Shown piece after piece: positions 1-64,000 of a stretch of 64,000 bases of DNA (positions are counted from its first letter, which is position 1; each line of letters begins with the position of its first letter). The stretch comes from Bacteriovoracia bacterium (GTDB lineage: Bacteria; Bdellovibrionota; UBA1018; JBFWNL01). Under the pieces are notes generated by a model. The model was not told the origin of the DNA, searched no databases, and saw nothing but the letters and a program-made list of their open reading frames with translations. Location of the stretch: assembly GCA_050251055.1 (NCBI GenBank), contig JBFWNL010000001.1, positions 235,825-299,824 of the forward strand, read 5' to 3'. The translations under genes and the position numbers were made by a program.

Positions 1-1001
1 GCGGCCTCCCGGATAAAAGTCGCCCCGGGGATTTCCGCGCCGGGGGTGAGGAATGCCTCGTAGAGTGGGCGATGCTCGGGGATCCTGCACCACTTCGTGA
101 TCTCGGCCCGCAGACGCGCTTCTTCGCGGGCCGCGATCGCCTGCCTTTCCAGGACCTCGTCAATTTCTTGCAGCCATTCGCGCACCGTCCGCGCATACTC
201 CGCCATCGTGTCGCGGCCCCTGATCGTGGAGTCCGCCAGCTCGAGGTCGGTCAAGAAGTCCGCGAGGTCGGCGCGAAAAACCCCTAGATTCTTGAAGTCG
301 CGATTCTCGAAGCGGGCTTTCGAGAGCGTGAAATAGAGGCGGAGTCCGGCGGCGGTGATCTGGGGGCGAATCACCTCCAGGTTTCCGGCATACCGAGTCC
401 CCCCTACCATCATGCCATCGCGCTTCACGCGAAAGGAGTATTCCTTTCCCTGGAGCGGCGAGAGGAGGGTCTTTAAAATCCTTCGCATGTCCTTAATAGT
501 GATATCGCTGCGCAAGGTTGTTCGTGCCTGGGCCAAGAAGGTCGGCCACTCGTAGGGATCGCAACCGTTGAAGTCTTTTTTTCGGTACGCTTCCCAGCGT
601 TTCAAAAATTCGTCCACGGTCTCATTCCCTCGCAGGGGCTGCGGTGCGGGGCGAGTGAGCGGAGGACGAGGCCCCGGGGGGGCTGGCGTGGTGCCCGGGG
701 ACGCACCGCCGGGAGGCACCCAGCCCGCGGGATTGATGATTCCGTCGCAAAGCGCGATATCCTCGGCGTCCATGACCGAGTATCCGCGGGTCAGTTGGCA
801 GAGAGAGTCGAGGAGCCTGCAGTATTCGCCCCAGATCCGATCGGAGCCGTAGGTCTTCTGAATGCACGCGCCGACGATCGTCGTTACTTCCTTAGCCTGG
901 AAGTAACGGTAAGCGTGGGCGGGGGGCATGTAGATGAGTGCCGACATGCCGACGAGCGCAAGGATCAGCCTTTGGCGGAAACGGGGCTTTGGGCCGGTCA
1001 C
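1..1001 (-). CDS. Secreted hypothetical protein, partial (runs off window); N-terminal 4-Cys module paralogous to 998..2425
   Basis: Not in the ORF track because it has no stop in the window. Manual translation from GTG at 1001, which overlaps the upstream stop as GTGA: MTGPKPRFRQRLILALVGMSALIYMPPAHA-YRYFQAKEVTTIVGACIQK... The frame stays open to the window edge. Signal peptide ends in AHA. Confidence 0.85.
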   Translation of the reverse strand, partial: MTGPKPRFRQRLILALVGMSALIYMPPAHAYRYFQAKEVTTIVGACIQKTYGSDRIWGEYCRLLDSLCQLTRGYSVMDAEDIALCDGIINPAGWVPPGGASPGTTPAPPGPRPPLTRPAPQPLRGNETVDEFLKRWEAYRKKDFNGCDPYEWPTFLAQARTTLRSDITIKDMRRILKTLLSPLQGKEYSFRVKRDGMMVGGTRYAGNLEVIRPQITAAGLRLYFTLSKARFENRDFKNLGVFRADLADFLTDLELADSTIRGRDTMAEYARTVREWLQEIDEVLERQAIAAREEARLRAEITKWCRIPEHRPLYEAFLTPGAEIPGATFIREA

Positions 1002-2425
1002 GGGAACTCCTTCTGGTACGCTTCGGAGCCCGCGCCCATCAGTTGCAGGTAAAGATCCACGCTCACGGAAACCACGCTATCTTCATAGGCCTGGTAAAGG
1101 CGACGCACGAGGGCGTAAGGCTTAGCGCAGTCACGCACGCGCGCGAGCAAGCGGCGATAACCTTCGACCGTGTCCATTTTCAGTAGCCAGTGGTCGTCGG
1201 CGACGATCTTGCCTAACCGGGAGGGGGGAAGCGCCGTCTGCCAAGGCGAAACCTTTCTTTTGGCCGCCAGCGCGTCTTCCAGTAGCCGCAGCGAGCGTAG
1301 AGCGGACTCGAGGTCCTCCATGCGGCAGCTCGTGGCTTTGCTTTCCATGGCCGCGAAAACCGCTTCGGGCGATGGGAGGGCAAGAAGTTCCACCAGCGCT
1401 TGAATTTCTGGGGCGCCGAAAGCCGTGGCCTTCGCGCCGGGCGGAGGAAACTCGAAGAGCCGAAGCTTTAAGTCGGCGTTCGCCATCCCCGGAAGGGCGC
1501 GTTCGAGTTCGGTGAAAACCTTGGAGGCATCCTGTGCAGCGGACGAACGGGAGCGTTTTAGTGAATCGACCAGCGCTGGATAAAGCACGCCTTGCTGGCT
1601 GGGGTCTAATCGTTTGAACGCGCCCTGGAACGCCGCGATCCAGGCTTCCGTGAGATTGCGCTCAAGAGTTTGCGTAATCTCGGTCGTGAAGACCTTGTCC
1701 TTGTTGATCCGATACTGCTCGTAGTTCTTCGGCGGGGAACCAAAGGCGGAGCTACTGTAGCCATTCGGCGTCCAAAGCTTCCAGCCAAGGCCCTTGCGCT
1801 CGAGCCGGTACCCATCGATGCGCATGTTGTCCACGAAAATACTTCGCAGCTTGGTTTCGTCAGACATGGAGCTGACGAAGAGCTCGCCGATGCCGCGCAT
1901 GGTCTGCGGACACTGGCGCATGCCATCGATCAGCATGTCTTCGGAATAAATTTCGTCCCGGTAATGGGAGAAAACTAATTTCGCATATCCTTCGCCGGAG
2001 GAAGTCGCATCCCAGGTATAACCCCCATAGTTGAAGAAGCCGCCGGGGCCGGGCCGGAGCAGGTTCGCGGGGCACTGCGTGCCTTCATACACGCAGGAAG
2101 GTTGCTTGGGGTCGTAGGGACAGCGGGGATTGAGCTTTCTCATCTCACGCGTGAAGGCGCGATCGGCGGCGGTTTTGAGCTCGCGGCAGAGGACCTGGTC
2201 CTCCATGTCCAGGAAGCGCGAGAGTTCGCAGGCGCTCACTAAGTGATGGCATTTGCGCCGATCTTCCACGGACGCGGTGTCGTCCGGCCAGTTCGCTAGG
2301 CAGTCCTGGGCGAGCTTGAACAGCGCCGCATCCGCGAAAATCGTGTAGGCGTGAGCGGCGGGCGGCGCGAGCGAAGTCAGCGCTAGCGCTAAAGTGATGA
2401 GCAGCGGTTTCCAGAAACACTTCAC
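998..2425 (-). CDS. Secreted Cys-rich hypothetical protein (475 aa)
   Basis: Long ORF with signal peptide ending PAAHA; GTGA overlaps with both neighbours; no family recognised. Confidence 0.85.
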   Translation of the reverse strand: MKCFWKPLLITLALALTSLAPPAAHAYTIFADAALFKLAQDCLANWPDDTASVEDRRKCHHLVSACELSRFLDMEDQVLCRELKTAADRAFTREMRKLNPRCPYDPKQPSCVYEGTQCPANLLRPGPGGFFNYGGYTWDATSSGEGYAKLVFSHYRDEIYSEDMLIDGMRQCPQTMRGIGELFVSSMSDETKLRSIFVDNMRIDGYRLERKGLGWKLWTPNGYSSSAFGSPPKNYEQYRINKDKVFTTEITQTLERNLTEAWIAAFQGAFKRLDPSQQGVLYPALVDSLKRSRSSAAQDASKVFTELERALPGMANADLKLRLFEFPPPGAKATAFGAPEIQALVELLALPSPEAVFAAMESKATSCRMEDLESALRSLRLLEDALAAKRKVSPWQTALPPSRLGKIVADDHWLLKMDTVEGYRRLLARVRDCAKPYALVRRLYQAYEDSVVSVSVDLYLQLMGAGSEAYQKEFP

Positions 2426-3348
2426 TGGCGGCCTCCGGAGGAGCGCGAGCCACGGCGAGCGGGCTTCTCGGTGGGCTTGGCCGGGGCCGGCCAGCTCATC
2501 TCGATGCCTCCGACGGCGTGATAATTAAGGGAGTCGACGGAAAGCTGCGCCTGGAAGCGGCCCAGGGTTTCGGGGTTTTCCCGGATGGAGCTCACGAAAA
2601 AACTCATGGGGGTGGCGAAGATCGCCGGTACGTCGCCGACGATGTACTCGGTGCCTTGTACGGCGACGGGAGGGATTTCCTGGAAGATTGATTTTGCGAT
2701 CGCGACCACTTCACCGGCGTCGTTCACGAGCGGGCTGCCGGAATTTCCGGCGCGCGCGGTACAGGCGACGAGCGTCCAGTTGTGCTTTTCGATGCCGGCG
2801 CCTCCGCAGATTTCCAGATCGATCGTGGGCTCGTATCCGGCGCGCGGCTCGGCGATGTATCGGTTGTCGAAGGTGGACGAGATTTTCCAGGGGTGCTTGG
2901 GCGGTTTTGCGGCGCCGACGATCGGAAGCGGCTGAATCCCCGGGATGTCCACGGATTCCTCGAGGCGTAGAAGTGCGTAGTCTTCGAGGCTGGTTTCAAA
3001 CACGATCTGGGTGGAAAGATAGCTCTGGATGCGTTCGGCGTTGGGGCGGTTGGGTGCTTGCGGCGCGCGAAATAGCACGCGGGTGCGGACCGTTTCTTCG
3101 GGCCGGCGGGCGATGCAGTGCTGATTGGTGAGGACGAGCTGTTTACCAACGAGAAATCCCGTACAGGCGCCCGTGCTCGTGACGCTCCCCTTGGCGTCGA
3201 GCTTTTCCATGATCAGCGTCGCCGTAGCCCGTAAGGCTTGGGTCACGCCGGCGGGGATGGCGCGTCCCAGGTTCGGGTTGGGGTCGGCGGCACAAAGCAG
3301 CGAGAGGCCGAGACTCGGTAGGGTGAGGGTCCATACTTGCCAGTTCAT
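2422..3348 (-). CDS. Secreted trypsin-like (S1/PA clan) serine protease
   Basis: Catalytic triad motifs LTNQHC (His), EDYALL (Asp), GNSGSP (Ser); N-terminal hydrophobic signal. Confidence 0.9.
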   Translation of the reverse strand: MNWQVWTLTLPSLGLSLLCAADPNPNLGRAIPAGVTQALRATATLIMEKLDAKGSVTSTGACTGFLVGKQLVLTNQHCIARRPEETVRTRVLFRAPQAPNRPNAERIQSYLSTQIVFETSLEDYALLRLEESVDIPGIQPLPIVGAAKPPKHPWKISSTFDNRYIAEPRAGYEPTIDLEICGGAGIEKHNWTLVACTARAGNSGSPLVNDAGEVVAIAKSIFQEIPPVAVQGTEYIVGDVPAIFATPMSFFVSSIRENPETLGRFQAQLSVDSLNYHAVGGIEMSWPAPAKPTEKPARRGSRSSGGRQ

Positions 3349-3459
3349 GACCGGCGAAAATTACTATAATTGATTTAATTAATCAACATAACACTAACGC
3401 AGTGCATATATTTAAAAATCATGTAATTACAAATGATTGTGCGGCTTTTTTCGGGTTGC

Positions 3460-3547
3460 GAGGTGACGGTGAGAATCGCCCTGCGCTTCTTCGCCTCCGG
3501 CTCAGTCGCTGCGGGCTCACCCTCGTCGCTCCTCGGGTTCGATTCTC
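3460..3547. repeat. Duplicated tRNA-Cys 3' end followed by a palindromic segment
   Basis: gaggtgacggtgagaatcg at 3460-3478 is identical to 3615-3633 in the tRNA; gagaatcg (3471-3478) is inverted to cgattctc (3540-3547). Confidence 0.8.
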
Positions 3548-3612
3548 CCGATGATGGATTCATCGCTATTCGGCTCTGCGGCTATTTTGTGATTTTTTGG
3601 GAAATTTTTATT

Positions 3613-3688
3613 TGGAGGTGACGGTGAGAATCGAACTCACAAAATACGGTTTTGCAAACCGTCCCATTAGCCATTCTGGCACGTCACC
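3613..3688 (-). tRNA. tRNA-Cys (GCA)
   Basis: Cloverleaf GGTGACG...ACGGT-TTGCAAA-ACCGT...GTGAG-TTCGATT-CTCAC-CGTCACC-T-CCA, with encoded CCA and U73 discriminator. Confidence 0.97.
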
Positions 3689-3704
3689 CCTTCAAGGAGA
3701 GACC

Positions 3705-3733
3705 AATCTAGCTCGCGCGGGAGAATTTTTGAA
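3705..3733 (-). promoter_or_regulatory. Putative sigma70 promoter of tRNA-Cys
   Basis: Minus strand TTCAAA-N17-TAGATT, 16 nt upstream of the mature tRNA. Confidence 0.6.
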
Positions 3734-3746
3734 CCCCTAAAATCGG

Positions 3747-3784
3747 ACGGGCCAGGTGCCGCATTCGTGCAACACCTGGCCCGT
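3747..3784 (-). terminator. Strong hairpin, probable 3' end of the riboswitch-containing RNA
   Basis: 12-bp perfect stem acgggccaggtg/cacctggcccgt; only a weak U tract (ccgatttt) on the minus strand. Confidence 0.55.
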
Positions 3785-3861
3785 GAGAATTGAAGAGGAG
3801 GTCCGGGTAGGGGACCCCCCTTTGAAACTGTATTCGGTCATTCCTGACCGCGAGTTCCGCT

Positions 3862-3959
3862 CCTTTGGCAACCTGGCAAGCTTAGACCCTCGGGGTAAAG
3901 GTCGTTAGCCCCATGGCTTTGCGTGTTCAGCCTTTCGACTGACTTGCCTTTTTCAAAGG
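3862..3959 (-). ncRNA. c-di-GMP-I (GEMM) riboswitch aptamer
   Basis: Minus strand cctttgaaaaaGGCAAgtcagtcGAAAggctgaacACGCAAAGCCatggggCTAA...gccaGGTTGCCaaagg matches the GEMM consensus (GGCAA, GNRA-capped P2, ACGCAAAGCC, CTAA receptor, GGTTGCC); P1 is cctttg/caaagg. Confidence 0.9.
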
Positions 3960-4080
3960 GGGTATGAGGATTAACCCACCTCTTCAAGCGGCTCCTCCTG
4001 AGCCTATGACTTCCTAAAGCGTCGAGAAATTGTTAAATTCCCTTCTCTGAGTTCAGGATATCTGGAATTGCTGCGGATGG

Positions 4081-4130
4081 CAAATATTAATATAACTATT
4101 TGATATTAAATGATTTAGTCTTAATATTTG
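4081..4130. promoter_or_regulatory. AT-rich inverted repeat enclosing an IHF-like site
   Basis: caaatattaa/ttaatatttg 10-bp inverted repeat; the internal taactatttgata is the reverse complement of WATCAANNNNTTR. Confidence 0.5.
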
Positions 4131-4259
4131 CGTGTGTCTTGGCTTTAATTGTTAATTTTGCTGATGCCTCGGAAGGTGCGGCGTGAGCTAGCCCATTCTT
4201 ATCAGGATCCTCGCGCTTGCGTTGCGTCTGGGGCAGCTCATGGTTAAGATTTGAGGCGA

Positions 4260-5387
4260 ATGAGGGGCTTGGGAACGATAGCGGCCGTTGCGTTGGCCAT
4301 CGGAGGGAGTGGGGGTATCGGGCACGCTACGTCCACGACTCCCGCCGTAACCCAAGACTCCCCGGGATCCTTTTCCCAGAAAACCGTCCATGATTTCCCT
4401 CTACGCTCGATCGGTAAACTGCAGGTTTCCAATCGCCACGGCGCGGTCTCCGTAAAGGGCTGGAGCCAAGACAAAATTCGCGTGACGGTTGTGAAGCTTA
4501 CGCAAGCCACCGACGAAGCGGAAGCCTCGACTCAGTTTCAGCAGCTGGGGCTTTTGCAGCGCGGGCGCGGCGAGCACTTCGAACTCATCGCTCAGTATGG
4601 AAGGGCGATGGGCATCGAGCAGCGGTTGGCCAATACGAAAGCTCCGAAGGTGAGGTTGGATCTGGAGATCCAAGCCCCCGCGAAGCTGCTGCTTCAGGCT
4701 TGGACGACGGGCGATCGGATCGCCGTGAAAAACTGGCACGCGCCGGTGGACGTGCGCACGGAGACGGGGCTGATACAGATTGAAGAAGTGCGCGCCAAGG
4801 AAGTGAAGGCGACGTGCGTTGCGTGCGGCATGAAAATTCGAGCCATTTCCGGCTCCGTTAGGTGTTTAGGAGGGAGTGGCGACATCGATCTGCGCGACCT
4901 TGCATCGGATCAAATTTACGTCGAGACCTCGAGTGGAGCGATCTTGCCGAATCGCACGAACGGTAATCAGCTTTACGTCACGCAGGGCGGGGCGATTCTT
5001 GGCAAGAGTTTAAACGGAAGGGTGGAGTTTCAAACGAAGTCCGGGCGCGTGGATCTTTCGCAGTCGGCGGGTTTTGCTAGCGGCCGGACCACGAGCGGCG
5101 ACGTGCGGGTGGAGATGGCGAAGTGGAAGTTCCTGGATCGGGCCGTGTTCGAATCCGAACTGGGACAGATCTCCTTGAAGCTCCCATCCGACTTTTCCGC
5201 CACCGTGGACCTGCGGACGGAGCGGGGCAAGATGCGATTGGAGTTCCCGCTGCGCGTTTTGCGGGATGACGAGGAAAGCCTCAAGAATTCCGCGACTCGC
5301 CTCAAGGGAGCCATCGGCGAAAACGACCATCACAATCTGACGGTTTACAGCCGGATGGGTAACGTGAGAGTGCTGCGTGGGAGCTGA
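4260..5387 (+). CDS. DUF4097 family beta-strand repeat (adhesin-like) exported protein
   Basis: Signal peptide; repeated motifs such as TETGLI, TSSGAI, TKSGRV, TTSGDV, SELGQI, SRMGNV. Confidence 0.8.
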   Translation: MRGLGTIAAVALAIGGSGGIGHATSTTPAVTQDSPGSFSQKTVHDFPLRSIGKLQVSNRHGAVSVKGWSQDKIRVTVVKLTQATDEAEASTQFQQLGLLQRGRGEHFELIAQYGRAMGIEQRLANTKAPKVRLDLEIQAPAKLLLQAWTTGDRIAVKNWHAPVDVRTETGLIQIEEVRAKEVKATCVACGMKIRAISGSVRCLGGSGDIDLRDLASDQIYVETSSGAILPNRTNGNQLYVTQGGAILGKSLNGRVEFQTKSGRVDLSQSAGFASGRTTSGDVRVEMAKWKFLDRAVFESELGQISLKLPSDFSATVDLRTERGKMRLEFPLRVLRDDEESLKNSATRLKGAIGENDHHNLTVYSRMGNVRVLRGS

Positions 5388-5497
5388 CGAACGCGAGTTA
5401 GTTGGAAACTACGACGAAAGTGACCACGAGAACGAAAAATGTAACGATCGACAGGGCCTTCATTATACCCCCCCTATCGGCATATCAGGCATAATAC

Positions 5498-6559
5498 TTG
5501 AGTAAAAAAGACAGAATTTTAATCATCCGGCTCAGCAGTTTGGGGGACGTGATCCTGTCCACGGCCGCTTTGGGTACTGCCGCCGTCCGCCAGTCCGACG
5601 CTCATTGGCTTACGCGCAAGGAGTACGCCTCTCTGCTCGAGTCCCATCCCGCGCTCTCACGAGTATGGGCATTTGACCGGGCACGGGGCCTGCTCGGATG
5701 GGTCGTGCTTTCTTCCGAGCTCTTCTCCCAGGGCTACGACACGATCTACGACCTGCAGGGAAGTTTACGCACGCGGCTGATGCGAGTTCTTTTCTTTCTC
5801 TTGGGGCTATTCAAAACCGCGCGCGCTCCTCGTTGGCGTAGCTACCGGAAGCCTCGGCTGAAAGCGTATGGGTACTATCTCTTCAAGCGCCGCTGGCCGA
5901 AGGCGTGGCGTCCGGGGCAGCGGGTAGCCGAGTTCTCTCGTGCCGTGGGAGGCACCGGAGAAGAGCGCCCGGATCTTCGCTATCTCTTTGCGAAGCTCCC
6001 GACGGGATGGGATTTGCCCGCGGAGCTGCGCGAGGGCGGGCGTCCGAAGCGTTACCTCGCCGTGATGCCGGATTCTCTTTGGGAGGGAAAGCGCTGGTCG
6101 ATCGATTTCTACGTGGACTGGCTGCGGGCGCATGGGGGCGTGGACTTTGGGCTGCCAGTGGTGCTTGGAACCAAGAATGATGTATTCAGCCGAACCCTGG
6201 TGGAGCGCCTCGCTGACGCGCAGATCCCTCATTATAGTGGGGTAGATCGCTTCACTTGGGCGGAGACCGCCGCGATCCTGGGTGGTGCGCAGGCCTACGT
6301 GGGAGGGGATACGGGGCTTGCTCATCTGGCCGAGGCGGTCGGCACTCCCGCGCTCGTCATTTTTGGCCCCACGGCCGCGGACGCGGGCTTCGGCCCCTGG
6401 CGTGCGGGAAGTCAGGCGATCGGTAGCTCACTCGGTTGCCGCCCGTGTGGAAAAGATGGGCGCTATTGCTATCGTTTTTGGAATCGCCATCAATGTATGA
6501 AAGAGGTATCCCCCTCCCAGGTGCAAGAGGCTCTTCTTCATGTCGTCGCTGCGAAGTAA
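5498..6559 (+). CDS. Glycosyltransferase family 9 (LPS heptosyltransferase, WaaC/WaaF-like)
   Basis: ILIIRLSSLGDV, GDTGLAHLAEAVG, IFGPT, CRPC motifs; adjacent to waaA. Confidence 0.9.
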   Translation: MSKKDRILIIRLSSLGDVILSTAALGTAAVRQSDAHWLTRKEYASLLESHPALSRVWAFDRARGLLGWVVLSSELFSQGYDTIYDLQGSLRTRLMRVLFFLLGLFKTARAPRWRSYRKPRLKAYGYYLFKRRWPKAWRPGQRVAEFSRAVGGTGEERPDLRYLFAKLPTGWDLPAELREGGRPKRYLAVMPDSLWEGKRWSIDFYVDWLRAHGGVDFGLPVVLGTKNDVFSRTLVERLADAQIPHYSGVDRFTWAETAAILGGAQAYVGGDTGLAHLAEAVGTPALVIFGPTAADAGFGPWRAGSQAIGSSLGCRPCGKDGRYCYRFWNRHQCMKEVSPSQVQEALLHVVAAK

Positions 6560-7793
6560 CCTGTATCGAAAAGTTGTTTCCGGCCTTTCGGCCTGCGTGC
6601 CGGGCGCGCTAGCGCCATCTAAGCGTAAGGAGTTACCCGATCTGCCCGCCGCACCCAGGCGCCGAGTGTGGTTTCATGCCGCCAGCACCGGGGAGCTCGA
6701 GTCGCTCGCGCCCGTGATTCAAAAGTGGGGTCAGGATCCCGGTCATGAGTTGATTCTCACGATCTTCAGTCGCTCGGCCGAGCGTTTTCTAAGCCGCCTC
6801 ATCTCCACTCTGCGGGCCACGGGTGTGAATATCCTTCACTACGACTACTCGCCCCGGGAAGGGCAGTGGCAGCGGGCGATTCGGGCCTTGAAGCCCAGTG
6901 CGTTTGTCACCGCCAAATACGAGGCCTGGCCCGAGCTTTGGATGAGCCTCGCGGATCAGGGCATCCCGCTCGTGGTGTTGAGCGCGCGTCCTCGCCAGTC
7001 GTTTAGTTCCGCCAAGGGCATGCTGAAGCTAACCGGCACGCAGCTTCCGCGGATCCTGTTTTTGACCGAGCAAGCGCCCGCGCAATCCGCGCTGCGGGAA
7101 GAGTTTCCTGCCGCATCCGTCGAAATCTGCGCCGATCCGCGCTGGGAGCGTGCGCTAGACCGCGCGCGGGTGGCTACCCTGGACGCCGGTGCGCCGCGAG
7201 TGCAAGCGATTGCGAATCTGCTCGCGCCCGGCGAAAAGTGCGCCGTACTGGGGAGCGTGTGGCAGGCGGACCTGGATTTTTGGGGCGCGTGCTTGAAGGA
7301 AATCCACCAGCGCTTGATCGTGGTGCCGCATGAAATCGATGCCGATCACCTGAGGAAATGCGTCGCTACGCTGGAGGCGCAAGGACTGCGTTGCGCGCTC
7401 ACGAGTCGCTTGCCGGATCTGCTGGATCCCTCCCATTGCTTAGTCGTCGACGAGATGGGATTTCTGGCGGAGCTCTACCGACTAGCCGACTGGGCCTATG
7501 TCGGAGGTGGATTTGGGAAGGGCATCCACAGCACGATCGAACCCGCGGTATACGGCATTCCGGTCTGCGTCGGTCCCGAAGGCACGGCCCGATTCGCGGA
7601 AGTGGAAGAGCTCAAGGAGACGGGGCAGCTGGCGATTTTAAACACGAGCGCGGATCTCCGCGGTTGGCTGGATTTCGTCGTGGACCCCGGACTCCGCGCG
7701 CGACGGCAGGAGTGGCGGGCGCACGCGGAATCTAAACGCGGCACGTCGGATCGGGTGTTGCATCTATTGGCCGACGTGTTAGCTTCGTCCTAA
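6540..7793 (+). CDS. waaA: 3-deoxy-D-manno-octulosonic acid (Kdo) transferase
   Basis: VWFHAASTGE, E-x-WP, IVVPHE, DEMGFLAELY, YVGGGF..HSTIEPA. Confidence 0.9.
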   Translation: MSSLRSNLYRKVVSGLSACVPGALAPSKRKELPDLPAAPRRRVWFHAASTGELESLAPVIQKWGQDPGHELILTIFSRSAERFLSRLISTLRATGVNILHYDYSPREGQWQRAIRALKPSAFVTAKYEAWPELWMSLADQGIPLVVLSARPRQSFSSAKGMLKLTGTQLPRILFLTEQAPAQSALREEFPAASVEICADPRWERALDRARVATLDAGAPRVQAIANLLAPGEKCAVLGSVWQADLDFWGACLKEIHQRLIVVPHEIDADHLRKCVATLEAQGLRCALTSRLPDLLDPSHCLVVDEMGFLAELYRLADWAYVGGGFGKGIHSTIEPAVYGIPVCVGPEGTARFAEVEELKETGQLAILNTSADLRGWLDFVVDPGLRARRQEWRAHAESKRGTSDRVLHLLADVLASS

Positions 7794-7800
7794 CGCCCCC

Positions 7801-9423
7801 ATGCAACAAAAAGATCACCTCAAGGATCAATATGACTGGGTAGTGCTCGGGGACCACCCGGCCGCGCTTTTGAGCGCGGGACTCCTTTCAAAGCTGGGCT
7901 ATTCCACCTTGATTCTACCGATGGCGCCGAGCCTGCTCGCCAACATTTCCAGCACGGCCCAGTGCCTGGATCCGGAGCCGAGCTTCCTAATGGGCTTAGG
8001 CAGGCCGGAGTCAGCGGCGGGATTGTTGGGTGAGTGCCTGAGTTTCCTAGGCAGTCCCGTTAGCGCCTTGAAGTTTATTCGGATGACGGACGCGTATCTG
8101 CCCCAGGCGCTCACGCCGCGCGCCAAGATTCAGCTCTTCGCCGCTCATGATCGCTGGATCCAGGAGTTTGACCGTGAGTTGCCGAGCGCGGAGCTTCCCC
8201 ACGCAAAGGGACTCGTCAGCACGGTCGATCAGATCGAAGGAGTGGCGCACACGTACTGGAAGCGGCTCCCAGACCGAATCGCGCGGCAACCCGTGGCTCC
8301 GATCGTGAAGGGGCTACGGGGCTGGCGGCCGCGCCCAGGCGCGGGGCGGGTGGATTTTCGCGAAGGGCTTTGGCGGGGTTTGAAGTTGGCGGGTGGATCC
8401 ACCCGGGACTGGGGAAGCCTTTCGGAGAGCTGGAAACGGCGACGTCTCCCCGGCGGTGCGTTCGGCCCGGCGTTGGAGGCGTTTCTGTACGGGATGACCG
8501 GCGCCAACGACGCGCGCCTGACTCCTTTTGATTGCGCGCATATCCTGGCGCTGGGAAAATCCGGTGGATCTTTTCAAGGGGGGTTGACCGCGTATCGTCA
8601 GTTCCTTTTGCATCTGGCGCAGAAATGGGGTGCGCAGGTGCCGCGGGAAACCGAATGTCGTCGGCTTTTCATCGAAAATGGCCGTCTGATCGGCGCCCAG
8701 GTCTCCCACCGGGGAAAGATGGTGAGCGTGAATGGCGGCGCGATCGGTTGCGCGTCCTCGCATTTGAAAGAGTTCCTCTATTACTCGGGCCAAGAAAGCA
8801 AAGCGCCGTTGAAGTCCGCGCGTGCGCCCGCGGGCTGGCGCTTCACGCTCGCGCTCACGGTGCATCGAGAAGCCATCCCGCCCGGCATGAACCGCCGCGC
8901 GATCTGGAAAGACCAGGACGCTCCGGCGCTCGAAATCGAAACGGCGGATCCCTCGGACTACAATTTGGGACAGCCGGAACATCAGCTGGTGTTCCTGCGC
9001 ACGACTTTACCCTTCACGCAGGAGAGCTTGACGGTTTCTTATCAGCGGCTCATTGCTAGCCGCATGTTCCGGCAGCTTTGCGACCTGTTTCCCTTCCTCG
9101 AGTTCCATGTTTCCAAAGTTTTCCCCGACTTTCGGGCAGGCGTGGGAACCGAGCGGGAGGAGTTCTCGGAGATGTACGGATTCGTCACGCCCGAGCTCGT
9201 GCCTGAAAATTTGCGGGTTTACGCGGACGAAGGCGCAGGAGCCGATTCCGGGATTGAAAACCTGTACGTCACCAACGGCGAGGCCTATCCGCAGTTCGGC
9301 TCGTTCGGCGGGACCGTGGCGGCCGTGCAAGCCGTGTCAGCCTTCGTGCGGCGGCAGACGCAGTCGCAGAGCACCGGGGTGGCCGGCGCGAAAGAAAGCG
9401 CGCCGCCGTTGTTATGGCAGTGA
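7801..9423 (+). CDS. Divergent FAD-dependent oxidoreductase-like protein (phytoene desaturase-like architecture)
   Basis: N-terminal YDWVVLGDHPAALLSAGLL (degenerate Rossmann motif), central QGG motif, C-terminal IENLYVTNGEAYPQFG. Confidence 0.6.
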   Translation: MQQKDHLKDQYDWVVLGDHPAALLSAGLLSKLGYSTLILPMAPSLLANISSTAQCLDPEPSFLMGLGRPESAAGLLGECLSFLGSPVSALKFIRMTDAYLPQALTPRAKIQLFAAHDRWIQEFDRELPSAELPHAKGLVSTVDQIEGVAHTYWKRLPDRIARQPVAPIVKGLRGWRPRPGAGRVDFREGLWRGLKLAGGSTRDWGSLSESWKRRRLPGGAFGPALEAFLYGMTGANDARLTPFDCAHILALGKSGGSFQGGLTAYRQFLLHLAQKWGAQVPRETECRRLFIENGRLIGAQVSHRGKMVSVNGGAIGCASSHLKEFLYYSGQESKAPLKSARAPAGWRFTLALTVHREAIPPGMNRRAIWKDQDAPALEIETADPSDYNLGQPEHQLVFLRTTLPFTQESLTVSYQRLIASRMFRQLCDLFPFLEFHVSKVFPDFRAGVGTEREEFSEMYGFVTPELVPENLRVYADEGAGADSGIENLYVTNGEAYPQFGSFGGTVAAVQAVSAFVRRQTQSQSTGVAGAKESAPPLLWQ

Positions 9424-9442
9424 AGAAGCGGGAGAGGAATCA

Positions 9443-10759
9443 ATGATCGAACGATATTCACGGCCGGAGATGAAGCAGGTTTGGGATGATCGGAATAAGT
9501 ACCTGACCTGGCTCAAGGTGGAGCTGGCCGTCTGCGAGGAGCTGGCGAAGACGGGGTTGATTCCGCGAAAGGACTGGCAAGCGTTGAATCGCCGCGCGCA
9601 AGCGCTCATCGCGCGCGGAGGGGTTGATCCCCGCCGTGTGGACTTTCACGAGCGGACAACCCGACATGACGTCATCGCGTTCACGACGGCGGTCGCCGAA
9701 AAGATCGGTCCGCTGGCGCGCTACATCCATTTCGGACTGACTTCCTCGGACGTGGTGGATACCTCGACTTCTCTGCTCGTGCAGCAGGCGGGCGCGATCC
9801 TGATTCGCGACGTGCGCGAGCTACTCTCCGTCCTGCAAAAGCGTGCCCGTGAGTTCGCGCGGTTGCCCACCATCGGTCGTTCGCACGGTATCTACGCGGA
9901 GCCGACCTCGTTCGGCCTTAAGTTCTTGGGGTGGCACGCGGAGTGGAAACGCAATCTCGGGCGCCTGGAGGAAGCCGTGGCTCAGCTGCGCGTGGGCAAA
10001 CTTTCCGGAGCCGTGGGCGTGAACTCCCACTGGTCTCCCGCTTTCGAGGCGCGCGTGCTGAAGCGATTGGGCCTGCGGCGGGAACCGGTCAGTACGCAGG
10101 TTATCCCACGCGATCGGCACGCCCAGTATCTTTCTACGTTAGCGGTTTGCGGGGCATCGCTCGAACGGATTGCCGTGGAGCTGCGGCACCTGCAGCGCTC
10201 TGAAGTGGCGGAAGTCCAGGAAGGCTTCGCCAAAGGGCAAAAAGGTTCGAGCGCGATGCCGCACAAACGAAATCCCATCTCGAGCGAAAACATCACGGGC
10301 CAGGCGCGGTTGCTCCGTGCATACGCGGCGGCGGGACTCGAGAACGTCGCGCTTTGGCATGAGCGCGACATCAGCCATTCTTCGGTGGAGCGCGTGGCGC
10401 TGCCGGACGCGAGCCTCGTGCTCGATTACGCGCTCTCGCGCATGACTAAGCTGCTCCAGGAACTCGTCGTGAACCCCGCACGGGTAGCCCGACACCTGAA
10501 GGAGGCTGGCAGCAGCGCGTTCTCCGGGCATTATCTGCTGGCGCTTGTGAAGGCAGGAGCATCGCGTGAGCAGGCTTACTATTGGGTGCAGCAGTGCGCG
10601 CATCAAAGTATCGATACGGGCGCCGACTTCGTGCGCTTAATTCAGGCCCATCCGCAAGTGAGGAGATACCTTTCGCCTGCGGAAGCCCAGCGGCTTGGCT
10701 CGCTCGCCCATCAGCTGCGCTCGGTTCCGGAAATCTACCGGCGCGAAAAAAAATCCTGA
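9443..10759 (+). CDS. purB: Adenylosuccinate lyase
   Basis: MIERYSRPEM start with SD (ggagagg); TRHDV, HFGLTSSD, GRSHG, GSSAMPHKRNP. Confidence 0.97.
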   Translation: MIERYSRPEMKQVWDDRNKYLTWLKVELAVCEELAKTGLIPRKDWQALNRRAQALIARGGVDPRRVDFHERTTRHDVIAFTTAVAEKIGPLARYIHFGLTSSDVVDTSTSLLVQQAGAILIRDVRELLSVLQKRAREFARLPTIGRSHGIYAEPTSFGLKFLGWHAEWKRNLGRLEEAVAQLRVGKLSGAVGVNSHWSPAFEARVLKRLGLRREPVSTQVIPRDRHAQYLSTLAVCGASLERIAVELRHLQRSEVAEVQEGFAKGQKGSSAMPHKRNPISSENITGQARLLRAYAAAGLENVALWHERDISHSSVERVALPDASLVLDYALSRMTKLLQELVVNPARVARHLKEAGSSAFSGHYLLALVKAGASREQAYYWVQQCAHQSIDTGADFVRLIQAHPQVRRYLSPAEAQRLGSLAHQLRSVPEIYRREKKS

Positions 10760-10809
10760 CCTCGATGCCGAGGTGCCGTCTTTCTTTTTTGGTTTTTAGG
10801 GAAAAAAGA

Positions 10810-10875
10810 AAAACGGATTAGCTAACTAGGGGACGTTAGGGGGTTAGGGGGGGATAGCGTTAGCTAATCCGTTTT
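10810..10875. repeat. 17-bp perfect inverted repeat enclosing TAGGG/G-tract repeats
   Basis: aaaacggattagctaac (10810-10826) / gttagctaatccgtttt (10859-10875); loop taggggacgttagggggttagggggggatagc. Confidence 0.85.
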
Positions 10876-11311
10876 GTTTGTTACTTACTATAAAGCAACC
10901 CATATGCCAACGCATTGCGTCAAAAAAACGAATAAAAATGCTCCCGTCGGGAGGCGGGGTCTAGGTGCTGTACTGACAATAGACAAGAAACGTCAGGCGA
11001 TGACCATGTTTTTGACGCAGATCATAGGTAAAAAACGAAGTTATTCCAATAACTTCGAAATAAAATGATCAGTAATTTGACGCGTGATATAAAAATTTCC
11101 CGGTGTCGAGGCGGCCGCACCGCCGATAACCCCGTTTGTCCTCTCCGCTAATGACGGTTTTCTTGCTACTGATTTCGTTTAAGGAGGCCGTCTAACTCTT
11201 TGAAATTCAGCCTAAAACGCCGTCCTAGATAACTGTAGTGTTTCGGAATCTCTTTTGTTATACGGACTTACAAGTTCAAGTTTAGGGAATTCAATTAAAG
11301 GAGTGTTAGGG

Positions 11312-12457
11312 ATGAATCTAAGACTTTCGGCTTATGCCATGGGGATAGCACTGTTGAGTTTCGGGGCGACGGCCGTCGCTGCCGATGAAACTTCAATCAC
11401 GAGCGCTTCGTCGTCGACCCACGAGACGACCGAAACGGTCACGAAAACCACGAAGCCCGCTACGCGTACCAAGAAAAAGACCACGGCCACTTCGACGAAG
11501 ACGACGGCGCCAGCCGCGACGTCGAACGACAACGCCGCGTTGACGACGAAAGATCATCTCGAGATGGTTCGCCGCGAGCGTCTCCGCGAAGAATTAAAGA
11601 ATGAAGACCTTCTGCAAGCCCGAATCGAAGAGATGCGCCTGCGTGACGAGCGCCGCCGCACGCAGGAACTCATGAATTCGGATTCCAACTACTACCGCTC
11701 CCGTGGCCGCGTTCGCTCCGATAGCGACGAGGTTCGTACCGGTCAGGCGTCCGCCGAAACTGCGGCCGCACTTTCCCGCTCCGAGTCGGAGTGGGAAGGT
11801 TACCGCGACGAAGATTCGCGCGAACGCGTTCGCCTCGTGATCAGCCCGCGCGTCGGCGTGGCCTCGATGTCGGGCGGCACCTACTCAGTGGGCTCGCGGG
11901 TCAGCGTGGGCGGGAACCTCGGGATTCAGGCGTCCAGCCTCGTTACCCTTCAGGTGGGTTATGCTTTCAACGAGTACGGCGTGAACGTCTCGAGCACGAA
12001 CCCTGTCATCTACAACCAGCAGTATTACAACAACCTGCCCGGCCGTGATTCTATCGTCATGAAGCAGAATGTCTTTTCGGCCGACGTGAAGCTGAATCTC
12101 CTGCGGGAGTCGAAGGTCCGTCCGTTCGTGACCGGCGGGGGAGCTTATTCCAAGAGTTACATCAACTACGACCAGGCGCTTTTGAACTACGTGGCGACCT
12201 ACCAAGGCACCTCGTACGCCCGTGACTACGAAGTGGGCTCCTGGCTCGCCAACGTAGGCACCGGCGTGGATTTCGAGCTGAGCCGCTCGATCTCGCTCGG
12301 CGCCGCGTTCAACTTCTACAAGGTGCTCTCGGCCAACGAGAACTACGATTTGAACGTGCTGTACTACGGCTACAACTACGACAAGCAGTCGGTGGGTAGC
12401 TCGCTCGCACGCTCGAGCTTCTACACCATTACCGGTGGCGTGAACTTCGCGCTGTAA
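11312..12457 (+). CDS. Outer-membrane beta-barrel protein with Thr-rich linker and charged helix; resembles the Bdellovibrio major OMP family
   Basis: SD aaggag plus ATG at 11312; signal peptide; RRERLREELKNEDLLQARIEEMRLRDERRR helix; OMP-type strands (VRPFVTGGGAY, GTGVDFEL, GGVNFAL). Confidence 0.8.
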   Translation: MNLRLSAYAMGIALLSFGATAVAADETSITSASSSTHETTETVTKTTKPATRTKKKTTATSTKTTAPAATSNDNAALTTKDHLEMVRRERLREELKNEDLLQARIEEMRLRDERRRTQELMNSDSNYYRSRGRVRSDSDEVRTGQASAETAAALSRSESEWEGYRDEDSRERVRLVISPRVGVASMSGGTYSVGSRVSVGGNLGIQASSLVTLQVGYAFNEYGVNVSSTNPVIYNQQYYNNLPGRDSIVMKQNVFSADVKLNLLRESKVRPFVTGGGAYSKSYINYDQALLNYVATYQGTSYARDYEVGSWLANVGTGVDFELSRSISLGAAFNFYKVLSANENYDLNVLYYGYNYDKQSVGSSLARSSFYTITGGVNFAL

Positions 12458-12497
12458 TCGGTAGGCCAGCCTGGCGCTGGCGCACTTGAACCACTTT

Positions 12498-12541
12498 AAG
12501 GCCGCCTGACCTTCATCCCGTCAGGCGGCCTTTTTGTTTTT
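12498..12541 (+). terminator. Intrinsic terminator
   Basis: aaggccgcctgac/gtcaggcggcctt stem followed by a T-rich run. Confidence 0.9.
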
Positions 12542-12617
12542 CGGGATCTTAGGGTGCGATGCGGCATAGAGGTTTCTGCGCTGGCTCATTGCGGGGAAAG
12601 TGCCTTATACTCGTCCC

Positions 12618-14873
12618 ATGCAAAATATGACGACGGAGCCGCGCGTAAGCGGCGCTCGCGAGACCCACGGTGAAGTATTTCGTTTAGAAGATTGCTCGGC
12701 CCGCGCCGGCACGAAGATCTGGCTGCTGCACTTTGATCTGCCCGGTGAAAAAGTGAATAAGTTCAACGAGCGGGTGATGCGCGAGTTTGAAGCGCTTCTT
12801 CCGAAGCTCAAGTCCATGGCGAATCAGATCGACGCGCTCGTCGTGGTCTCGCCCAAACCCGGTATCTTCATCGCGGGCGCGGACATTAAGCTCATTCAGT
12901 CCGCCAAGACTTCGGACGAAGCCGAGGCGCTCGCGAAAGTGGGGCAAAAGCTGCTCAATCAATGGGAAGACCTCCCGTTTCCGCGCGTGGTTGCCATCAA
13001 CGGAGCCGCGCTCGGCGGCGGTTGTGAATTTTCTCTCGCGAGCTCCGCGATCGTCATGTCTAATGACGCTTCGGCCAAGATTGGACTGCCCGAGATCATG
13101 CTCGGCGTAATTCCCGGCATGGGCGGTTGCGTGCGCTTGCCGCAAAAAGTGGGTTTGGCCACGGCGCTGGACCTCATCCTTTCTAGCAAGCAGCTCAACG
13201 GTGAGCGCGCCGTGAAGGCGGGGCTGGCGGAAGCCTGCCTGCCCAAGGAAAACTTCACGCAGTCGGCGCTGAAGTGGACGGCCCTAAACCTCAAGGCGCT
13301 CAAGGCCGGCGGACGGCTCGCGAAACCCCCGGCTTTGGGGGGCATGGGCGGTTTCTTTGGTTCCGTGATGGAGTCCGCTCCGATGCGCGGGGTGATTTTC
13401 AGCAAAGCGCGGCAAGGCGTGATGAGCAAGACCAAGGGCCAGTACCCGGCGCCGCTGGAGGCAATCCAGGTGATGAAGGGCGTGGGGACTCACTATATCG
13501 CTAGTCGCCGAGACTGGCTGAAGGGTGAGCGTAGGCAGAACGCCATGGATCGCGAAGCGCGCGGTTTTGGCAAGATGGCCGCGACCGACGTTTCCAAGAG
13601 CCTGATCCGGATTTTCTTCCTCACCGAGACGATCAAGAAGGCCAACGGGCTCGCCGATGGTCGCAAGGTCGACGCTCCGGCCGTGAAGATGGCAGGCGTG
13701 CTCGGCGCGGGCGTCATGGGCGGCGGGATCGCCCAGCTCTTCGCGGATAAGGGCATCACCACCCGCATGAAGGACATTAACGTGAAAGGGTTGGAGCTGG
13801 GCGAGCACGCGATATCGGGCCTCTTTAAAAAGAAACTCAAGCGCCGCCAGATCAAGGAGCGGGACTACCTGCAGAAGATGAACCTAGTCGCGCCCGTGCT
13901 CGACTATGCGGGTTTCGGTTCGGTCGACCTGGTGGTCGAAGCCGTGATCGAAAAGATGGACATCAAGAAAAAAGTTTTCCAGGAGCTTGAAGGTCATGTC
14001 AGCGAGGACTGCGTGATCGCCTCCAACACGTCGTCGCTTTCCGTGAGCGAGATGCAAACCGCGCTGAAAAAGCCCGAACGTTTCGTCGGCATGCACTTCT
14101 TCAACCCGGTCGCGAAGATGCCGCTCGTGGAGGTGATCCGCGGCGCGAAGAGTTCCGATGAAGCCGTGGTCGCGGTTTTCGAGCTGAGCAAAAAGCTCGG
14201 TAAAACCCCGATCGTCGTGAAGGACGGCGCCGGATTTTTGGTGAATCGTCTGCTCGTGCCTTATATGAACGAGGCGGCCTATCTGTTGGTGGATGGCGCA
14301 CCGATTCCCGAAATCGATCGCGCGCTCTTGGGCTTCGGGATGCCGATGGGGCCGATGGAGCTCGTTGACGAAGTGGGCGTAGACGTGGGCGAGAAGGTGC
14401 TTAAGATTTTGAATGAAGCCTTCGGTGAGCGCATGAAACCCGCGCCGGGTATCGGTAAGGTTGCCGAAGCCGGTCGTCTGGGTAAAAAGAACGGCAAGGG
14501 CCTCTACGTGTATGAGGGTAAAGACGGTCGAGAAAAACGCGTGGACGACGCAATTTATTCTATTATCGGTATCCAGCCTCGGTCGGGCGCGCTGACGGAG
14601 TCCGAAATGGTCGAGCGTTGCATCCTGCCGATGATCAACGAGGCCGCGCGCTGCCTGGAAGACGGCATCGTCGCTACGCCCGAGGACGTGGATTTGGGTA
14701 TGATCTTCGGTACGGGCTTCCCGCCGTTCCGCGGCGGGCTGCTTCGTTATGCCGATACGATTGGCGTGAGCCACGTGGTCGAACGTTTGCGGCACTACGA
14801 AAAACGTTTCGGCGAGCGGTTTAAGCCGTCCGAAGCCCTGATCAAGCGCCGGAAGTTTTATCTCGACGCGTGA
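12618..14873 (+). CDS. fadJ: Fatty-acid oxidation complex alpha subunit (enoyl-CoA hydratase/3-hydroxyacyl-CoA dehydrogenase)
   Basis: FIAGADI, LGGGCE, GLPE, GAGVMGGGIA, SNTSSL, GMHFFNP, GFPPFRGG. Confidence 0.9.
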   Translation: MQNMTTEPRVSGARETHGEVFRLEDCSARAGTKIWLLHFDLPGEKVNKFNERVMREFEALLPKLKSMANQIDALVVVSPKPGIFIAGADIKLIQSAKTSDEAEALAKVGQKLLNQWEDLPFPRVVAINGAALGGGCEFSLASSAIVMSNDASAKIGLPEIMLGVIPGMGGCVRLPQKVGLATALDLILSSKQLNGERAVKAGLAEACLPKENFTQSALKWTALNLKALKAGGRLAKPPALGGMGGFFGSVMESAPMRGVIFSKARQGVMSKTKGQYPAPLEAIQVMKGVGTHYIASRRDWLKGERRQNAMDREARGFGKMAATDVSKSLIRIFFLTETIKKANGLADGRKVDAPAVKMAGVLGAGVMGGGIAQLFADKGITTRMKDINVKGLELGEHAISGLFKKKLKRRQIKERDYLQKMNLVAPVLDYAGFGSVDLVVEAVIEKMDIKKKVFQELEGHVSEDCVIASNTSSLSVSEMQTALKKPERFVGMHFFNPVAKMPLVEVIRGAKSSDEAVVAVFELSKKLGKTPIVVKDGAGFLVNRLLVPYMNEAAYLLVDGAPIPEIDRALLGFGMPMGPMELVDEVGVDVGEKVLKILNEAFGERMKPAPGIGKVAEAGRLGKKNGKGLYVYEGKDGREKRVDDAIYSIIGIQPRSGALTESEMVERCILPMINEAARCLEDGIVATPEDVDLGMIFGTGFPPFRGGLLRYADTIGVSHVVERLRHYEKRFGERFKPSEALIKRRKFYLDA

Positions 14874-14874
14874 G

Positions 14875-16185
14875 ATGAAGACGGATGTAAGCCAAGGGAG
14901 TTCCGATCGCAGACTGGGCTGGACGCTGTGGGTGGGCTTTCGCTACCTGAAGTCCAAAAAAAGCTCCCGGTTTTTGAGCTTCATCACGCTTCTGTCCATT
15001 GGCGGCGTTGCCCTGGGCGTGACCGCGATGATCGTCGTACTTTCGGTCATGGATGGCTTCGAAGCCGAGCTTCGCAAGCGTCTCATGTCGACTGACCTGC
15101 ACGTGCTGATCACCCCTAAGCCCGAGGTTCCGGAATTCAATCAGGGCTTCGTGCCCGCGGCCGCGCTGCAGTCGGTGGGAGCGGCGGATCGACTGGCCCA
15201 GGATCCGCGGGTGGTGCACGTCTTTCCGATGATTTCGACGGAAGCGATCTTTAAGACCCAGCGCCGGGTCAATGGCGTGACCGTCAAAGGGATCGACGAA
15301 GCCCGAATGGAGAAGCTGCGCTCCCAGGTCATCGAAACGGCCGATCCGAAAATGCTGACTCGCGAGGAAGGCCCGCCGGGGGCGGCGAGCACGGTCCGGC
15401 TGCCCGGCGTGATCGTGGGCGAGGAGCTGGCGCGCATGATGGCACTCGCTCCGGGAGATCTCGTGACGCTGATTTCGCCCACCGAGACCGAAGGGCCGCT
15501 CGGCGCGGTACCGCGGCTAAAACGCTTCGTGATCGAGGCGATTTACCGCTCCGGCTCGGCCGATCAGGAGCTGCATACGATCTTTGCCAAGCGCGAGGCG
15601 ATCGAGTCGTTCCTGCGCCGTCGCGCCGTCGTCACCCAGTGGGAGGTCGTCGTGAAGAATTTCGACGAAGCCCCGCGGCTGGCCGCCGAGCTCTCCTCGC
15701 AGCTTCCCCAGTTCAAGGTGCGGGACTGGGTGCAGCTCAACTCCCATCTCTTCGCGTCGCTGAAGCTTGAGCGTGCGGCCATGTTCGTGATCTTGGCGTT
15801 CACGATCGTGGTGGCGAGCTTCAATATCGTGACGACCCTAACCCTCATGGTGCTCGAGAAGAAGCGGGAGATTTCGATTTTGCGCGCGATGGGCGCGTCT
15901 CGCCGCGAGGTCGGAGCGATCTTCTTTTCCGAGGGGCTCCTGATCGGGTTCGTGGGTGTCTCCGTCGGGATGCTCCTGGCCTGGGGGGTGTGCCTAATCC
16001 TGGGGACGAACACCTTTTTTAAACTTCCAGACATTTACTACGACCAGTCCATTCCGGTGACCTTCGACCCAGACTATTATTGGATGGTCGCGGTTTGCGC
16101 GATCGTGATTGTCGTACTGGCTTGTATTTACCCAAGTCGACGCGCCGCGCAGCTATCGCCCTTGGAGGGAATCCGGGCGGGGTAG
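14875..16185 (+). CDS. Lipoprotein-releasing ABC transporter permease LolC/LolE family
   Basis: FLSFITLLSIGGVALGV..VLSVMDGF, KKREISILRAMGA, YPSRRAA. Confidence 0.9.
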   Translation: MKTDVSQGSSDRRLGWTLWVGFRYLKSKKSSRFLSFITLLSIGGVALGVTAMIVVLSVMDGFEAELRKRLMSTDLHVLITPKPEVPEFNQGFVPAAALQSVGAADRLAQDPRVVHVFPMISTEAIFKTQRRVNGVTVKGIDEARMEKLRSQVIETADPKMLTREEGPPGAASTVRLPGVIVGEELARMMALAPGDLVTLISPTETEGPLGAVPRLKRFVIEAIYRSGSADQELHTIFAKREAIESFLRRRAVVTQWEVVVKNFDEAPRLAAELSSQLPQFKVRDWVQLNSHLFASLKLERAAMFVILAFTIVVASFNIVTTLTLMVLEKKREISILRAMGASRREVGAIFFSEGLLIGFVGVSVGMLLAWGVCLILGTNTFFKLPDIYYDQSIPVTFDPDYYWMVAVCAIVIVVLACIYPSRRAAQLSPLEGIRAG

Positions 16186-16280
16186 GATTTAAGCGGCTTT
16201 CAGGCCTGCCTTGCGTTTGTGACGCGCCGGGTCTAACGCTAGTGCTTGCGCCAGTTTTGGCGTCGCGTTAGTCATCCCAC

Positions 16281-17450
16281 ATGTTGAGGTGGGTGGGTTT
16301 TCTCGTCAGTTTGGCTTTGTTCGGGGGAAGTGAAGCGAAGGCCGAGGCGGTATTCGATCGGCTGGAGGCGCATGCGCTGGAGCGCTATTTCCCGGACGGG
16401 AATTTTCAGGCGCTGATCAATCAAGCGGACTGTGGGGCTTTGGATAACGCCGATGCGGAGCTCCCGTTCTCGTTTTGTCATCAAATGGACTCACCCGGAC
16501 ACGCGGCCCGAGTCTTCGTACGCAAGAAAGCTGGCTCCGTCGACGTGACGCTTTCGGGTGACGAAGGCGTTCGCCGTTTTTTTCTCCCTCGATTTTTACG
16601 GCTTTGGCGCCAGGGAGAAGCGGTCGATGTCGCCGCCCAGCAGGCGCTCACACATGCGCAAGCGCTGTTTGACCGCTTGACCCGCGTGCGGGTTCGGGCG
16701 GCGGAAAATGGGGTGAGCTCGCTTCAGAATCTCCTAGGTACTTTGCTCGGTGGTCTCGTGCCCCCCGCCGGAAATGCACCGGGAGGAGCTACGGCTTTTC
16801 AGAGCATGGACGAATTTAACGAGCTGGGTACGCTCGGGCTTTGGGATTACTGGCGTGACAGCTTAGCCACGCCGGACGCGCCGGATGCCGACGACGACGT
16901 TATTGAAATCGACGGCGAAGCCATTCGCTATATGTTCGAGTCGTTGAAGGACTGGTTGGGGCCGTCTTTCGGGGTCATCTACGACGGGCTGGCGCGCGTG
17001 GAGATTCGGCGCTATCAGGGGAAAGAGCGGGAAGAAGCGCGGATTATCCTGACCTCTGCCAGCCCCCACGATATCAAGATCAAGCCCAAGTCTGAAAGCA
17101 AACGCTTCGAACTCTACGGAGCCGCGATCCCACAGACGATGGAGTTCCGGCTTCGGGCCAAAGGTACGAGGGTTTGGTTCACCTCCGCGCCCGAGAAGGT
17201 TTTGGCCCCGACGTTCTTCGTGAATATTCCGGTTTTGAAAGATGAAGTTCGCTTTCGCGAGCTGAAGCTCGACCTTTTGACCGGAAACTTCTCGGCCAAG
17301 GTCCGCGCCGGTGGGTTGATCAGCGCGGTAGCCGACGGGAAGCTCTACGCGCAGCATTTGAAGGGTTTGAACCTTTGGAAGACATTCTGGGCCTCCTTGC
17401 TCGATCTCTTTAATCCGCGTTCAAAGTGGAAAACCAAGGAAGAAAAATAG
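16281..17450 (+). CDS. Secreted hypothetical protein
   Basis: 389-aa ORF with signal peptide; no family recognised. Confidence 0.75.
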   Translation: MLRWVGFLVSLALFGGSEAKAEAVFDRLEAHALERYFPDGNFQALINQADCGALDNADAELPFSFCHQMDSPGHAARVFVRKKAGSVDVTLSGDEGVRRFFLPRFLRLWRQGEAVDVAAQQALTHAQALFDRLTRVRVRAAENGVSSLQNLLGTLLGGLVPPAGNAPGGATAFQSMDEFNELGTLGLWDYWRDSLATPDAPDADDDVIEIDGEAIRYMFESLKDWLGPSFGVIYDGLARVEIRRYQGKEREEARIILTSASPHDIKIKPKSESKRFELYGAAIPQTMEFRLRAKGTRVWFTSAPEKVLAPTFFVNIPVLKDEVRFRELKLDLLTGNFSAKVRAGGLISAVADGKLYAQHLKGLNLWKTFWASLLDLFNPRSKWKTKEEK

Positions 17451-17456
17451 CGCCGC

Positions 17457-17720
17457 TTAGGTCGTAGGCTTCGGCGCGCGCGCGGCACGCTTATAGTGGG
17501 TGCTCTTGATCGCCGCTTGTCTTTGGAGGGAGAGGGGCCGGGACAGCAGGACCGGCCCCTCTTTTTCGCCGCCCCTCTGGGCGGTCGATGGGTACATGGG
17601 ATTGAACTTGGAACCGGGCTTCAGGGGAGAAGGGAAGACCGTTACGGCCAGCAGGGTGGCCATCACAGTGAGCAGGTAACCGAGCTCAAGCCCTTTGTTC
17701 CGTGTTCTTTCCACCCGCAC
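17457..17720 (-). CDS. Possible small membrane protein (start uncertain)
   Basis: Fills the intergenic gap; one hydrophobic segment GYLLTVMATLLAVTVF; preceded by direct-repeat boxes. Confidence 0.4.
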   Translation of the reverse strand: MRVERTRNKGLELGYLLTVMATLLAVTVFPSPLKPGSKFNPMYPSTAQRGGEKEGPVLLSRPLSLQRQAAIKSTHYKRAARAPKPTT

Positions 17721-17736
17721 ACAGTATCCAGGCGGG

Positions 17737-17764
17737 CTTAAGACGACCTTAAGACGGGATTAAA
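17737..17764. promoter_or_regulatory. OmpR/PmrA-type direct-repeat box
   Basis: CTTAAG-N5-CTTAAG (17737-17753) plus a third ATTAAA half-site at 11-bp phase; GATACT -10-like hexamer just downstream on the minus strand. Confidence 0.6.
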
Positions 17765-17769
17765 AAAAA

Positions 17770-19203
17770 TTAATTTTTGGGAAGCTGCACCATAAAAGTG
17801 CTGCCTTGGTCCGGCACGCTCTCCACGGAGATCTTGCCGCCGTGGATCTCCGCAATTCGCTGCGCGATGGCTAAGCCCAGGCCCGTGCCGGAAGAGATCG
17901 ACTTGGTGGATTCGGCCCGGAAAAAACGGTCAAAGATGCGCGGGACGATATCCGCAGGGATGCCGTAGCCGCGATCTTTCACTTGCACGCCGACGGCCCC
18001 AGGTTCCGCGCTCAGTTTGACTTCGACTAGGCAGTCGCGAGGGGAGAACTTGATGGCGTTTTCGATCAGGTTTTGGAAAATGCAGGTCAGCAGATCGGCG
18101 TCGCCTTGGACTTCAAAGTCCCCGATCTCCGGAATATCCAGGCGGATGGTCACGCCACGCGACTCGGCGAACTTGCTCATGAGCGAAACGGCTTCCAGCA
18201 CGGCCTCGGAAACTTGCACGGGCGCCACGCTGAGCGAAGTCACGCCCGCGTCCACCCGGGCCAGGAGTAGCAGGTCCTGCACCATCCGCGAGAGGTGGTC
18301 GATCTCTTGCCGGGCGCTCTTCATGAACTCCTTCATTTCCTCGGGCGAGCGTTCGCGGCTGAGCAGGACTTCAAGTTCTCCTTTAAGGATGGAGAGCGGA
18401 GTCTTGATTTGATGGGAAGCATCCGCGATGAAGCGCTCCTGGCTCTCGAACGCCTTTTGATTGCGGTCGAGAAACTCGTTGAGGGTCAGCGCGAGCCGAC
18501 TGATCTCGTCGTGCACTTCCGGTACCGGCACTCGCTCGGAGAGTCGCCCTGCATCCAGCCCCTTGGCCTTGTTGATGATTGCCTTGACCGGGGCGAGCGC
18601 CCGGGCCGAGAGAAAGAAGCCACCCAAAGTCGCGATGATGAGCACGAGCGGGATGCCGACGGCGAAAAACGTGATGAGCGCGGCCTTTTCCCGCTTCAGG
18701 GACGTGAGGGGCACCGCGACCTGCAGGATCAGCTTGGGAAGTGGGGGCTTATCCACGAGATAGTTGAGCAGGCGATAGTTTTCGCTGAAGTTCGTCTTCA
18801 CGGGAGCGATTTCGGAGCCCTTGATGGTCTTGATCTGATTGCCGTGGCTTAAGATCAGCGAAAGGTCGCTCTCCTGGAAGGGGAGCGAGCTGCGCGCGAG
18901 CGTGTTGGAGCGCGCGACCACCGATCCTCGCAGATCCCGAATCTGCAGGAACGAACGGCCGACGGAGAACGGAAACAGCTTCGTGCTCTCCGAAAGGACT
19001 GCGGGCGGGATGGAGAGGTCGCCGAAGAAGTTGAAGTCGAGGCCTTGGACGATGTCGACGGTGTGGTTGTAGAGCTGGGCATCGAACTCGCGCTGCTGAT
19101 TTTCGGCGAAGTAGCGGTACAGCATGAGACTAAAGAGCGTGAGCGTGGTGCCGAAGATGCTGACAAAGAGCAAGGTGAGGCGGGTGCGGATGCCGGCTTT
19201 CAT
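17770..19203 (-). CDS. Sensor histidine kinase (CusS/QseC-like, HAMP-HisKA-HATPase)
   Basis: Two TM segments, FIADASHQIKTPL (H box), NLIENAIKF, DRGYGI, GTGLGL. Confidence 0.93.
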   Translation of the reverse strand: MKAGIRTRLTLLFVSIFGTTLTLFSLMLYRYFAENQQREFDAQLYNHTVDIVQGLDFNFFGDLSIPPAVLSESTKLFPFSVGRSFLQIRDLRGSVVARSNTLARSSLPFQESDLSLILSHGNQIKTIKGSEIAPVKTNFSENYRLLNYLVDKPPLPKLILQVAVPLTSLKREKAALITFFAVGIPLVLIIATLGGFFLSARALAPVKAIINKAKGLDAGRLSERVPVPEVHDEISRLALTLNEFLDRNQKAFESQERFIADASHQIKTPLSILKGELEVLLSRERSPEEMKEFMKSARQEIDHLSRMVQDLLLLARVDAGVTSLSVAPVQVSEAVLEAVSLMSKFAESRGVTIRLDIPEIGDFEVQGDADLLTCIFQNLIENAIKFSPRDCLVEVKLSAEPGAVGVQVKDRGYGIPADIVPRIFDRFFRAESTKSISSGTGLGLAIAQRIAEIHGGKISVESVPDQGSTFMVQLPKN

Positions 19204-19224
19204 CGGCGCAGTCCCCGGGGCGGG

Positions 19225-19911
19225 CTAGGCCCGCTCCGGATCTTCCTTCATGACGTAACCCACGCCGACGACGGTGTGGATGAGTTTATGTCCCTTGAAC
19301 GGAGCGTCCACCTTCTTGCGCAAGGAGTTGATGTACACGTCGATCACATTGCTTTCGGTGTCGAAGTGGACGTCCCAGACATGCTCGCTGATGCTCGTGC
19401 GGGTGAGGGGGCGGTTGGGGGAGCGTAAAAAGAGTTCCAGCAGCGCGAACTCCTTGGGCGTGAGTGAAATCGACTTCCCGGCCCGCGTCACCTCGCGGGT
19501 CACCAAATCCATCTCCAGATCCGCGAAGCGGAGACGCGGCTGGGAGTGCGGGGAGTTCCGCCGTAAGAGCGCCCGCACGCGCGCCAAGAGCTCGTCAAAC
19601 GCGAACGGCTTGGTGAGGTAGTCATCCGCGCCCGCATCCAGGCCGTGCACCTTGTCTTTCGTGCCCGCGAGCGCGGTGAGCATGAGAATGGGGCCCCCGT
19701 ACCCGTCGCGGCGAAGGTGGCGCGCGGTATCGAAGCCGTTTTGATCGGGCAACATCACGTCGAGGACGATCAGATCGTACTCAGAGCCCGCCACCAGGGA
19801 CTCGGCGGCTTGCCCGGATTCGGCGACATCCACGCTATAGCCCGCCTCCGCCAGGCCCTTTTTCAGGAAGCCCGACATCTTCTTCTGATCTTCCACCACC
19901 AAAATGCGCAT
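19225..19911 (-). CDS. OmpR-family response regulator (CusR/CzcR-like)
   Basis: MRILVVED, LDVMLP, GADDYLTKPF, SNVIDVYI, HTVVGVGY. Confidence 0.95.
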   Translation of the reverse strand: MRILVVEDQKKMSGFLKKGLAEAGYSVDVAESGQAAESLVAGSEYDLIVLDVMLPDQNGFDTARHLRRDGYGGPILMLTALAGTKDKVHGLDAGADDYLTKPFAFDELLARVRALLRRNSPHSQPRLRFADLEMDLVTREVTRAGKSISLTPKEFALLELFLRSPNRPLTRTSISEHVWDVHFDTESNVIDVYINSLRKKVDAPFKGHKLIHTVVGVGYVMKEDPERA

Positions 19912-19913
19912 AA

Positions 19914-20432
19914 TTACTTCGCGGGGGCTGGTTCCGGACGAGTGGTTTCGGTTTCAGCTTTTTGCGGGACGAGCAGTAACCCGATTCCGAGCATGATCGC
20001 CATGTCGGCGACGTTGAAGATCCCCGTGCGGAGCCCTCCGATGCCCATGTTCATGAAGTCCACGACGGCGCCGTTCTCGCGGAAGACGCGGTCGATCAGG
20101 TTGCTCAGGCCGCCCGCGATGGCGAACGTGAGTCCCGCCGTGCCGATCGCCGGCATGCGGCGAAAGAAAAGCGCGTACAGGCCAACAACGAGGACAATCG
20201 CCACGGCCACGACGAGGAGCCAAAAACGCATCGACTCGGAGAGGCCCGCGCCCAGGCTTAGGAAGGCGCCGCGATTCTCGGAATACTCGAATCGAAAGAA
20301 GTTGTTCCAATAAGTGCGGGGAAGCTGGCCGCGGATATGCTCCTGCGCCAAAACCTTGGTCCACTGATCCAAGGCGATGCAGAGAAGAAGGGTCGAGAGG
20401 ATCCAAACGCGTCGGGAGAGTGCCAATTTCAT
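19914..20432 (-). CDS. lspA: Lipoprotein signal peptidase II
   Basis: LDQWTK, NRGAFLS, GGLSNLIDR, VVDF, FNVAD. Confidence 0.93.
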   Translation of the reverse strand: MKLALSRRVWILSTLLLCIALDQWTKVLAQEHIRGQLPRTYWNNFFRFEYSENRGAFLSLGAGLSESMRFWLLVVAVAIVLVVGLYALFFRRMPAIGTAGLTFAIAGGLSNLIDRVFRENGAVVDFMNMGIGGLRTGIFNVADMAIMLGIGLLLVPQKAETETTRPEPAPAK

Positions 20433-20516
20433 GACGTGCCAAGCGTAACTCAAAGCGTGGGGATATTGAAGGGGGTTGTTTATCTGCCGACGCTTTTGGG
20501 CTACACTTTTAGGGAG

Positions 20517-20909
20517 ATGAGCGGACTAGTCAATCCGGAAGACTTCAAAACCATGGAGTTCAAGATCTCCGTGGATAACTCGGTGAACCGAGACCCCAGC
20601 CGTAAGCAGGCCGTCTTCGACGCCCAGCATGCGGCGGAGTTAGTCGAGGTGAACGAGCAACGCCTGGTGCTCGACGCTCCGGCGCGGATGTGCGCGCTTG
20701 GCCATAACGTCATGCTCGGCATCCGTACGGATAAGATTCAGTTCCTCAGCACCGCGAAAGTCGTGGCTATGGAAAGCCAAGGCGAACGCGATCGTCTGGG
20801 TATCTTGCTCATGCAGTACGATAAAGATACCTGGCTGCGGCTGCGCGCGCTTTTCGTGCGGCGGCAGGAAGAGATCGCCGGCTTCCTCAAGGATGCCAAG
20901 GGGATTTGA
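20517..20909 (+). CDS. Hypothetical protein, possibly a degenerate PilZ-like barrel
   Basis: SD agggag plus ATG at 20517; strand pattern (ELVEVNEQRLVL...AKVV...LGILL) and C-terminal helix; no RxxxR motif. Confidence 0.5.
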   Translation: MSGLVNPEDFKTMEFKISVDNSVNRDPSRKQAVFDAQHAAELVEVNEQRLVLDAPARMCALGHNVMLGIRTDKIQFLSTAKVVAMESQGERDRLGILLMQYDKDTWLRLRALFVRRQEEIAGFLKDAKGI

Positions 20910-20928
20910 TCTCCCAAAGGGGTTGTCT

Positions 20929-22278
20929 ATGGAAGGACCAGTGTTTACGCCCAAAGGGGTGAGTGTGGAACGGACGGAGACTTCGGTACCGGACGCGAGT
21001 GATCCCGCCGATCTGCGGATGCTCGCCGAATACCTCGCCAAACAAAAGATATTAGTGGCCGACCCGCTCAGCGTCTCCCGCGTGGGCATCGCCAAGGCGC
21101 TCGTCGGCATGGGCGCGCAGACAAAGCTCATTACCACGGTGGACTCGTTCGAGTGGGCCATGACCACGATCAAGAAGGATCGTCCGACGGTGGTCGTGTC
21201 CGATTACAATATGGGCACGCGCTGCGGGTTGGAGCTATTTGAAACCGAGGTCAGCGAGTTTGTTTCTCAGCCCGATCGCTTAACCGTCATCGTCACCAAG
21301 AACACCTCTCAGGCTGCGGTAGCCAAGGCGGCCGAAGGCGACGTGGACGTCTACGTAACGAAGCCTTACAGCCTCGATTCGTTTCAAAAACTCATGATCG
21401 AGGCCGTGAAGCACAAGGTGCACCCGACGCCCTATGTGAAGGCGATCACGGAAGGGCGCGCGTATCTCGCATCCTCCGACTTTGAACGAGCGGCTTCGGT
21501 CTTTGAGCGGGCGATCCAGTACGACGAGAAACCGGCGCTCGCCTGTTACTACCTAGGCCACGCGCACGAACTCAACCGCGCCTTGGAGCAGGCACAGGCC
21601 AGCTACAACCGCGGCCTGACTTACAACCGCATTCATTACAAGTGCCTATTGGGCTTGCACGATGCGCTCATGAAGCAGAACAAGTTTCCGGAAGCGTACA
21701 ACGTGCTCAAGCGAATCATTCGCGACTTCCCGATTAACCCGTCACGTTTCAATACGGCGCTAAAGCTCGCGGTGCGTACGGCGGACTTCGCCGATATGGA
21801 AGACTTCTACGATCTTTACGTGCAGATGGATGATAAGAGTGAAGAGCTCGTGAAGCACATTTGCGCGGCCCTCATCGTGGCGGGCAAGGTGAGCCTGCAG
21901 CAAGGCAAGACGGATCGCGCGTTCTCGCTTTTTCGGCGCGCGGGCGTGACGGCGGCGGGTAAAACGGCTTACCTTAAGCAAATTATCTCCATCCTGTGCG
22001 AGTACGGCCACGGGGATGAGGCGGACAAGTTCCTGAGCCGTTTCCCGAAGGATGTTCGCGAGACGGTGGAGTTCCTAGCGATCGATTATCTGGTCATTTC
22101 GAAAGTGAAGACGATCGGGCAGATCATCGAGCATGGGCGCAAACTCTTAAAGGGCGGGCATCATGACCCGCTCATCTATCGCATCCTGGCCGAGGCTTCG
22201 ACCCAGGCCGGGCACGGGGAGACGGCGGAAATGCTGCGGGCGGAGGCCCGGCGGCGGTGGCAGGACGCGTTCGTTTAG
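20929..22278 (+). CDS. Receiver-domain plus TPR protein
   Basis: ILVAD, VVSDYNM (phospho-Asp position), TKPY; followed by TPR-like helices (YYLGHAH..., A...Y). Confidence 0.8.
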   Translation: MEGPVFTPKGVSVERTETSVPDASDPADLRMLAEYLAKQKILVADPLSVSRVGIAKALVGMGAQTKLITTVDSFEWAMTTIKKDRPTVVVSDYNMGTRCGLELFETEVSEFVSQPDRLTVIVTKNTSQAAVAKAAEGDVDVYVTKPYSLDSFQKLMIEAVKHKVHPTPYVKAITEGRAYLASSDFERAASVFERAIQYDEKPALACYYLGHAHELNRALEQAQASYNRGLTYNRIHYKCLLGLHDALMKQNKFPEAYNVLKRIIRDFPINPSRFNTALKLAVRTADFADMEDFYDLYVQMDDKSEELVKHICAALIVAGKVSLQQGKTDRAFSLFRRAGVTAAGKTAYLKQIISILCEYGHGDEADKFLSRFPKDVRETVEFLAIDYLVISKVKTIGQIIEHGRKLLKGGHHDPLIYRILAEASTQAGHGETAEMLRAEARRRWQDAFV

Positions 22279-22333
22279 CCTAACTGGAAAAGAAGCTCCG
22301 CCGTGCAGGCGAGTCCGCAAAAAGACATGAAAG

Positions 22334-22410
22334 TGGTGGCTGAGGGCAGGATCGAACTGCCGACCTGCGGGTTATGAATCCGCCGCTCTAACCATCTGAG
22401 CTACCCAGCC
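22334..22410 (-). tRNA. tRNA with CAU anticodon (probably elongator Met; Ile2 not excluded)
   Basis: GGCTGGG-TAGCTCAGATGGTTAGAGC-GGCGGA-TTCATAA-CCCGC...TTCGATC...CTCAGCC-A-CCA. G1-C72 pair, so not fMet. Upstream TTGACC-N17-TACAAA promoter. Confidence 0.93.
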
Positions 22411-22506
22411 GGACCAAATTGAAAAACGAGTAAAAAGGTTTGTATTCCCAAAGGGGTAGGCGGTCAAGTGCGTTGTCATCCCGGCCCCTGCGCTATAGGG
22501 TAGGGA

Positions 22507-23463
22507 GTGATGGATGCTTATCCTAAACCCAAGGAAACCGGGGGGCGGTTAATCCGGCAGGTGATTTCGGGCCTACGGGTCGCCGAGGCCCCCCTCCCCA
22601 TAAGTTCGCATATCCTATGCGCGGTCTCCGGAGGCTTGGACTCCATCGCCCTCGCTCATTTACTCGCAAAATACGGCCGGCGAGTGGGGGGGCAGATCGC
22701 GATTTTGCACATCAACCACCATTGGCGAGGGGAGCAGTCCAACGCCGATGCCCGGTTCGTGGAAGCGTTCGCCCGCGACCGGGAGTTGGAGTTCCTGAGA
22801 TTCGACCTATCTCCGCCGCAAGCGCGACCCGGTCAATCACTCGAGGACTTGGCCCGCCAAGGCCGCAAGCAGATCTTCGAGCAAGTGGCGAGGGAGCGTC
22901 CGGGTGCGCTGGTCTTCACTGCCCATCACGCCGACGATGTGGCCGAGACGATGGTCTGGCGACTCTTCACCGGCGCTGCGGATACCCACGGGGGAGGGAT
23001 CTTGCGGCGACACGGACACGAAGTTCGACCTTTACTTGAGGTTCGCAAAGCGGCGCTCGAAGCGTTCCTTCGGGAGGAAGATGTCGAGTGGCGTGAAGAC
23101 ACGAGCAATCAGAACACTCGGTTTTTGAGGAACCAGGTCCGGCACGAGCTGATGCCCGTCATCGAACGGATCTTCCCGCGAGCAGTCGAGCGACTTGTAG
23201 AAGCCGCCCTGAAAGCCCAGGGGCCCCGCCTTGAAGCGAATCACTCCACTAAATCAGCTGATTCTCTAGATCCCTTAATTCAGGCCGTTTTCTCGGCCCA
23301 AACCAATGTCATTGGACAACGGCTGAAACGAGCCCATATTGAAAACATCGGCCGGATTCAAGAACGAGCCGACGAGAGTCACTCCGTAGAAATTACGTTA
23401 CCCGGTGGATGGACCCTCAACCGCACCAAAACAGCGGCAAAAATGACACGCCAAAAGCCGTAA
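22507..23463 (+). CDS. tilS: tRNA(Ile)-lysidine synthetase (short form)
   Basis: AVSGGLDS PP-loop, HINH, TAHHADDVAET, RPLL, DTSN, RNQVRH; upstream of ftsH. Confidence 0.92.
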   Translation: MMDAYPKPKETGGRLIRQVISGLRVAEAPLPISSHILCAVSGGLDSIALAHLLAKYGRRVGGQIAILHINHHWRGEQSNADARFVEAFARDRELEFLRFDLSPPQARPGQSLEDLARQGRKQIFEQVARERPGALVFTAHHADDVAETMVWRLFTGAADTHGGGILRRHGHEVRPLLEVRKAALEAFLREEDVEWREDTSNQNTRFLRNQVRHELMPVIERIFPRAVERLVEAALKAQGPRLEANHSTKSADSLDPLIQAVFSAQTNVIGQRLKRAHIENIGRIQERADESHSVEITLPGGWTLNRTKTAAKMTRQKP

Positions 23464-23550
23464 AAGGCGCTCGGCGGTTTCGGGGTTTTTGCCTGTTTTT
23501 TTGGATCTTTCGTGTGCTACTCTAAAAGTGGAGAGGAACCAGGTTTTTCG

Positions 23551-25488
23551 ATGAAACCATCCCATAAAACAGTCGCCCTTTGGCTCGTATTGATTCTGCT
23601 TTTCGCCGGTTTGTTCAAGGTCTTCGACCCCGGCAATCGCCATAGCCGCAAGGTGAAGTTCAGCCAATTCGTAGAGTACGTCAAAGAAGGCAAGGTCGAA
23701 GAGGTGACCTTCAAAGCCGACAACCTCATCGTCGGCACCTTCAAGGACGCCGGACCCGACGGGAAAAAGTTTTTTCAAACCGTGGGCGATACTTCCAACG
23801 CGAAGGTTTTTGAAATCCTGCAGCAGAACAACATCATCCCCAACTATGAGCAGGCGGAGAAGACCCCGATCTGGCAGCAAGTCCTGATCTCTTGGTTCCC
23901 GATGCTCTTGCTGTTTCTATTTTTCTTCTTATTCATGCGCCAGATCCAGATCGGCGGCGGCAAAGCCATGTCTTTCGGCAAGAGTAAAGCGCGATTACTC
24001 ACCGAGTCAAATAATCGGATCACGTTCAAAGACGTGGCTGGCGTGGAAGAAGCCAAAGAAGAGCTCCAAGAAATTATCGCGTTCCTCAAGGACCCCAAAA
24101 AGTTCACCCGTCTGGGCGGCCGCATCCCCAAGGGCGTGCTTTTGATGGGCCCTCCGGGCACGGGGAAGACCTTACTGGCGAAGGCCATCGCGGGCGAAGC
24201 CGGAGTCCCGTTCTTTTCAATTTCAGGCTCCGACTTCGTGGAAATGTTCGTCGGCGTGGGCGCATCGCGCGTTCGCGACCTCTTCGAACAAGGAAAGAAG
24301 CACGCACCCTGCATTATCTTCATCGACGAAATCGATGCCGTGGGCCGCCACCGCGGCGCGGGATTGGGCGGCGGTCACGACGAACGCGAGCAGACTTTGA
24401 ACCAGCTACTGGTCGAGATGGACGGCTTCGAATCGAACGAAGGCGTGATCCTCATCGCCGCGACCAACCGTCCCGACGTATTGGACCCGGCGCTGTTACG
24501 CCCCGGTCGCTTCGACCGCCGCGTGGTGGTTTCGGCGCCCGATGTGAAAGGACGCGAACAAATTCTGAAAGTCCACACCCGCAAGGTACCGCTCGTGGAA
24601 CACTTGGATCTTTCGACGATCGCCAAGGGCACGCCCGGTTTCTCCGGCGCGGACCTCGAAAACCTCGTGAATGAAGCGGCGCTTCTGGCCGCGCGCTCGG
24701 ACAAGAAGATGGTCGAACTCTCCGATTTGGAAAACGCCAAGGACAAGGTCCTGATGGGCGTTGAGCGCAAGAGCATGGTGCTTTCCGATAGCGAGCGCAA
24801 GACGACGGCCTATCACGAGGCCGGCCACACGCTCGTGGGCAAGTTCCTGCCGGGCACCGACCCGATTCACAAGGTCACAATCATCCCGCGCGGCCGCGCG
24901 CTGGGCCTCACCCAGACCCTGCCGACGGAAGATCGCCTCAGCATGGAGCGTGAGAAAGCCGAAAATCTTATCGCTTTCTTGATGGGCGGCCGGATCGCCG
25001 AGGAACTCATCTTCAATCAAAAGACCACGGGCGCCGGCAATGATATCGAGCGCGCGACCGATCTCGCCCGGCGCATGGTTTGTGAGTGGGGGATGAGCGA
25101 CGTTTTGGGGCCGCTCTCGTTCGGCAAGAAAGACGGCGAAGCCGTGTTCCTAGGCCGCGACATCGCCCAGAGCCGCGACTATTCGGAGCAAACCCAGCAG
25201 ACGATCGACCGGGAAATCCGCGACATCGTCGAACGCAACTATCGCCGCGCGAAGGAAATTCTTTCGGCGAAGCTCGATATCCTGCACGCCCTGGCGGGCG
25301 CGCTGCTCGAGCACGAGACCATCGATGGCGCCGAAGTCGAGCAGATCGTCCAAGGCCAGAAGATCGTCCGCACGAAGCCAACCGAAGGCTCGGCCGCTTC
25401 CACGACGCCGGACAAGGTTACCGATAAGAAAAAGGCAGTGAACCCCGGGACCGAAGGAGGCACCACGCCCGCGCCGGCGCCCGCTTGA
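23551..25488 (+). CDS. ftsH: ATP-dependent zinc metalloprotease FtsH
   Basis: Two TMs, [26 protein letters not shown]. Confidence 0.98.
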
Positions 25489-25511
25489 ACGTTTGATCGG
25501 AGTCTTTTTCG

Positions 25512-26381
25512 TTGACCGAATGGTTCGCTAATTTCCATACCGGCCTACGTCTACTCGACTTGATGGACGTAGTGATCGTCGCGTTCATCGTCTATCGCGT
25601 CCTGCTTCTCATCAAAGGCACCCGCGCGATGCAGATGCTCACCGGCTTGGGCATTCTGGGCATCGCTTTTTTCGCCGCCCAGCGCTTCGCGCTCTTCACC
25701 AGCTATTGGATGCTGTCGTATTTCTTCGACTACCTCATCCTGATCGTGATCGTGCTGTTTCAAGACGATCTGCGCCGAGCCCTCACGAATGTCGGCAAGA
25801 ACCCTTTCTTTCCCGGCACGTCCGAAGAAGAGCAGGAGATGATCAGCGAGATCGCGCGCGCTTCCTCGCGCCTGGCCCGCGAAAAAATCGGAGCGCTCAT
25901 CGTGATCGAGCGGGAAACCGGCCTTAAAAACTTTATCGAGACGGGGTCCAACCTAGACTCGCGAGTGAAGGCTGAGCTGCTCTACTCCGTGTTCGTGCAT
26001 AACTCTCCAATCCACGACGGCGCGGTTATCATCACGGGCGGGCGCATCGCCGCCGCCGGCTGCTTCTTGCCGCTTTCGATGGATCCGAATATTGATAAAA
26101 AGTTCGGCACGCGCCACCGTGCCGCCTTGGGCCTCACGGAGGAGACCGACGCGATCGTGATTTTGATTTCCGAAGAGGCGGGACAATGCCACCTCGTGAA
26201 AAACGGCAAGATCACCTTGAACTTATCCGAGCGTGAGCTCCGCCAGAGCCTGAAAGCGCTGCTTGATGTTTCTAAGGCCCAGCTTGGCCTGTTCCGCCGT
26301 TTCCGCGCCTGGGTGGAGTCGCATCGGGTCGCCGGAGTGCGTGATGGCACGATCGCCGAAGTGGCCGAAGGTGACGAATGA
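25512..26381 (+). CDS. cdaA: Diadenylate cyclase CdaA/DacA
   Basis: Three N-terminal TMs; HDGA and GTRHRAA catalytic motifs. Confidence 0.95.
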   Translation: MTEWFANFHTGLRLLDLMDVVIVAFIVYRVLLLIKGTRAMQMLTGLGILGIAFFAAQRFALFTSYWMLSYFFDYLILIVIVLFQDDLRRALTNVGKNPFFPGTSEEEQEMISEIARASSRLAREKIGALIVIERETGLKNFIETGSNLDSRVKAELLYSVFVHNSPIHDGAVIITGGRIAAAGCFLPLSMDPNIDKKFGTRHRAALGLTEETDAIVILISEEAGQCHLVKNGKITLNLSERELRQSLKALLDVSKAQLGLFRRFRAWVESHRVAGVRDGTIAEVAEGDE

Positions 26382-27298
26382 TCTACTTGCGCGCGCTCCT
26401 CAGCCTCGTCACGCATAACTTCGGCACGAAAATGATCTCAATCCTCATCGCGTTCGTGCTTTGGTCGATCGTGATGGGGTCCCGGCCCGCCGTCCGCGAT
26501 AAAGAAGTCGCCTTGAAGGTCATCACTGCAGAAGACATGGTCGTAGTGAGCCGCGTGCCCCCGTCCGCGCATTTCCGGATCTCCGGCCCAAATACCCTTT
26601 TACGCTCGATCTTGAGCCGTAACGACGCGCCCATCGAGATCGACCTGCGGAATTCCAAACCCGGCATGATCTCCTATCATCTCGACACGGACAGCATCCA
26701 GCAGTACTCCGGCGTGAAAACTATTTCCGTAAACCCGTCCAGTATCGACTTCGTGCTGGAAGAAGTGACGTCGAAATCGGTTCCGGTGCGCCTGGAAACC
26801 CGCGGGACACCCGAGGAAGGCTTTCATCTCGTCGCCAGTACCTTTTTCCCGCCCGAGGTGATGATCCGCGGCGCGCGATCGCAGGTGGAAAAAATCGGGG
26901 AAGTGGCGACGATGCCGGTCGACATCTCGAAGATGAAGCAATCGGACAACCGCCCCTATAAACTCGACCTGCAAAGCTTCCCGCACGTCCAGTCCGTCGG
27001 AGAAATGCCGAAGCTGACCCTTACGCTCGAGGCGGTCTCCGCGAATTTCAAGATACGGAACGTGCCGGTGCGAGTCATCAGCCCGCTACAAAGCTCCGTA
27101 AATGAGAAATCGGTCACCGTCTTCGTCCGGGCCAGCCAGGAAGCCTTAAACACCCTGGACCAAACCAAGGTGTTCGCCGAGGTGGATTTAACGGGCAAAG
27201 CGAAGGGCGCCCATACGGCCCCGGTCACCGTCAAGCTTCCCACCAACATCTCCCTGGTCCGTACCCAGCCAGAGCGGGTCCAGGTTAAGCTCTTTTAA
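26378..27298 (+). CDS. cdaR: YbbR/CdaR-like regulator
   Basis: N-terminal TM (KMISILIAFVLW), YbbR-like repeats; located between cdaA and glmM. Confidence 0.88.
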   Translation: MIYLRALLSLVTHNFGTKMISILIAFVLWSIVMGSRPAVRDKEVALKVITAEDMVVVSRVPPSAHFRISGPNTLLRSILSRNDAPIEIDLRNSKPGMISYHLDTDSIQQYSGVKTISVNPSSIDFVLEEVTSKSVPVRLETRGTPEEGFHLVASTFFPPEVMIRGARSQVEKIGEVATMPVDISKMKQSDNRPYKLDLQSFPHVQSVGEMPKLTLTLEAVSANFKIRNVPVRVISPLQSSVNEKSVTVFVRASQEALNTLDQTKVFAEVDLTGKAKGAHTAPVTVKLPTNISLVRTQPERVQVKLF

Positions 27299-27327
27299 AT
27301 CAAGCGCTTCTTTGCTAGAAAGAGGCC

Positions 27328-28683
27328 ATGACCCGACTCTTTGGGACCGACGGTATTCGTGGCATGGCCAACGAGTTCCCCATGACTGGCGAAATCGCCA
27401 TGGCCGTGGGGAAGGCGGTCGCGCATGTTTTCAAAAAGACGCACATCGGCCGAAAGCCACGCATCGTCGTGGGCAAAGACACTCGCGTCGCCAACTACAT
27501 GATCGAGACCGCGCTCGTGTCGGGTATCTGCTCGATGGGGGCGGATGCAGTGATTTTAGGTCCGCTTCCCACGCCCGGGGTGGCCTTCGTCACCCAGAGC
27601 ATGCGTGCCGACGCTGGCATCATGATCTCGGCTTCGCACAATCCCTATTATGACACCGGTATCAAGATCTTCTCCGCCGATGGGTACAAGCTGCCTGACG
27701 CCGTGGAAACCGAAATCGAGCAGCTCGTCTTTTCGAAGGAGACAGACAAGTTTCGCCCCACACACGACAAGATCGGCAAGGCCACCCGAATCGAAGACGC
27801 CATTGGGCGTTACGTCGTTTTTCTAAAGAGCCTCTTCGCCCGTGATCTCGACCTCCAGGGCATGCGTATCGTACTCGACTGCGCCCACGGCGCCGCCTAC
27901 AAGGTCGCACCCATGGTGTTCGAAGAGCTGGGCGCCGAAGTGATCCGCCGGGGCGTAACCCCAAACGGGATGAACATCAACGAAAAGTGCGGCGCGCTCC
28001 ATCCCGAGTACGTCGCCGCATCCACTATGGAGGCCCAGGCTGCCGTGGGGATCGCCCTCGATGGGGACGGCGACCGATGCATCCTTTCAGACGAAAACGG
28101 CGAGATCGTCGACGGCGATCAGATCATCGGGCTCTGTGCGTTGCAGATGTGCCAGGAACAAACCCTCGCACAAAACACGGTGGTGACGACACCGATGTCC
28201 AACTATGGCTTGGAAGTAACGCTGAAAAAGCATGGCATCTCAATGGTCCGCGCCCAGGTGGGGGACCGCTACGTAGTGGATACCATGCGCAAGAATGGAT
28301 TTAACCTGGGCGGCGAACAATCGGGCCACGTCGTCTTTCTCGATCAGTGCACCAGCGGCGATGGAATCGTGGCCGCGCTGAAGGTCCTCGAAACCGTGCG
28401 CCGAACCAAGAAGCCTCTTTCGGAGCTCAAGCAGGCCATCCAACTTTTCCCGCAGGTCCGCAACGACGTCCGCGTTTCAAAGAAAGAGCCCTTCGAGAGC
28501 GTCGGTGAAATCCAGAAGATGATAGAAAAGGCGGAGAAGGCCCTGAAGGACCGCGGCCGCGTTTTTGTCCGTTATTCCGGCACCGAGCCCTTGGCTCGAG
28601 TCATGGTAGAAGGGGAGGATTTACGGCAAATCCAGACCCTCTCCCAGGACATCGCTGCCTCCATCCAGCGACACTTAGGTTGA
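27328..28683 (+). CDS. glmM: Phosphoglucosamine mutase
   Basis: FGTDGIRG, SASHNP, DGDGDR, GGEQSGH, RYSGTEP. Confidence 0.97.
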   Translation: MTRLFGTDGIRGMANEFPMTGEIAMAVGKAVAHVFKKTHIGRKPRIVVGKDTRVANYMIETALVSGICSMGADAVILGPLPTPGVAFVTQSMRADAGIMISASHNPYYDTGIKIFSADGYKLPDAVETEIEQLVFSKETDKFRPTHDKIGKATRIEDAIGRYVVFLKSLFARDLDLQGMRIVLDCAHGAAYKVAPMVFEELGAEVIRRGVTPNGMNINEKCGALHPEYVAASTMEAQAAVGIALDGDGDRCILSDENGEIVDGDQIIGLCALQMCQEQTLAQNTVVTTPMSNYGLEVTLKKHGISMVRAQVGDRYVVDTMRKNGFNLGGEQSGHVVFLDQCTSGDGIVAALKVLETVRRTKKPLSELKQAIQLFPQVRNDVRVSKKEPFESVGEIQKMIEKAEKALKDRGRVFVRYSGTEPLARVMVEGEDLRQIQTLSQDIAASIQRHLG

Positions 28684-28689
28684 TTGATC

Positions 28690-29484
28690 ATGGCCCGCGC
28701 GACCTCCCCGTCCACTTTCGATAAGCATTCCGTGCCCCGATTAGGGGTAAATATCGATCACATCGCGACCCTGCGCCAGCTGCGCGGCACGCCTTATCCG
28801 GATCTACTCGAGGCCGCCCGCATCGTCGAAGACGCGGGCGCCCAGCAGATCACCGTTCATCTGCGGGAAGATCGACGTCACATTCAGGATCAAGACGTAA
28901 AGGATTTGCGCGCGAAACTACGCGTGCCGCTGAATCTGGAGATGTGCCTCGCCGACGAAATCGTGCGTTTCGCCAAAAAAATCCGACCCGATTGGGCCTG
29001 CCTGGTGCCGGAAAAGCGCGCCGAGGTCACTACCGAGGGCGGGTTGAACCTGCTGAAGACCAAAAAACGCGCAGCGAAGGTAATTCAAGACCTCAAGAAG
29101 CAAGGCACGAAGGTCAGCCTGTTCATCGAGCCCTCCGTGCAGGCCGTGAAGCTGAGTCAGGCGCTCGGCGCCGACGCCGTGGAGTTTCACACTGGGCACT
29201 ACTGCATTCTTTCCCAGATGACCAATCCACCTGCGAAAAAAATCGAAGCCGAGTTAAAGAAGCTGGAGACCGCCGCCAAGCTTGCCTTGCAGCTCGGCAT
29301 CCATCCTCACGCCGGGCATGGACTGGACTACGACAACGTTCGGCCCGTGGTCGTCATGGACCGCGGAGGCGGCGCACCGCTAATTGAAGAGTACAACATA
29401 GGGCACGTGATCGTTTGCCGGGCCGCCCTCGTGGGCCTGGGGCAAGCCGTGCGGGAGATGGTGTCCGCGATCGCGGCGCCTTGA
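28690..29484 (+). CDS. pdxJ: Pyridoxine 5'-phosphate synthase
   Basis: LGVNIDHIATLR, HLREDRRHI, TTEGG, AGHGL, EYNIGH. Confidence 0.97.
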   Translation: MARATSPSTFDKHSVPRLGVNIDHIATLRQLRGTPYPDLLEAARIVEDAGAQQITVHLREDRRHIQDQDVKDLRAKLRVPLNLEMCLADEIVRFAKKIRPDWACLVPEKRAEVTTEGGLNLLKTKKRAAKVIQDLKKQGTKVSLFIEPSVQAVKLSQALGADAVEFHTGHYCILSQMTNPPAKKIEAELKKLETAAKLALQLGIHPHAGHGLDYDNVRPVVVMDRGGGAPLIEEYNIGHVIVCRAALVGLGQAVREMVSAIAAP

Positions 29485-29512
29485 AATAGGAAGTTAGGAT
29501 AGGGGAGACACG

Positions 29513-31111
29513 ATGGCTTCACCGTTAAGGATTTGCACCAGCAGCGAGATGCGCGAGCTCGACCGGTTAGCCGAAACCGAATACAAAATCGACGCCCAAC
29601 TTTTAATGGAGAACGCCGGCCGTGCGGCGGTGAACGTGCTGTTCGAGTACTTTCCAGACGCCGGCAAGCAGACGGAAATCCTCGTCTTCGCGGGCAAAGG
29701 CAATAACGCCGGCGATGCTTTCGTCGTCGCCCGCCGCCTGCTCTGCCTTGAACGCAAAGTCCGCATCTTCCATCTCGTGGACCCTTCCCAATATAGCGGC
29801 CCCGTCCGAAAGAATTACGAAATTCTCAAGCAAATGAAGGCGAAACTCATCCACCTGGATACCGCCGCCGATCTGGAGTCCTTCTTTAAGAGTTCCTCGG
29901 GACCCTTTACGGTCATCGACGGCATCCTCGGCACCGGGCTAAAGGGGAATCTAGAAGGCATCTTTTATGACGTGGTGGAGATCATCAATCACCAACGATT
30001 CTCCCAAGTCGTGGCCCTCGATATGCCCACGGGCGTAAACGGCGATTCGGGCGCCGTCCACGGCACGTCAATCTTGGCAAATCTCACCGTTTCGTTCGGT
30101 TTCCCCAAGCTAGGGCATTTCTTCCCCCCGGGAGCGGGCCGCCGCGGGGAGCTTGTCAACGTTGACATTTCGCTCCCGCCACGCTTCCGTAAGGAGGGCG
30201 ACAAATTTCTCCTCCGCCGCCAACCCATGGCGAAACTCCTGAAGCGCCGCGATCGCTACGGGCACAAGAATTCCTTCGGGCACACCCTGCTGGTGGGAGG
30301 AAGCCCCGGGCGGCTCGGCGCGATCGTTATGGCCGCGCGCACCTGCCATAAAATGGGAACGGGTTTGGTGACGGTCGCCTCCTGGAAGGACTCCATGGAT
30401 ATCCTGCTCATGAAACTGCCGGACGAGACGATGGCGGTACCCATCGAGCTGGAAGGCCCCGAGCTCGAGACCTACATGAAAGCCCTGAAGGGGTACTCCA
30501 GCATTGTTGTTGGCCCAGGCTTGGGCACGCGTCCAGATGGGAAAATCCTGATGGAACATCTGCTGGGTGCCTACAAAGGCCCGCTGGTGATTGACGCCGA
30601 TGGCCTCAATTTGATTTCAGATTACAAGATGCACGCGCTCCTACAGGGACGCGCGGCCCCGACCGTGATTACACCCCATCCGGGAGAGATGGCTCGCTTC
30701 CTAGATGTAGATAAGCGGGAAGTGCTCGAGGATCCCATCGGCAGCGTTAAGCGGGCCGTAAAACTCACTCACGGAGTCGTGATGCTCAAAGGCGCAGCGA
30801 CGATCATCGGCTCCACCGACGACGTCATTTATTTCAACCACTATCCCAACGACGGCATGGCCACCGCGGGGAGCGGGGACGTGCTCGCCGGGATGATCGG
30901 CGGCTTACTTGGACAAAAGATGGATCCTTTCAAAGGGACGCAGCTAGCGATCTACTTGCACAGCTTGGCCGGAGATTTCGCGGCCAACTCTCAGGGACAC
31001 CGCTCCATGACTGCACCGGATATTATCGAGAACATCGGCAATGCCTTCAAAGAACTCAAAACGCCGCGCAAAGAAGCCTTCCCCGAAGAAGGCAAAGCGC
31101 GCCTCGTCTAA
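29513..31111 (+). CDS. nnr: Bifunctional NAD(P)H-hydrate epimerase/dehydratase
   Basis: LMENAG, GKGNNAGD, HK, DADG, TPHPGE, MATAGSGDVL. Confidence 0.93.
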   Translation: MASPLRICTSSEMRELDRLAETEYKIDAQLLMENAGRAAVNVLFEYFPDAGKQTEILVFAGKGNNAGDAFVVARRLLCLERKVRIFHLVDPSQYSGPVRKNYEILKQMKAKLIHLDTAADLESFFKSSSGPFTVIDGILGTGLKGNLEGIFYDVVEIINHQRFSQVVALDMPTGVNGDSGAVHGTSILANLTVSFGFPKLGHFFPPGAGRRGELVNVDISLPPRFRKEGDKFLLRRQPMAKLLKRRDRYGHKNSFGHTLLVGGSPGRLGAIVMAARTCHKMGTGLVTVASWKDSMDILLMKLPDETMAVPIELEGPELETYMKALKGYSSIVVGPGLGTRPDGKILMEHLLGAYKGPLVIDADGLNLISDYKMHALLQGRAAPTVITPHPGEMARFLDVDKREVLEDPIGSVKRAVKLTHGVVMLKGAATIIGSTDDVIYFNHYPNDGMATAGSGDVLAGMIGGLLGQKMDPFKGTQLAIYLHSLAGDFAANSQGHRSMTAPDIIENIGNAFKELKTPRKEAFPEEGKARLV

Positions 31112-31571
31112 GCGCCGCCAGCCCATACGCAAGCCCGCGGGGTTAACCGAGGTCGGCTTGCGCTCCTACGCCGGCAAACTTGCCGCGGATCTTAAGCCAG
31201 GAGACTGTGTGTTACTGGAGGGACCGCTCGGCGCTGGTAAATCCACCTTCGCGCGCTTCCTCATCGCGGCGCTGGGGGGACCGGAAGCGTCGGCCGGTAG
31301 TCCTACCTTCTCCATCGCTCACGAGTATGCCACGCCCCGGGGCGAAGTCATTCATGTCGACCTCTATCGCCTGGAGGACGAAATGGAGCTCGAAGCCGCC
31401 GGAATCGAGAGCTATTTCCTCGAGCGCGCCGCGATTGTGATTTGCGAATGGGCTTCTCGCTTCCCGCAGTGGGTGGAGCGGGTGGCTCCGCCTACCTCTC
31501 CGAACTCTCTTCGAATTCAGCTCGAATTCGTCCCCGGGCGGCCAAACCTTCGAAAGCTGCTTAGGTTTTAA
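31041..31571 (+). CDS. tsaE: t6A biosynthesis ATPase TsaE (start uncertain; TTG at 31158 is possible)
   Basis: GPLGAGKST, SPTF, HVDLYRL, EW motifs. Confidence 0.92.
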   Translation: MPSKNSKRRAKKPSPKKAKRASSKRRQPIRKPAGLTEVGLRSYAGKLAADLKPGDCVLLEGPLGAGKSTFARFLIAALGGPEASAGSPTFSIAHEYATPRGEVIHVDLYRLEDEMELEAAGIESYFLERAAIVICEWASRFPQWVERVAPPTSPNSLRIQLEFVPGRPNLRKLLRF

Positions 31572-31731
31572 ACAGCCGGGAAATATTTACAGGGAATCGC
31601 CCCGCCGCAATCCCCATACCCGTGCGCTTACTCGGCGTCATGATCGCTCTTCGTTTTCACTAAGCCCAGAAGGTACTCGTGGTTCGCAGCTCTCCTACGC
31701 AGTAAGCGGATTTTTTTTATCCAGCCGGCAA

Positions 31732-31748
31732 CCGGTACGGCGGTTGCT
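31732..31748 (+). promoter_or_regulatory. Putative sigma54 promoter
   Basis: CCGGTAC-ggcgg-TTGCT, i.e. GG-N10-GC, upstream of the 31791 ORF. Confidence 0.6.
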
Positions 31749-31790
31749 CTGGTGGAAAGTCGAAATCTCTGTAATCGGAAAGGACTTGCC

Positions 31791-32621
31791 ATGCTACTTT
31801 CATTTCTGCTTTCAATTGCGACTGTCCAGGCGGATCCCACGTTGGCCTATCTGTCGAAAACGGTCTCCGCCGCTCTTAATCGCGTAGAAATTCAGCTCGG
31901 AAACGAAGCCCAGGTGGTCGCCGGCGAGGACCGCGTTCAAATGTGGGGACCCATGCCCTACACGGTCGAACAGCGCCACTATACTTTCGGCTTTGGCACC
32001 GGCCAGCCGAATGGGGCTGTGGTGAGGTGGTTCCCCAGTTCGGCGGAAGCGAAAGAGTGGAAAGCCTTGATCGAGCACGAGAGCTTCCGACCCAACTATA
32101 GTCTCAACTTGGCCTACCGGCCCTATGGCTACAAGGGAGAGCCGGTCTTGATCGACTGGTTCACGATCCGCGACGTCAACTCTCTCCAGTCTGATTGTTT
32201 ACAGAAGCAGTGGAATGAGATCAATTCGGCGTTAAGCGATCCCCAGACCTTCGGAGACCTAATCAGGTTGAGGCAGACGAATCTGCGTCGAAGTTTGTCT
32301 CCTGATGGAAAGTCGGCCATTCGTACTTCGAGGTCACTCTATTTCGAGGTTTTAGTAAAAGACCACTTTACTCGTCACGCCAATTGGGAACTGGTTGAGA
32401 AAACCTCGAACAGCGCGGAGGAGCCGTCCACCGCCCTCGTGAAGTTAGGCTTTCCAAACTCCGACAGTCCCGACTTATCTAATGACGACCCTACGGGATA
32501 CGCGCCCCGGAGTGTCGTGGTTTCCGTAAGGGCACGCATCGATCATGAAGGGAATTGCGTGGTTGCGGACCAAAAAAGCGTGAGCAGCGCATTTTTTGAA
32601 CGCCTTTGGGCACACCTATAG
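31791..32621 (+). CDS. Secreted hypothetical protein
   Basis: SD aagga plus ATG; signal peptide ending VQA; no family recognised. Confidence 0.7.
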   Translation: MLLSFLLSIATVQADPTLAYLSKTVSAALNRVEIQLGNEAQVVAGEDRVQMWGPMPYTVEQRHYTFGFGTGQPNGAVVRWFPSSAEAKEWKALIEHESFRPNYSLNLAYRPYGYKGEPVLIDWFTIRDVNSLQSDCLQKQWNEINSALSDPQTFGDLIRLRQTNLRRSLSPDGKSAIRTSRSLYFEVLVKDHFTRHANWELVEKTSNSAEEPSTALVKLGFPNSDSPDLSNDDPTGYAPRSVVVSVRARIDHEGNCVVADQKSVSSAFFERLWAHL

Positions 32622-32649
32622 GCTTCGTGGAAATAGACCCCTAGGCAGG

Positions 32650-33765
32650 CTAAGCAACTTTGCGCGGTGGCGCGAGGCTTAAGGTAGGAATCGCCGCCTC
32701 GACCGCCGAAGTGAGACTCATCGTCGAAATGAGGACAAGTGCCCCGCGACAGGCCGTGGCGCTTCCCACCCGCACGAGCGTGAGGTATTCGGCGTCTCGC
32801 GCGCCAAAGGCCGCGCGCACGACGTTGCGGGTACTGATAGTGACCGTGCTCGGCCCCGGGGGCGCCAGTTCTACGTAGCCCGTTTTCACGAGCGTGTTCC
32901 AAAGATCCGGCACCAAAGCCGGATCCCAAGTTAAGCCCTGCCAAAAAGTGAATTTATCCGCCACGCCGACGGCGGCGGTGGCCACGAAAACCGGCGCCTT
33001 CGCGCCCGGTGGGGGCGGCGCGATCGCCAGAAAGGCCGCGCTCTCGACACCTTGTTGAAGCAATCCCACCAAGGCCGCGCCCATCGGATCGGCGCTCGCG
33101 CGCAGGGTATTGATCTCCCATTTGACGAGCGCCTTCGCGCCTCCTCCGGGATGCTCTTCCCGGCGTCTCGCGCGCTGAACCTTCAAAGCTGGCAGCGCGG
33201 GCTGGGGCTGGGCCGCGACCGCTTCAATGCCGTGACTCAGCTCGCCCAACGAGGGTTCCGAAACTTCTTCGCTCGGATTGAAAAGAATTCCGGAAGAGGT
33301 CTTCGGCTCACGAATTTCCTCCTCGTTCGTCAGCGGAGTGACTTCCACTTGGGGCTCGTTACGCGTTTCGAATTTGATGTCTTCGCCCACGTCCATGACG
33401 ATGGAAATTTCTTGCGGCTCGCGTGTTTTCTTCTCGGGATCGCTGTTTCCCTTCGCCGCCGGTTTTTCCGCTTCGGTTTCAAAGAGCGGCCGATCTTCGG
33501 AGTGGGAAGGCGTGGACGAACGAGAAAAAGTCGGCCCGCCGGTGGGGGGAGGAGGAGGACTTTTTGACGGTGACCGTCCAGGCGGGGGTGGAGGGGCCGC
33601 TGGCTTGTCTTGTTTGAATAGAGGTGGCTCAGAACTATTTGATATTGCTAATTTTTTTCGAGCCATGAGCGTGGTAATGCTGGGCATTTCACGGATGTCG
33701 GAGGTCTCCGAGTCATGTAAAAATGCCGCGCTAGAGTCCGGTTTTTTGGGTTTCTGATCGCTCAT
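32650..33765 (-). CDS. Hypothetical protein with Pro/Glu-rich disordered N-terminus and compact (GAF-like?) C-terminal domain
   Basis: 371-aa ORF; poly-Pro tracts; alpha/beta C-terminal ~150 aa. Confidence 0.7.
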   Translation of the reverse strand: MSDQKPKKPDSSAAFLHDSETSDIREMPSITTLMARKKLAISNSSEPPLFKQDKPAAPPPPPGRSPSKSPPPPPTGGPTFSRSSTPSHSEDRPLFETEAEKPAAKGNSDPEKKTREPQEISIVMDVGEDIKFETRNEPQVEVTPLTNEEEIREPKTSSGILFNPSEEVSEPSLGELSHGIEAVAAQPQPALPALKVQRARRREEHPGGGAKALVKWEINTLRASADPMGAALVGLLQQGVESAAFLAIAPPPPGAKAPVFVATAAVGVADKFTFWQGLTWDPALVPDLWNTLVKTGYVELAPPGPSTVTISTRNVVRAAFGARDAEYLTLVRVGSATACRGALVLISTMSLTSAVEAAIPTLSLAPPRKVA

Positions 33766-34033
33766 AAATGTAAAAAGTACACACTCACCTAAGAGTCGTA
33801 TCGGTGAATTCTACCGGGTACTAGAGGGCATTCCGTTGACCCGGGCCAGCCGGAAAAAATCCGGATCTCATTAGTTGACTCGTCCTATACAGCATGCTAC
33901 GACTCTAAATGTGTTTCACTTCGTGCGTCGGGAGTTTTTCCCTGCGTGCGAACCGACTTAACTTTGACGGAATGTCTGTGAAAGGAAGTCGCATTTCCCC
34001 AAAACAGTGTGAGAGGGGAAAGGGAGGAATTAG

Positions 34034-34549
34034 ATGCGTCTGACATCAAAAGGAAGATACGCCGTAAGAGCGATTTTGGATTTAACGTTCAACTCCAACG
34101 GACGTCCCGTACGTCTGCAGGAGATTTCCGAGCGTCAAAACATTTCGCTGCATTACCTCGAGCAACTTTTCCGCCGCCTGCGCAAAGGCTCGGTGGTGAA
34201 GAGCGTTCGTGGTCCGGGCGGTGGTTATGTTTTGGCTCGCTCGATGGATGAGATCTCGATTCGCGATGTTCTCGTCAGCGTGGGCGAAAACATCAATCCA
34301 GCCCGCGATCTGATCGGATCCGGTGATTTGAAGAGCGACACGGTTGAGTTCGTGCTCACCAAGACCTACTTCGAAAATCTCGGCACGATCATGCAGGAGT
34401 ATCTCACCACCACGTCGGTGGGCGATTTGATCCGCAAGGCTCGTGGCACCCAGGAGCTCCCGAAGGGCGTCGAAAAGATGCTCGACCAAACGGGATTGCA
34501 AGCTCCCGCCGCAGGCCCCAATGCTGGCCGGGAAAAAGATCTATCTTGA
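34034..34549 (+). CDS. Rrf2-family transcriptional regulator (IscR/CymR-like, cysteine-free)
   Basis: MRLTSKGRYAV, YLEQLF, SVRGPGGGY; no Cys residues. Confidence 0.92.
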   Translation: MRLTSKGRYAVRAILDLTFNSNGRPVRLQEISERQNISLHYLEQLFRRLRKGSVVKSVRGPGGGYVLARSMDEISIRDVLVSVGENINPARDLIGSGDLKSDTVEFVLTKTYFENLGTIMQEYLTTTSVGDLIRKARGTQELPKGVEKMLDQTGLQAPAAGPNAGREKDLS

Positions 34550-35720
34550 TGCAAACGCAGGAGCGCCCCTCCACCCTCGGGTGAGAGAGGCGCTTCGCGA
34601 TTTGCTCGCGACTGATCTCTTCGCCAATCCGTCCAGCATTCATGCTCACGGTCGAATCTCTAAGCGCCATATCGCCGAAGCGCGTGAAGGCGTAGCTGCG
34701 TCTTTTGGCGCCGGCACTGACCCCGAACAAGTCCTCTTTACCTCTTCCGGCACCGAAGCCAATCAACTCATCATTAAAACCGTTTTAGAAAAGGCCCTGC
34801 GGGCGACTCCATCACCCCGCTGGATCACCACGCCGGTCGAGCACGACTCCGTCCTGCAGATGCAAAAGTGGTTTGAGGCGGAGGGCGGAAAAGTGGATCT
34901 ACTGCCCGTCGATAGGGCGGGCGGGCCCCAGGGCGCCGCTCTGAGCGCATTGGTGCGTCCCGAGACCGCCCTGCTCAGCACGGTGTGGGTAAATAACGAA
35001 ACGGGTGTCATCTCTGATCTCTCCTCACTGAATCGCTCCCTGCGGACCGCGCGTGAACAGATAGCCCCGCGGTTACGCTGGCATCTCGATGCCGCCCAAG
35101 CCTGGGGAAAGCTCGGCTTTAACGCCGCCGAAACCGGGGCTGACTATTTATCGGTGTCAGCCCACAAGATTGGCGGTCTCGCTGGCGCCGGCGCCATCTG
35201 GATGCGGCCCGGAAATGGAATCGACCCCGTTATCCATGGTCACCAAGAAAAAGGGCGGCGCGGGGGCACGGAAAATCTGCTGGGAATCATTTCTATGGGA
35301 ATCGCGGCCCGCCAGATCCAACCCATGGTTTGGGCAGAGACGGTCGCTCCGTTGCGGGCGCGCCTGGAAAGTGCTATCTGTGACGCTATCCCGCAAACGA
35401 TCGTCAATGGTCAAGGCGCACCTCGGGTGGCCAACACCTTGAACGTATCCTTCCACGGGGTAGGTGGAGACAGTCTGGTCATGGCCCTGGATCTCGCCGG
35501 CTATTCTGTAAGTGCGGGCTCCGCCTGTGCCAGCGGGGTGGTGGAGCCTTCCCACGTGCTGCTGGCTCTGGGAAGGAGCCGGGCGGAGGCCATGTCGGCC
35601 ATCCGCGTGTCGCTCTCGGAACGCGATACGTGGGAAAGCCTGGAAGGCTTTGTGGCCGCCACGGCGAAAGCCGTGGAGAGAGTACGGCAACGGGCGAAGT
35701 CGTCCGAAGTCGGCATTTAA
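34521..35720 (+). CDS. iscS: Cysteine desulfurase (IscS/NifS type)
   Basis: IYLDANA, NPSS, SGTEA, NNETG, SAHK (PLP lysine), SAGSAC. Confidence 0.9.
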   Translation: MLAGKKIYLDANAGAPLHPRVREALRDLLATDLFANPSSIHAHGRISKRHIAEAREGVAASFGAGTDPEQVLFTSSGTEANQLIIKTVLEKALRATPSPRWITTPVEHDSVLQMQKWFEAEGGKVDLLPVDRAGGPQGAALSALVRPETALLSTVWVNNETGVISDLSSLNRSLRTAREQIAPRLRWHLDAAQAWGKLGFNAAETGADYLSVSAHKIGGLAGAGAIWMRPGNGIDPVIHGHQEKGRRGGTENLLGIISMGIAARQIQPMVWAETVAPLRARLESAICDAIPQTIVNGQGAPRVANTLNVSFHGVGGDSLVMALDLAGYSVSAGSACASGVVEPSHVLLALGRSRAEAMSAIRVSLSERDTWESLEGFVAATAKAVERVRQRAKSSEVGI

Positions 35721-35738
35721 CGTTTTTATTAAAAGAGC

Positions 35739-36893
35739 ATGAACGCAACCGAAACCCCAATGCCCGCCACTGGCGGGGCCAAAAAGAGAGTCCTGGTCGC
35801 CATGAGTGGCGGTGTGGATAGCTCCGTCACGGCCGCGCTGCTCAAGACCCAAGGCTTCGATGTTATCGGCGTACACATGCAGCTGTGGAATCAGGCGGGC
35901 AAGAACACTGAGCGTTTCGGTGGGCGCTGCTGCTCGCTCGTGGATTCCAATGACGCCCGCCGGGTCTGCGACAAGCTCGACATTCCCTATTACGTGATCA
36001 ACGCCCAAGACGTCTTCCAGGAAGATGTCGTGGATTACTTCGTGCACGAGTATCTACAGAACCGGACGCCGAATCCATGCGTGCAATGCAACACCAAGAT
36101 CAAGTTCAGCTATCTCTTCCAGAAGGCGGACGATTTGGAATGCGAGCTGGTGGCGACCGGCCACTATGCTCAGGTCGTAACCGACCATCAGACCGGCATG
36201 GCCTCGTTACGTAAAGGCCTCGATCCTCGTAAAGACCAAAGCTATTTTCTTTTTGGTCTCACCCAAAAGGCGCTCCGTCGAACCCTGATGCCGCTCGGCG
36301 ACCTCCCCAAGCAAGGCGTGCGTAAGCTCGCGGCGGAGTTTGGGCTCGATTCGGTTTCCGAGAAGCCGGATAGCCAGGAGATCTGCTTCATCGGCGACGA
36401 AGGGTACAAGCAGTTCATTGAGGCCCGCACCGCGCCCGAGCTTCGCGCGCCCGGCAACATGACGAACCTCGACGGGTCAGTGATCGGCCAGCACCAGGGC
36501 CTCCATCGCTATACCATCGGTCAGCGTAAGGGACTGGATCTTGGCAAGAACGACAACCCCAAGGATCCTTACTTCGTGGTGGGCTTCGACGCACCTCAGA
36601 ACGTGGTGATCCTAGGCCCCGAAAAACAACTCTTTCAGCAAGACTTCATGGCGTCCAAAGTGAATTGGATTCGTCCGCTCGAGGGATTGGGCCTTCACTC
36701 CTTGAAGTGCAAAGCTCGTATTCGTTCTCACCAAACGGAAGCTGACTGCACGGTGAATGTTTTCGAAAATCAAACTGTGCAAGTTTCTTTCGATGCTCCC
36801 CAGCGCGCGATCACGCCCGGGCAAGCCGTGGTTTTTTACCAAGGCGACGATGTGCTGGGCGGGGGATTCATCGATCATGTCGGGAACGCTTAA
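35739..36893 (+). CDS. mnmA: tRNA 2-thiouridylase
   Basis: AMSGGVDS, TPNPCVQCN, ATGHY, KDQSYFL, SQEICF, YTIGQRKG, PGQ. Confidence 0.97.
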   Translation: MNATETPMPATGGAKKRVLVAMSGGVDSSVTAALLKTQGFDVIGVHMQLWNQAGKNTERFGGRCCSLVDSNDARRVCDKLDIPYYVINAQDVFQEDVVDYFVHEYLQNRTPNPCVQCNTKIKFSYLFQKADDLECELVATGHYAQVVTDHQTGMASLRKGLDPRKDQSYFLFGLTQKALRRTLMPLGDLPKQGVRKLAAEFGLDSVSEKPDSQEICFIGDEGYKQFIEARTAPELRAPGNMTNLDGSVIGQHQGLHRYTIGQRKGLDLGKNDNPKDPYFVVGFDAPQNVVILGPEKQLFQQDFMASKVNWIRPLEGLGLHSLKCKARIRSHQTEADCTVNVFENQTVQVSFDAPQRAITPGQAVVFYQGDDVLGGGFIDHVGNA

Positions 36894-38394
36894 GCGCTAC
36901 GCGCTTCGCACCCTCGGGTGCAAGGCTAATACCTACGACAGTCAGCTGTTGGAAGCCGAACTCCAAGCCCGCGGCTGGGTGCCCGCCCGGGAAGGAGAGA
37001 GCGCCGATCTTTGTCTCGTGAACAGCTGCACGGTGACGAACGAAGCCGATAAACTTTCACGCAAAACCGCCACCCGCTTGGCGCGGCTAAACGCGGGCGC
37101 CCCCGTGGTAATTACCGGCTGCGGAGCCGAGGTCGACCCCCGGGGGATGGCGTCCACCCCAGGCCTCACTCACGTGGTGAGCAATCGGGACAAACCCAAA
37201 CTGCTGGCCATGCTGGATGAGCTAGCAACCGCTGCACGTCTCTCCCAGCCCCGAGAGACCAATGGAGGGGCCGAAGTTCTTGGCTCCGCGCTTGGATATG
37301 ACGAGCTTCGATCCCGTCATCCCTTGGACCGCGAGTGGCCACTACCGGATAGCCTAAGCATTTCCCCGCAAAGCCTGAAGGCGCTGCGCGCCCCCGGGGC
37401 GGAGAGAAATTCCGCGGGCCGCACCCGGGCTTTTTTGAAAATTCAGGAAGGCTGCAATTCTTTCTGCACTTTTTGCATTATTCCTTACGGCCGCGGCCCT
37501 AGCCGCAGCCTACGTCCCCGCGCTATCCTTGAGCAGATTCAAGCCTTGGTAGAAGACGGCGCCCGGGAAGTCGTATTGACCGGCACGAACGTGGGCGACT
37601 ACGGAATGGAGTGGGCACCCAAAGGGACGGCGCTCGAGGAGCTGCTCACGATGATTTTTCAAGAGACCGCCATTGAACGCGTGCGCGTGAGCTCGCTCGA
37701 TCCGACGGAAATCACCCCGGGACTACTGCTGCTCGTGGAGACAGAGCCCCGAATGTGCCCGCATTTTCATGTCTCGCTGCAAAGCCCGCATACCGGGATT
37801 CTAAGACTGATGAAACGAGGATATGGGTTTGACGAAGTGGAGCGATGCTTGCGCGCTTTAGCCGGGCTGAAGCCCGCGGCGGGAACTCCCAACGGGGTCT
37901 ACGTCGGGATGGATTTGATCACGGGCTTTCCTGGCGAGACGGACGAAATTTTCGCGTGGACGCGTGACGCGCTCGGCGCGCTCCCGTGGACCCGTCTGCA
38001 CGTCTTTCCGTACAGCGAGCGCGCGTCCACGCCGGCAACTCGCCTGCCGGGATCGGTTCCGGTCGCGATACGTAAGCGCCGCGCCCGAGAGCTGCAAGCA
38101 TTGAATCTGCGGCGAGTGGAAGCGCACTATCACGCCGCCCGCGCCCGTCACGGGAACTCGATCGAAGACGTTCTCATCGAATCTCCGCATGCCGGACCGA
38201 ACGGGGCAGAGGGATGGTGGATGGGGCACACCCGCGATTACTTGCGAGTACTAGTGGAGCATCCTGGAGGAGTACCCGCGACATTCGAAAACACGGTCGT
38301 GACCGGAAGTTTGCGGGGGTTACTGCGCTTAAAGGACGCCGGCGAAGCGGCCTTGCTGGCTTCCTTTACGTCTCCACTTCCCACCCGAAGCTAG
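36877..38394 (+). CDS. mtaB: tRNA t6A methylthiotransferase (radical SAM)
   Basis: TLGCKAN, NSCTVT, GC, RAFLKIQEGCNSFCTFC, LHVFPYS. Confidence 0.9.
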   Translation: MSGTLKRYALRTLGCKANTYDSQLLEAELQARGWVPAREGESADLCLVNSCTVTNEADKLSRKTATRLARLNAGAPVVITGCGAEVDPRGMASTPGLTHVVSNRDKPKLLAMLDELATAARLSQPRETNGGAEVLGSALGYDELRSRHPLDREWPLPDSLSISPQSLKALRAPGAERNSAGRTRAFLKIQEGCNSFCTFCIIPYGRGPSRSLRPRAILEQIQALVEDGAREVVLTGTNVGDYGMEWAPKGTALEELLTMIFQETAIERVRVSSLDPTEITPGLLLLVETEPRMCPHFHVSLQSPHTGILRLMKRGYGFDEVERCLRALAGLKPAAGTPNGVYVGMDLITGFPGETDEIFAWTRDALGALPWTRLHVFPYSERASTPATRLPGSVPVAIRKRRARELQALNLRRVEAHYHAARARHGNSIEDVLIESPHAGPNGAEGWWMGHTRDYLRVLVEHPGGVPATFENTVVTGSLRGLLRLKDAGEAALLASFTSPLPTRS

Positions 38395-38403
38395 CTCGAC
38401 CCG

Positions 38404-38688
38404 CTAGCAACCGTCGGGGTAATATACAATATAGAAATCACTCCAAGCTTGTCCGCAGAAATTTGTGCCAGCAACACAAAGGCGGCAAGTTCTTTCGCAA
38501 GTGTAACCGTCTTCCTCGGGACCGAAAGCAAAGATTTCGCCCGCCGAACAGCGTAATGTTACCTGAGGAAACCCGACCGCAGCGCTTTTAGAAGTATCCG
38601 GATCTATCTTATCTGAAGCCTCGACAGGCCCTAGACCGATAAAAATCGAACAAGCAAGCGCTAAGCTAAAGCTCATTATTCTTCGCAT
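38404..38688 (-). CDS. Small secreted Cys-rich protein
   Basis: Signal peptide MRRIMSFSLALACSIFIGLGPVEA; 6 Cys in the mature part; G-rich SD. Confidence 0.65.
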   Translation of the reverse strand: MRRIMSFSLALACSIFIGLGPVEASDKIDPDTSKSAAVGFPQVTLRCSAGEIFAFGPEEDGYTCERTCRLCVAGTNFCGQAWSDFYIVYYPDGC

Positions 38689-38866
38689 GGAATTCCCCCC
38701 GTCTACAGAATGGTAACGCAAGCAGTCAGGATGTAAAGGGACCGAAGGTTAGTCCTTTCTATTTAGTTAAGCGAAATACCTGTAAAATACGTGTAATTCC
38801 AGAGCTCTGAACGGGGTCGTAAGCTGAAACAATTTTTGTTTCGTTAATCGCAAAACTCTTGAGGAC

Positions 38867-40930
38867 TCACTCCACCGGATAACGAAACCAGCGCGTCGCC
38901 TCGTCGTTCGTGTGGTTGATTTCATCAACCCCGCCCGTGATCCGAGCCGTTAGCGGGTAAAGGCCGAACTCCGAGTCTCCAGGCAAGACTACGTCGAGCG
39001 CAACTTCGGTCGACGCGCCCGGTGCAATCGAAGGCAACGGGATTTGGCCCGAGAGGGCGACGAACTGCGTTTCCACGGCGAGATTCCCGCCCGTTAGACT
39101 ACCCAGAATCTCAAGCTCACGCCCCGACCGCGCGCTGGCCTCAAGCCCAAAGTTGAACACCTTGATTCTCAGGGATGCGCGCACGCCAATCTGGTTCCAA
39201 GTCGTCGCCTGGGGGCCGTGGGGCTGCCATTCGATATCGTTCACCGTCACCGCCAAATCGGGCTGTTCGCTACGTACGCGCTTCCCGACGGCCAGGTTGT
39301 CACGAGTCACGCGCTGAGATTTCTGAAGATGCTGGCGCAACACGCGCCATGCCTCCATGTCCGTATCCACCAGGCCGGCGGTGGGAACCAACGACGGAAC
39401 GACGGAATTCACGAAGTTGATTGCTTCAAAAATATTCTGGCTAGCGGCCAAGGTGTAGACTCGCGAGTGCTTGATGGGTCGGCCGCCGACGCGGACATCG
39501 GTGAGGTGCGTGGCGGTCGGGAGCGCCGCCTTCGGATCGTGATTGATGGTGGTAATGGGGTCGAGCGCCCCGAATATCAGCGCGAGGGTAGGGCTTAAAT
39601 TTCCGGGGTACTTCCCCTGGCTGTAGCGCACCTCAATGCCCGACATGCTGACCTGACCACTCGTAGCGGAAAAACTTGACGCGAACAGGACATTCAGAAG
39701 CGATTGAAGTAGATCTCCCCGTATCGGCAAGGTCTTTACCGTCCAAGTGCGCTCCGTCTTGGCGTGAAAGACCGTGGGTAGCATGTTGATGGTGTCCGCG
39801 GTGGTCACGCTCCCGCGGGGGAGCGGCGCATGGATGAAGTTCGCTTGATCGAGCGCCACGTCGGCGCCCGTAAAGGCGCGGTAGGCGTCCGTGGTCAGGT
39901 TCCCCGCGAGGCTTTCGGCGCCCTGGACGTATCCGTACAGCTCGGAGTCCGCGACGTGGTCATGGAAAATCGGGCCGAACTTGCCCTCGAGCCGAGCCTC
40001 CACTTCCTCCACCACGCCCGCAATTTCGTCGCTTTCGGGAATTCGCGCGTCGATCTGGTAGAGGCCGTGACTCACGTAGGCGGGACGCTGACCCGGAGTG
40101 ACGTGAAAATCAATCCGCCCCAGATATTCACCGTGCTTGCCGGCTTCCACCACGTAACCGGGCGTGGTGCCGTCACGCTCGACCTTGATCGGCGCGAGCA
40201 GCTTCACGTGGTCGTGGCCCCCGATGATGAGATCGAGCGCCGGGGCGGCCCGCAGGAGCTTGTGGTTCGTCCCTAAGCTATTGTGAGAAACCGCCACCAC
40301 CATATCCACTTCATGGCTCAGGCGCTCCGCTAAGTCCCTGATGATAGTGAAGGGGGATTCGATGCGTACCGGCCGAAAATATTTATCGTAAATCAGCTCG
40401 TAGGTGAGAACCCCAATAAAGGCGACTTTGATACCGTCCTTCTCCTGGATCACGTAGGGGAGGAAATTTTCCCGAAATCGCTCCGCCTGATCGAACTTTG
40501 CCAGCGAAAGGTTTGCGCCCAGAAATTTCGTCTTGGGTTTAAGAATCCCGGCCAAGTCGAGTAACCAGTCCGGGCCATTCAGCCAGTCGTGGTTTCCGAT
40601 GACGGCGGCGTCGTACCCCAAACGGTCGAGCATGCGCATGCTCTCCAGCCCCGCGCCGAAATTGTAATAGATATAGCCCTCGGACCAATCGCCGCCATCG
40701 ACGAGGAAACTACGAGGAGCCTCCGCGCGCAGGCGGTCGATCTGCGTTTTTAAGCGGGCAACCCCGCCCAGCATGAGCACGTCGCCGTGGGGCCGGAAGT
40801 GGGAATGAAGGTCGTTCGTGTGAAGAAAGGTGATTACCTTGCCGTCCTCGGCAGGAATATCCGCGAAAGCGGTGGCGGCCCCCGCGACGAGAGCCAGCCC
40901 GATGAAATGGAAGCCTTTCGACGTCTTCAT
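38867..40930 (-). CDS. Secreted 5'-nucleotidase/metallophosphoesterase with C-terminal CARDB/Ig-like domain
   Basis: HTNDLH, DGGD, GNHD, GGHDH; C-terminal PDLAV...DEINHTND. Confidence 0.88.
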   Translation of the reverse strand: MKTSKGFHFIGLALVAGAATAFADIPAEDGKVITFLHTNDLHSHFRPHGDVLMLGGVARLKTQIDRLRAEAPRSFLVDGGDWSEGYIYYNFGAGLESMRMLDRLGYDAAVIGNHDWLNGPDWLLDLAGILKPKTKFLGANLSLAKFDQAERFRENFLPYVIQEKDGIKVAFIGVLTYELIYDKYFRPVRIESPFTIIRDLAERLSHEVDMVVAVSHNSLGTNHKLLRAAPALDLIIGGHDHVKLLAPIKVERDGTTPGYVVEAGKHGEYLGRIDFHVTPGQRPAYVSHGLYQIDARIPESDEIAGVVEEVEARLEGKFGPIFHDHVADSELYGYVQGAESLAGNLTTDAYRAFTGADVALDQANFIHAPLPRGSVTTADTINMLPTVFHAKTERTWTVKTLPIRGDLLQSLLNVLFASSFSATSGQVSMSGIEVRYSQGKYPGNLSPTLALIFGALDPITTINHDPKAALPTATHLTDVRVGGRPIKHSRVYTLAASQNIFEAINFVNSVVPSLVPTAGLVDTDMEAWRVLRQHLQKSQRVTRDNLAVGKRVRSEQPDLAVTVNDIEWQPHGPQATTWNQIGVRASLRIKVFNFGLEASARSGRELEILGSLTGGNLAVETQFVALSGQIPLPSIAPGASTEVALDVVLPGDSEFGLYPLTARITGGVDEINHTNDEATRWFRYPVE

Positions 40931-41101
40931 GCTACCCAATTCCCCCAAGACTGCGAAATCGCAGACGATCTCATGACGCAGTCCTCTATAACGAATGTAA
41001 CGGGTGAGCGCAACCCTTATGACGGCCCCCCTCCGCCAGTTAACTGCTAGTAAACATTAATTTATTTCTTTAAAGTCCGCCTCCCCATCGAATCCTTAAA
41101 T

Positions 41102-41130
41102 TTGACAAGGCATGTCACGTATTGTAAATC
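41102..41130 (+). promoter_or_regulatory. sigma70 promoter of rnc-era-der
   Basis: TTGACA-N17-TAAATC. Confidence 0.65.
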
Positions 41131-41166
41131 AAGGTGGTTGGTTCGGCCGGATGGTCCCGGAGTGTT

Positions 41167-41862
41167 ATGCATTTTGAGAAGCTTCAAGAAAGACTGGGTT
41201 ATCAGTTTGGTGATCGGGGTATCCTTTTACAGTCCCTGACCCACACCTCCTATGGCCATGAGTTTCTCTCCGATAAGCCGGTGGCTTTGCGCGATAACGA
41301 GCGCCTCGAATTCCTAGGCGATGCGATCCTCGATGTCGTCGTTTCCGACCTCCTACTCGAATCCTTTCCCAACGCGAACGAAGGTCGCCTTTCGAAAATG
41401 CGTGCCTCCGTCGTGAACGAAAAAACTCTTTCCGAAATCGCCAATTCCATCAAGCTGCAAGATTGTATTCGTCTCGGCAAAGGCGAGCTGCAAACCGGCG
41501 GAAATCAAAAGCCTTCGATTCTCTCGAGCGCCTTCGAAGCCTTGATCGCCGCAATCTACCTCGACGGCGGATTCAATGCGGTGTTTCCCGTGGTGCGCCG
41601 GCTATTCAGCGACTTCTTCGTCGAAGAACGGCACTTGATGGCGTTCTACGACCATAAAACGCAACTGCAGGAACTCTTGCAAGCGCGGTGGAAAGTCACG
41701 CCGACCTACCATCTGCGTGGATCAAGCGGGCCGGACCACGCTAAGACCTTTGAGGTGGAAGTTCGCCTGAAAAATGAAATGCTCGCGCACGCCACCGGTC
41801 CTTCCAAAAAAGAAGCCGAGCAAAACGCAGCGCGCGCGGCCATCCAAGCCGTGACGGTGTAA
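41167..41862 (+). CDS. rnc: Ribonuclease III
   Basis: NERLEFLGDA signature; C-terminal dsRBD (KTQLQE, SKKEAEQNAA). Confidence 0.98.
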   Translation: MHFEKLQERLGYQFGDRGILLQSLTHTSYGHEFLSDKPVALRDNERLEFLGDAILDVVVSDLLLESFPNANEGRLSKMRASVVNEKTLSEIANSIKLQDCIRLGKGELQTGGNQKPSILSSAFEALIAAIYLDGGFNAVFPVVRRLFSDFFVEERHLMAFYDHKTQLQELLQARWKVTPTYHLRGSSGPDHAKTFEVEVRLKNEMLAHATGPSKKEAEQNAARAAIQAVTV

Positions 41863-41864
41863 TC

Positions 41865-42767
41865 ATGAAGAGTGGATGGATCGCGATCGCCGGACGCCCC
41901 AACGCCGGGAAATCGAGCCTGCTGAACGCCATGTTGGGCAGCCCCTTGAGCGCCGTGACGCCCAAGGCGCAAACCACGCGTGACCAAATCTTCGGCATCT
42001 ATAACGACGAAAAGAAGGGCCAGATCGTGTTCGTCGATACCCCCGGCATTCACAACGCAAAGCCCGGTGGCATCAACGAGTTCATGGTTGGGCAAGCCCG
42101 CGAAGCGCTCACCGAACCAAACCTGGTTTGGTACCTGGTCGATCCGCGCTCTGCGCTAAAACCAGAAACTGCCGTTCTGGATTTATTGCCTAAAGAAGTG
42201 CCGATCTTCCTCATTTTCACGAAGTCGGACCTGGGATGGCCGGCGGTCCAGAGCAAGGCCCAGTTCGAAAGCTTGCTGGTTACCGCCGCCCATGAGCGCG
42301 GGCTACAATTCGCGCAGACGTTTTCGATCTCGTCCCTGATCGAAAAAGGCACGCGCGAGCTACTGTCCGCGAGCTGGCCTAAAATGCCCGAAGGACCGCT
42401 ATATTTCCCCCAAAACGACGACCTCTCGAACCGGCCCCTGCGGTTTTTCGTTTCGGAGCTCATTCGTAAGCAGATTTTTCTGAAGCTGGGCGAAGAAGTG
42501 CCGTACTCCTGCGGCGTGGAGATCGCAAGCTTCGACGAGAGCGCCACCCCCCCGCGCATCGAAGCCACCATCTTCGTGGAGCGGGATTCCCAAAAGGGTA
42601 TCGTCGTCGGCAAGGGGGGGGCCAAGATCAAGGAGATCGGCCAAGCCGCACGCGAGGAAATCGAAGCCCTAATTGGGGGCCACGCCTTCCTAGGCTTGCA
42701 CGTGAAGGTGCTGCGCGAATGGACGAAAGACCAGCAGGCCCTCAAACGATTGGGGTACGAGTCATGA
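41865..42767 (+). CDS. era: GTPase Era
   Basis: GRPNAGKS, QTTR, DTPG, KH domain SQKGIVVGKGG. Confidence 0.97.
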   Translation: MKSGWIAIAGRPNAGKSSLLNAMLGSPLSAVTPKAQTTRDQIFGIYNDEKKGQIVFVDTPGIHNAKPGGINEFMVGQAREALTEPNLVWYLVDPRSALKPETAVLDLLPKEVPIFLIFTKSDLGWPAVQSKAQFESLLVTAAHERGLQFAQTFSISSLIEKGTRELLSASWPKMPEGPLYFPQNDDLSNRPLRFFVSELIRKQIFLKLGEEVPYSCGVEIASFDESATPPRIEATIFVERDSQKGIVVGKGGAKIKEIGQAAREEIEALIGGHAFLGLHVKVLREWTKDQQALKRLGYES

Positions 42768-44098
42768 TGCGCCTCGTGATCGCCGGACGCCCCAACGTTG
42801 GCAAGAGCACCCTGTTTAACCGCCTCATCGGCAAGCGTCGCGCGCTCGTGCACGACGAACCCGGCGTCACGCGCGATCGCATCGAGGAAAAGACCACGTG
42901 GCTGTGGGGCGGCCGGCAGCTCGATCTGCTTGTGACCGATACGGGCGGCATGCTCGGAGAGAAATTCGACGCTGAAATCTCGCGTCAGGTGCAGATGGCC
43001 GCCGACCACGCCAATCTCATCCTGTTCGTGGTGAACGGCCAGGAGGGCTTGGTCGACGTGGACCGGGACGTGGCGTTGCGCCTGCGCCGGCTGGGCAAGG
43101 ACAAGACGATCTGGCTTTTGGTGAACAAGGTCGATACCCACGGGCACGAAGACCGCGCCGCCGACTTCTACGAGCTGGGCTTCGATCGGCTGTTTACGGT
43201 CTCCGCTGAGCATGATCGCGGAATCGACGATCTGAAAGACGCCATCTTCGAGGACTTCGAGGAGTACTGTGAACCACTCGAAGGAGAGCCCGAAAAGGAT
43301 CGTACACCGCAAATCGCGATCGTCGGCCGCCCCAACGCGGGCAAGAGCACCTTCACGAACGCGCTTTTGAAAGAAGAACGCATGATCACGAGCCCCATGG
43401 CGGGAACGACGATCGATGCCGTCGACAGCTACACCGAGCTTAACGGCCATCCCTTCATCTTGATCGATACGGCGGGGATCCGCCGCAAGAGCAAGACCGA
43501 GAAGGGCGTAGAGGTGCTTTCCGTCGTGCAAGCGCGCAAGGCGCTGGAGCGTGCGGATCTGGCAATTCTAATGATCGACGGGGAAGAAGGCCCCAGTGAC
43601 CAGGACGAAAAAATCGGCAGTCTGATCGAGGAGGCCGGCTGCAGTATTATCGTCGCCGTCAACAAGTGGGACACGCAGAAATCCAACCCCGGCTTCACGA
43701 AGAAAATCGCCGTGGAGTGGATTCAAACGCGGATGACTTACCTGAATTACGCGCCCCTGATTTTTATTAGCGCGAAGAACGGCACCGGCTTCAAGGATCT
43801 AGGCGATCTCATGCATGACATTCTCGAGCAGCGCCGCGTGAAGATCGATACGCGCGAGTACACCGAATGGGTGCGCAAGGAGTCCGAGATTCACAATCCG
43901 CACGGAGCGAAGTTTTACATGTGCCATCAGTCCGGCAGCCACCCGCCGAGCTTTGTCGGCCACGTCAATGATCCCAAGAAGATCGACTTCAGCCTCAAGC
44001 GGCACCTCGTGAACGCCATGCGCAGCCGCTGGGGCTTCATGGGTAGCCCCGTCCGCTTGCATTTCGTGAAGTCACGCAACCGCAGCGAACAGGATTAA
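42764..44098 (+). CDS. der: Ribosome biogenesis GTPase Der/EngA
   Basis: Two G domains (GRPNVGKS/DTGG/NKVD and GRPNAGKS/DTAG/NKWD). Confidence 0.97.
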   Translation: MMRLVIAGRPNVGKSTLFNRLIGKRRALVHDEPGVTRDRIEEKTTWLWGGRQLDLLVTDTGGMLGEKFDAEISRQVQMAADHANLILFVVNGQEGLVDVDRDVALRLRRLGKDKTIWLLVNKVDTHGHEDRAADFYELGFDRLFTVSAEHDRGIDDLKDAIFEDFEEYCEPLEGEPEKDRTPQIAIVGRPNAGKSTFTNALLKEERMITSPMAGTTIDAVDSYTELNGHPFILIDTAGIRRKSKTEKGVEVLSVVQARKALERADLAILMIDGEEGPSDQDEKIGSLIEEAGCSIIVAVNKWDTQKSNPGFTKKIAVEWIQTRMTYLNYAPLIFISAKNGTGFKDLGDLMHDILEQRRVKIDTREYTEWVRKESEIHNPHGAKFYMCHQSGSHPPSFVGHVNDPKKIDFSLKRHLVNAMRSRWGFMGSPVRLHFVKSRNRSEQD

Positions 44099-44878
44099 TC
44101 ACCAGGTGAAAAGCAGGCTTCCGACGAGGGTGTAATAAGCGCCCGTCAGGTCTTCGATGCCTTGGGTCTGGTAGAGCGGGCTTCCGCGATCTTCGTAGGG
44201 CACGAAGTGCAGCTTAGCCTCGAGCTCGAAGTAGGACTTTTTCCGGGAGATGAGGAAGTCAAAACCAAACCCCGCGCTGAACCCGAAGGCGTTCATCTGC
44301 GAAACCGACTGGGTGGCTTGATCCACCTCGCCCTTGGAGTAGTTCCCCGCGCCAGCCACCACGTAAGGATTGGAAAAGGTGAGGGCGGAAGACAAATTGC
44401 GGGTATCAAAATAATACTTCAGATCGAGGCCGATGTGATTGACGTTCACGTCGGTGATGCTTCCGCCTCCGGAGGCGTCGAAAAAGTGGGAAACCGTGGA
44501 ATACTCCATCTGCATGGCGAAGTTGAAGTCGAACCAGTAGTGGATGCGGATACTCACCATCGGAAAGCCGCCCGCCCAAAGGATGCCCCGATTACCGGTG
44601 GCGCCCTCGAAGCCAACGCCCAGGCTCACGCCGAAAAATCTGCCGTGCTGGAAAAAATTAGCCGCTTCGGCCTCGTCTTCGTCTTCGTTCGTTTCGCCGT
44701 ATTGGGTGTAGGGGGTTTCGCTGTAATCTTCCACCTCTTGGGGATTGCCTTGCGGATTCGGCACGGGATCGAGATCGTCAGCGTACGCGGAGGAAACGGC
44801 CAGGACCAAAAGGCAGAGCGGCCATCCCCACGCACCCCGGGCGAAGATTGCCTTAGAAGTAGAAGTGGATGCCCGCAT
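44099..44878 (-). CDS. Outer-membrane beta-barrel protein with acidic N-terminal extension
   Basis: Signal peptide, alternating aromatic strands, C-terminal LFTW. Confidence 0.75.
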   Translation of the reverse strand: MRASTSTSKAIFARGAWGWPLCLLVLAVSSAYADDLDPVPNPQGNPQEVEDYSETPYTQYGETNEDEDEAEAANFFQHGRFFGVSLGVGFEGATGNRGILWAGGFPMVSIRIHYWFDFNFAMQMEYSTVSHFFDASGGGSITDVNVNHIGLDLKYYFDTRNLSSALTFSNPYVVAGAGNYSKGEVDQATQSVSQMNAFGFSAGFGFDFLISRKKSYFELEAKLHFVPYEDRGSPLYQTQGIEDLTGAYYTLVGSLLFTW

Positions 44879-45344
44879 GGAGGAAGCTCACCCCGATGGT
44901 TTTCAGCTGGAAGGATCCGGTGGCATTGCTGAACGAGACGCCCGTCTCCACGGAGAAGCCCAAGCTTTCCACGCCGGGAATGAAAAACTCCGCGCCCATG
45001 CCGCCCAAGAATTCCGCGGACGCGCCGCTGCCCGCGGAAACGATGCCGCCGGCAAGCATGAAATAAAAGTTCAGATTCGTTTCGAAGAAAAGATTCTTGA
45101 AGAACTTGATCGCCGTGACCGAGTTCAAGGGGTTGGAGGTCTTTCCGCCGACGATCAGAGCCGCCGCGATGTCACGCGTGAGCCCGTACTTCAAGCTGAT
45201 CCCCGGTACGCCGCCATCCACCAGCGAATTTGAAAACTGCGAGTTGTAGCCGAGGCCCAAGCGCCCGTGCATGTCGCGCGCTTCGCTTCGCGTAGGAGCA
45301 AGCCCGAGGACCGCGCAGAAAAGAGCGGGAAGAAGGAACTTCAT
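44853..45344 (-). CDS. Small outer-membrane beta-barrel protein
   Basis: MKFLLPALFCAVLGLAPTRSEA signal; strands GAEFFIPG, GIHFYF C-terminus. Confidence 0.75.
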   Translation of the reverse strand: MKFLLPALFCAVLGLAPTRSEARDMHGRLGLGYNSQFSNSLVDGGVPGISLKYGLTRDIAAALIVGGKTSNPLNSVTAIKFFKNLFFETNLNFYFMLAGGIVSAGSGASAEFLGGMGAEFFIPGVESLGFSVETGVSFSNATGSFQLKTIGVSFLHAGIHFYF

Positions 45345-45430
45345 GGTACGTCGAACTTCTTGATGCAGGCCGTTAAATTTGGCCGAGTTCTTTTCCATGT
45401 CTTTAATCAGAGTAACCGGGGGCTTTCCTT

Positions 45431-45459
45431 TTGACAACCCCTGAAGAGTCCTCTAAACA
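45431..45459 (+). promoter_or_regulatory. sigma70 promoter, likely leaderless start
   Basis: TTGACA-N17-TAAACA, 7 nt before ATG 45467; no SD. Confidence 0.6.
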
Positions 45460-45466
45460 AGTACTT

Positions 45467-46255
45467 ATGTCGATTACTCCCGCTTCAAGTACCACTTCAA
45501 CTAACAAGCGTAAGCTGCTCAAGCGCCCCGATGAGTTCGAGAGTTCGGTAGGGGGGTTCTTTAACTGGGTGGAAAAAAACGCCCGCCTGTTTATTGTTGG
45601 CATAGGCGTCGCCTTGGTCCTCTTAGTTGCCGTAACGGTCTTTATCCAGCTGCGGGAGAGCAAAGAAGAAGGGGCCCGGGTCGCCCTATTTACTGTCCGC
45701 CAGACTTTCGAGAATGAAGAAAAACCATTTCAACCGATGCCGGCACCTCCGGCCCCCGAAACGAAGGGCGCAAAGGCCAAACCGGCCGCGCCGACTCCGG
45801 GCAAGCCCCATGTGAACGCGGAGACCGATTATCCAGCCACCATCAAGGGTCTACAGGAAGTGGTGGGTAAGCACGGCGGCACTCAGGCCGCTTTCGAAGC
45901 CCAGATGATGCTCGCCCAGCTCTACGTCGAGGGGAAACAAAACGAGCTCGCGCTCAAAGCGTACGAAACCGCGAGCACGATGGCGAAGTCGGGATTCGAT
46001 CGCGCATCCGCCTATTCGTCCTGGGGATACGCCTTGGAGAACGCGGGCCAGCTCCCCACCGCTCTCGAGAAATTTCAAAAGGCGCTTGATCAGGGGGAGG
46101 CTCTCCTTAAGGGCGACTTGCTGATGTCGGTGGCGCGTATCCACGAAAGTCAAAAGGATGTCGAAAAAGCCAAGGCGGCATATCAACGGATTACCTCAGA
46201 ACTTCCGGAGACGAGCTATGCCCGCACGGCCACCCAAAAACAATCTCAGCTCTAA
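45467..46255 (+). CDS. YfgM-like membrane-anchored TPR protein
   Basis: LKRPDEF motif, single TM, TPR helices; upstream of a BamB-like gene. Confidence 0.78.
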   Translation: MSITPASSTTSTNKRKLLKRPDEFESSVGGFFNWVEKNARLFIVGIGVALVLLVAVTVFIQLRESKEEGARVALFTVRQTFENEEKPFQPMPAPPAPETKGAKAKPAAPTPGKPHVNAETDYPATIKGLQEVVGKHGGTQAAFEAQMMLAQLYVEGKQNELALKAYETASTMAKSGFDRASAYSSWGYALENAGQLPTALEKFQKALDQGEALLKGDLLMSVARIHESQKDVEKAKAAYQRITSELPETSYARTATQKQSQL

Positions 46256-47429
46256 TTTGCTCTATCTCGCGCTCTTGCTCGGGGTCGCAGCGAGCGCTTG
46301 CGGGGGCAAGAACATCCATCGGGATCTCGATGCCGACACCGACGTGCTGGTCCGCCAATGGACGCGCCAAACCCGCAGCAAGTGGCTGGCCGGGGAGCGG
46401 CCAACCGAATATTCGAATCCCGCTCTCCACGAAAACACGCTGCTTTTTGGCAACCAAAGCCGCGGGCTGATGTCGATTTACCCGATCTCCAATCAAGTTC
46501 GCTGGGAAATCGCCATCCCGAACGGGGTGGTAAGCGAGCTACGGGTGGACGGCGAATCGGTCTACTTCGGCGGGGGCGACGGATTCCTCTATTCGGTCCA
46601 TGCAGATACGGGTCGCGTGAATTGGAAATACAACGTTCGCACTCCCTTGATTTCCCGACCAACCGTCAGCGGCGGACGGCTATTCGTTACGACCGCGGAC
46701 GACACGGTCTTCGCATTTGATGCCAGCACCGGCCAGTGGCTCTGGCACTACCGCCGGCGCTCTTCCCCGGCGGCAACCATCCATGGCGCCAGCACCCCTT
46801 TGATCGACGGTAACGAAGCCTTGGTCGGATTGAGCGACGGCTTCTTGGTTGGCTTGGCTGTGGCGGACGGCAAGCTCATCTGGGAGAAAAAGATACACGA
46901 GGGCCGGAAGTTTACCGACGTGGACGCCACGCCCGTGCTCGTGGACCGGACGATCTACATCGCGTCTTACGACGGCGCGCTGTATGCGCTGGACCGCTCG
47001 ACCCGTAACGTCCACTGGCGCGTGGACGCCGGCGGCAGCAAGCGGGTGGAAATCGAAGGCAACCGCATCTATCTGCCCTCGAGCGATGGAAACATTTACG
47101 CCATTGCCCGTGATAGCGGCAAACAGCTTTGGAAGTTCGAGCTAGACGGCGGGGCCCCCACTCAGGTCATCGTCACCGATAAACAAATTATCGTAGGATC
47201 CTCTTATCAGTATCTTTACGTCCTCGATAAGGCGAATGGGACCGGGCTTTACCGGTTTAACGCGGGCTACGGCAGCGGGTTCTCGGGCTCGCCGCTGTAC
47301 GAGGCTAAAAATCATCGCCTCTATTTGCTATCCGGAGGCGGCAATCTGATGGCGTTCACCGTGCGTCAGCCCCGAACAAAGACATACAAGCTGGGCGCCA
47401 GCGATCCGTATCGATTCTACGAGTTTTAG
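46218..47429 (+). CDS. PQQ-like beta-propeller lipoprotein (BamB-like)
   Basis: Lipobox ASAC; repeated A-x-D-x-x-T-G-x-x-x-W motifs. Confidence 0.82.
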   Translation: MPARPPKNNLSSNLLYLALLLGVAASACGGKNIHRDLDADTDVLVRQWTRQTRSKWLAGERPTEYSNPALHENTLLFGNQSRGLMSIYPISNQVRWEIAIPNGVVSELRVDGESVYFGGGDGFLYSVHADTGRVNWKYNVRTPLISRPTVSGGRLFVTTADDTVFAFDASTGQWLWHYRRRSSPAATIHGASTPLIDGNEALVGLSDGFLVGLAVADGKLIWEKKIHEGRKFTDVDATPVLVDRTIYIASYDGALYALDRSTRNVHWRVDAGGSKRVEIEGNRIYLPSSDGNIYAIARDSGKQLWKFELDGGAPTQVIVTDKQIIVGSSYQYLYVLDKANGTGLYRFNAGYGSGFSGSPLYEAKNHRLYLLSGGGNLMAFTVRQPRTKTYKLGASDPYRFYEF

Positions 47430-48125
47430 TTGAAACTTGTCCTCTTCGACATCGATGGCACGCTGCTTCTCATTCCGGGAGCGGGCCGCAAGGCGTTTTC
47501 ACGCGCTTTCCAAACGGTATACGGTGTCGACGATGACCTGGCGCAGATCCAGTTCGCCGGCGCCACGGACTTCGACGTACTCGACCGACTCATTGTTTCA
47601 CACGGGCTGACCGATACGGCTGTACAGCGCAAAAAATTTATGGAGCTTCTACCCACCGAACTCACCGCCGCCGCGCAGACCGTCATCCCTCAAGTGTACC
47701 CAGGGGTGCGGGAAATATTGAGCGAACTCCACGCCCAGCCAGAAACGTTTGCCCTGGGCCTCGTCACCGGGAATATTGAAAGCTGCGCACGCATCAAGCT
47801 CCTGCACGCGGGCCTATCGGAATTCTTCGTGCAAAATGACTTCGCAGGTGGCTTCGGTTGCGATCACGCACATCGTAGCGAAATCGCGGCCACGGCGCTG
47901 CGTCGCCTCTGTGTGCGCTACCCCCATGGGTTTAGCCAGGTCTACCTAGTAGGGGACACTCCTTCAGATATCGAGGCGGCCCATGCCATCGGGGCCCGGT
48001 CGGTGGCCGTGGCGACTGGCGGAAAGTATTCATTCGCGGATCTTCAGATGCGGGAGCCCCATTGTTGCGTCTCCACGCTGGAAGACACACGCCAGGTATT
48101 GAACTTCTTGGAGGCCACGCCTTGA
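47430..48125 (+). CDS. HAD-family hydrolase
   Basis: FDIDGTL, LVTGN, VGDTPSD. Confidence 0.9.
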   Translation: MKLVLFDIDGTLLLIPGAGRKAFSRAFQTVYGVDDDLAQIQFAGATDFDVLDRLIVSHGLTDTAVQRKKFMELLPTELTAAAQTVIPQVYPGVREILSELHAQPETFALGLVTGNIESCARIKLLHAGLSEFFVQNDFAGGFGCDHAHRSEIAATALRRLCVRYPHGFSQVYLVGDTPSDIEAAHAIGARSVAVATGGKYSFADLQMREPHCCVSTLEDTRQVLNFLEATP

Positions 48126-49348
48126 AACACCGGTGTCGCTCTTACCTCCTGGCATTCCTGACGCTATCCCTGCCTATCGCGGGTGGGTCCACCTCGGGCC
48201 TAGCCGACGACTCCCACGCCAGTATCGCCGAACGCCTCCGGACCGCCCGTGCAGAACCGAACGAGGCGGCGCTTTTTCGATTCAGCGCAAACGGTGATCG
48301 TGAAGTGGTGGAGTACCTGCTGCAACGAGGGGTGTCCGTCCACGCCGAAGCCGAAGGCAAGAACAGCGCCCTCAATATTGCCGCCGAGCACGGTCATACC
48401 GAGGCCGCGCGGGTACTGCTCGATTTCGGCGCCAGCATCGACCATCAAAACGGATTCGGCCTCACGCCACTGATGTCGGCCGCACGGCTGGGCCACACGC
48501 AAACCGTGAAGCTGCTGCTTGAACGCCGGGCCCGTCTAGATGTAGCGGACCGAAAAGGCAACAACGCCCTCATCTACAGCTTGAACTCCGCCAGCACACG
48601 CGCCGAAGTGGCCTTACTGCTCGCGAAAAATGGCGACAAAGCCAGCGCCAATAGTGTCGACGGAAAGTTCCAGAATCGCAGCGCCCTCATCTGGTCGGCG
48701 GAGCTGGGCTACGCGGCGGTCGTTCAGGAGCTGCTCGTTAAGGGCGCGCAGATCGACTATCGGGCGGACGATGGGCTAAGCGCTTTGGAAGTAGCCGTGG
48801 AGAAAAATCGGCAGGATGTGGTCGCCTTGCTCTTGAAGAAAGGCGCTTCTCCCTTGCAAAAAGACCGACGCGGGCAGCCGTTGCTTTTACGCGTGGCGCG
48901 CCTGGGCAATCCCGCTTTGCTAACGCTGTTTCTGGACAGTAAGCCCAGCCTGATTCACACCACGGATAAAAACGGAAACACCCTGCTGATGCTCGCGGCC
49001 TTGGCGGGGGACGCCGACGGCTCGCAGTTTCTCCTAGGTAAAGGCGCGCGCGCGAAAGACCGGAATACGATGGGGGATACGGCTTTGTCACTGGCCGCGA
49101 TCCAGGGACATCCGGAAGTAGTGAAGGTCTTGCTGCAACGTGGAGCAGATGCGAACGCCGTCAATAAAGGCGGCCGGACCCCACTCATGTGGGCCTCCGC
49201 GAACGGCCACGTCGACGTTGTTTTCGCACTGCTCAAGGGCGGCGCCAAAACGGGAATCCGCGATAAATCGGGGGTCACGGCCCTGAACCTAGCGCGCGAG
49301 GGTGGCCATCAGGAAGCCGTAAAGCTCTTAGAACGCTCCCGCCAGTAA
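48122..49348 (+). CDS. Exported ankyrin-repeat protein (about 10 repeats)
   Basis: Repeated G-x-T-[AP]-L-x-x-A...G...V-x-x-LL-x-x-GA motifs; N-terminal signal-like segment; TTG overlaps the upstream stop. Confidence 0.9.
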   Translation: MKHRCRSYLLAFLTLSLPIAGGSTSGLADDSHASIAERLRTARAEPNEAALFRFSANGDREVVEYLLQRGVSVHAEAEGKNSALNIAAEHGHTEAARVLLDFGASIDHQNGFGLTPLMSAARLGHTQTVKLLLERRARLDVADRKGNNALIYSLNSASTRAEVALLLAKNGDKASANSVDGKFQNRSALIWSAELGYAAVVQELLVKGAQIDYRADDGLSALEVAVEKNRQDVVALLLKKGASPLQKDRRGQPLLLRVARLGNPALLTLFLDSKPSLIHTTDKNGNTLLMLAALAGDADGSQFLLGKGARAKDRNTMGDTALSLAAIQGHPEVVKVLLQRGADANAVNKGGRTPLMWASANGHVDVVFALLKGGAKTGIRDKSGVTALNLAREGGHQEAVKLLERSRQ

Positions 49349-49416
49349 CCCCCGCACTCAACTATTTGTTTTGACTGCTTTTTTAGCCTTCATTTTCGGG
49401 CGCTCGGCGCCGATAG

Positions 49417-49534
49417 GCTCTATGACAGTCGCAAGACAGCCCATGACCCCATTCGGATGGAAGGCGCATTGAGGTGGTGTTTGGCAAGATCTCCAAGCAC
49501 GAATACGCCGCCGGAAGAATGGGGTTTTTTCTTT
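49417..49534 (+). ncRNA. Candidate structured RNA upstream of guaC
   Basis: GCAA-capped hairpin, then a long interrupted stem accccattc..gaatggggt followed by a T run; no known family recognised. Confidence 0.4.
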
Positions 49535-49559
49535 CCAAGGCTCCCGATATAAATCCCAG

Positions 49560-50573
49560 ATGAATAACCAATCGATCACTTACGACGACGTCTTGCTCGT
49601 CCCTTCCTACAATCACCACGAGTCTCGTCGCGTCGTGGATATCTCGATGCTCGATAAGACGGGCAAACTCAAACTGGGATTGCCGCTCATGACGGCTAAC
49701 ATGGACACCATCACGGAAAGCGCGATGGCCAATTTCATTGGGGGAAAAGGCGGGATCGGCGTACTCCACCGCTTTATGACGATCGACAAGAACGTGGAAG
49801 AGTTCAAGAAGTGCAAGCACTCGACCTTCGTATCCGTGGGCTGCTCGGAGAAGGATCTTGAGCGCGCGGCGACTTTGCGCGATGCGGGCGCGAACTACTT
49901 TTGCCTGGATGTCGCCCATGCCCACGCGAAGTATGTTGGCAAAACCTTGAAGCAGCTGCGGGACCTGCTGCCCGAAGCCTGCATCATGGCAGGCAATGTC
50001 GCCACTTACGCGGGCGCCGACTACCTGGCCTCTTGTGGAGCGGACATTATCAAGGTTGGCATTGGCGGCGGATCGGTTTGCAGCACGCGAATCAAGACAG
50101 GTTTTGGCGTTCCCATGGTTACCTCACTTCTACAATGCGCCAAGGTGGACCGTTCCATCGTCGCCGACGGGGGCATTCGCACCTCCGGCGACATCGTGAA
50201 GGCCCTGGCCTTCGGCGCCGATTTCGTGATGGTCGGCGGCATCTTTGCCGGCACCCGTCCAACGCCAGGGGAAACCGTGACGGATCCAAAAACGGGTAAG
50301 CTTGCCAAACAATACCGCGGCATGGCGAGCCGGGAAGCCCAGGAAGACTTCATGGGCGGAATGCCCGAATGGAAAACGGCGGAAGGCGTAGCAACCCACG
50401 TGCCCTATCGTGAAGACGAAGAGGTGATCGTGGCGGATATTATCGGCGGACTCCGCTCGGGGCTGACTTATGGCGGCTCGAACACCATTCGCGAGCTTCA
50501 GCGCAAATTGGATTACGTCGTGGTCACCCCGGCGGGTCGAGTCGAAAGCCTGCCTCATAAACTGATGACTTGA
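49560..50573 (+). CDS. guaC: GMP reductase (IMPDH/GMPR family, no CBS domains)
   Basis: YDDVLLVP, ANMDT, LHRF, DVAHAH, GIGGGSVCSTR, ADGG, YRGMAS, AEG; the short length favours GMPR over IMPDH. Confidence 0.8.
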   Translation: MNNQSITYDDVLLVPSYNHHESRRVVDISMLDKTGKLKLGLPLMTANMDTITESAMANFIGGKGGIGVLHRFMTIDKNVEEFKKCKHSTFVSVGCSEKDLERAATLRDAGANYFCLDVAHAHAKYVGKTLKQLRDLLPEACIMAGNVATYAGADYLASCGADIIKVGIGGGSVCSTRIKTGFGVPMVTSLLQCAKVDRSIVADGGIRTSGDIVKALAFGADFVMVGGIFAGTRPTPGETVTDPKTGKLAKQYRGMASREAQEDFMGGMPEWKTAEGVATHVPYREDEEVIVADIIGGLRSGLTYGGSNTIRELQRKLDYVVVTPAGRVESLPHKLMT

Positions 50574-50641
50574 CTTCAGCGGCGAAGCTACCGAAGATTC
50601 CCCCAATTAGTAAAACTTGCAGTATTTCTAAGGAAGAGGGA

Positions 50642-51025
50642 ATGCGTATGTCTCAGTTCATGCTAACGATCGCGCTTGCGCTCGGCTTGGGTCTCGGCTC
50701 GGTGAGTTCCGCCTATAGCGCGTGCCCCGTAGTGGATGCCAAGGCGAACGACTCCACGTTCGGCGTAGCCGGCGCTAAACAGGACGCCATCGACCAGGCC
50801 TCGAAAGTGGCGATCGAAGGCGCGCAAGAAATTTGCGGCACGATGATTGCCGAAAAGTGCAAAAGCGCATCGCGCGGCAAGTGCATGGTCGACGCGGACA
50901 ACACGGAATACATGGGTGAAGCTTACTCGGTCCGCTACTGCGACCTGGATAAGGTAGCCAAGGAGTGGACCTGCGTCGTGCGCGCCGACGTAAAGTGCTC
51001 CAACCAGTGCGTCGATAAAAAGTAA
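50642..51025 (+). CDS. Small secreted 8-Cys protein
   Basis: SD aggaagaggg, signal peptide, 8 Cys in about 100 mature residues. Confidence 0.75.
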   Translation: MRMSQFMLTIALALGLGLGSVSSAYSACPVVDAKANDSTFGVAGAKQDAIDQASKVAIEGAQEICGTMIAEKCKSASRGKCMVDADNTEYMGEAYSVRYCDLDKVAKEWTCVVRADVKCSNQCVDKK

Positions 51026-51035
51026 GCGCTCGACG

Positions 51036-51929
51036 CTAGTCTTCTAGAATATACGAAAGGGGATCCACCGGGATCTTATTCACGCGCACTTCGTAGTGCA
51101 CGTGAGGCCCGGTGGATTGTCCCGAGCTTCCCATGAGCGCGATCGGTTGACCGCGCTTGACCGTCTGGTCGCGTTTTATCAAAATTTTTCGCAAGTGCCC
51201 GTACCATGTCTCAAGTCCATAGCCATGGTCTAAGACCACTATATTGCCATAACCGCCTTTGATCCCCGAAAAAGACACGAGTCCGTCCGCCGTGGCGCGA
51301 ATCGTGGTGCCGGAGTGGTTGGCGATATCCACGCCTTCGTGCATCTTCGTCGTACCGCCGATCGGAGCGTCGCGTACGCCAAACCCAGAAGTAAAATACC
51401 CGATGGCTGGTTTGCGGGTGGGGAGCGCGGCGAAGTAGGCCTTCTGCTCGATCAATAGCTCATACAGCTCGTGCAGGGTTTCTTCAGATCGCAACATTTG
51501 CCGGTAGGTCTCATCCAGCTCGGGCTCTAAGCGATCCCAAGCCAGCGCGCGTGGAGCCGGCCGAGCATTCGAGGACAGATCCCCCACGGGAACCGCCGGT
51601 GCCGAGCCCTTGTCTTTCAAATCGGCGATTACGCGCAAACGTTGGGCGAAGAGGTCCAGCTGATCGAGCTCAAACCGGGCGTGATCGATACGGGAGCGGT
51701 ATTCCTGAATTTGCTGCCGCAAATGCCGGTTTTCGATGCGAATATCGCGCGTTTTTTCCACCTGACTGACGGAGCTCCAGTAGTCGAGCGAAAGAATCAA
51801 CGCGAGCACTAGGCCCACGGCACCGAGCCACATCGCCCGGCGCAACCACCGCATAGGGATGGAGAAGCGCCGATAGCGAGGGCTTTTCTCGGGAATGAGA
51901 ACCACGGTGAGGGAGTTTTCTGGAAACAT
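51036..51929 (-). CDS. M23 family peptidoglycan endopeptidase
   Basis: TM plus coiled coil; HEGVD, YGH, STGPHVHYEV. Confidence 0.92.
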   Translation of the reverse strand: MFPENSLTVVLIPEKSPRYRRFSIPMRWLRRAMWLGAVGLVLALILSLDYWSSVSQVEKTRDIRIENRHLRQQIQEYRSRIDHARFELDQLDLFAQRLRVIADLKDKGSAPAVPVGDLSSNARPAPRALAWDRLEPELDETYRQMLRSEETLHELYELLIEQKAYFAALPTRKPAIGYFTSGFGVRDAPIGGTTKMHEGVDIANHSGTTIRATADGLVSFSGIKGGYGNIVVLDHGYGLETWYGHLRKILIKRDQTVKRGQPIALMGSSGQSTGPHVHYEVRVNKIPVDPLSYILED

Positions 51930-51970
51930 CCATTGCCTAGGCTAACATAGATCCGGTAAATTGAAGGCAT

Positions 51971-52405
51971 ATGAAAACCCAGGCTCAAACCATGACCAGC
52001 TGGATCGGATATGCGCTCCTGCTGGCCGCCATCTCCGGCGGCTGTAAGGAAAAGTCAGCGGGGAGCGCCGCCAAAGAGGTGCAAGCGATGAACGCGATGG
52101 AAGCTTTCGGGATGATTCAAAACGACTTCGGAGTGCTCGTCGACGTACGCGAAGAATCCGAAGTGAAAGAGGGCATGGCCGCACCCGCGCTTTGGTTTCC
52201 CACCAGCCAAATGAAGGACGACTCCGCCGAATGGAAGGCCTTCTTGGAAAAGCTCCCCAAGAACAAAAAGATCATCTTCTACTGCGCCGCCGGTGGCCGC
52301 GCCGGCAAGGTGGCCACGAAGCTATCCACCATGGGGTACCAAACGGCCAATGCCGGCGGATTTAGCGACTGGGTCGCCGCCAAGCTCCCCGTAAAAAAGC
52401 CTTAA
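51971..52405 (+). CDS. Rhodanese-like lipoprotein
   Basis: Lipobox-like SGGC; VDVRE, YCAAGGRA, GGFSDW. Confidence 0.85.
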   Translation: MKTQAQTMTSWIGYALLLAAISGGCKEKSAGSAAKEVQAMNAMEAFGMIQNDFGVLVDVREESEVKEGMAAPALWFPTSQMKDDSAEWKAFLEKLPKNKKIIFYCAAGGRAGKVATKLSTMGYQTANAGGFSDWVAAKLPVKKP

Positions 52406-52406
52406 A

Positions 52407-53549
52407 TTAGATTTTTAACTTAACGACGATGGGCAAATGATCCGAGAAGCCTAGCTCCGCCTCTTTGGTGGTAGAGAAGTTGTAATCCATGGGGATGTAA
52501 CCCGCCTTCGCGTCCTGCTTGCACATGAAGCGCGCCACGAAGATCTGAAAAGTATCGAGCATCACCGAGGGGCCACGCTTAGCATCGATCAGATTCTTAC
52601 TCACGACGAAGCGATCCAGTTTCTGCCAGCCCCCCGAACGATAAAAATACGAAAACGGCGGCATGAAATCCCGGTTGGGGTTGCCACGCGTCATCGATAG
52701 GTTCTGTACGTCCACCAGCGCATTTTCCCACTTCGCGCTCTGGATCAAATCGTCAAACGCATTCGGCTTTTCGTTCGGGAGCGTATTAAAATCGCCCATT
52801 ACGAAAACGAGGTACTTATCCTTGCCAAACTTCTGAGTGTACTTGTCGATGGCGTCCTTCAGGTACTGGGCGGAAGCTACGCGCTTGGTGGGGCCAGCGG
52901 CCTGAGATGGCCAGTGGTTGGCATAGATCGCGAAAACCTTGCCCTCGTTCGCCTTGCCCGGCAAACGGAAGTGCACGCGCAGGATATTGCGCGTAGGTTT
53001 CGTTTCAAATTCCGAGCCCGAGAATTGAATTTCTTCGTGATCAATGTACGTAAGCTTGTCTTGATTGTAGAGCAAGGCCACGTCAATGCCACGCTCGTCC
53101 GGGCTATTGGTAATCAAATAGCGATCGTAGCCGAGGACTTGAGCGAGATTTTTGGCGACATTCTCGTTCTCGATTTCCTCGATGGCGAGCGCATCCGGGA
53201 GGGGCCCCTGGGCGGTCAAAACTTTCTTGATTTGACGAAGCTTCAGTTGAAACTTCGCTTCCGTCCAGTCGGTCTCCATGCACTGTTTCTTGTAGTAGCC
53301 TTCGCTCATTTGGGCGCAGTACTCCGCCTTGCCCGGAGTGCCCAAGGGGAGAAAGGAATAGTCCTCTTTGCCCTGATCATGCTGAGCATCGAAGAGATTG
53401 AGCATGTTATAGGCAGCAATCTTGATTTCGTTGCTCGCCACCGGGATCGGTTCGCCCTTCGGCTCCCAAGCCTGTGCGTTCGCGGCCAACAAAACGCCGC
53501 ACAGCGTTGAAATAGTGGAGAAAATACAAACAGTACGAGCTTTGTGCAT
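52407..53549 (-). CDS. Secreted endonuclease/exonuclease/phosphatase family protein
   Basis: YNMLNLFD, EIEN, DERGIDV, NHWPS, MGDFN, LD, FSDHLP. Confidence 0.9.
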   Translation of the reverse strand: MHKARTVCIFSTISTLCGVLLAANAQAWEPKGEPIPVASNEIKIAAYNMLNLFDAQHDQGKEDYSFLPLGTPGKAEYCAQMSEGYYKKQCMETDWTEAKFQLKLRQIKKVLTAQGPLPDALAIEEIENENVAKNLAQVLGYDRYLITNSPDERGIDVALLYNQDKLTYIDHEEIQFSGSEFETKPTRNILRVHFRLPGKANEGKVFAIYANHWPSQAAGPTKRVASAQYLKDAIDKYTQKFGKDKYLVFVMGDFNTLPNEKPNAFDDLIQSAKWENALVDVQNLSMTRGNPNRDFMPPFSYFYRSGGWQKLDRFVVSKNLIDAKRGPSVMLDTFQIFVARFMCKQDAKAGYIPMDYNFSTTKEAELGFSDHLPIVVKLKI

Positions 53550-53657
53550 GAATGCCCCCCGAGAGCATGGTTAAGTTTTCGCGGAAAAGATAAGGGTGGG
53601 CTCCCGAGAAAGCAAATAGTCCTCTTATTTTTTTTCTGTTATGAGCTGCATTAGAAA

Positions 53658-54350
53658 ATGCGGCTAAACTTCACGAACGATTACATATTTTTTACGCGAC
53701 AGGGCGAAGGAAAGTACACGGGGGTCCCCTCTGTCTTCGTGCGTCTTTCGGGATGTAATTTGCGCTGCACTTGGTGTGACACGCCGTATTCAAGTCATGC
53801 TCCGGAGCGCCTTTCGCACACGGTGGAAGAAACACTCGAGCGCCTCTTGGCTTTTGATTGTGAGCACGTCGTGGTCACCGGCGGCGAACCTTTCTTACAG
53901 CCGGGCGTGAAGGCCCTCATCGATGGATTAGTGGATGCCGGCAGATTCGTGACGGTCGAGACCAACGGCACGATTGCGCTCGAAACGAAGGCGCAGTTTC
54001 TCAGCATTAGTCCGAAGCTGGGTAATTCAACTGGGCCCCAGACCGTTGGAAATCACGAAAAACTCCGACTGGACCTCGACACTTTGGTGAAGCTCGTGCA
54101 AGTCCCACATCAGTTGAAGTTTGTCGTTTCAAGCGAAGAGGACGTGCGCGAAGTGCAGTCGATCACAAAAGAGCTTCGGACACGGCTAGGGGAGTATGAC
54201 GAATCGAACGTCATGCTCATGCCCCAAGGGGTTTCGGTCCCGGCCCTCGATGCCGGTCTCGCCTGGATCCGACCGCGTGCCGAGAAGTTAGGCTGGGCGG
54301 TCAGCGATCGCTTTCACGTAAGGCACTACGGCAATCGGAGGGGCGTGTGA
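53658..54350 (+). CDS. queE: 7-carboxy-7-deazaguanine synthase (radical SAM)
   Basis: QGEG, CNLRCTWCDT, TGGEP, ETNG, SPK. Confidence 0.93.
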   Translation: MRLNFTNDYIFFTRQGEGKYTGVPSVFVRLSGCNLRCTWCDTPYSSHAPERLSHTVEETLERLLAFDCEHVVVTGGEPFLQPGVKALIDGLVDAGRFVTVETNGTIALETKAQFLSISPKLGNSTGPQTVGNHEKLRLDLDTLVKLVQVPHQLKFVVSSEEDVREVQSITKELRTRLGEYDESNVMLMPQGVSVPALDAGLAWIRPRAEKLGWAVSDRFHVRHYGNRRGV

Positions 54351-55009
54351 GCACGGCTTTGGTGTTGCTATCGGGTGGCCAAGACAGTGCGACTTGCGCC
54401 GCGTGGGCGGCGGCGCGTTTCGAACGCATCGAATGCTTGAGTTTTTTTTATGGCCAGAAACACCGCCGTGAGCTCGAGGCGGCCGAACGAATCGCGGCGC
54501 TCTTTCGTGCACCATGGCGGACGGTGGATATCCCGGCCCTTTACGCGCACCCGTCTTCCAGCCTGACGAATTCCAAGCTGGCGCATGCCGCTACGGCGCA
54601 AGGAGAGCTTCCTGTTTCTTTCGTGCCAGGGCGCAACCTGATTTTCTTAACGACCGCGGCCTCGCTCGCGCTGGGTCGAGGAATCGCCGATATCGTGACC
54701 GGAGTATGCCAGACCGATTACTCGGGGTATCCCGATTGCCGAGCCGACACGATTTCCGCGCTCGAGCGCGCATTGAAACTCGGCAATGCTGGCTTCGGCC
54801 GCGCGGCGGACCTGCGCATCCACACCCCACTCATGGAACTCACCAAGGCCCAGACCGTGAAAATGGCACGCGAACTTCCTAAAGGCTGGGAAGCGCTCGC
54901 CATGTCGTGGACCTGCTACGAAGGTGGCGCCAAGCCCTGTGGCGAATGCCCCGCTTGCGAGTTACGCAAGAAAGGCTTTGCCGAAGCCGGCGAAACGGAC
55001 CCCGCATGA
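54347..55009 (+). CDS. queC: 7-cyano-7-deazaguanine synthase
   Basis: SGGQDS, YGQKH, FVPGRN, YPDCR, TCY..CGECPAC. Confidence 0.95.
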   Translation: MSTALVLLSGGQDSATCAAWAAARFERIECLSFFYGQKHRRELEAAERIAALFRAPWRTVDIPALYAHPSSSLTNSKLAHAATAQGELPVSFVPGRNLIFLTTAASLALGRGIADIVTGVCQTDYSGYPDCRADTISALERALKLGNAGFGRAADLRIHTPLMELTKAQTVKMARELPKGWEALAMSWTCYEGGAKPCGECPACELRKKGFAEAGETDPA

Positions 55010-55347
55010 CGAAGCTTTCCCGGCCCGTGCTGGCGCTCGCCGTTGCCCACCTTTTCGCGTGCGCCACCGGTGTGCGCCCCTGCTCCCAAGGAGGGGACGC
55101 CACCTGGATCCCGGAAATCGACAAGAAGATCCGAGGCGACCAGATCTGCTACCAACGCACGTTTGATGGAGTGGAGCTCAACGACGGCGTCTTTCTTCAG
55201 AAGTACAAAAGCGGGAAGACCGCCGTCGAAGGCCAGTTCGTGCGCGGCAAACGCCACGGTACTTGGGTGCAGTACGACGAAAAAGGGAATCGCATCCTCG
55301 AAAAATACTACGAAATGGGTGTCGAGAAGGCTCCCCCCGGCCGCTAG
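55006..55347 (+). CDS. Small lipoprotein with MORN-variant repeats
   Basis: Lipobox LFAC; G-x-x-x-x-x-Y-x-S/N-G repeats; ATGA overlap with queC. Confidence 0.7.
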   Translation: MTKLSRPVLALAVAHLFACATGVRPCSQGGDATWIPEIDKKIRGDQICYQRTFDGVELNDGVFLQKYKSGKTAVEGQFVRGKRHGTWVQYDEKGNRILEKYYEMGVEKAPPGR

Positions 55348-55476
55348 CCCGGCCCACAGGTCCGGCCCGACCCAGCCTGGGTAAACAGCCGGAAACAGGA
55401 ACCGGGAAGAACAGGGGCGATTCCTGTCCCTCCCACCCGAGTCAGACTTAAACTAAGAGGCGAGGGGGAATGGGGC

Positions 55477-58431
55477 GTGGGCCAACTTTTCCGAGTCGCT
55501 GGGTACGCATTTTCAATTTCAGTGGCTATGGCCGCCCACGGTACGGGTGGCGCCTGGGCAAGCGACGCCTGGGAGCTGCTCGCGGGCGGAGCCCTAACGC
55601 CAGTTTTAAACGGAGGAGAGGCGCCCCCGTCCGCCGAGTCCTGGCTAGGCTTGCCCGGGCATGGCCACACTTATCGTTTCACCAATCGAGGCACGGTAGG
55701 TCTCCGTATCCAACAGATCACGCCGGCCGAAAACCACCCGCTTGAGCTGTATGCCCAGCTCCCCGTGACGATCGCGCCGGGAGCCAGCTTGAACCTGTTT
55801 CGAATGTCCGTACACACGAAGCAGGTCGGCGTTTTCAAAGGCTCGGCCGTGATCCGCTGGGCGAGCGTCGCGGGGGCATCGGTAAAGGCGGGCAAAGATT
55901 TCATTTTTCGAGTCCGCTCGGTCGTGGCCGCGGGCCCCGTACCGGTCATCTACCGCGCGGGTGCCCCTGCCGCCCTTGGCGGCGACCGATTCGAGCTACC
56001 CCCCGTCGGGTGGGGCGGGGGCGAAGCAAATCATTCCCTAGAAATTCGAAACCTCGGCGATCGCGCCTTCACGGGGCGCTTCCTCGCGCCGTCAGACGTC
56101 TCGATTCCAGGTTGCGTGCGAATCACGCCCGTTAACCAACCCCGTGCCGTGACGGCCGGAACCCCGTTCGCGGCCCAGCTGCTCGTGAACCGGGCCGTTC
56201 CTGGACTGTGCACGTTCAAGCTGAAAGTAACGACGGACTCCGCGCTTTACCCAGAGCTGACGCTCAAGGGCAGCGCGACGATACTGCCGCAAACAGGCAC
56301 GGCGTGGCGCCCACTGGTTCCGCTTTACTTGCAGCACTATTTTGAAAACGCGGTGGAATTTCCGGCGGCGCGTACGCGTCCTGGTTTTTTCGATCTCTTT
56401 ACCGACGCGACCTTCCAATACCAGGGGCCCGCGCCCAGCACCCTACAGACGGGAAAGAAAGTGCACTACTTGCACACGAATATCGCACCTCGCTCTGGCT
56501 ATTTCGCAGAGTACCCATTTCAAATCGCGCAATTGGATCACGATGAAACCGCGTTCCTGCATGCCGACGATCCGGCTCAGCTCACCTTGAAAGAGGAGGG
56601 GACGTGCATGCACCTCTTCTGGAAGACCGATGCTCGCGCACTCGGGACCAATCGTTTTTACCGAATCGAGCGATTGATCGTAGGGCCACAGACCCCCGAC
56701 CGTCGCGAGGTGAACTGGTGGCGTCCGCAGGTGTGGCAGTGGCAGGCCAACGTAATGGAAACCCCAGGACAGGTATCCACGTACGTTGATTGGCTCGACA
56801 TGAACCTGGGGAGCGTGTCCGCAGGCCAGGAGATTTGCTACCGGATCGTTACGAGCCGCATCGGCGACGCCACCCACTACGACTACTCGCTTCCCGTATG
56901 CCAACGCTTGGCCCAGAGCTGGATTCAAGAGCCATACTTCATGATCGCCAAAGTGGCGAAGGGGACGGAAACGTCGCAGGTCATCACGCCGATTAGCTAC
57001 GCGCCGGGGCAAGCCCTCGATCGCGCATCAACCTACGACTTTCGAGTGATCATTAAAGAATTCAGCGCCAACCAGGTATCGGAAGTCACCGTGACCAACT
57101 ACGACCATCTCAACGAGTACGGTAACTTTAAGCCGAGGGGCGCGCCCATGCCGCTCACTTTGACGCGAGAAGGTTCGCACGTCGTCGCCAGCGGCCGCTA
57201 TACGATTCCCATGCGGCGTATGTTCTCGGACTATCCGCATACGACGGAAGGAGTTTTCAAGTTCAGCCTGCGTTGGCGGCGCGCGAACGGGCAATTCGTC
57301 GACGTGATTTATCCAAACCGGGAAGGGAAGTACTGGGACGGGGGAAGTTATGAAGGGAAGGGGTACCTCACCCCGTTTCCGAACAATCGCGTGCAGGATT
57401 ATATGTGGGCGCAGATGTATCTGCAGATCGCCAACCCGAACTATCAGAACGCCTTCCTGAGCGAGCTCGAGCGCCTGCGCGCTCGTGGATACGAAGGCGT
57501 CTTCATTGACGAGTGGCGTCCGGAGCGCACGGCGGATGATCGCTACACGATGGGTTGGCAGCAGGAAGCGCCATTCTATGAGTATCCGTATCGCACGCAC
57601 GCGGAAGGGGTGGTCACGAACCCGGCGGTAAACGTGCGATTGAATTCCACCGGTCCCGTAGTCACTGACCCGTGGATCCGCGAACAGGATCGCTTCGGGG
57701 CCCGTATGCGAGAGCACATGGGCCCGAACTGGCTGATGTTCGGCAACACCCTACGAGGTTTCGATGCCCCCTATACCGAACGCGCAGTGGCGTCACTGGA
57801 CGGAGGCATGATGGAAGGATGTCTCTACCGCCCCCCCGCGAACCCAGGTTTCGAAGAAAGCCACTTGCAGATCTGGCGGGATACTTTGGGAGTGATAGAA
57901 CGCGCGTCTAGCAATCATCGAGTCATGGTTTGCCTGCAGGGGGAGTCCTTATACTCATGGTATGACCCCGCCTCCCGCTTCTTCTCCCTCGCTTCGTTCC
58001 TGCTGAAATGGACCCCCGGCAGTCTTGTATATTTCGGCCCGCCGATTCAGGAACCCCGCTGGAACAACAACACCCAGTACTTTGGCGAGGACCTGATGCA
58101 TTTTCCGGAGTACCACCTCACCTTGGGCCGCCCCCTGGGCGCCGCTACCGTCAGCCCGGATGGCCAGCTTTACAAACGCGAATTCGAAGCCGGCTGGGTC
58201 GTCGTGGCCTTGGGCGCCATCGGGCTTCCGGCGTCGACTCAATGGAGCGTGACCTTTCCGCAACCCGTGCGTCGGGTGCAAATCGACGGTGTCGTGCGCA
58301 CGAATATTCAAGGTGATTCATACCGGTACGACAGCGTCTTGAATCCCGGTGTACTCAGATTGGATCCTGGCGCCGTCACGCACACGTTGCAGGCCAAGCA
58401 GGGCGCGATCTTTCTCAAAGTTCCGCAGTAG
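55477..58431 (+). CDS. Large secreted protein: Ig-like domains plus putative glycoside hydrolase (GHL15-like TIM barrel)
   Basis: TNRG/RNLG Ig-like starts; GYEGVFIDE, LDGGMMEG, SLASFLL, PEY..LGRPLG, YKREFEAGWVVV. Confidence 0.7.
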   Translation: MGQLFRVAGYAFSISVAMAAHGTGGAWASDAWELLAGGALTPVLNGGEAPPSAESWLGLPGHGHTYRFTNRGTVGLRIQQITPAENHPLELYAQLPVTIAPGASLNLFRMSVHTKQVGVFKGSAVIRWASVAGASVKAGKDFIFRVRSVVAAGPVPVIYRAGAPAALGGDRFELPPVGWGGGEANHSLEIRNLGDRAFTGRFLAPSDVSIPGCVRITPVNQPRAVTAGTPFAAQLLVNRAVPGLCTFKLKVTTDSALYPELTLKGSATILPQTGTAWRPLVPLYLQHYFENAVEFPAARTRPGFFDLFTDATFQYQGPAPSTLQTGKKVHYLHTNIAPRSGYFAEYPFQIAQLDHDETAFLHADDPAQLTLKEEGTCMHLFWKTDARALGTNRFYRIERLIVGPQTPDRREVNWWRPQVWQWQANVMETPGQVSTYVDWLDMNLGSVSAGQEICYRIVTSRIGDATHYDYSLPVCQRLAQSWIQEPYFMIAKVAKGTETSQVITPISYAPGQALDRASTYDFRVIIKEFSANQVSEVTVTNYDHLNEYGNFKPRGAPMPLTLTREGSHVVASGRYTIPMRRMFSDYPHTTEGVFKFSLRWRRANGQFVDVIYPNREGKYWDGGSYEGKGYLTPFPNNRVQDYMWAQMYLQIANPNYQNAFLSELERLRARGYEGVFIDEWRPERTADDRYTMGWQQEAPFYEYPYRTHAEGVVTNPAVNVRLNSTGPVVTDPWIREQDRFGARMREHMGPNWLMFGNTLRGFDAPYTERAVASLDGGMMEGCLYRPPANPGFEESHLQIWRDTLGVIERASSNHRVMVCLQGESLYSWYDPASRFFSLASFLLKWTPGSLVYFGPPIQEPRWNNNTQYFGEDLMHFPEYHLTLGRPLGAATVSPDGQLYKREFEAGWVVVALGAIGLPASTQWSVTFPQPVRRVQIDGVVRTNIQGDSYRYDSVLNPGVLRLDPGAVTHTLQAKQGAIFLKVPQ

Positions 58432-58483
58432 CGGGCGTAAAGAAAACGCGATCAACCCCTGCCTAAAGCAGCCTCGGACATCT

Positions 58484-58511
58484 GGTTAACATAATATTTC
58501 TTATCAGACAT
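58484..58511 (-). other. dif-like XerC/XerD recombination site
   Basis: Minus strand ATGTCTGATAA-GAAATA-TTATGTTAACC: 11-6-11 layout; XerD arm matches 9 of 11 positions of TTATGTTAAAT; AT-rich, intergenic between convergent genes. Confidence 0.75.
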
Positions 58512-58536
58512 TAAGGCGGGCTCTTTAGGCTTCCCT

Positions 58537-59265
58537 TTAAACTTCCTTAATGAATAGCTCCCGCTCAAAACGGACTTGGGGGCCGTACACCCCTTTGGCG
58601 GAGCGTCTGCCAGCGCCGACGACCATGGCAACCTCCGCGTCTCGAGGCAGATTCAATAAGCGCTTCACCCGGCACTCGTCGAAGCCCTCCATTGGGCAGG
58701 TGTCAAAGCCATGGGCCCGAAACGCGAGCATAAGATTTTCGCACGCGAGCGCGCAGGATTTCATCGCCCACACGCGCATGTCGGAATGACTTACGGGGCT
58801 GCGCGGGGTTGGGCGCATGAATCCGCGAAACATGAGGAAGATCTTTTTCATTATTCCCCAAGTATTGAAAATACCTTGGGCAAGCATCAAGGGCACGAGC
58901 TTCGCGTAATATTGGTGTGCCCACTTGGGCACCACGCCCTTGGCCTGCTGAGACAAAAGGTCCAGCATCCGCTGGCTATTGCGAGACCAAGTCCCCCTCC
59001 TCGCCACACAGACAATCAGCTCGGCCGCCGTCTTAGCGGCCGGCTGCGACAGGCAGGCCTCCACTAGTCTCGCTTTCACCTCGGGTGTACGCGCCCAGTA
59101 AAACTCCCAGGGCTGAAGATTAGAAGAATTCGGCGCCAAGAGCGCCATATCCAAACAGGATTGTACGACTTCCGGCGGAACCAAACTGCCATCGAATACG
59201 CGTACGCTGCGGCGCGACTCGACCACCTTCTTAAACTCTTCAAGCATGCTTGAATTACCGGACAT
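58537..59265 (-). CDS. Nitroreductase family protein
   Basis: RRSVRVF, APNSSNLQPW, CPMEGFD; SD ggag before ATG 59265. Confidence 0.9.
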   Translation of the reverse strand: MSGNSSMLEEFKKVVESRRSVRVFDGSLVPPEVVQSCLDMALLAPNSSNLQPWEFYWARTPEVKARLVEACLSQPAAKTAAELIVCVARRGTWSRNSQRMLDLLSQQAKGVVPKWAHQYYAKLVPLMLAQGIFNTWGIMKKIFLMFRGFMRPTPRSPVSHSDMRVWAMKSCALACENLMLAFRAHGFDTCPMEGFDECRVKRLLNLPRDAEVAMVVGAGRRSAKGVYGPQVRFERELFIKEV

Positions 59266-59364
59266 ACCGACTCCGGGATTACCACGAAAGTATTTTAATC
59301 TCCAAAGAATATCGGGTACCCTGATAATCAAGTACTCGCCTAGATACCCGCACGGAGGAGATTC

Positions 59365-59973
59365 ATGAAGAAGCTTTTCGGCGTAGTTCTCGTCGTCGCC
59401 ATCCCTATGTTTAGCGCCCCCTGGCAAAATGTCCTCGCAGCGGAATCGCCCAGGGCCGCCCCTCACAAGGCGGGGACTAAAGCGGCTACTGCCGCACGTA
59501 GCCAGATCCTCGAAGAAGAGGAAGTAACCTATTTTCAGCACGAGATCACGGCCGATGCGTCTTCCGTCGCTCGCCTTTATGATAGCAGCCTCTCTTTCGA
59601 ACTCGGCACCGGGTACAACTACGCCTTCGACAGTAACTGGCAGCTCGCGACGAGCTTCCTCTTCGGCTATAACGCCTATCGCACGGATCTACGGCTATCT
59701 ATCGGCCCCCGCTACAATTTTGGCACGAGTGATTTGCGCGAGGCCCTTTACGTTTCGATCATGATTGGCGGGACGACCACGAGTTTCTCCGAGACGACCT
59801 CTTATGCGGCATTTAAGCGAAGCTATGGCACCTTCACGGCTCTGGTCGGCAAGCGCTTCCTGCTGGTCGGGGAGCACGTCGTTTACAACCCCTATCTGCT
59901 CATCACCAAAAACACCAATGACTCGCTCTACGACTATCGGCTGGTGATCTTCAGCTTGTCGTTTATATTCTAA
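59365..59973 (+). CDS. Small outer-membrane beta-barrel-like protein
   Basis: SD ggagga, signal peptide, aromatic strands, C-terminal SFIF. Confidence 0.7.
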   Translation: MKKLFGVVLVVAIPMFSAPWQNVLAAESPRAAPHKAGTKAATAARSQILEEEEVTYFQHEITADASSVARLYDSSLSFELGTGYNYAFDSNWQLATSFLFGYNAYRTDLRLSIGPRYNFGTSDLREALYVSIMIGGTTTSFSETTSYAAFKRSYGTFTALVGKRFLLVGEHVVYNPYLLITKNTNDSLYDYRLVIFSLSFIF

Positions 59974-59981
59974 GGCCCCCA

Positions 59982-60554
59982 TTGAGCGTATCAAGATCCA
60001 GGAAGCTCCTTCCCTCACGGATCCTGCTGATCCTGCTGACGGCCGCCGCTTTTCCAGTCACCGTCAACGCCGACGGTAAAGGTTTTTTAGCGATGCAAGG
60101 CGGGGTGGCGATGCCGAGCAACGCCAGCGCGACTTTCGCATACGGCGTCGTGTTCGTTTACAAGCCCGGCGCCAATTTCGGGGTCGGTGCTTTCCTGAAT
60201 AAATACGGCAACGGACTCGATACCGAGTCAGACACCAGTACGATCTCCACTTCTTCATCGAATTTCTGGTGGGGCTTCGAAGGTGACTACTTTTTCAAGG
60301 GAAGTCTGAACAACTTCCACGGTGGCGTTCGCATGGGCTTTCTCTCCGTCAGCACCGAAGGAACCGCGACCGACACGACCAGCGGCGCGAGTTTCAGTAT
60401 CTCCGAGGCCTCCACCCGCTTTTTCGTGGGTCCCAAGCTCGCTTACGATTATATGATGGGCAGATGGTCCGTGGGCGCGGAGCTAAGCTGGATGATTTCT
60501 TTCGGCGGCCCCAAGACCATCTACTTCTTCCCCTCCGTAAAGTTCTGGTTTTAA
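59982..60554 (+). CDS. Small outer-membrane beta-barrel protein
   Basis: Signal peptide ending VNA; 8-strand-type pattern; C-terminal KFWF. Confidence 0.75.
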   Translation: MSVSRSRKLLPSRILLILLTAAAFPVTVNADGKGFLAMQGGVAMPSNASATFAYGVVFVYKPGANFGVGAFLNKYGNGLDTESDTSTISTSSSNFWWGFEGDYFFKGSLNNFHGGVRMGFLSVSTEGTATDTTSGASFSISEASTRFFVGPKLAYDYMMGRWSVGAELSWMISFGGPKTIYFFPSVKFWF

Positions 60555-60563
60555 ACCCACCCC

Positions 60564-61526
60564 TCAAGCCAAGTGTAAGTCGTGTTGTCGCACCCGGCGC
60601 AGGAGCGTGGTCTTATTCATGCCGATCTGCCGAGCCGTCAAATTGATTCGGCCACGGAATCGCTCCAGCATCGTCGCCAGGTATTGTTTTTCGAATCGCG
60701 CGATCGTTTCGTAGTAGTCCATCGTCATCGGCACCTCCATCCAGCATACGGCGGCGGGCGCTTCCGCGGCGGTTCGCCCCCCTGAAACGGCTCCGGAGCC
60801 CCCAAGAAAGAACCACGGCGGCAAATGCTCAATCCCAATTTCCTCGCCCTCGGCCGCGCTCACCGCAAACTCCAGAACATTGCGAAGCTCCCGAACGTTG
60901 CCCGGCCAGCCGTGGCGCTCAAGGGATCCCGCAAGCTCTTCTGTAATTCGGCGGATGGCCTTTCCCTGCTCCCGGCTGATCTCGGACAGGCAGGCGTGCA
61001 CAATCGCGTCGAACTCGTCCGGTCGGGCCGCTAGAGACTTTAGTTCCAGCGTTATCACGCGCAATCGGTGAAAAAGATCCTCGCGAAAGTTCCCCCGACG
61101 GGCTTCCGTCGCCAAATCCCGATGGGTGGCGGCGATCACCCGCACGTCCAACTTTAATTCACGGTTCGAACCTAGCGGCATCACGACCCTCGACTGCAGG
61201 AAATCCAGTAACCGCGCCTGCAGTCGAGGGGTGAGCTCCCCTATCTCATCCAAAAAGACCGTCCCCCCATTTGCCATTTCCAAACGGCCCGTGCGCCGCT
61301 GGTCCGCACCGGTAAATGCCCCCCGCTCGTGGCCGAATAACTCCGACTCGAGCGTCCCCTCGTGCATCGTCGCTAAATTCACCGTCACGAATGGCTTCGC
61401 CTTGCGTGGCCCCTGCTCATGAATCTTCCTCGCTAAACGAGTTTTCCCGCTCCCCGTCGGTCCCGTGATCAGGACCGTCCCACTCGTACGCGCGGCCAGA
61501 GCCACTAAATCAACGCTTGCTCTCAT
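60564..61526 (-). CDS. sigma54-dependent activator lacking an N-terminal sensory domain
   Basis: [35 protein letters not shown], Fis-type HTH; SD aagggga before ATG 61526. Confidence 0.9.
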   Translation of the reverse strand: MRASVDLVALAARTSGTVLITGPTGSGKTRLARKIHEQGPRKAKPFVTVNLATMHEGTLESELFGHERGAFTGADQRRTGRLEMANGGTVFLDEIGELTPRLQARLLDFLQSRVVMPLGSNRELKLDVRVIAATHRDLATEARRGNFREDLFHRLRVITLELKSLAARPDEFDAIVHACLSEISREQGKAIRRITEELAGSLERHGWPGNVRELRNVLEFAVSAAEGEEIGIEHLPPWFFLGGSGAVSGGRTAAEAPAAVCWMEVPMTMDYYETIARFEKQYLATMLERFRGRINLTARQIGMNKTTLLRRVRQHDLHLA

Positions 61527-61615
61527 CTCTCTCTCCCCTTTTTGGATTTGTTCAAACCATGCCCGCCAACTCCCCCCTAGGTCCCCTACCGCTGGCGGGC
61601 ATGTGCCCTCCCTAG

Positions 61616-61632
61616 AGCAAGTGGCGTTCCAA
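61616..61632 (-). promoter_or_regulatory. sigma54 promoter of the orphan activator
   Basis: Minus strand TTGGAAC-gccac-TTGCT (GG-N10-GC). Confidence 0.7.
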
Positions 61633-61790
61633 CCATGAACCGCAATCTGGCGTCGCATGAACCAGTTTTCAGGCCGAATGTAGGGAACTGCCCCGAGGAG
61701 GGAGTCCCGAGTTGTGGGATTTCCCCTACAGCTAAAACGGAATGTGGTTAAGCAGTTGACGGGTTTTGCCCGAAAGCTTAAATCTTCCGC

Positions 61791-63206
61791 ATGAATTCAA
61801 AACCCGCCGTACTGATCTGCGATGACGACGCGCTCTTTCAGGCGACGCTGAAGCACGTGCTGGCGGATCGATTCGATATTCATTCGACCACGAATCCGGA
61901 CGAAGCCCGTGCCGCTTTGAAGTCCCGGCCCTTTCAGGTGATGTTGCTGGATATCCAGATGCGCACCCCCGACGATGGGTTACGGGCTCTGCCCAAGATT
62001 CGTGAACTCGAGCCCGATCTTCCCATCATCATGATCAGCGGTCGAAGTGACTTCCACACCGTCAAGGAAGCCATGCGACTGGGCGCGACCGATTACATCC
62101 CGAAAAACTTCGAACCGGACGACCTGCTGATTGCCATCGAACGTGCGCTGACGCATGCACGCACCGTACGCCAAGCAAGGCATCAGGACTTCGAGCGGCG
62201 TAAGGAGCACGGAAAGCATCAGTTCATCGGTAACTCGCCGGCCATCCTGAAGCTGAGGGCCGATTTAGAGAAGATACGCCGACGACCCGTGAATGTCCTC
62301 ATCACGGGCGAAACCGGTACGGGAAAGGAAGTCATCGCCCGGCAACTGCGGGGAAGCCTGGCGGACGGGACTCTGGAGCCTTTCGTCGCGCTGGACTCCT
62401 CAACTATCCAAGGGACCATGGCCGAGAGCGTGCTGTTCGGACATGAACGGGGGGCATTTACCGGCGCGGACCAGCTCCATAAAGGCGTCTTCGAATGCGC
62501 GGACGGGGGCATCGTTTACTTCGATGAAATCGCGAACATGCCGCTCCCAATCCAGGTGAAACTCCTGCGCGTGCTTGAGGAGAAAGAGATCACCCGCGTC
62601 GGGGGGACCCGCGCCATTCCGCTAGAGTTTCGGGTAATCGCGGCCAGCAATCAAGACTTGGCCGCGATGGTACGCAAAGGAGAGTTCAAGGCTGATCTTT
62701 TGAATCGCCTGGACGTAATTCAACTCCAACTGCCTCCCCTCCGCGATCGGCGCGAAGACATTCCTAAGTTAGCGGCTTATTTTTGCGAGCCCCGGACATC
62801 TCACTTCACCGAGGCTGCGCTCATGGCACTGCAAGCGTACGATTGGCCGGGAAACCTGCGCGAGCTTCGCAATGTCATGAACTACGTACTCACTTTGGCC
62901 GACGGCGAAGAGATCGACTTGGGAGATCTCCCGCCAAAGGTACGCGACCCCCTCCCGCGCGCATCGACTCAACTCAAAGCGGTAGATGCGATCCCGGAAA
63001 ACGCCACCCAACTCCTCGCCCAAGGCGTGGGATTTTATGATTTGGTGGCTGGATTCGAAAAGACCGTGCTCGCCGCCGCTTACCGGGAGAGCGATCAAAA
63101 CGTGAGCCAGCTGGCAATCAAACTCGGCATGGACCGTTCGCATTTACACGGAAAGCTCAAGGCTTATGGGATTCACGAAGCCAAGCCCAAGCCTCCCGGC
63201 CGTTGA
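61791..63206 (+). CDS. NtrC-family sigma54-dependent response regulator
   Basis: Receiver (CDDD, LLDIQM, PK), [25 protein letters not shown]. Confidence 0.93.
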
Positions 63207-63238
63207 CCGGGCGGCGCCCTTTTGTTAGCGTTCACGCC

Positions 63239-64000
63239 ATGCCAAACTCTTCGCGAGTTTCTGATTTCCGCAGCGATACCGTTACGCGCCCTACTCCTGA
63301 AATGATGGAGGCGATGACCTGCGCGCCCCTGGGCGACGACGTGCTGGGCGACGACCCCACGGTAAAAAGGCTCGAGGAAATCTCCGCGGCGCTCTTCGGC
63401 AAGGAACGAGGGCTATTCTTCCCCACCGGTACGATGGCTAACCAGGCCGCCATTAAGTGTTGGACCCAGCCAGGCGACGAAATCATTGTAGAAGAACGCA
63501 GTCATACTTTTCTCTTTGAATGCGGCGGAATCGGCGTCATTTCCTCCGTACAGACCAGGACGCTGCCCTCGCAGCGCGGGACTTTCGATATCCCAACGCT
63601 GAAGTCCGCGTTCAAACGGGAAAACGACCACTCGCCAAAAACGGCGCTCGTTTGCTTAGAAAACTCGCATAACTTCCACGGCGGTGCGGTGGTGTCGCCG
63701 GAAGCGAGCGAAGCGATTTATGGAGCGTGCCGGGAATGGGGCGTGCCCTTGCACGTAGACGGAGCCCGAATATTCAACGCGGCGATCGCTTCCAACACGC
63801 CGCTCGCCACTTACGGGAAAGCCTGTGATTCGCTACAATTCTGCGTATCGAAGGGACTGGGCACCCCAGCCGGCAGCTTGCTCGTCGGTCCGGCGGACTG
63901 GATCGCCAAGGCCCGACGCGTTCGTAAACTCTTGGGCGGCGGCATGCGACAAACGGGCATCCTCGCCGCTTGCGGTATCGTTGCGCTCGAAAAGATGGTG
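63239..64000 (+). CDS. ltaE: Low-specificity L-threonine aldolase, partial
   Basis: Manual translation: [52 protein letters not shown]; open to the window end. Confidence 0.93.

What the first reader, a model, noticed from the sequence alone, without database searches (positions are those of the whole stretch)
3747..3987. Stand-alone c-di-GMP riboswitch RNA with no regulated CDS
Seen: a c-di-GMP-I aptamer (minus strand, 3862-3959) enclosed by long-range stems (ttgaagagg 3790-3798 with cctcttcaa 3979-3987), a GGAA-tetraloop hairpin (3835-3850) and a terminal 12-bp hairpin (3747-3784). The only gene downstream is tRNA-Cys, which has its own sigma70-like promoter (3705-3733). Known: these riboswitches normally sit 5' of CDSs; Bdellovibrio bacteriovorus merRNA is a highly expressed stand-alone RNA with this aptamer. 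Inference: a merRNA-like c-di-GMP sponge or a ligand-switched trans-acting sRNA. An alternative is a riboswitch gating read-through into a tRNA, which would be very unusual.
Basis: partly seen in the sequence, partly recalled or inferred. Interest (0 to 1): 0.85.

Follow-up and report, generated by a model that had tools for sequence, protein, structure and literature searches.

The report
Orphan c-di-GMP riboswitch small RNA
This is a real c-di-GMP-sensing RNA of about 310 bases that ends at its own terminator and controls no protein gene here, one member of a single-copy RNA family kept throughout an uncultured order of predatory-type bacteria, much like the unexplained merRNA of Bdellovibrio.

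Summary
Rfam c-di-GMP-I matches window 3864-3958 (-) at 70.2 bits against a cut-off of 35, the only copy found in the genome. The long-range stem, the GGAA hairpin and the terminal hairpin are all present.

The RNA belongs to a family found once per genome in 87 of 116 genomes of the window's order. Fifty distinct copies share one scaffold: a 5' hairpin, a GAAGAGG/CCUCUUC outer stem, the aptamer, a second distal partner for the P1 5' strand, and a hairpin plus U-run.

In 40 of 50 copies queE follows. It has no Shine-Dalgarno-like sequence in 0 of 36 cases and usually has its own -10-like element 3-14 nt before the start codon. In the window and five relatives queE is missing, yet the RNA is intact. 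tRNA-Cys has its own promoter.

Best reading: an independent, ligand-switched small RNA that works like merRNA but has different flanks. What it acts on is unknown, and no direct expression data exist for this organism.

I rate it a new variant of a known kind.

The parts
4055..4083 (-). Predicted sigma-70-type promoter of the RNA: TTGCCA (4083-4078), 17 nt, TATCCT (4060-4055). The predicted start is near 4048.
   Evidence: Found by the promoter scan. The same TTGnnn, 16-17 nt, TAnnnT layout stands upstream of the RNA in most relatives, read by eye. The window lacks the TAACGC-N3-GCGTTA palindrome that many relatives carry in the spacer.
3990..4004 (-). H0, the 5' hairpin: GGCUC-AGGAG-GAGCC.
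   Evidence: A hairpin of at least 4 pairs stands at this place in 50 of 50 family members, with 50 different sequences.
3979..3987 (-). 5' strand of the outer stem S1 (UUGAAGAGG).
   Evidence: The seven core pairs are paired in 92-100% of 50 sequences and are nearly invariant. The only changes give G-U pairs.
3951..3962 (-). Shared 5' strand CCCCCUUUGAAA. It can pair either with the proximal CAAAGG (P1) or with the distal UUUCAAAGGGGG.
3864..3958 (-). c-di-GMP-I aptamer.
   Evidence: RF01051, 70.2 bits. Its stems covary strongly in 50 sequences.
3862..3867 (-). Proximal P1 3' strand (CAAAGG), followed by AGG.
   Evidence: 98% of cells are paired. There are C-G to U-A double changes at two pairs, in 3 and in 6 sequences.
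3835..3860 (-). H2, the variable hairpin region, including the GGAA-loop hairpin at 3850-3835.
   Evidence: A hairpin of at least 4 pairs stands here in 44 of 50 relatives. Its length and sequence vary.
3816..3827 (-). Distal strand UUUCAAAGGGGG, the alternative partner of 3951-3962.
   Evidence: 94% of cells are paired over 12 pairs and the changes keep pairing through G-U. It is the partner in the minimum-energy fold of 44 of 50 sequences.
3800..3816 (-). H3 hairpin: GGUCC-CCUACCC-GGACC.
   Evidence: At least 4 pairs in 49 of 50 sequences. Some relatives carry an inserted hairpin here with an ACCCC loop.
3790..3798 (-). 3' strand of the outer stem S1 (CCUCUUCAA).
3739..3784 (-). Terminator-like 17-pair hairpin (3784-3747) and U-run (3742-3739). 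This is the predicted 3' end of the RNA.
   Evidence: A strong hairpin followed within 0-8 nt by a U-run stands here in 50 of 50 relatives, and 48 of 50 have at least 4 U in 8.
3705..3733 (-). Promoter-like site of tRNA-Cys (TTCAAA, 17 nt, TAGATT). This is a neighbour, not part of the RNA.
   Evidence: An exact TTGACA stands upstream of tRNA-Cys in 18 of the 21 relatives where queE or another gene lies between the RNA and the tRNA (counted by eye).
3613..3688 (-). tRNA-Cys (GCA), the neighbouring gene.

Best explanation
Window roughly 4048 to 3738 (-) is a free-standing non-coding RNA gene of about 310 nt. It has its own sigma-70-type promoter and ends at its own hairpin and U-run.

A canonical c-di-GMP-I aptamer sits inside a conserved scaffold. 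The 5' strand CCCCCUUUGAAA can close the aptamer in two ways:
- with the adjacent CAAAGG, giving P1, the ligand-competent form;
- with a distal repeat UUUCAAAGGGGG, giving a longer helix that also covers three junction A residues.

I infer that c-di-GMP bound during transcription holds P1. The G-run then pairs with the C-rich H3 region. Without ligand, the distal strand takes over. Neither form touches the terminator or a ribosome-binding site of a gene. The output is therefore the shape of the RNA itself: its stability, or which invariant segments (GAAGAGG/CCUCUUC, AAAGGAGG, ACCCC loops) are free to bind a partner or to hold ligand.

The RNA belongs to a single-copy family kept across the window's uncultured order of Bdellovibrionota. 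It normally lies between a DUF4097 gene and queE. In this genome queE has gone from the site and the RNA has stayed.

Shown: the aptamer, the family, the conserved scaffold, both pairings, the terminator, and the loss of queE.
Inferred: the switch logic, the transcript ends, and action in trans or as a sponge.
For: Aptamer and copy number
- 70.2 bits against a cut-off of 35.
- One copy found in G000.
- 88 of 116 genomes of the order have a hit, 87 of them exactly one.

Scaffold
- 50 distinct sequences align over the whole scaffold. 79 columns are at least 90% conserved, and the window departs at 3 of them (median 2, range 0-9).
- Outer stem and distal stem: 92.2% of 1041 cells are paired. The slid controls give 43-70%.
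- Proximal P1: 98% paired, with double changes in 3 and in 6 sequences. The covariation score was reached by 0 of 500 shuffles.
- The distal partner is used in the minimum-energy fold of 44 of 50 sequences and the proximal partner in 0 of 50. Forcing P1 costs 5.8 kcal/mol on average. With P1 forced, the script's five-letter labels for the partners of the G-run read almost entirely 3'-side in 45 of 50 sequences.

Terminator
- A hairpin and U-run follow CCUCUUC in 50 of 50 sequences.

Independence from queE
- Of 36 adjacent queE starts, 0 have GGAG, GAGG or AGGA at -18 to -4.
- 21 of 36 have TGnTA with its hexamer ending 3-14 nt before the start codon. Shuffles give 1.7.
- This suggests queE is leaderless with its own promoter.

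RNA kept without queE
- Of the 50 copies, 49 have enough downstream sequence to judge. Six of these 49 have no queE within 3 kb downstream: the window, L022, L023, L026, L086 and L093. L023 has only 445 nt downstream but has tRNA-Cys at +109.
- The next downstream gene converges on the RNA in L026, L041 and L093.

Other support
- tRNA-Cys has its own TTGACA-type promoter in relatives.
- The ligand is plausible: 7 GGDEF matches in G000.
- Precedent: merRNA is a 445-nt stand-alone riboswitch RNA (PMC3627812, passages). Its locus in G167 ends at an equivalent terminator with a convergent gene.
- Weak support: contigs from RNA libraries of four studies carry relatives' copies (80-98% alike) across 3788-4019.
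Against: - There are no expression data for this organism. The RNA-library evidence is contigs of relatives, and such contigs cannot show ends, strand or level and may contain DNA.
- The outer and distal stems are nearly invariant, so covariation neither proves nor disproves them. In one search the shuffles match the observed values (148 of 500 reach the percentage paired).
- queE lies next to the RNA on the same strand in 40 of 50 copies, only tens of bases after the terminator. That would also fit a cis-acting attenuator.
- The leaderless-queE reading rests on motif counts, not on mapped transcript starts.
- The window's U-run is short (4 U, 4 nt after the stem) and the terminator scan did not flag it. 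Read-through toward the tRNA is therefore possible.
- The window's promoter lacks the palindrome seen in many relatives.
- No target, partner or ligand binding has been shown.
Confidence: 0.62

Rival explanations
1. The family is an ordinary cis-acting riboswitch leader that attenuates transcription into queE. The window's copy is an orphan left behind when queE was deleted. It may still be transcribed but has no function of its own.
For: - queE follows the RNA on the same strand in 40 of 50 copies. The blastx match begins 3-261 nt after the CCUCUUC motif.
- The terminator stands between the aptamer and queE, as in transcriptional riboswitches.
- The window's promoter lacks the palindrome of its relatives, and its U-run is among the weakest.
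Against: - The alternative pairing does not involve the terminator.
- No queE start has a Shine-Dalgarno-like sequence (0 of 36). 21 of 36 have a -10-like TGnTA right before the start codon. A read-through transcript would therefore be poorly translated.
- The RNA is kept intact in six lineages without an adjacent queE, from at least three families of the order. The window shows 3 departures in 79 conserved columns, L086 and L093 show 0, and L022 shows 2.
- G034 and G016 keep the RNA although no QueE was found in their genomes with the query used.
- In Bdellovibrionaceae the single-copy riboswitch RNA is followed by a convergent gene.
Confidence: 0.17
2. The riboswitch gates read-through from its strong promoter into tRNA-Cys, so that c-di-GMP tunes the supply of this tRNA.
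For: - tRNA-Cys starts 50 nt after the short U-run, on the same strand.
- The same direct RNA-then-tRNA order occurs in L022 and L023.
- tRNA-Cys lies within 3 kb downstream on the same strand in 24 of 50 copies.
Against: - The tRNA has its own promoter. An exact TTGACA stands upstream in 18 of 21 relatives that have a gene between the RNA and the tRNA (by eye). The window has a weaker TTCAAA, 17 nt, TAGATT site.
- In most relatives queE or other genes separate the RNA from the tRNA.
- No alternative structure competes with the terminator.
Confidence: 0.07
3. The RNA is chiefly a protein decoy, for example for CsrA or for ribosomes. c-di-GMP decides whether its GGA-type and Shine-Dalgarno-like motifs are exposed.
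For: - G000 encodes CsrA (90.9 bits).
- The loop of the 5' hairpin contains GGA in 30 of 50 sequences.
- AAAGGAGG follows the aptamer, and half of it is buried when P1 forms.
- The window's H2 loop is GGAA.
Against: - GGA is missing from 20 of 50 H0 loops.
- The H2 loops vary.
- No binding data exist. The CsrA site consensus is recalled, not tested here.
Confidence: 0.08

Closest known systems
merRNA of Bdellovibrio bacteriovorus HD100 (Karunker et al. 2013, PMC3627812; passages read)
   Same: - Same phylum.
- A single c-di-GMP-I aptamer per genome: 37 of 37 genomes of family f16 have exactly one hit.
- The aptamer sits inside a longer RNA that ends at a hairpin and U-run about 125 nt after it.
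- No same-strand coding sequence is controlled.
- A 5' flank complementary to a distal 3' segment is also visible in G167 (UCCUUCC and GGAAGGA, by eye).
   Different: - The flanks are not alike. merRNA has about 234 nt before the aptamer and lacks the GAAGAGG/CCUCUUC stem, the ACCCC loop and the G-run.
- G167's record (contig of 3,782,950 bases) is not among the 80 listed of the 97 stretches that matched the family's 5' pattern.
- The window's family normally lies next to queE.
- Massive attack-phase expression is shown for merRNA only.
Vc2 riboswitch-bearing small RNAs upstream of tfoY in Vibrio cholerae (Pursley and Waters, bioRxiv 10.1101/617340; abstract and outline read)
   Same: [quoted passage not shown]
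   Different: There the aptamer is at the 3' end of the small RNAs, the ends are not made by termination, and a regulated gene (tfoY) follows. Here 125 nt of conserved structure and a terminator follow the aptamer.
Classical c-di-GMP-I riboswitches (Rfam RF01051)
   Same: The aptamer is a full-length, high-scoring member.
   Different: No coding sequence follows in the window. The alternative pairing competes for P1 but overlaps neither a terminator nor a ribosome-binding site.
Riboswitch-containing trans-acting RNAs such as SreA (SAM) or EutX/Rli55 (B12). These are recalled. The merRNA paper's discussion mentions the class without my having checked the names.
   Same: A riboswitch is used as the sensor of a non-coding regulatory RNA.
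   Different: The ligand and the organisms differ, and no target is known here.

Membership tests
Rfam c-di-GMP-I aptamer (RF01051) | The covariance-model score reaches the curated gathering score over the full model. | tested here: met
   70.2 bits against 35, model positions 1-87 of 87.
Rfam c-di-GMP-I aptamer (RF01051) | Two-hairpin fold with a GNRA tetraloop on the first hairpin, supported by covariation. | tested here: met
   The GAAA loop aligns to the model. The stems of both hairpins show many double changes in 50 sequences, for example 15-20 sequences per pair.
Rfam c-di-GMP-I aptamer (RF01051) | The ligand-contacting nucleotides of the Vc2 structure (G20, A47, C92; positions recalled, not looked up). 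| tested here: inconclusive
   GGC, the A run of ACGCAAA and the CC of GCCAAA are invariant in 50 sequences. My mapping to the Vc2 numbering comes from memory.
Rfam c-di-GMP-I aptamer (RF01051) | Binds c-di-GMP. | not testable with these tools
   This needs in-line probing or ITC.
merRNA-type stand-alone riboswitch RNA | An aptamer within a discrete RNA that ends at a terminator and has no same-strand coding sequence downstream. | tested here: met
   Hairpin 3784-3747 and U-run, then tRNA-Cys with its own promoter-like site. No conserved ORF is present. The transcript ends are predicted, not measured.
merRNA-type stand-alone riboswitch RNA | Sequence homology to Bdellovibrio merRNA outside the aptamer. 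| tested here: not met
   The flanks of the G167 locus share none of the family's motifs.
merRNA-type stand-alone riboswitch RNA | Very high, life-stage-specific expression. | not testable with these tools
   Only contigs of relatives from RNA libraries are available. There is no culture of this organism.
Classical cis-acting riboswitch | A regulated coding sequence in the same transcription unit. | tested here: not met
   The window has none. In relatives queE follows but lacks a Shine-Dalgarno-like sequence (0 of 36), and 21 of 36 have their own -10-like element.
Classical cis-acting riboswitch | An expression platform in which the alternative pairing includes the terminator or the ribosome-binding site. 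| tested here: not met
   The competing strands are 3862-3867 and 3816-3827. The terminator hairpin is predicted in all 50 sequences whatever the state. This rests on folding predictions only.

The most novel reading that the evidence does not exclude
Bdellovibrionota as a phylum may keep one c-di-GMP-sensing small RNA per genome, with Bdellovibrio merRNA as one lineage and this order-wide RNA as another. On this reading the RNA is not a passive sponge. It is a two-state riboregulator: c-di-GMP decides co-transcriptionally between P1 and a distal anti-P1 helix. That choice exposes or hides invariant single-stranded motifs (ACCCC loops, AAAGGAGG, UUUCAAA) that bind mRNAs or a protein such as CsrA, or that set the RNA's own half-life.
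Probability: 0.3. Interest if true: 0.85.

Novelty: new variant of a known kind. Interest (0 to 1): 0.62.

Why it matters
The function of merRNA has been open since 2013. The original paper reported no conservation outside the Bdellovibrio lineage (PMC3627812, passages).

Here a second, structurally distinct family of single-copy, terminator-bounded c-di-GMP riboswitch RNAs appears across a whole uncultured order. Fifty sequences define invariant motifs and a clear two-state pairing scheme. Natural 'experiments', genomes that lost the neighbouring queE yet kept the RNA, argue that the RNA has a job of its own.

This gives concrete mutations, probing constructs and comparative tests for what stand-alone c-di-GMP riboswitch RNAs do.

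Tried and rejected
- The search for related loci with the upstream DUF4097 protein found no relative in genome contigs.
- Anti-terminator idea: I considered the 3' arm of the 5' hairpin pairing with the 5' arm of the terminator. I dropped it by eye, because the two do not change together (for example L034). I made no formal test.
- Pseudoknot idea: I considered the invariant ACCCC loop pairing with the G-run. It cannot be tested because both sides are invariant. L081 lacks ACCCC but keeps the G-run.
- CsrA decoy: GGA stands in only 30 of 50 loops of the 5' hairpin, so I kept this as a minor rival.
- Small ORFs 3838-3987 and 3737-3871 overlap the aptamer and the hairpins. I set them aside because the relatives differ there by insertions and deletions of many lengths.
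- no contig of the four RNA runs lay on 3693-3787 or joined the RNA to the tRNA. The contigs are from relatives with other neighbours, so this says nothing.
- the small shares of words in the listed runs are not used for habitat or expression.
- the tail count after the terminator was faulty, because the fold ran past the hairpin. One search replaces it.
- One search was a script error of mine, mended.
- Literature: searches found no paper that links a c-di-GMP riboswitch with queE or reports merRNA-like RNAs outside Bdellovibrio. The 'quee' hits were listings only and looked unrelated. The library lacks many subscription journals.
- I did not ask for supplementary files. The merRNA paper's supplements (its Figure S1 of sRNA folds) might bear on the comparison.
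- I built no covariance model and made no protein fold or complex prediction, because none was needed.
Full report
**Observation.** Rfam's c-di-GMP-I model matches window 3864-3958 on the minus strand at 70.2 bits (gathering score 35, E 1.9e-12, all 87 model positions). A tRNA lies at 3616-3688, and ARAGORN calls it tRNA-Cys(GCA), 3613-3688. A permissive Rfam scan of 3400-4300 finds nothing else. They are UUGAAGAGG at 3987-3979 with CCUCUUCAA at 3798-3790, the hairpin CGGUCA-GGAA-UGACCG at 3850-3835, and a terminal hairpin at 3784-3747. That hairpin has 17 pairs rather than 12. A four-U run at 3742-3739 follows it. The 266-nt region folds at -118.6 kcal/mol, z = -5.5, and 0 of 200 shuffles fold as well. 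No ORF of 30 aa or more lies between the aptamer and the tRNA other than two frames that overlap the RNA's own hairpins.

**A family, not a one-off.** The aptamer is the only RF01051 hit in the window's genome, which has 21 contigs and is 93.5% complete. In the window's order, 88 of 116 genomes have a hit, and 87 of those have exactly one. Every genome of the order is a multi-contig assembly.

I fetched 20 loci from relatives, and all 20 carry the aptamer. Sixteen match RF01051 best and four match the variant RF03167 best. I then scanned one genome per species for a pattern built from the family's 5' motifs. It matched 97 stretches, of which 80 were returned. Of those 80, 45 also carry the family's 3' motif. 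Of those 45, 41 carry Bdellovibrio-, Bacteriovorax- or Oligoflexia-type labels and 4 are labelled only 'Proteobacteria bacterium'. None of the loci labelled Clostridia, Geobacter and the like has the 3' motif. After removing duplicates, 50 distinct sequences remain, including the window.

**Architecture.** All 50 sequences align end to end (A2). 79 columns are at least 90% conserved. From 5' to 3' the elements are as follows.
- A GC-rich hairpin H0. It has at least 4 pairs in 50 of 50 sequences, and all 50 sequences differ.
- GAAGAGG, the 5' strand of the outer stem.
- A small, weak hairpin H1, with at least 4 pairs in 22 of 50.
- CCCCCUUUGAAA, the shared 5' strand.
- The aptamer, whose second hairpin loop nearly always contains ACCCC.
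- CAAAGG, the proximal P1 3' strand.
- One or two variable hairpins H2, with at least 4 pairs in 44 of 50.
- UUUCAAAGGGGGG, the distal strand.
- A GGUCC...GGACC hairpin H3, present in 49 of 50.
- CCUCUUC, the 3' strand of the outer stem.
- A strong hairpin followed within 0-8 nt by a U-run, in 50 of 50. 48 of 50 have at least 4 U in 8.

RNAalifold recovers the outer stem, the distal stem and the aptamer stems, the last with abundant double changes.

**Pair counts.** The seven core pairs of the outer stem form in 92-100% of sequences, and the 12-pair distal stem in 94%. Both are almost invariant. The only changes give G-U pairs, and the shuffle control is uninformative: 148 of 500 shuffles reach the percentage paired. 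The slid controls drop to 43-70%. The proximal P1 is 98% paired and does covary. C-G becomes U-A at two pairs, in 3 and in 6 sequences, and 0 of 500 shuffles reach the covariation score.

**Two states.** The same 5' strand cannot make both helices at once. Without constraints, the minimum-energy fold uses the distal partner in 44 of 50 sequences and the proximal partner in 0 of 50. Forcing five P1 pairs costs 5.8 kcal/mol on average (-90.4 against -84.6). With P1 forced, the script's five-letter labels for the partners of the G-run read almost entirely 3'-side (the H3 region) in 45 of 50 sequences. The distal helix also covers three A residues at the aptamer junction. I therefore infer that it is the ligand-free form and P1 the ligand-bound form. 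The cost of forcing P1 is smaller than the binding energy of a nanomolar ligand; the merRNA paper quotes about 1 nM. The terminator takes part in neither state.

**What lies downstream.**
- In 40 of 50 copies a QueE-type radical-SAM gene begins 3-261 nt after CCUCUUC by blastx. Its best NCBIfam match is TIGR04349 at 242 bits, below that model's cut-off of 300. It also matches Pfam Radical_SAM.
- In 3 copies it lies 872-1199 nt away.
- In 6 copies none is found: the window, L022, L023, L026, L086 and L093.
- One locus, L032, is too short to tell.
- tRNA-Cys follows on the same strand within 3 kb in 24 of 50 copies, usually just after queE.
- The upstream neighbour, usually on the opposite strand, is a DUF4097/LiaG-like gene. 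In the window it is 4251-5387 on the plus strand.

The ancestral order is therefore DUF4097 gene, RNA, queE, tRNA-Cys. The window, L022 (G034) and L023 (G016) have lost queE from between the RNA and the tRNA. These three genomes belong to three different families of the order. In L026, L041 and L093 the next downstream gene converges on the RNA.

**Is queE under the riboswitch?** Probably not by the usual route. I could place the queE N-terminus in 36 adjacent copies. None has GGAG, GAGG or AGGA at -18 to -4. 21 of the 36 have TGnTA with its hexamer ending 3-14 nt, mostly 6-10 nt, before the start codon, against 1.7 expected from shuffles. Most of the rest show a TAnnnn element at the same place. 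That is the signature of a leaderless gene with its own promoter, which a read-through transcript would not translate well. This is an inference from motifs.

The tRNA likewise has its own promoter. An exact TTGACA stands upstream, followed about 17 nt later by TGCTA, in 18 of 21 relatives in which another gene precedes the tRNA (by eye). The window's TTCAAA, 17 nt, TAGATT is a weaker version of that promoter.

**Is the window's copy decaying?** I see no sign of it. It departs from consensus at 3 of 79 conserved columns (median 2, range 0-9). The other copies without queE show 0, 0, 2, 6 and 8 departures. It keeps a promoter, TTGCCA, 17 nt, TATCCT at 4083-4055. That promoter matches the layout seen upstream of the relatives' RNAs, though without their TAACGC-N3-GCGTTA palindrome.

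G000 has a different QueE-like gene fused into an operon with queC at window 53658-55009. With that query, G031, G013 and G026 show only the riboswitch-adjacent QueE, and G034 and G016 show none. G000 has 7 GGDEF matches, so c-di-GMP is presumably made.

**Relation to merRNA.** I searched a sample of 151 genomes of the phylum. All 37 genomes of one family (f16) have exactly one RF01051 hit. One of these genomes, G167, is a single contig of 3,782,950 bp. Its hit at 1,073,868-1,073,951 (-) falls inside the published merRNA coordinates, 1,073,741-1,074,185 (-).

At that locus the aptamer is followed by a hairpin, a segment complementary to the 5' flank, and a terminator whose U-run ends a few bases before the published 3' end. 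The next gene converges on the RNA. The plan is therefore alike, and the distance from the aptamer to the 3' end is nearly the same: 127 nt there, and 125 nt to the end of the U-run here. The flanking sequences share none of the motifs of the window's family, and merRNA has about 234 nt ahead of the aptamer. I file the window's RNA as working like merRNA, not as a copy of it.

**Expression hints.** No RNA run holds this organism's sequence. The only runs holding half or more of its sampled words are two DNA runs of one study. I laid four RNA-library runs from four studies at 80% likeness. They gave short contigs of relatives' copies across 3788-4019. One 155-nt contig has 3 differing letters over 3860-3998. 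One 239-nt contig covers 3807-4019 and runs 25 nt further upstream, close to the predicted start. Several contigs end just upstream of GAAGAGG in what I recognise, from memory, as sequencing adapter. Contigs cannot show ends, strand or level, and the libraries may hold DNA, so this is only a weak hint that the family is transcribed.

**Literature.** The merRNA paper reports massive attack-phase expression and no conserved ORF. It found no conservation outside the Bdellovibrio lineage, and it proposes a sponge model (passages). A 2025 preprint uses the merRNA promoter as the strongest native promoter tested (passages). The Vc2 preprint shows c-di-GMP-dependent stabilisation of small RNAs that end in a riboswitch (abstract). 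Searches found nothing on such RNAs in other Bdellovibrionota or on a link to queE. The one ComFB paper I checked mentions riboswitches only in general terms.

**Limits.**
- Transcript ends, ligand binding, the switch and any target are predictions.
- The outer and distal stems lack covariation.
- The family alignment was made with MAFFT and is poor in the variable hairpins.
- Counts marked 'by eye' were not scripted.
- I did not consult supplements.

Noticed in passing
window 3460-3477 and 3615-3632 (-): An exact 18-nt direct repeat of the 3' end of tRNA-Cys lies 155 nt downstream of the tRNA. There are 2 matches against 0.01 expected by chance. It looks like the scar of an element that once integrated into the tRNA gene.
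   Followed up: partly
L141 (G167), L143, L144, L145, L147, L150, L151, L152, upstream of the aptamer: In Bdellovibrionaceae and other families of the phylum, a short ORF of about 12-17 codons with a strong AGGAGG-type ribosome-binding site lies upstream of the aptamer. It ends in ...DPPPK...SPK or similar. In G167 it lies about 170 nt upstream of the aptamer, inside the published merRNA (read by eye). The window's RNA has no such ORF.
   Followed up: no
Relatives' loci, 40-60 nt upstream of the 5' hairpin (for example L028, L053, L031, L073): A palindrome TAACGC-N3-GCGTTA, or near versions of it, sits in the spacer of the RNA's promoter and overlaps the -10 element. This suggests an operator for an unknown regulator. 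It is absent from the window's promoter (by eye).
   Followed up: no
36 relatives' loci, just before the queE start codon: queE appears to be leaderless. There is no Shine-Dalgarno-like sequence in 0 of 36 cases, and a TGnTA -10-like element ends 3-14 nt before the start codon in 21 of 36.
   Followed up: yes
window 53658-55009 (+): A second, divergent QueE-like gene lies here (about 35% identical to the relatives' QueE). It overlaps the start of queC, which scores 216 bits to TIGR00364 against a cut-off of 150. It may have replaced the lost riboswitch-adjacent queE.
   Followed up: partly
L034, L035, L037, L040, L045, L056, L058, L096, L116: insertion in hairpin H3: The extra hairpin inserted in H3 again carries an ACCCC loop, the same motif as the aptamer's second hairpin loop. 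This hints that ACCCC loops are a functional unit.
   Followed up: no
L022, L024, L028, L031: Four of the 20 relatives' aptamers score better against the variant model RF03167 (c-di-GMP-I-GGC) than against RF01051. I did not examine what this means for ligand choice.
   Followed up: no
window 2422-3348 (-) and 998-2425 (-): Downstream of the tRNA lie a trypsin-like peptidase gene and a 475-aa ORF with no Pfam match.
   Followed up: no
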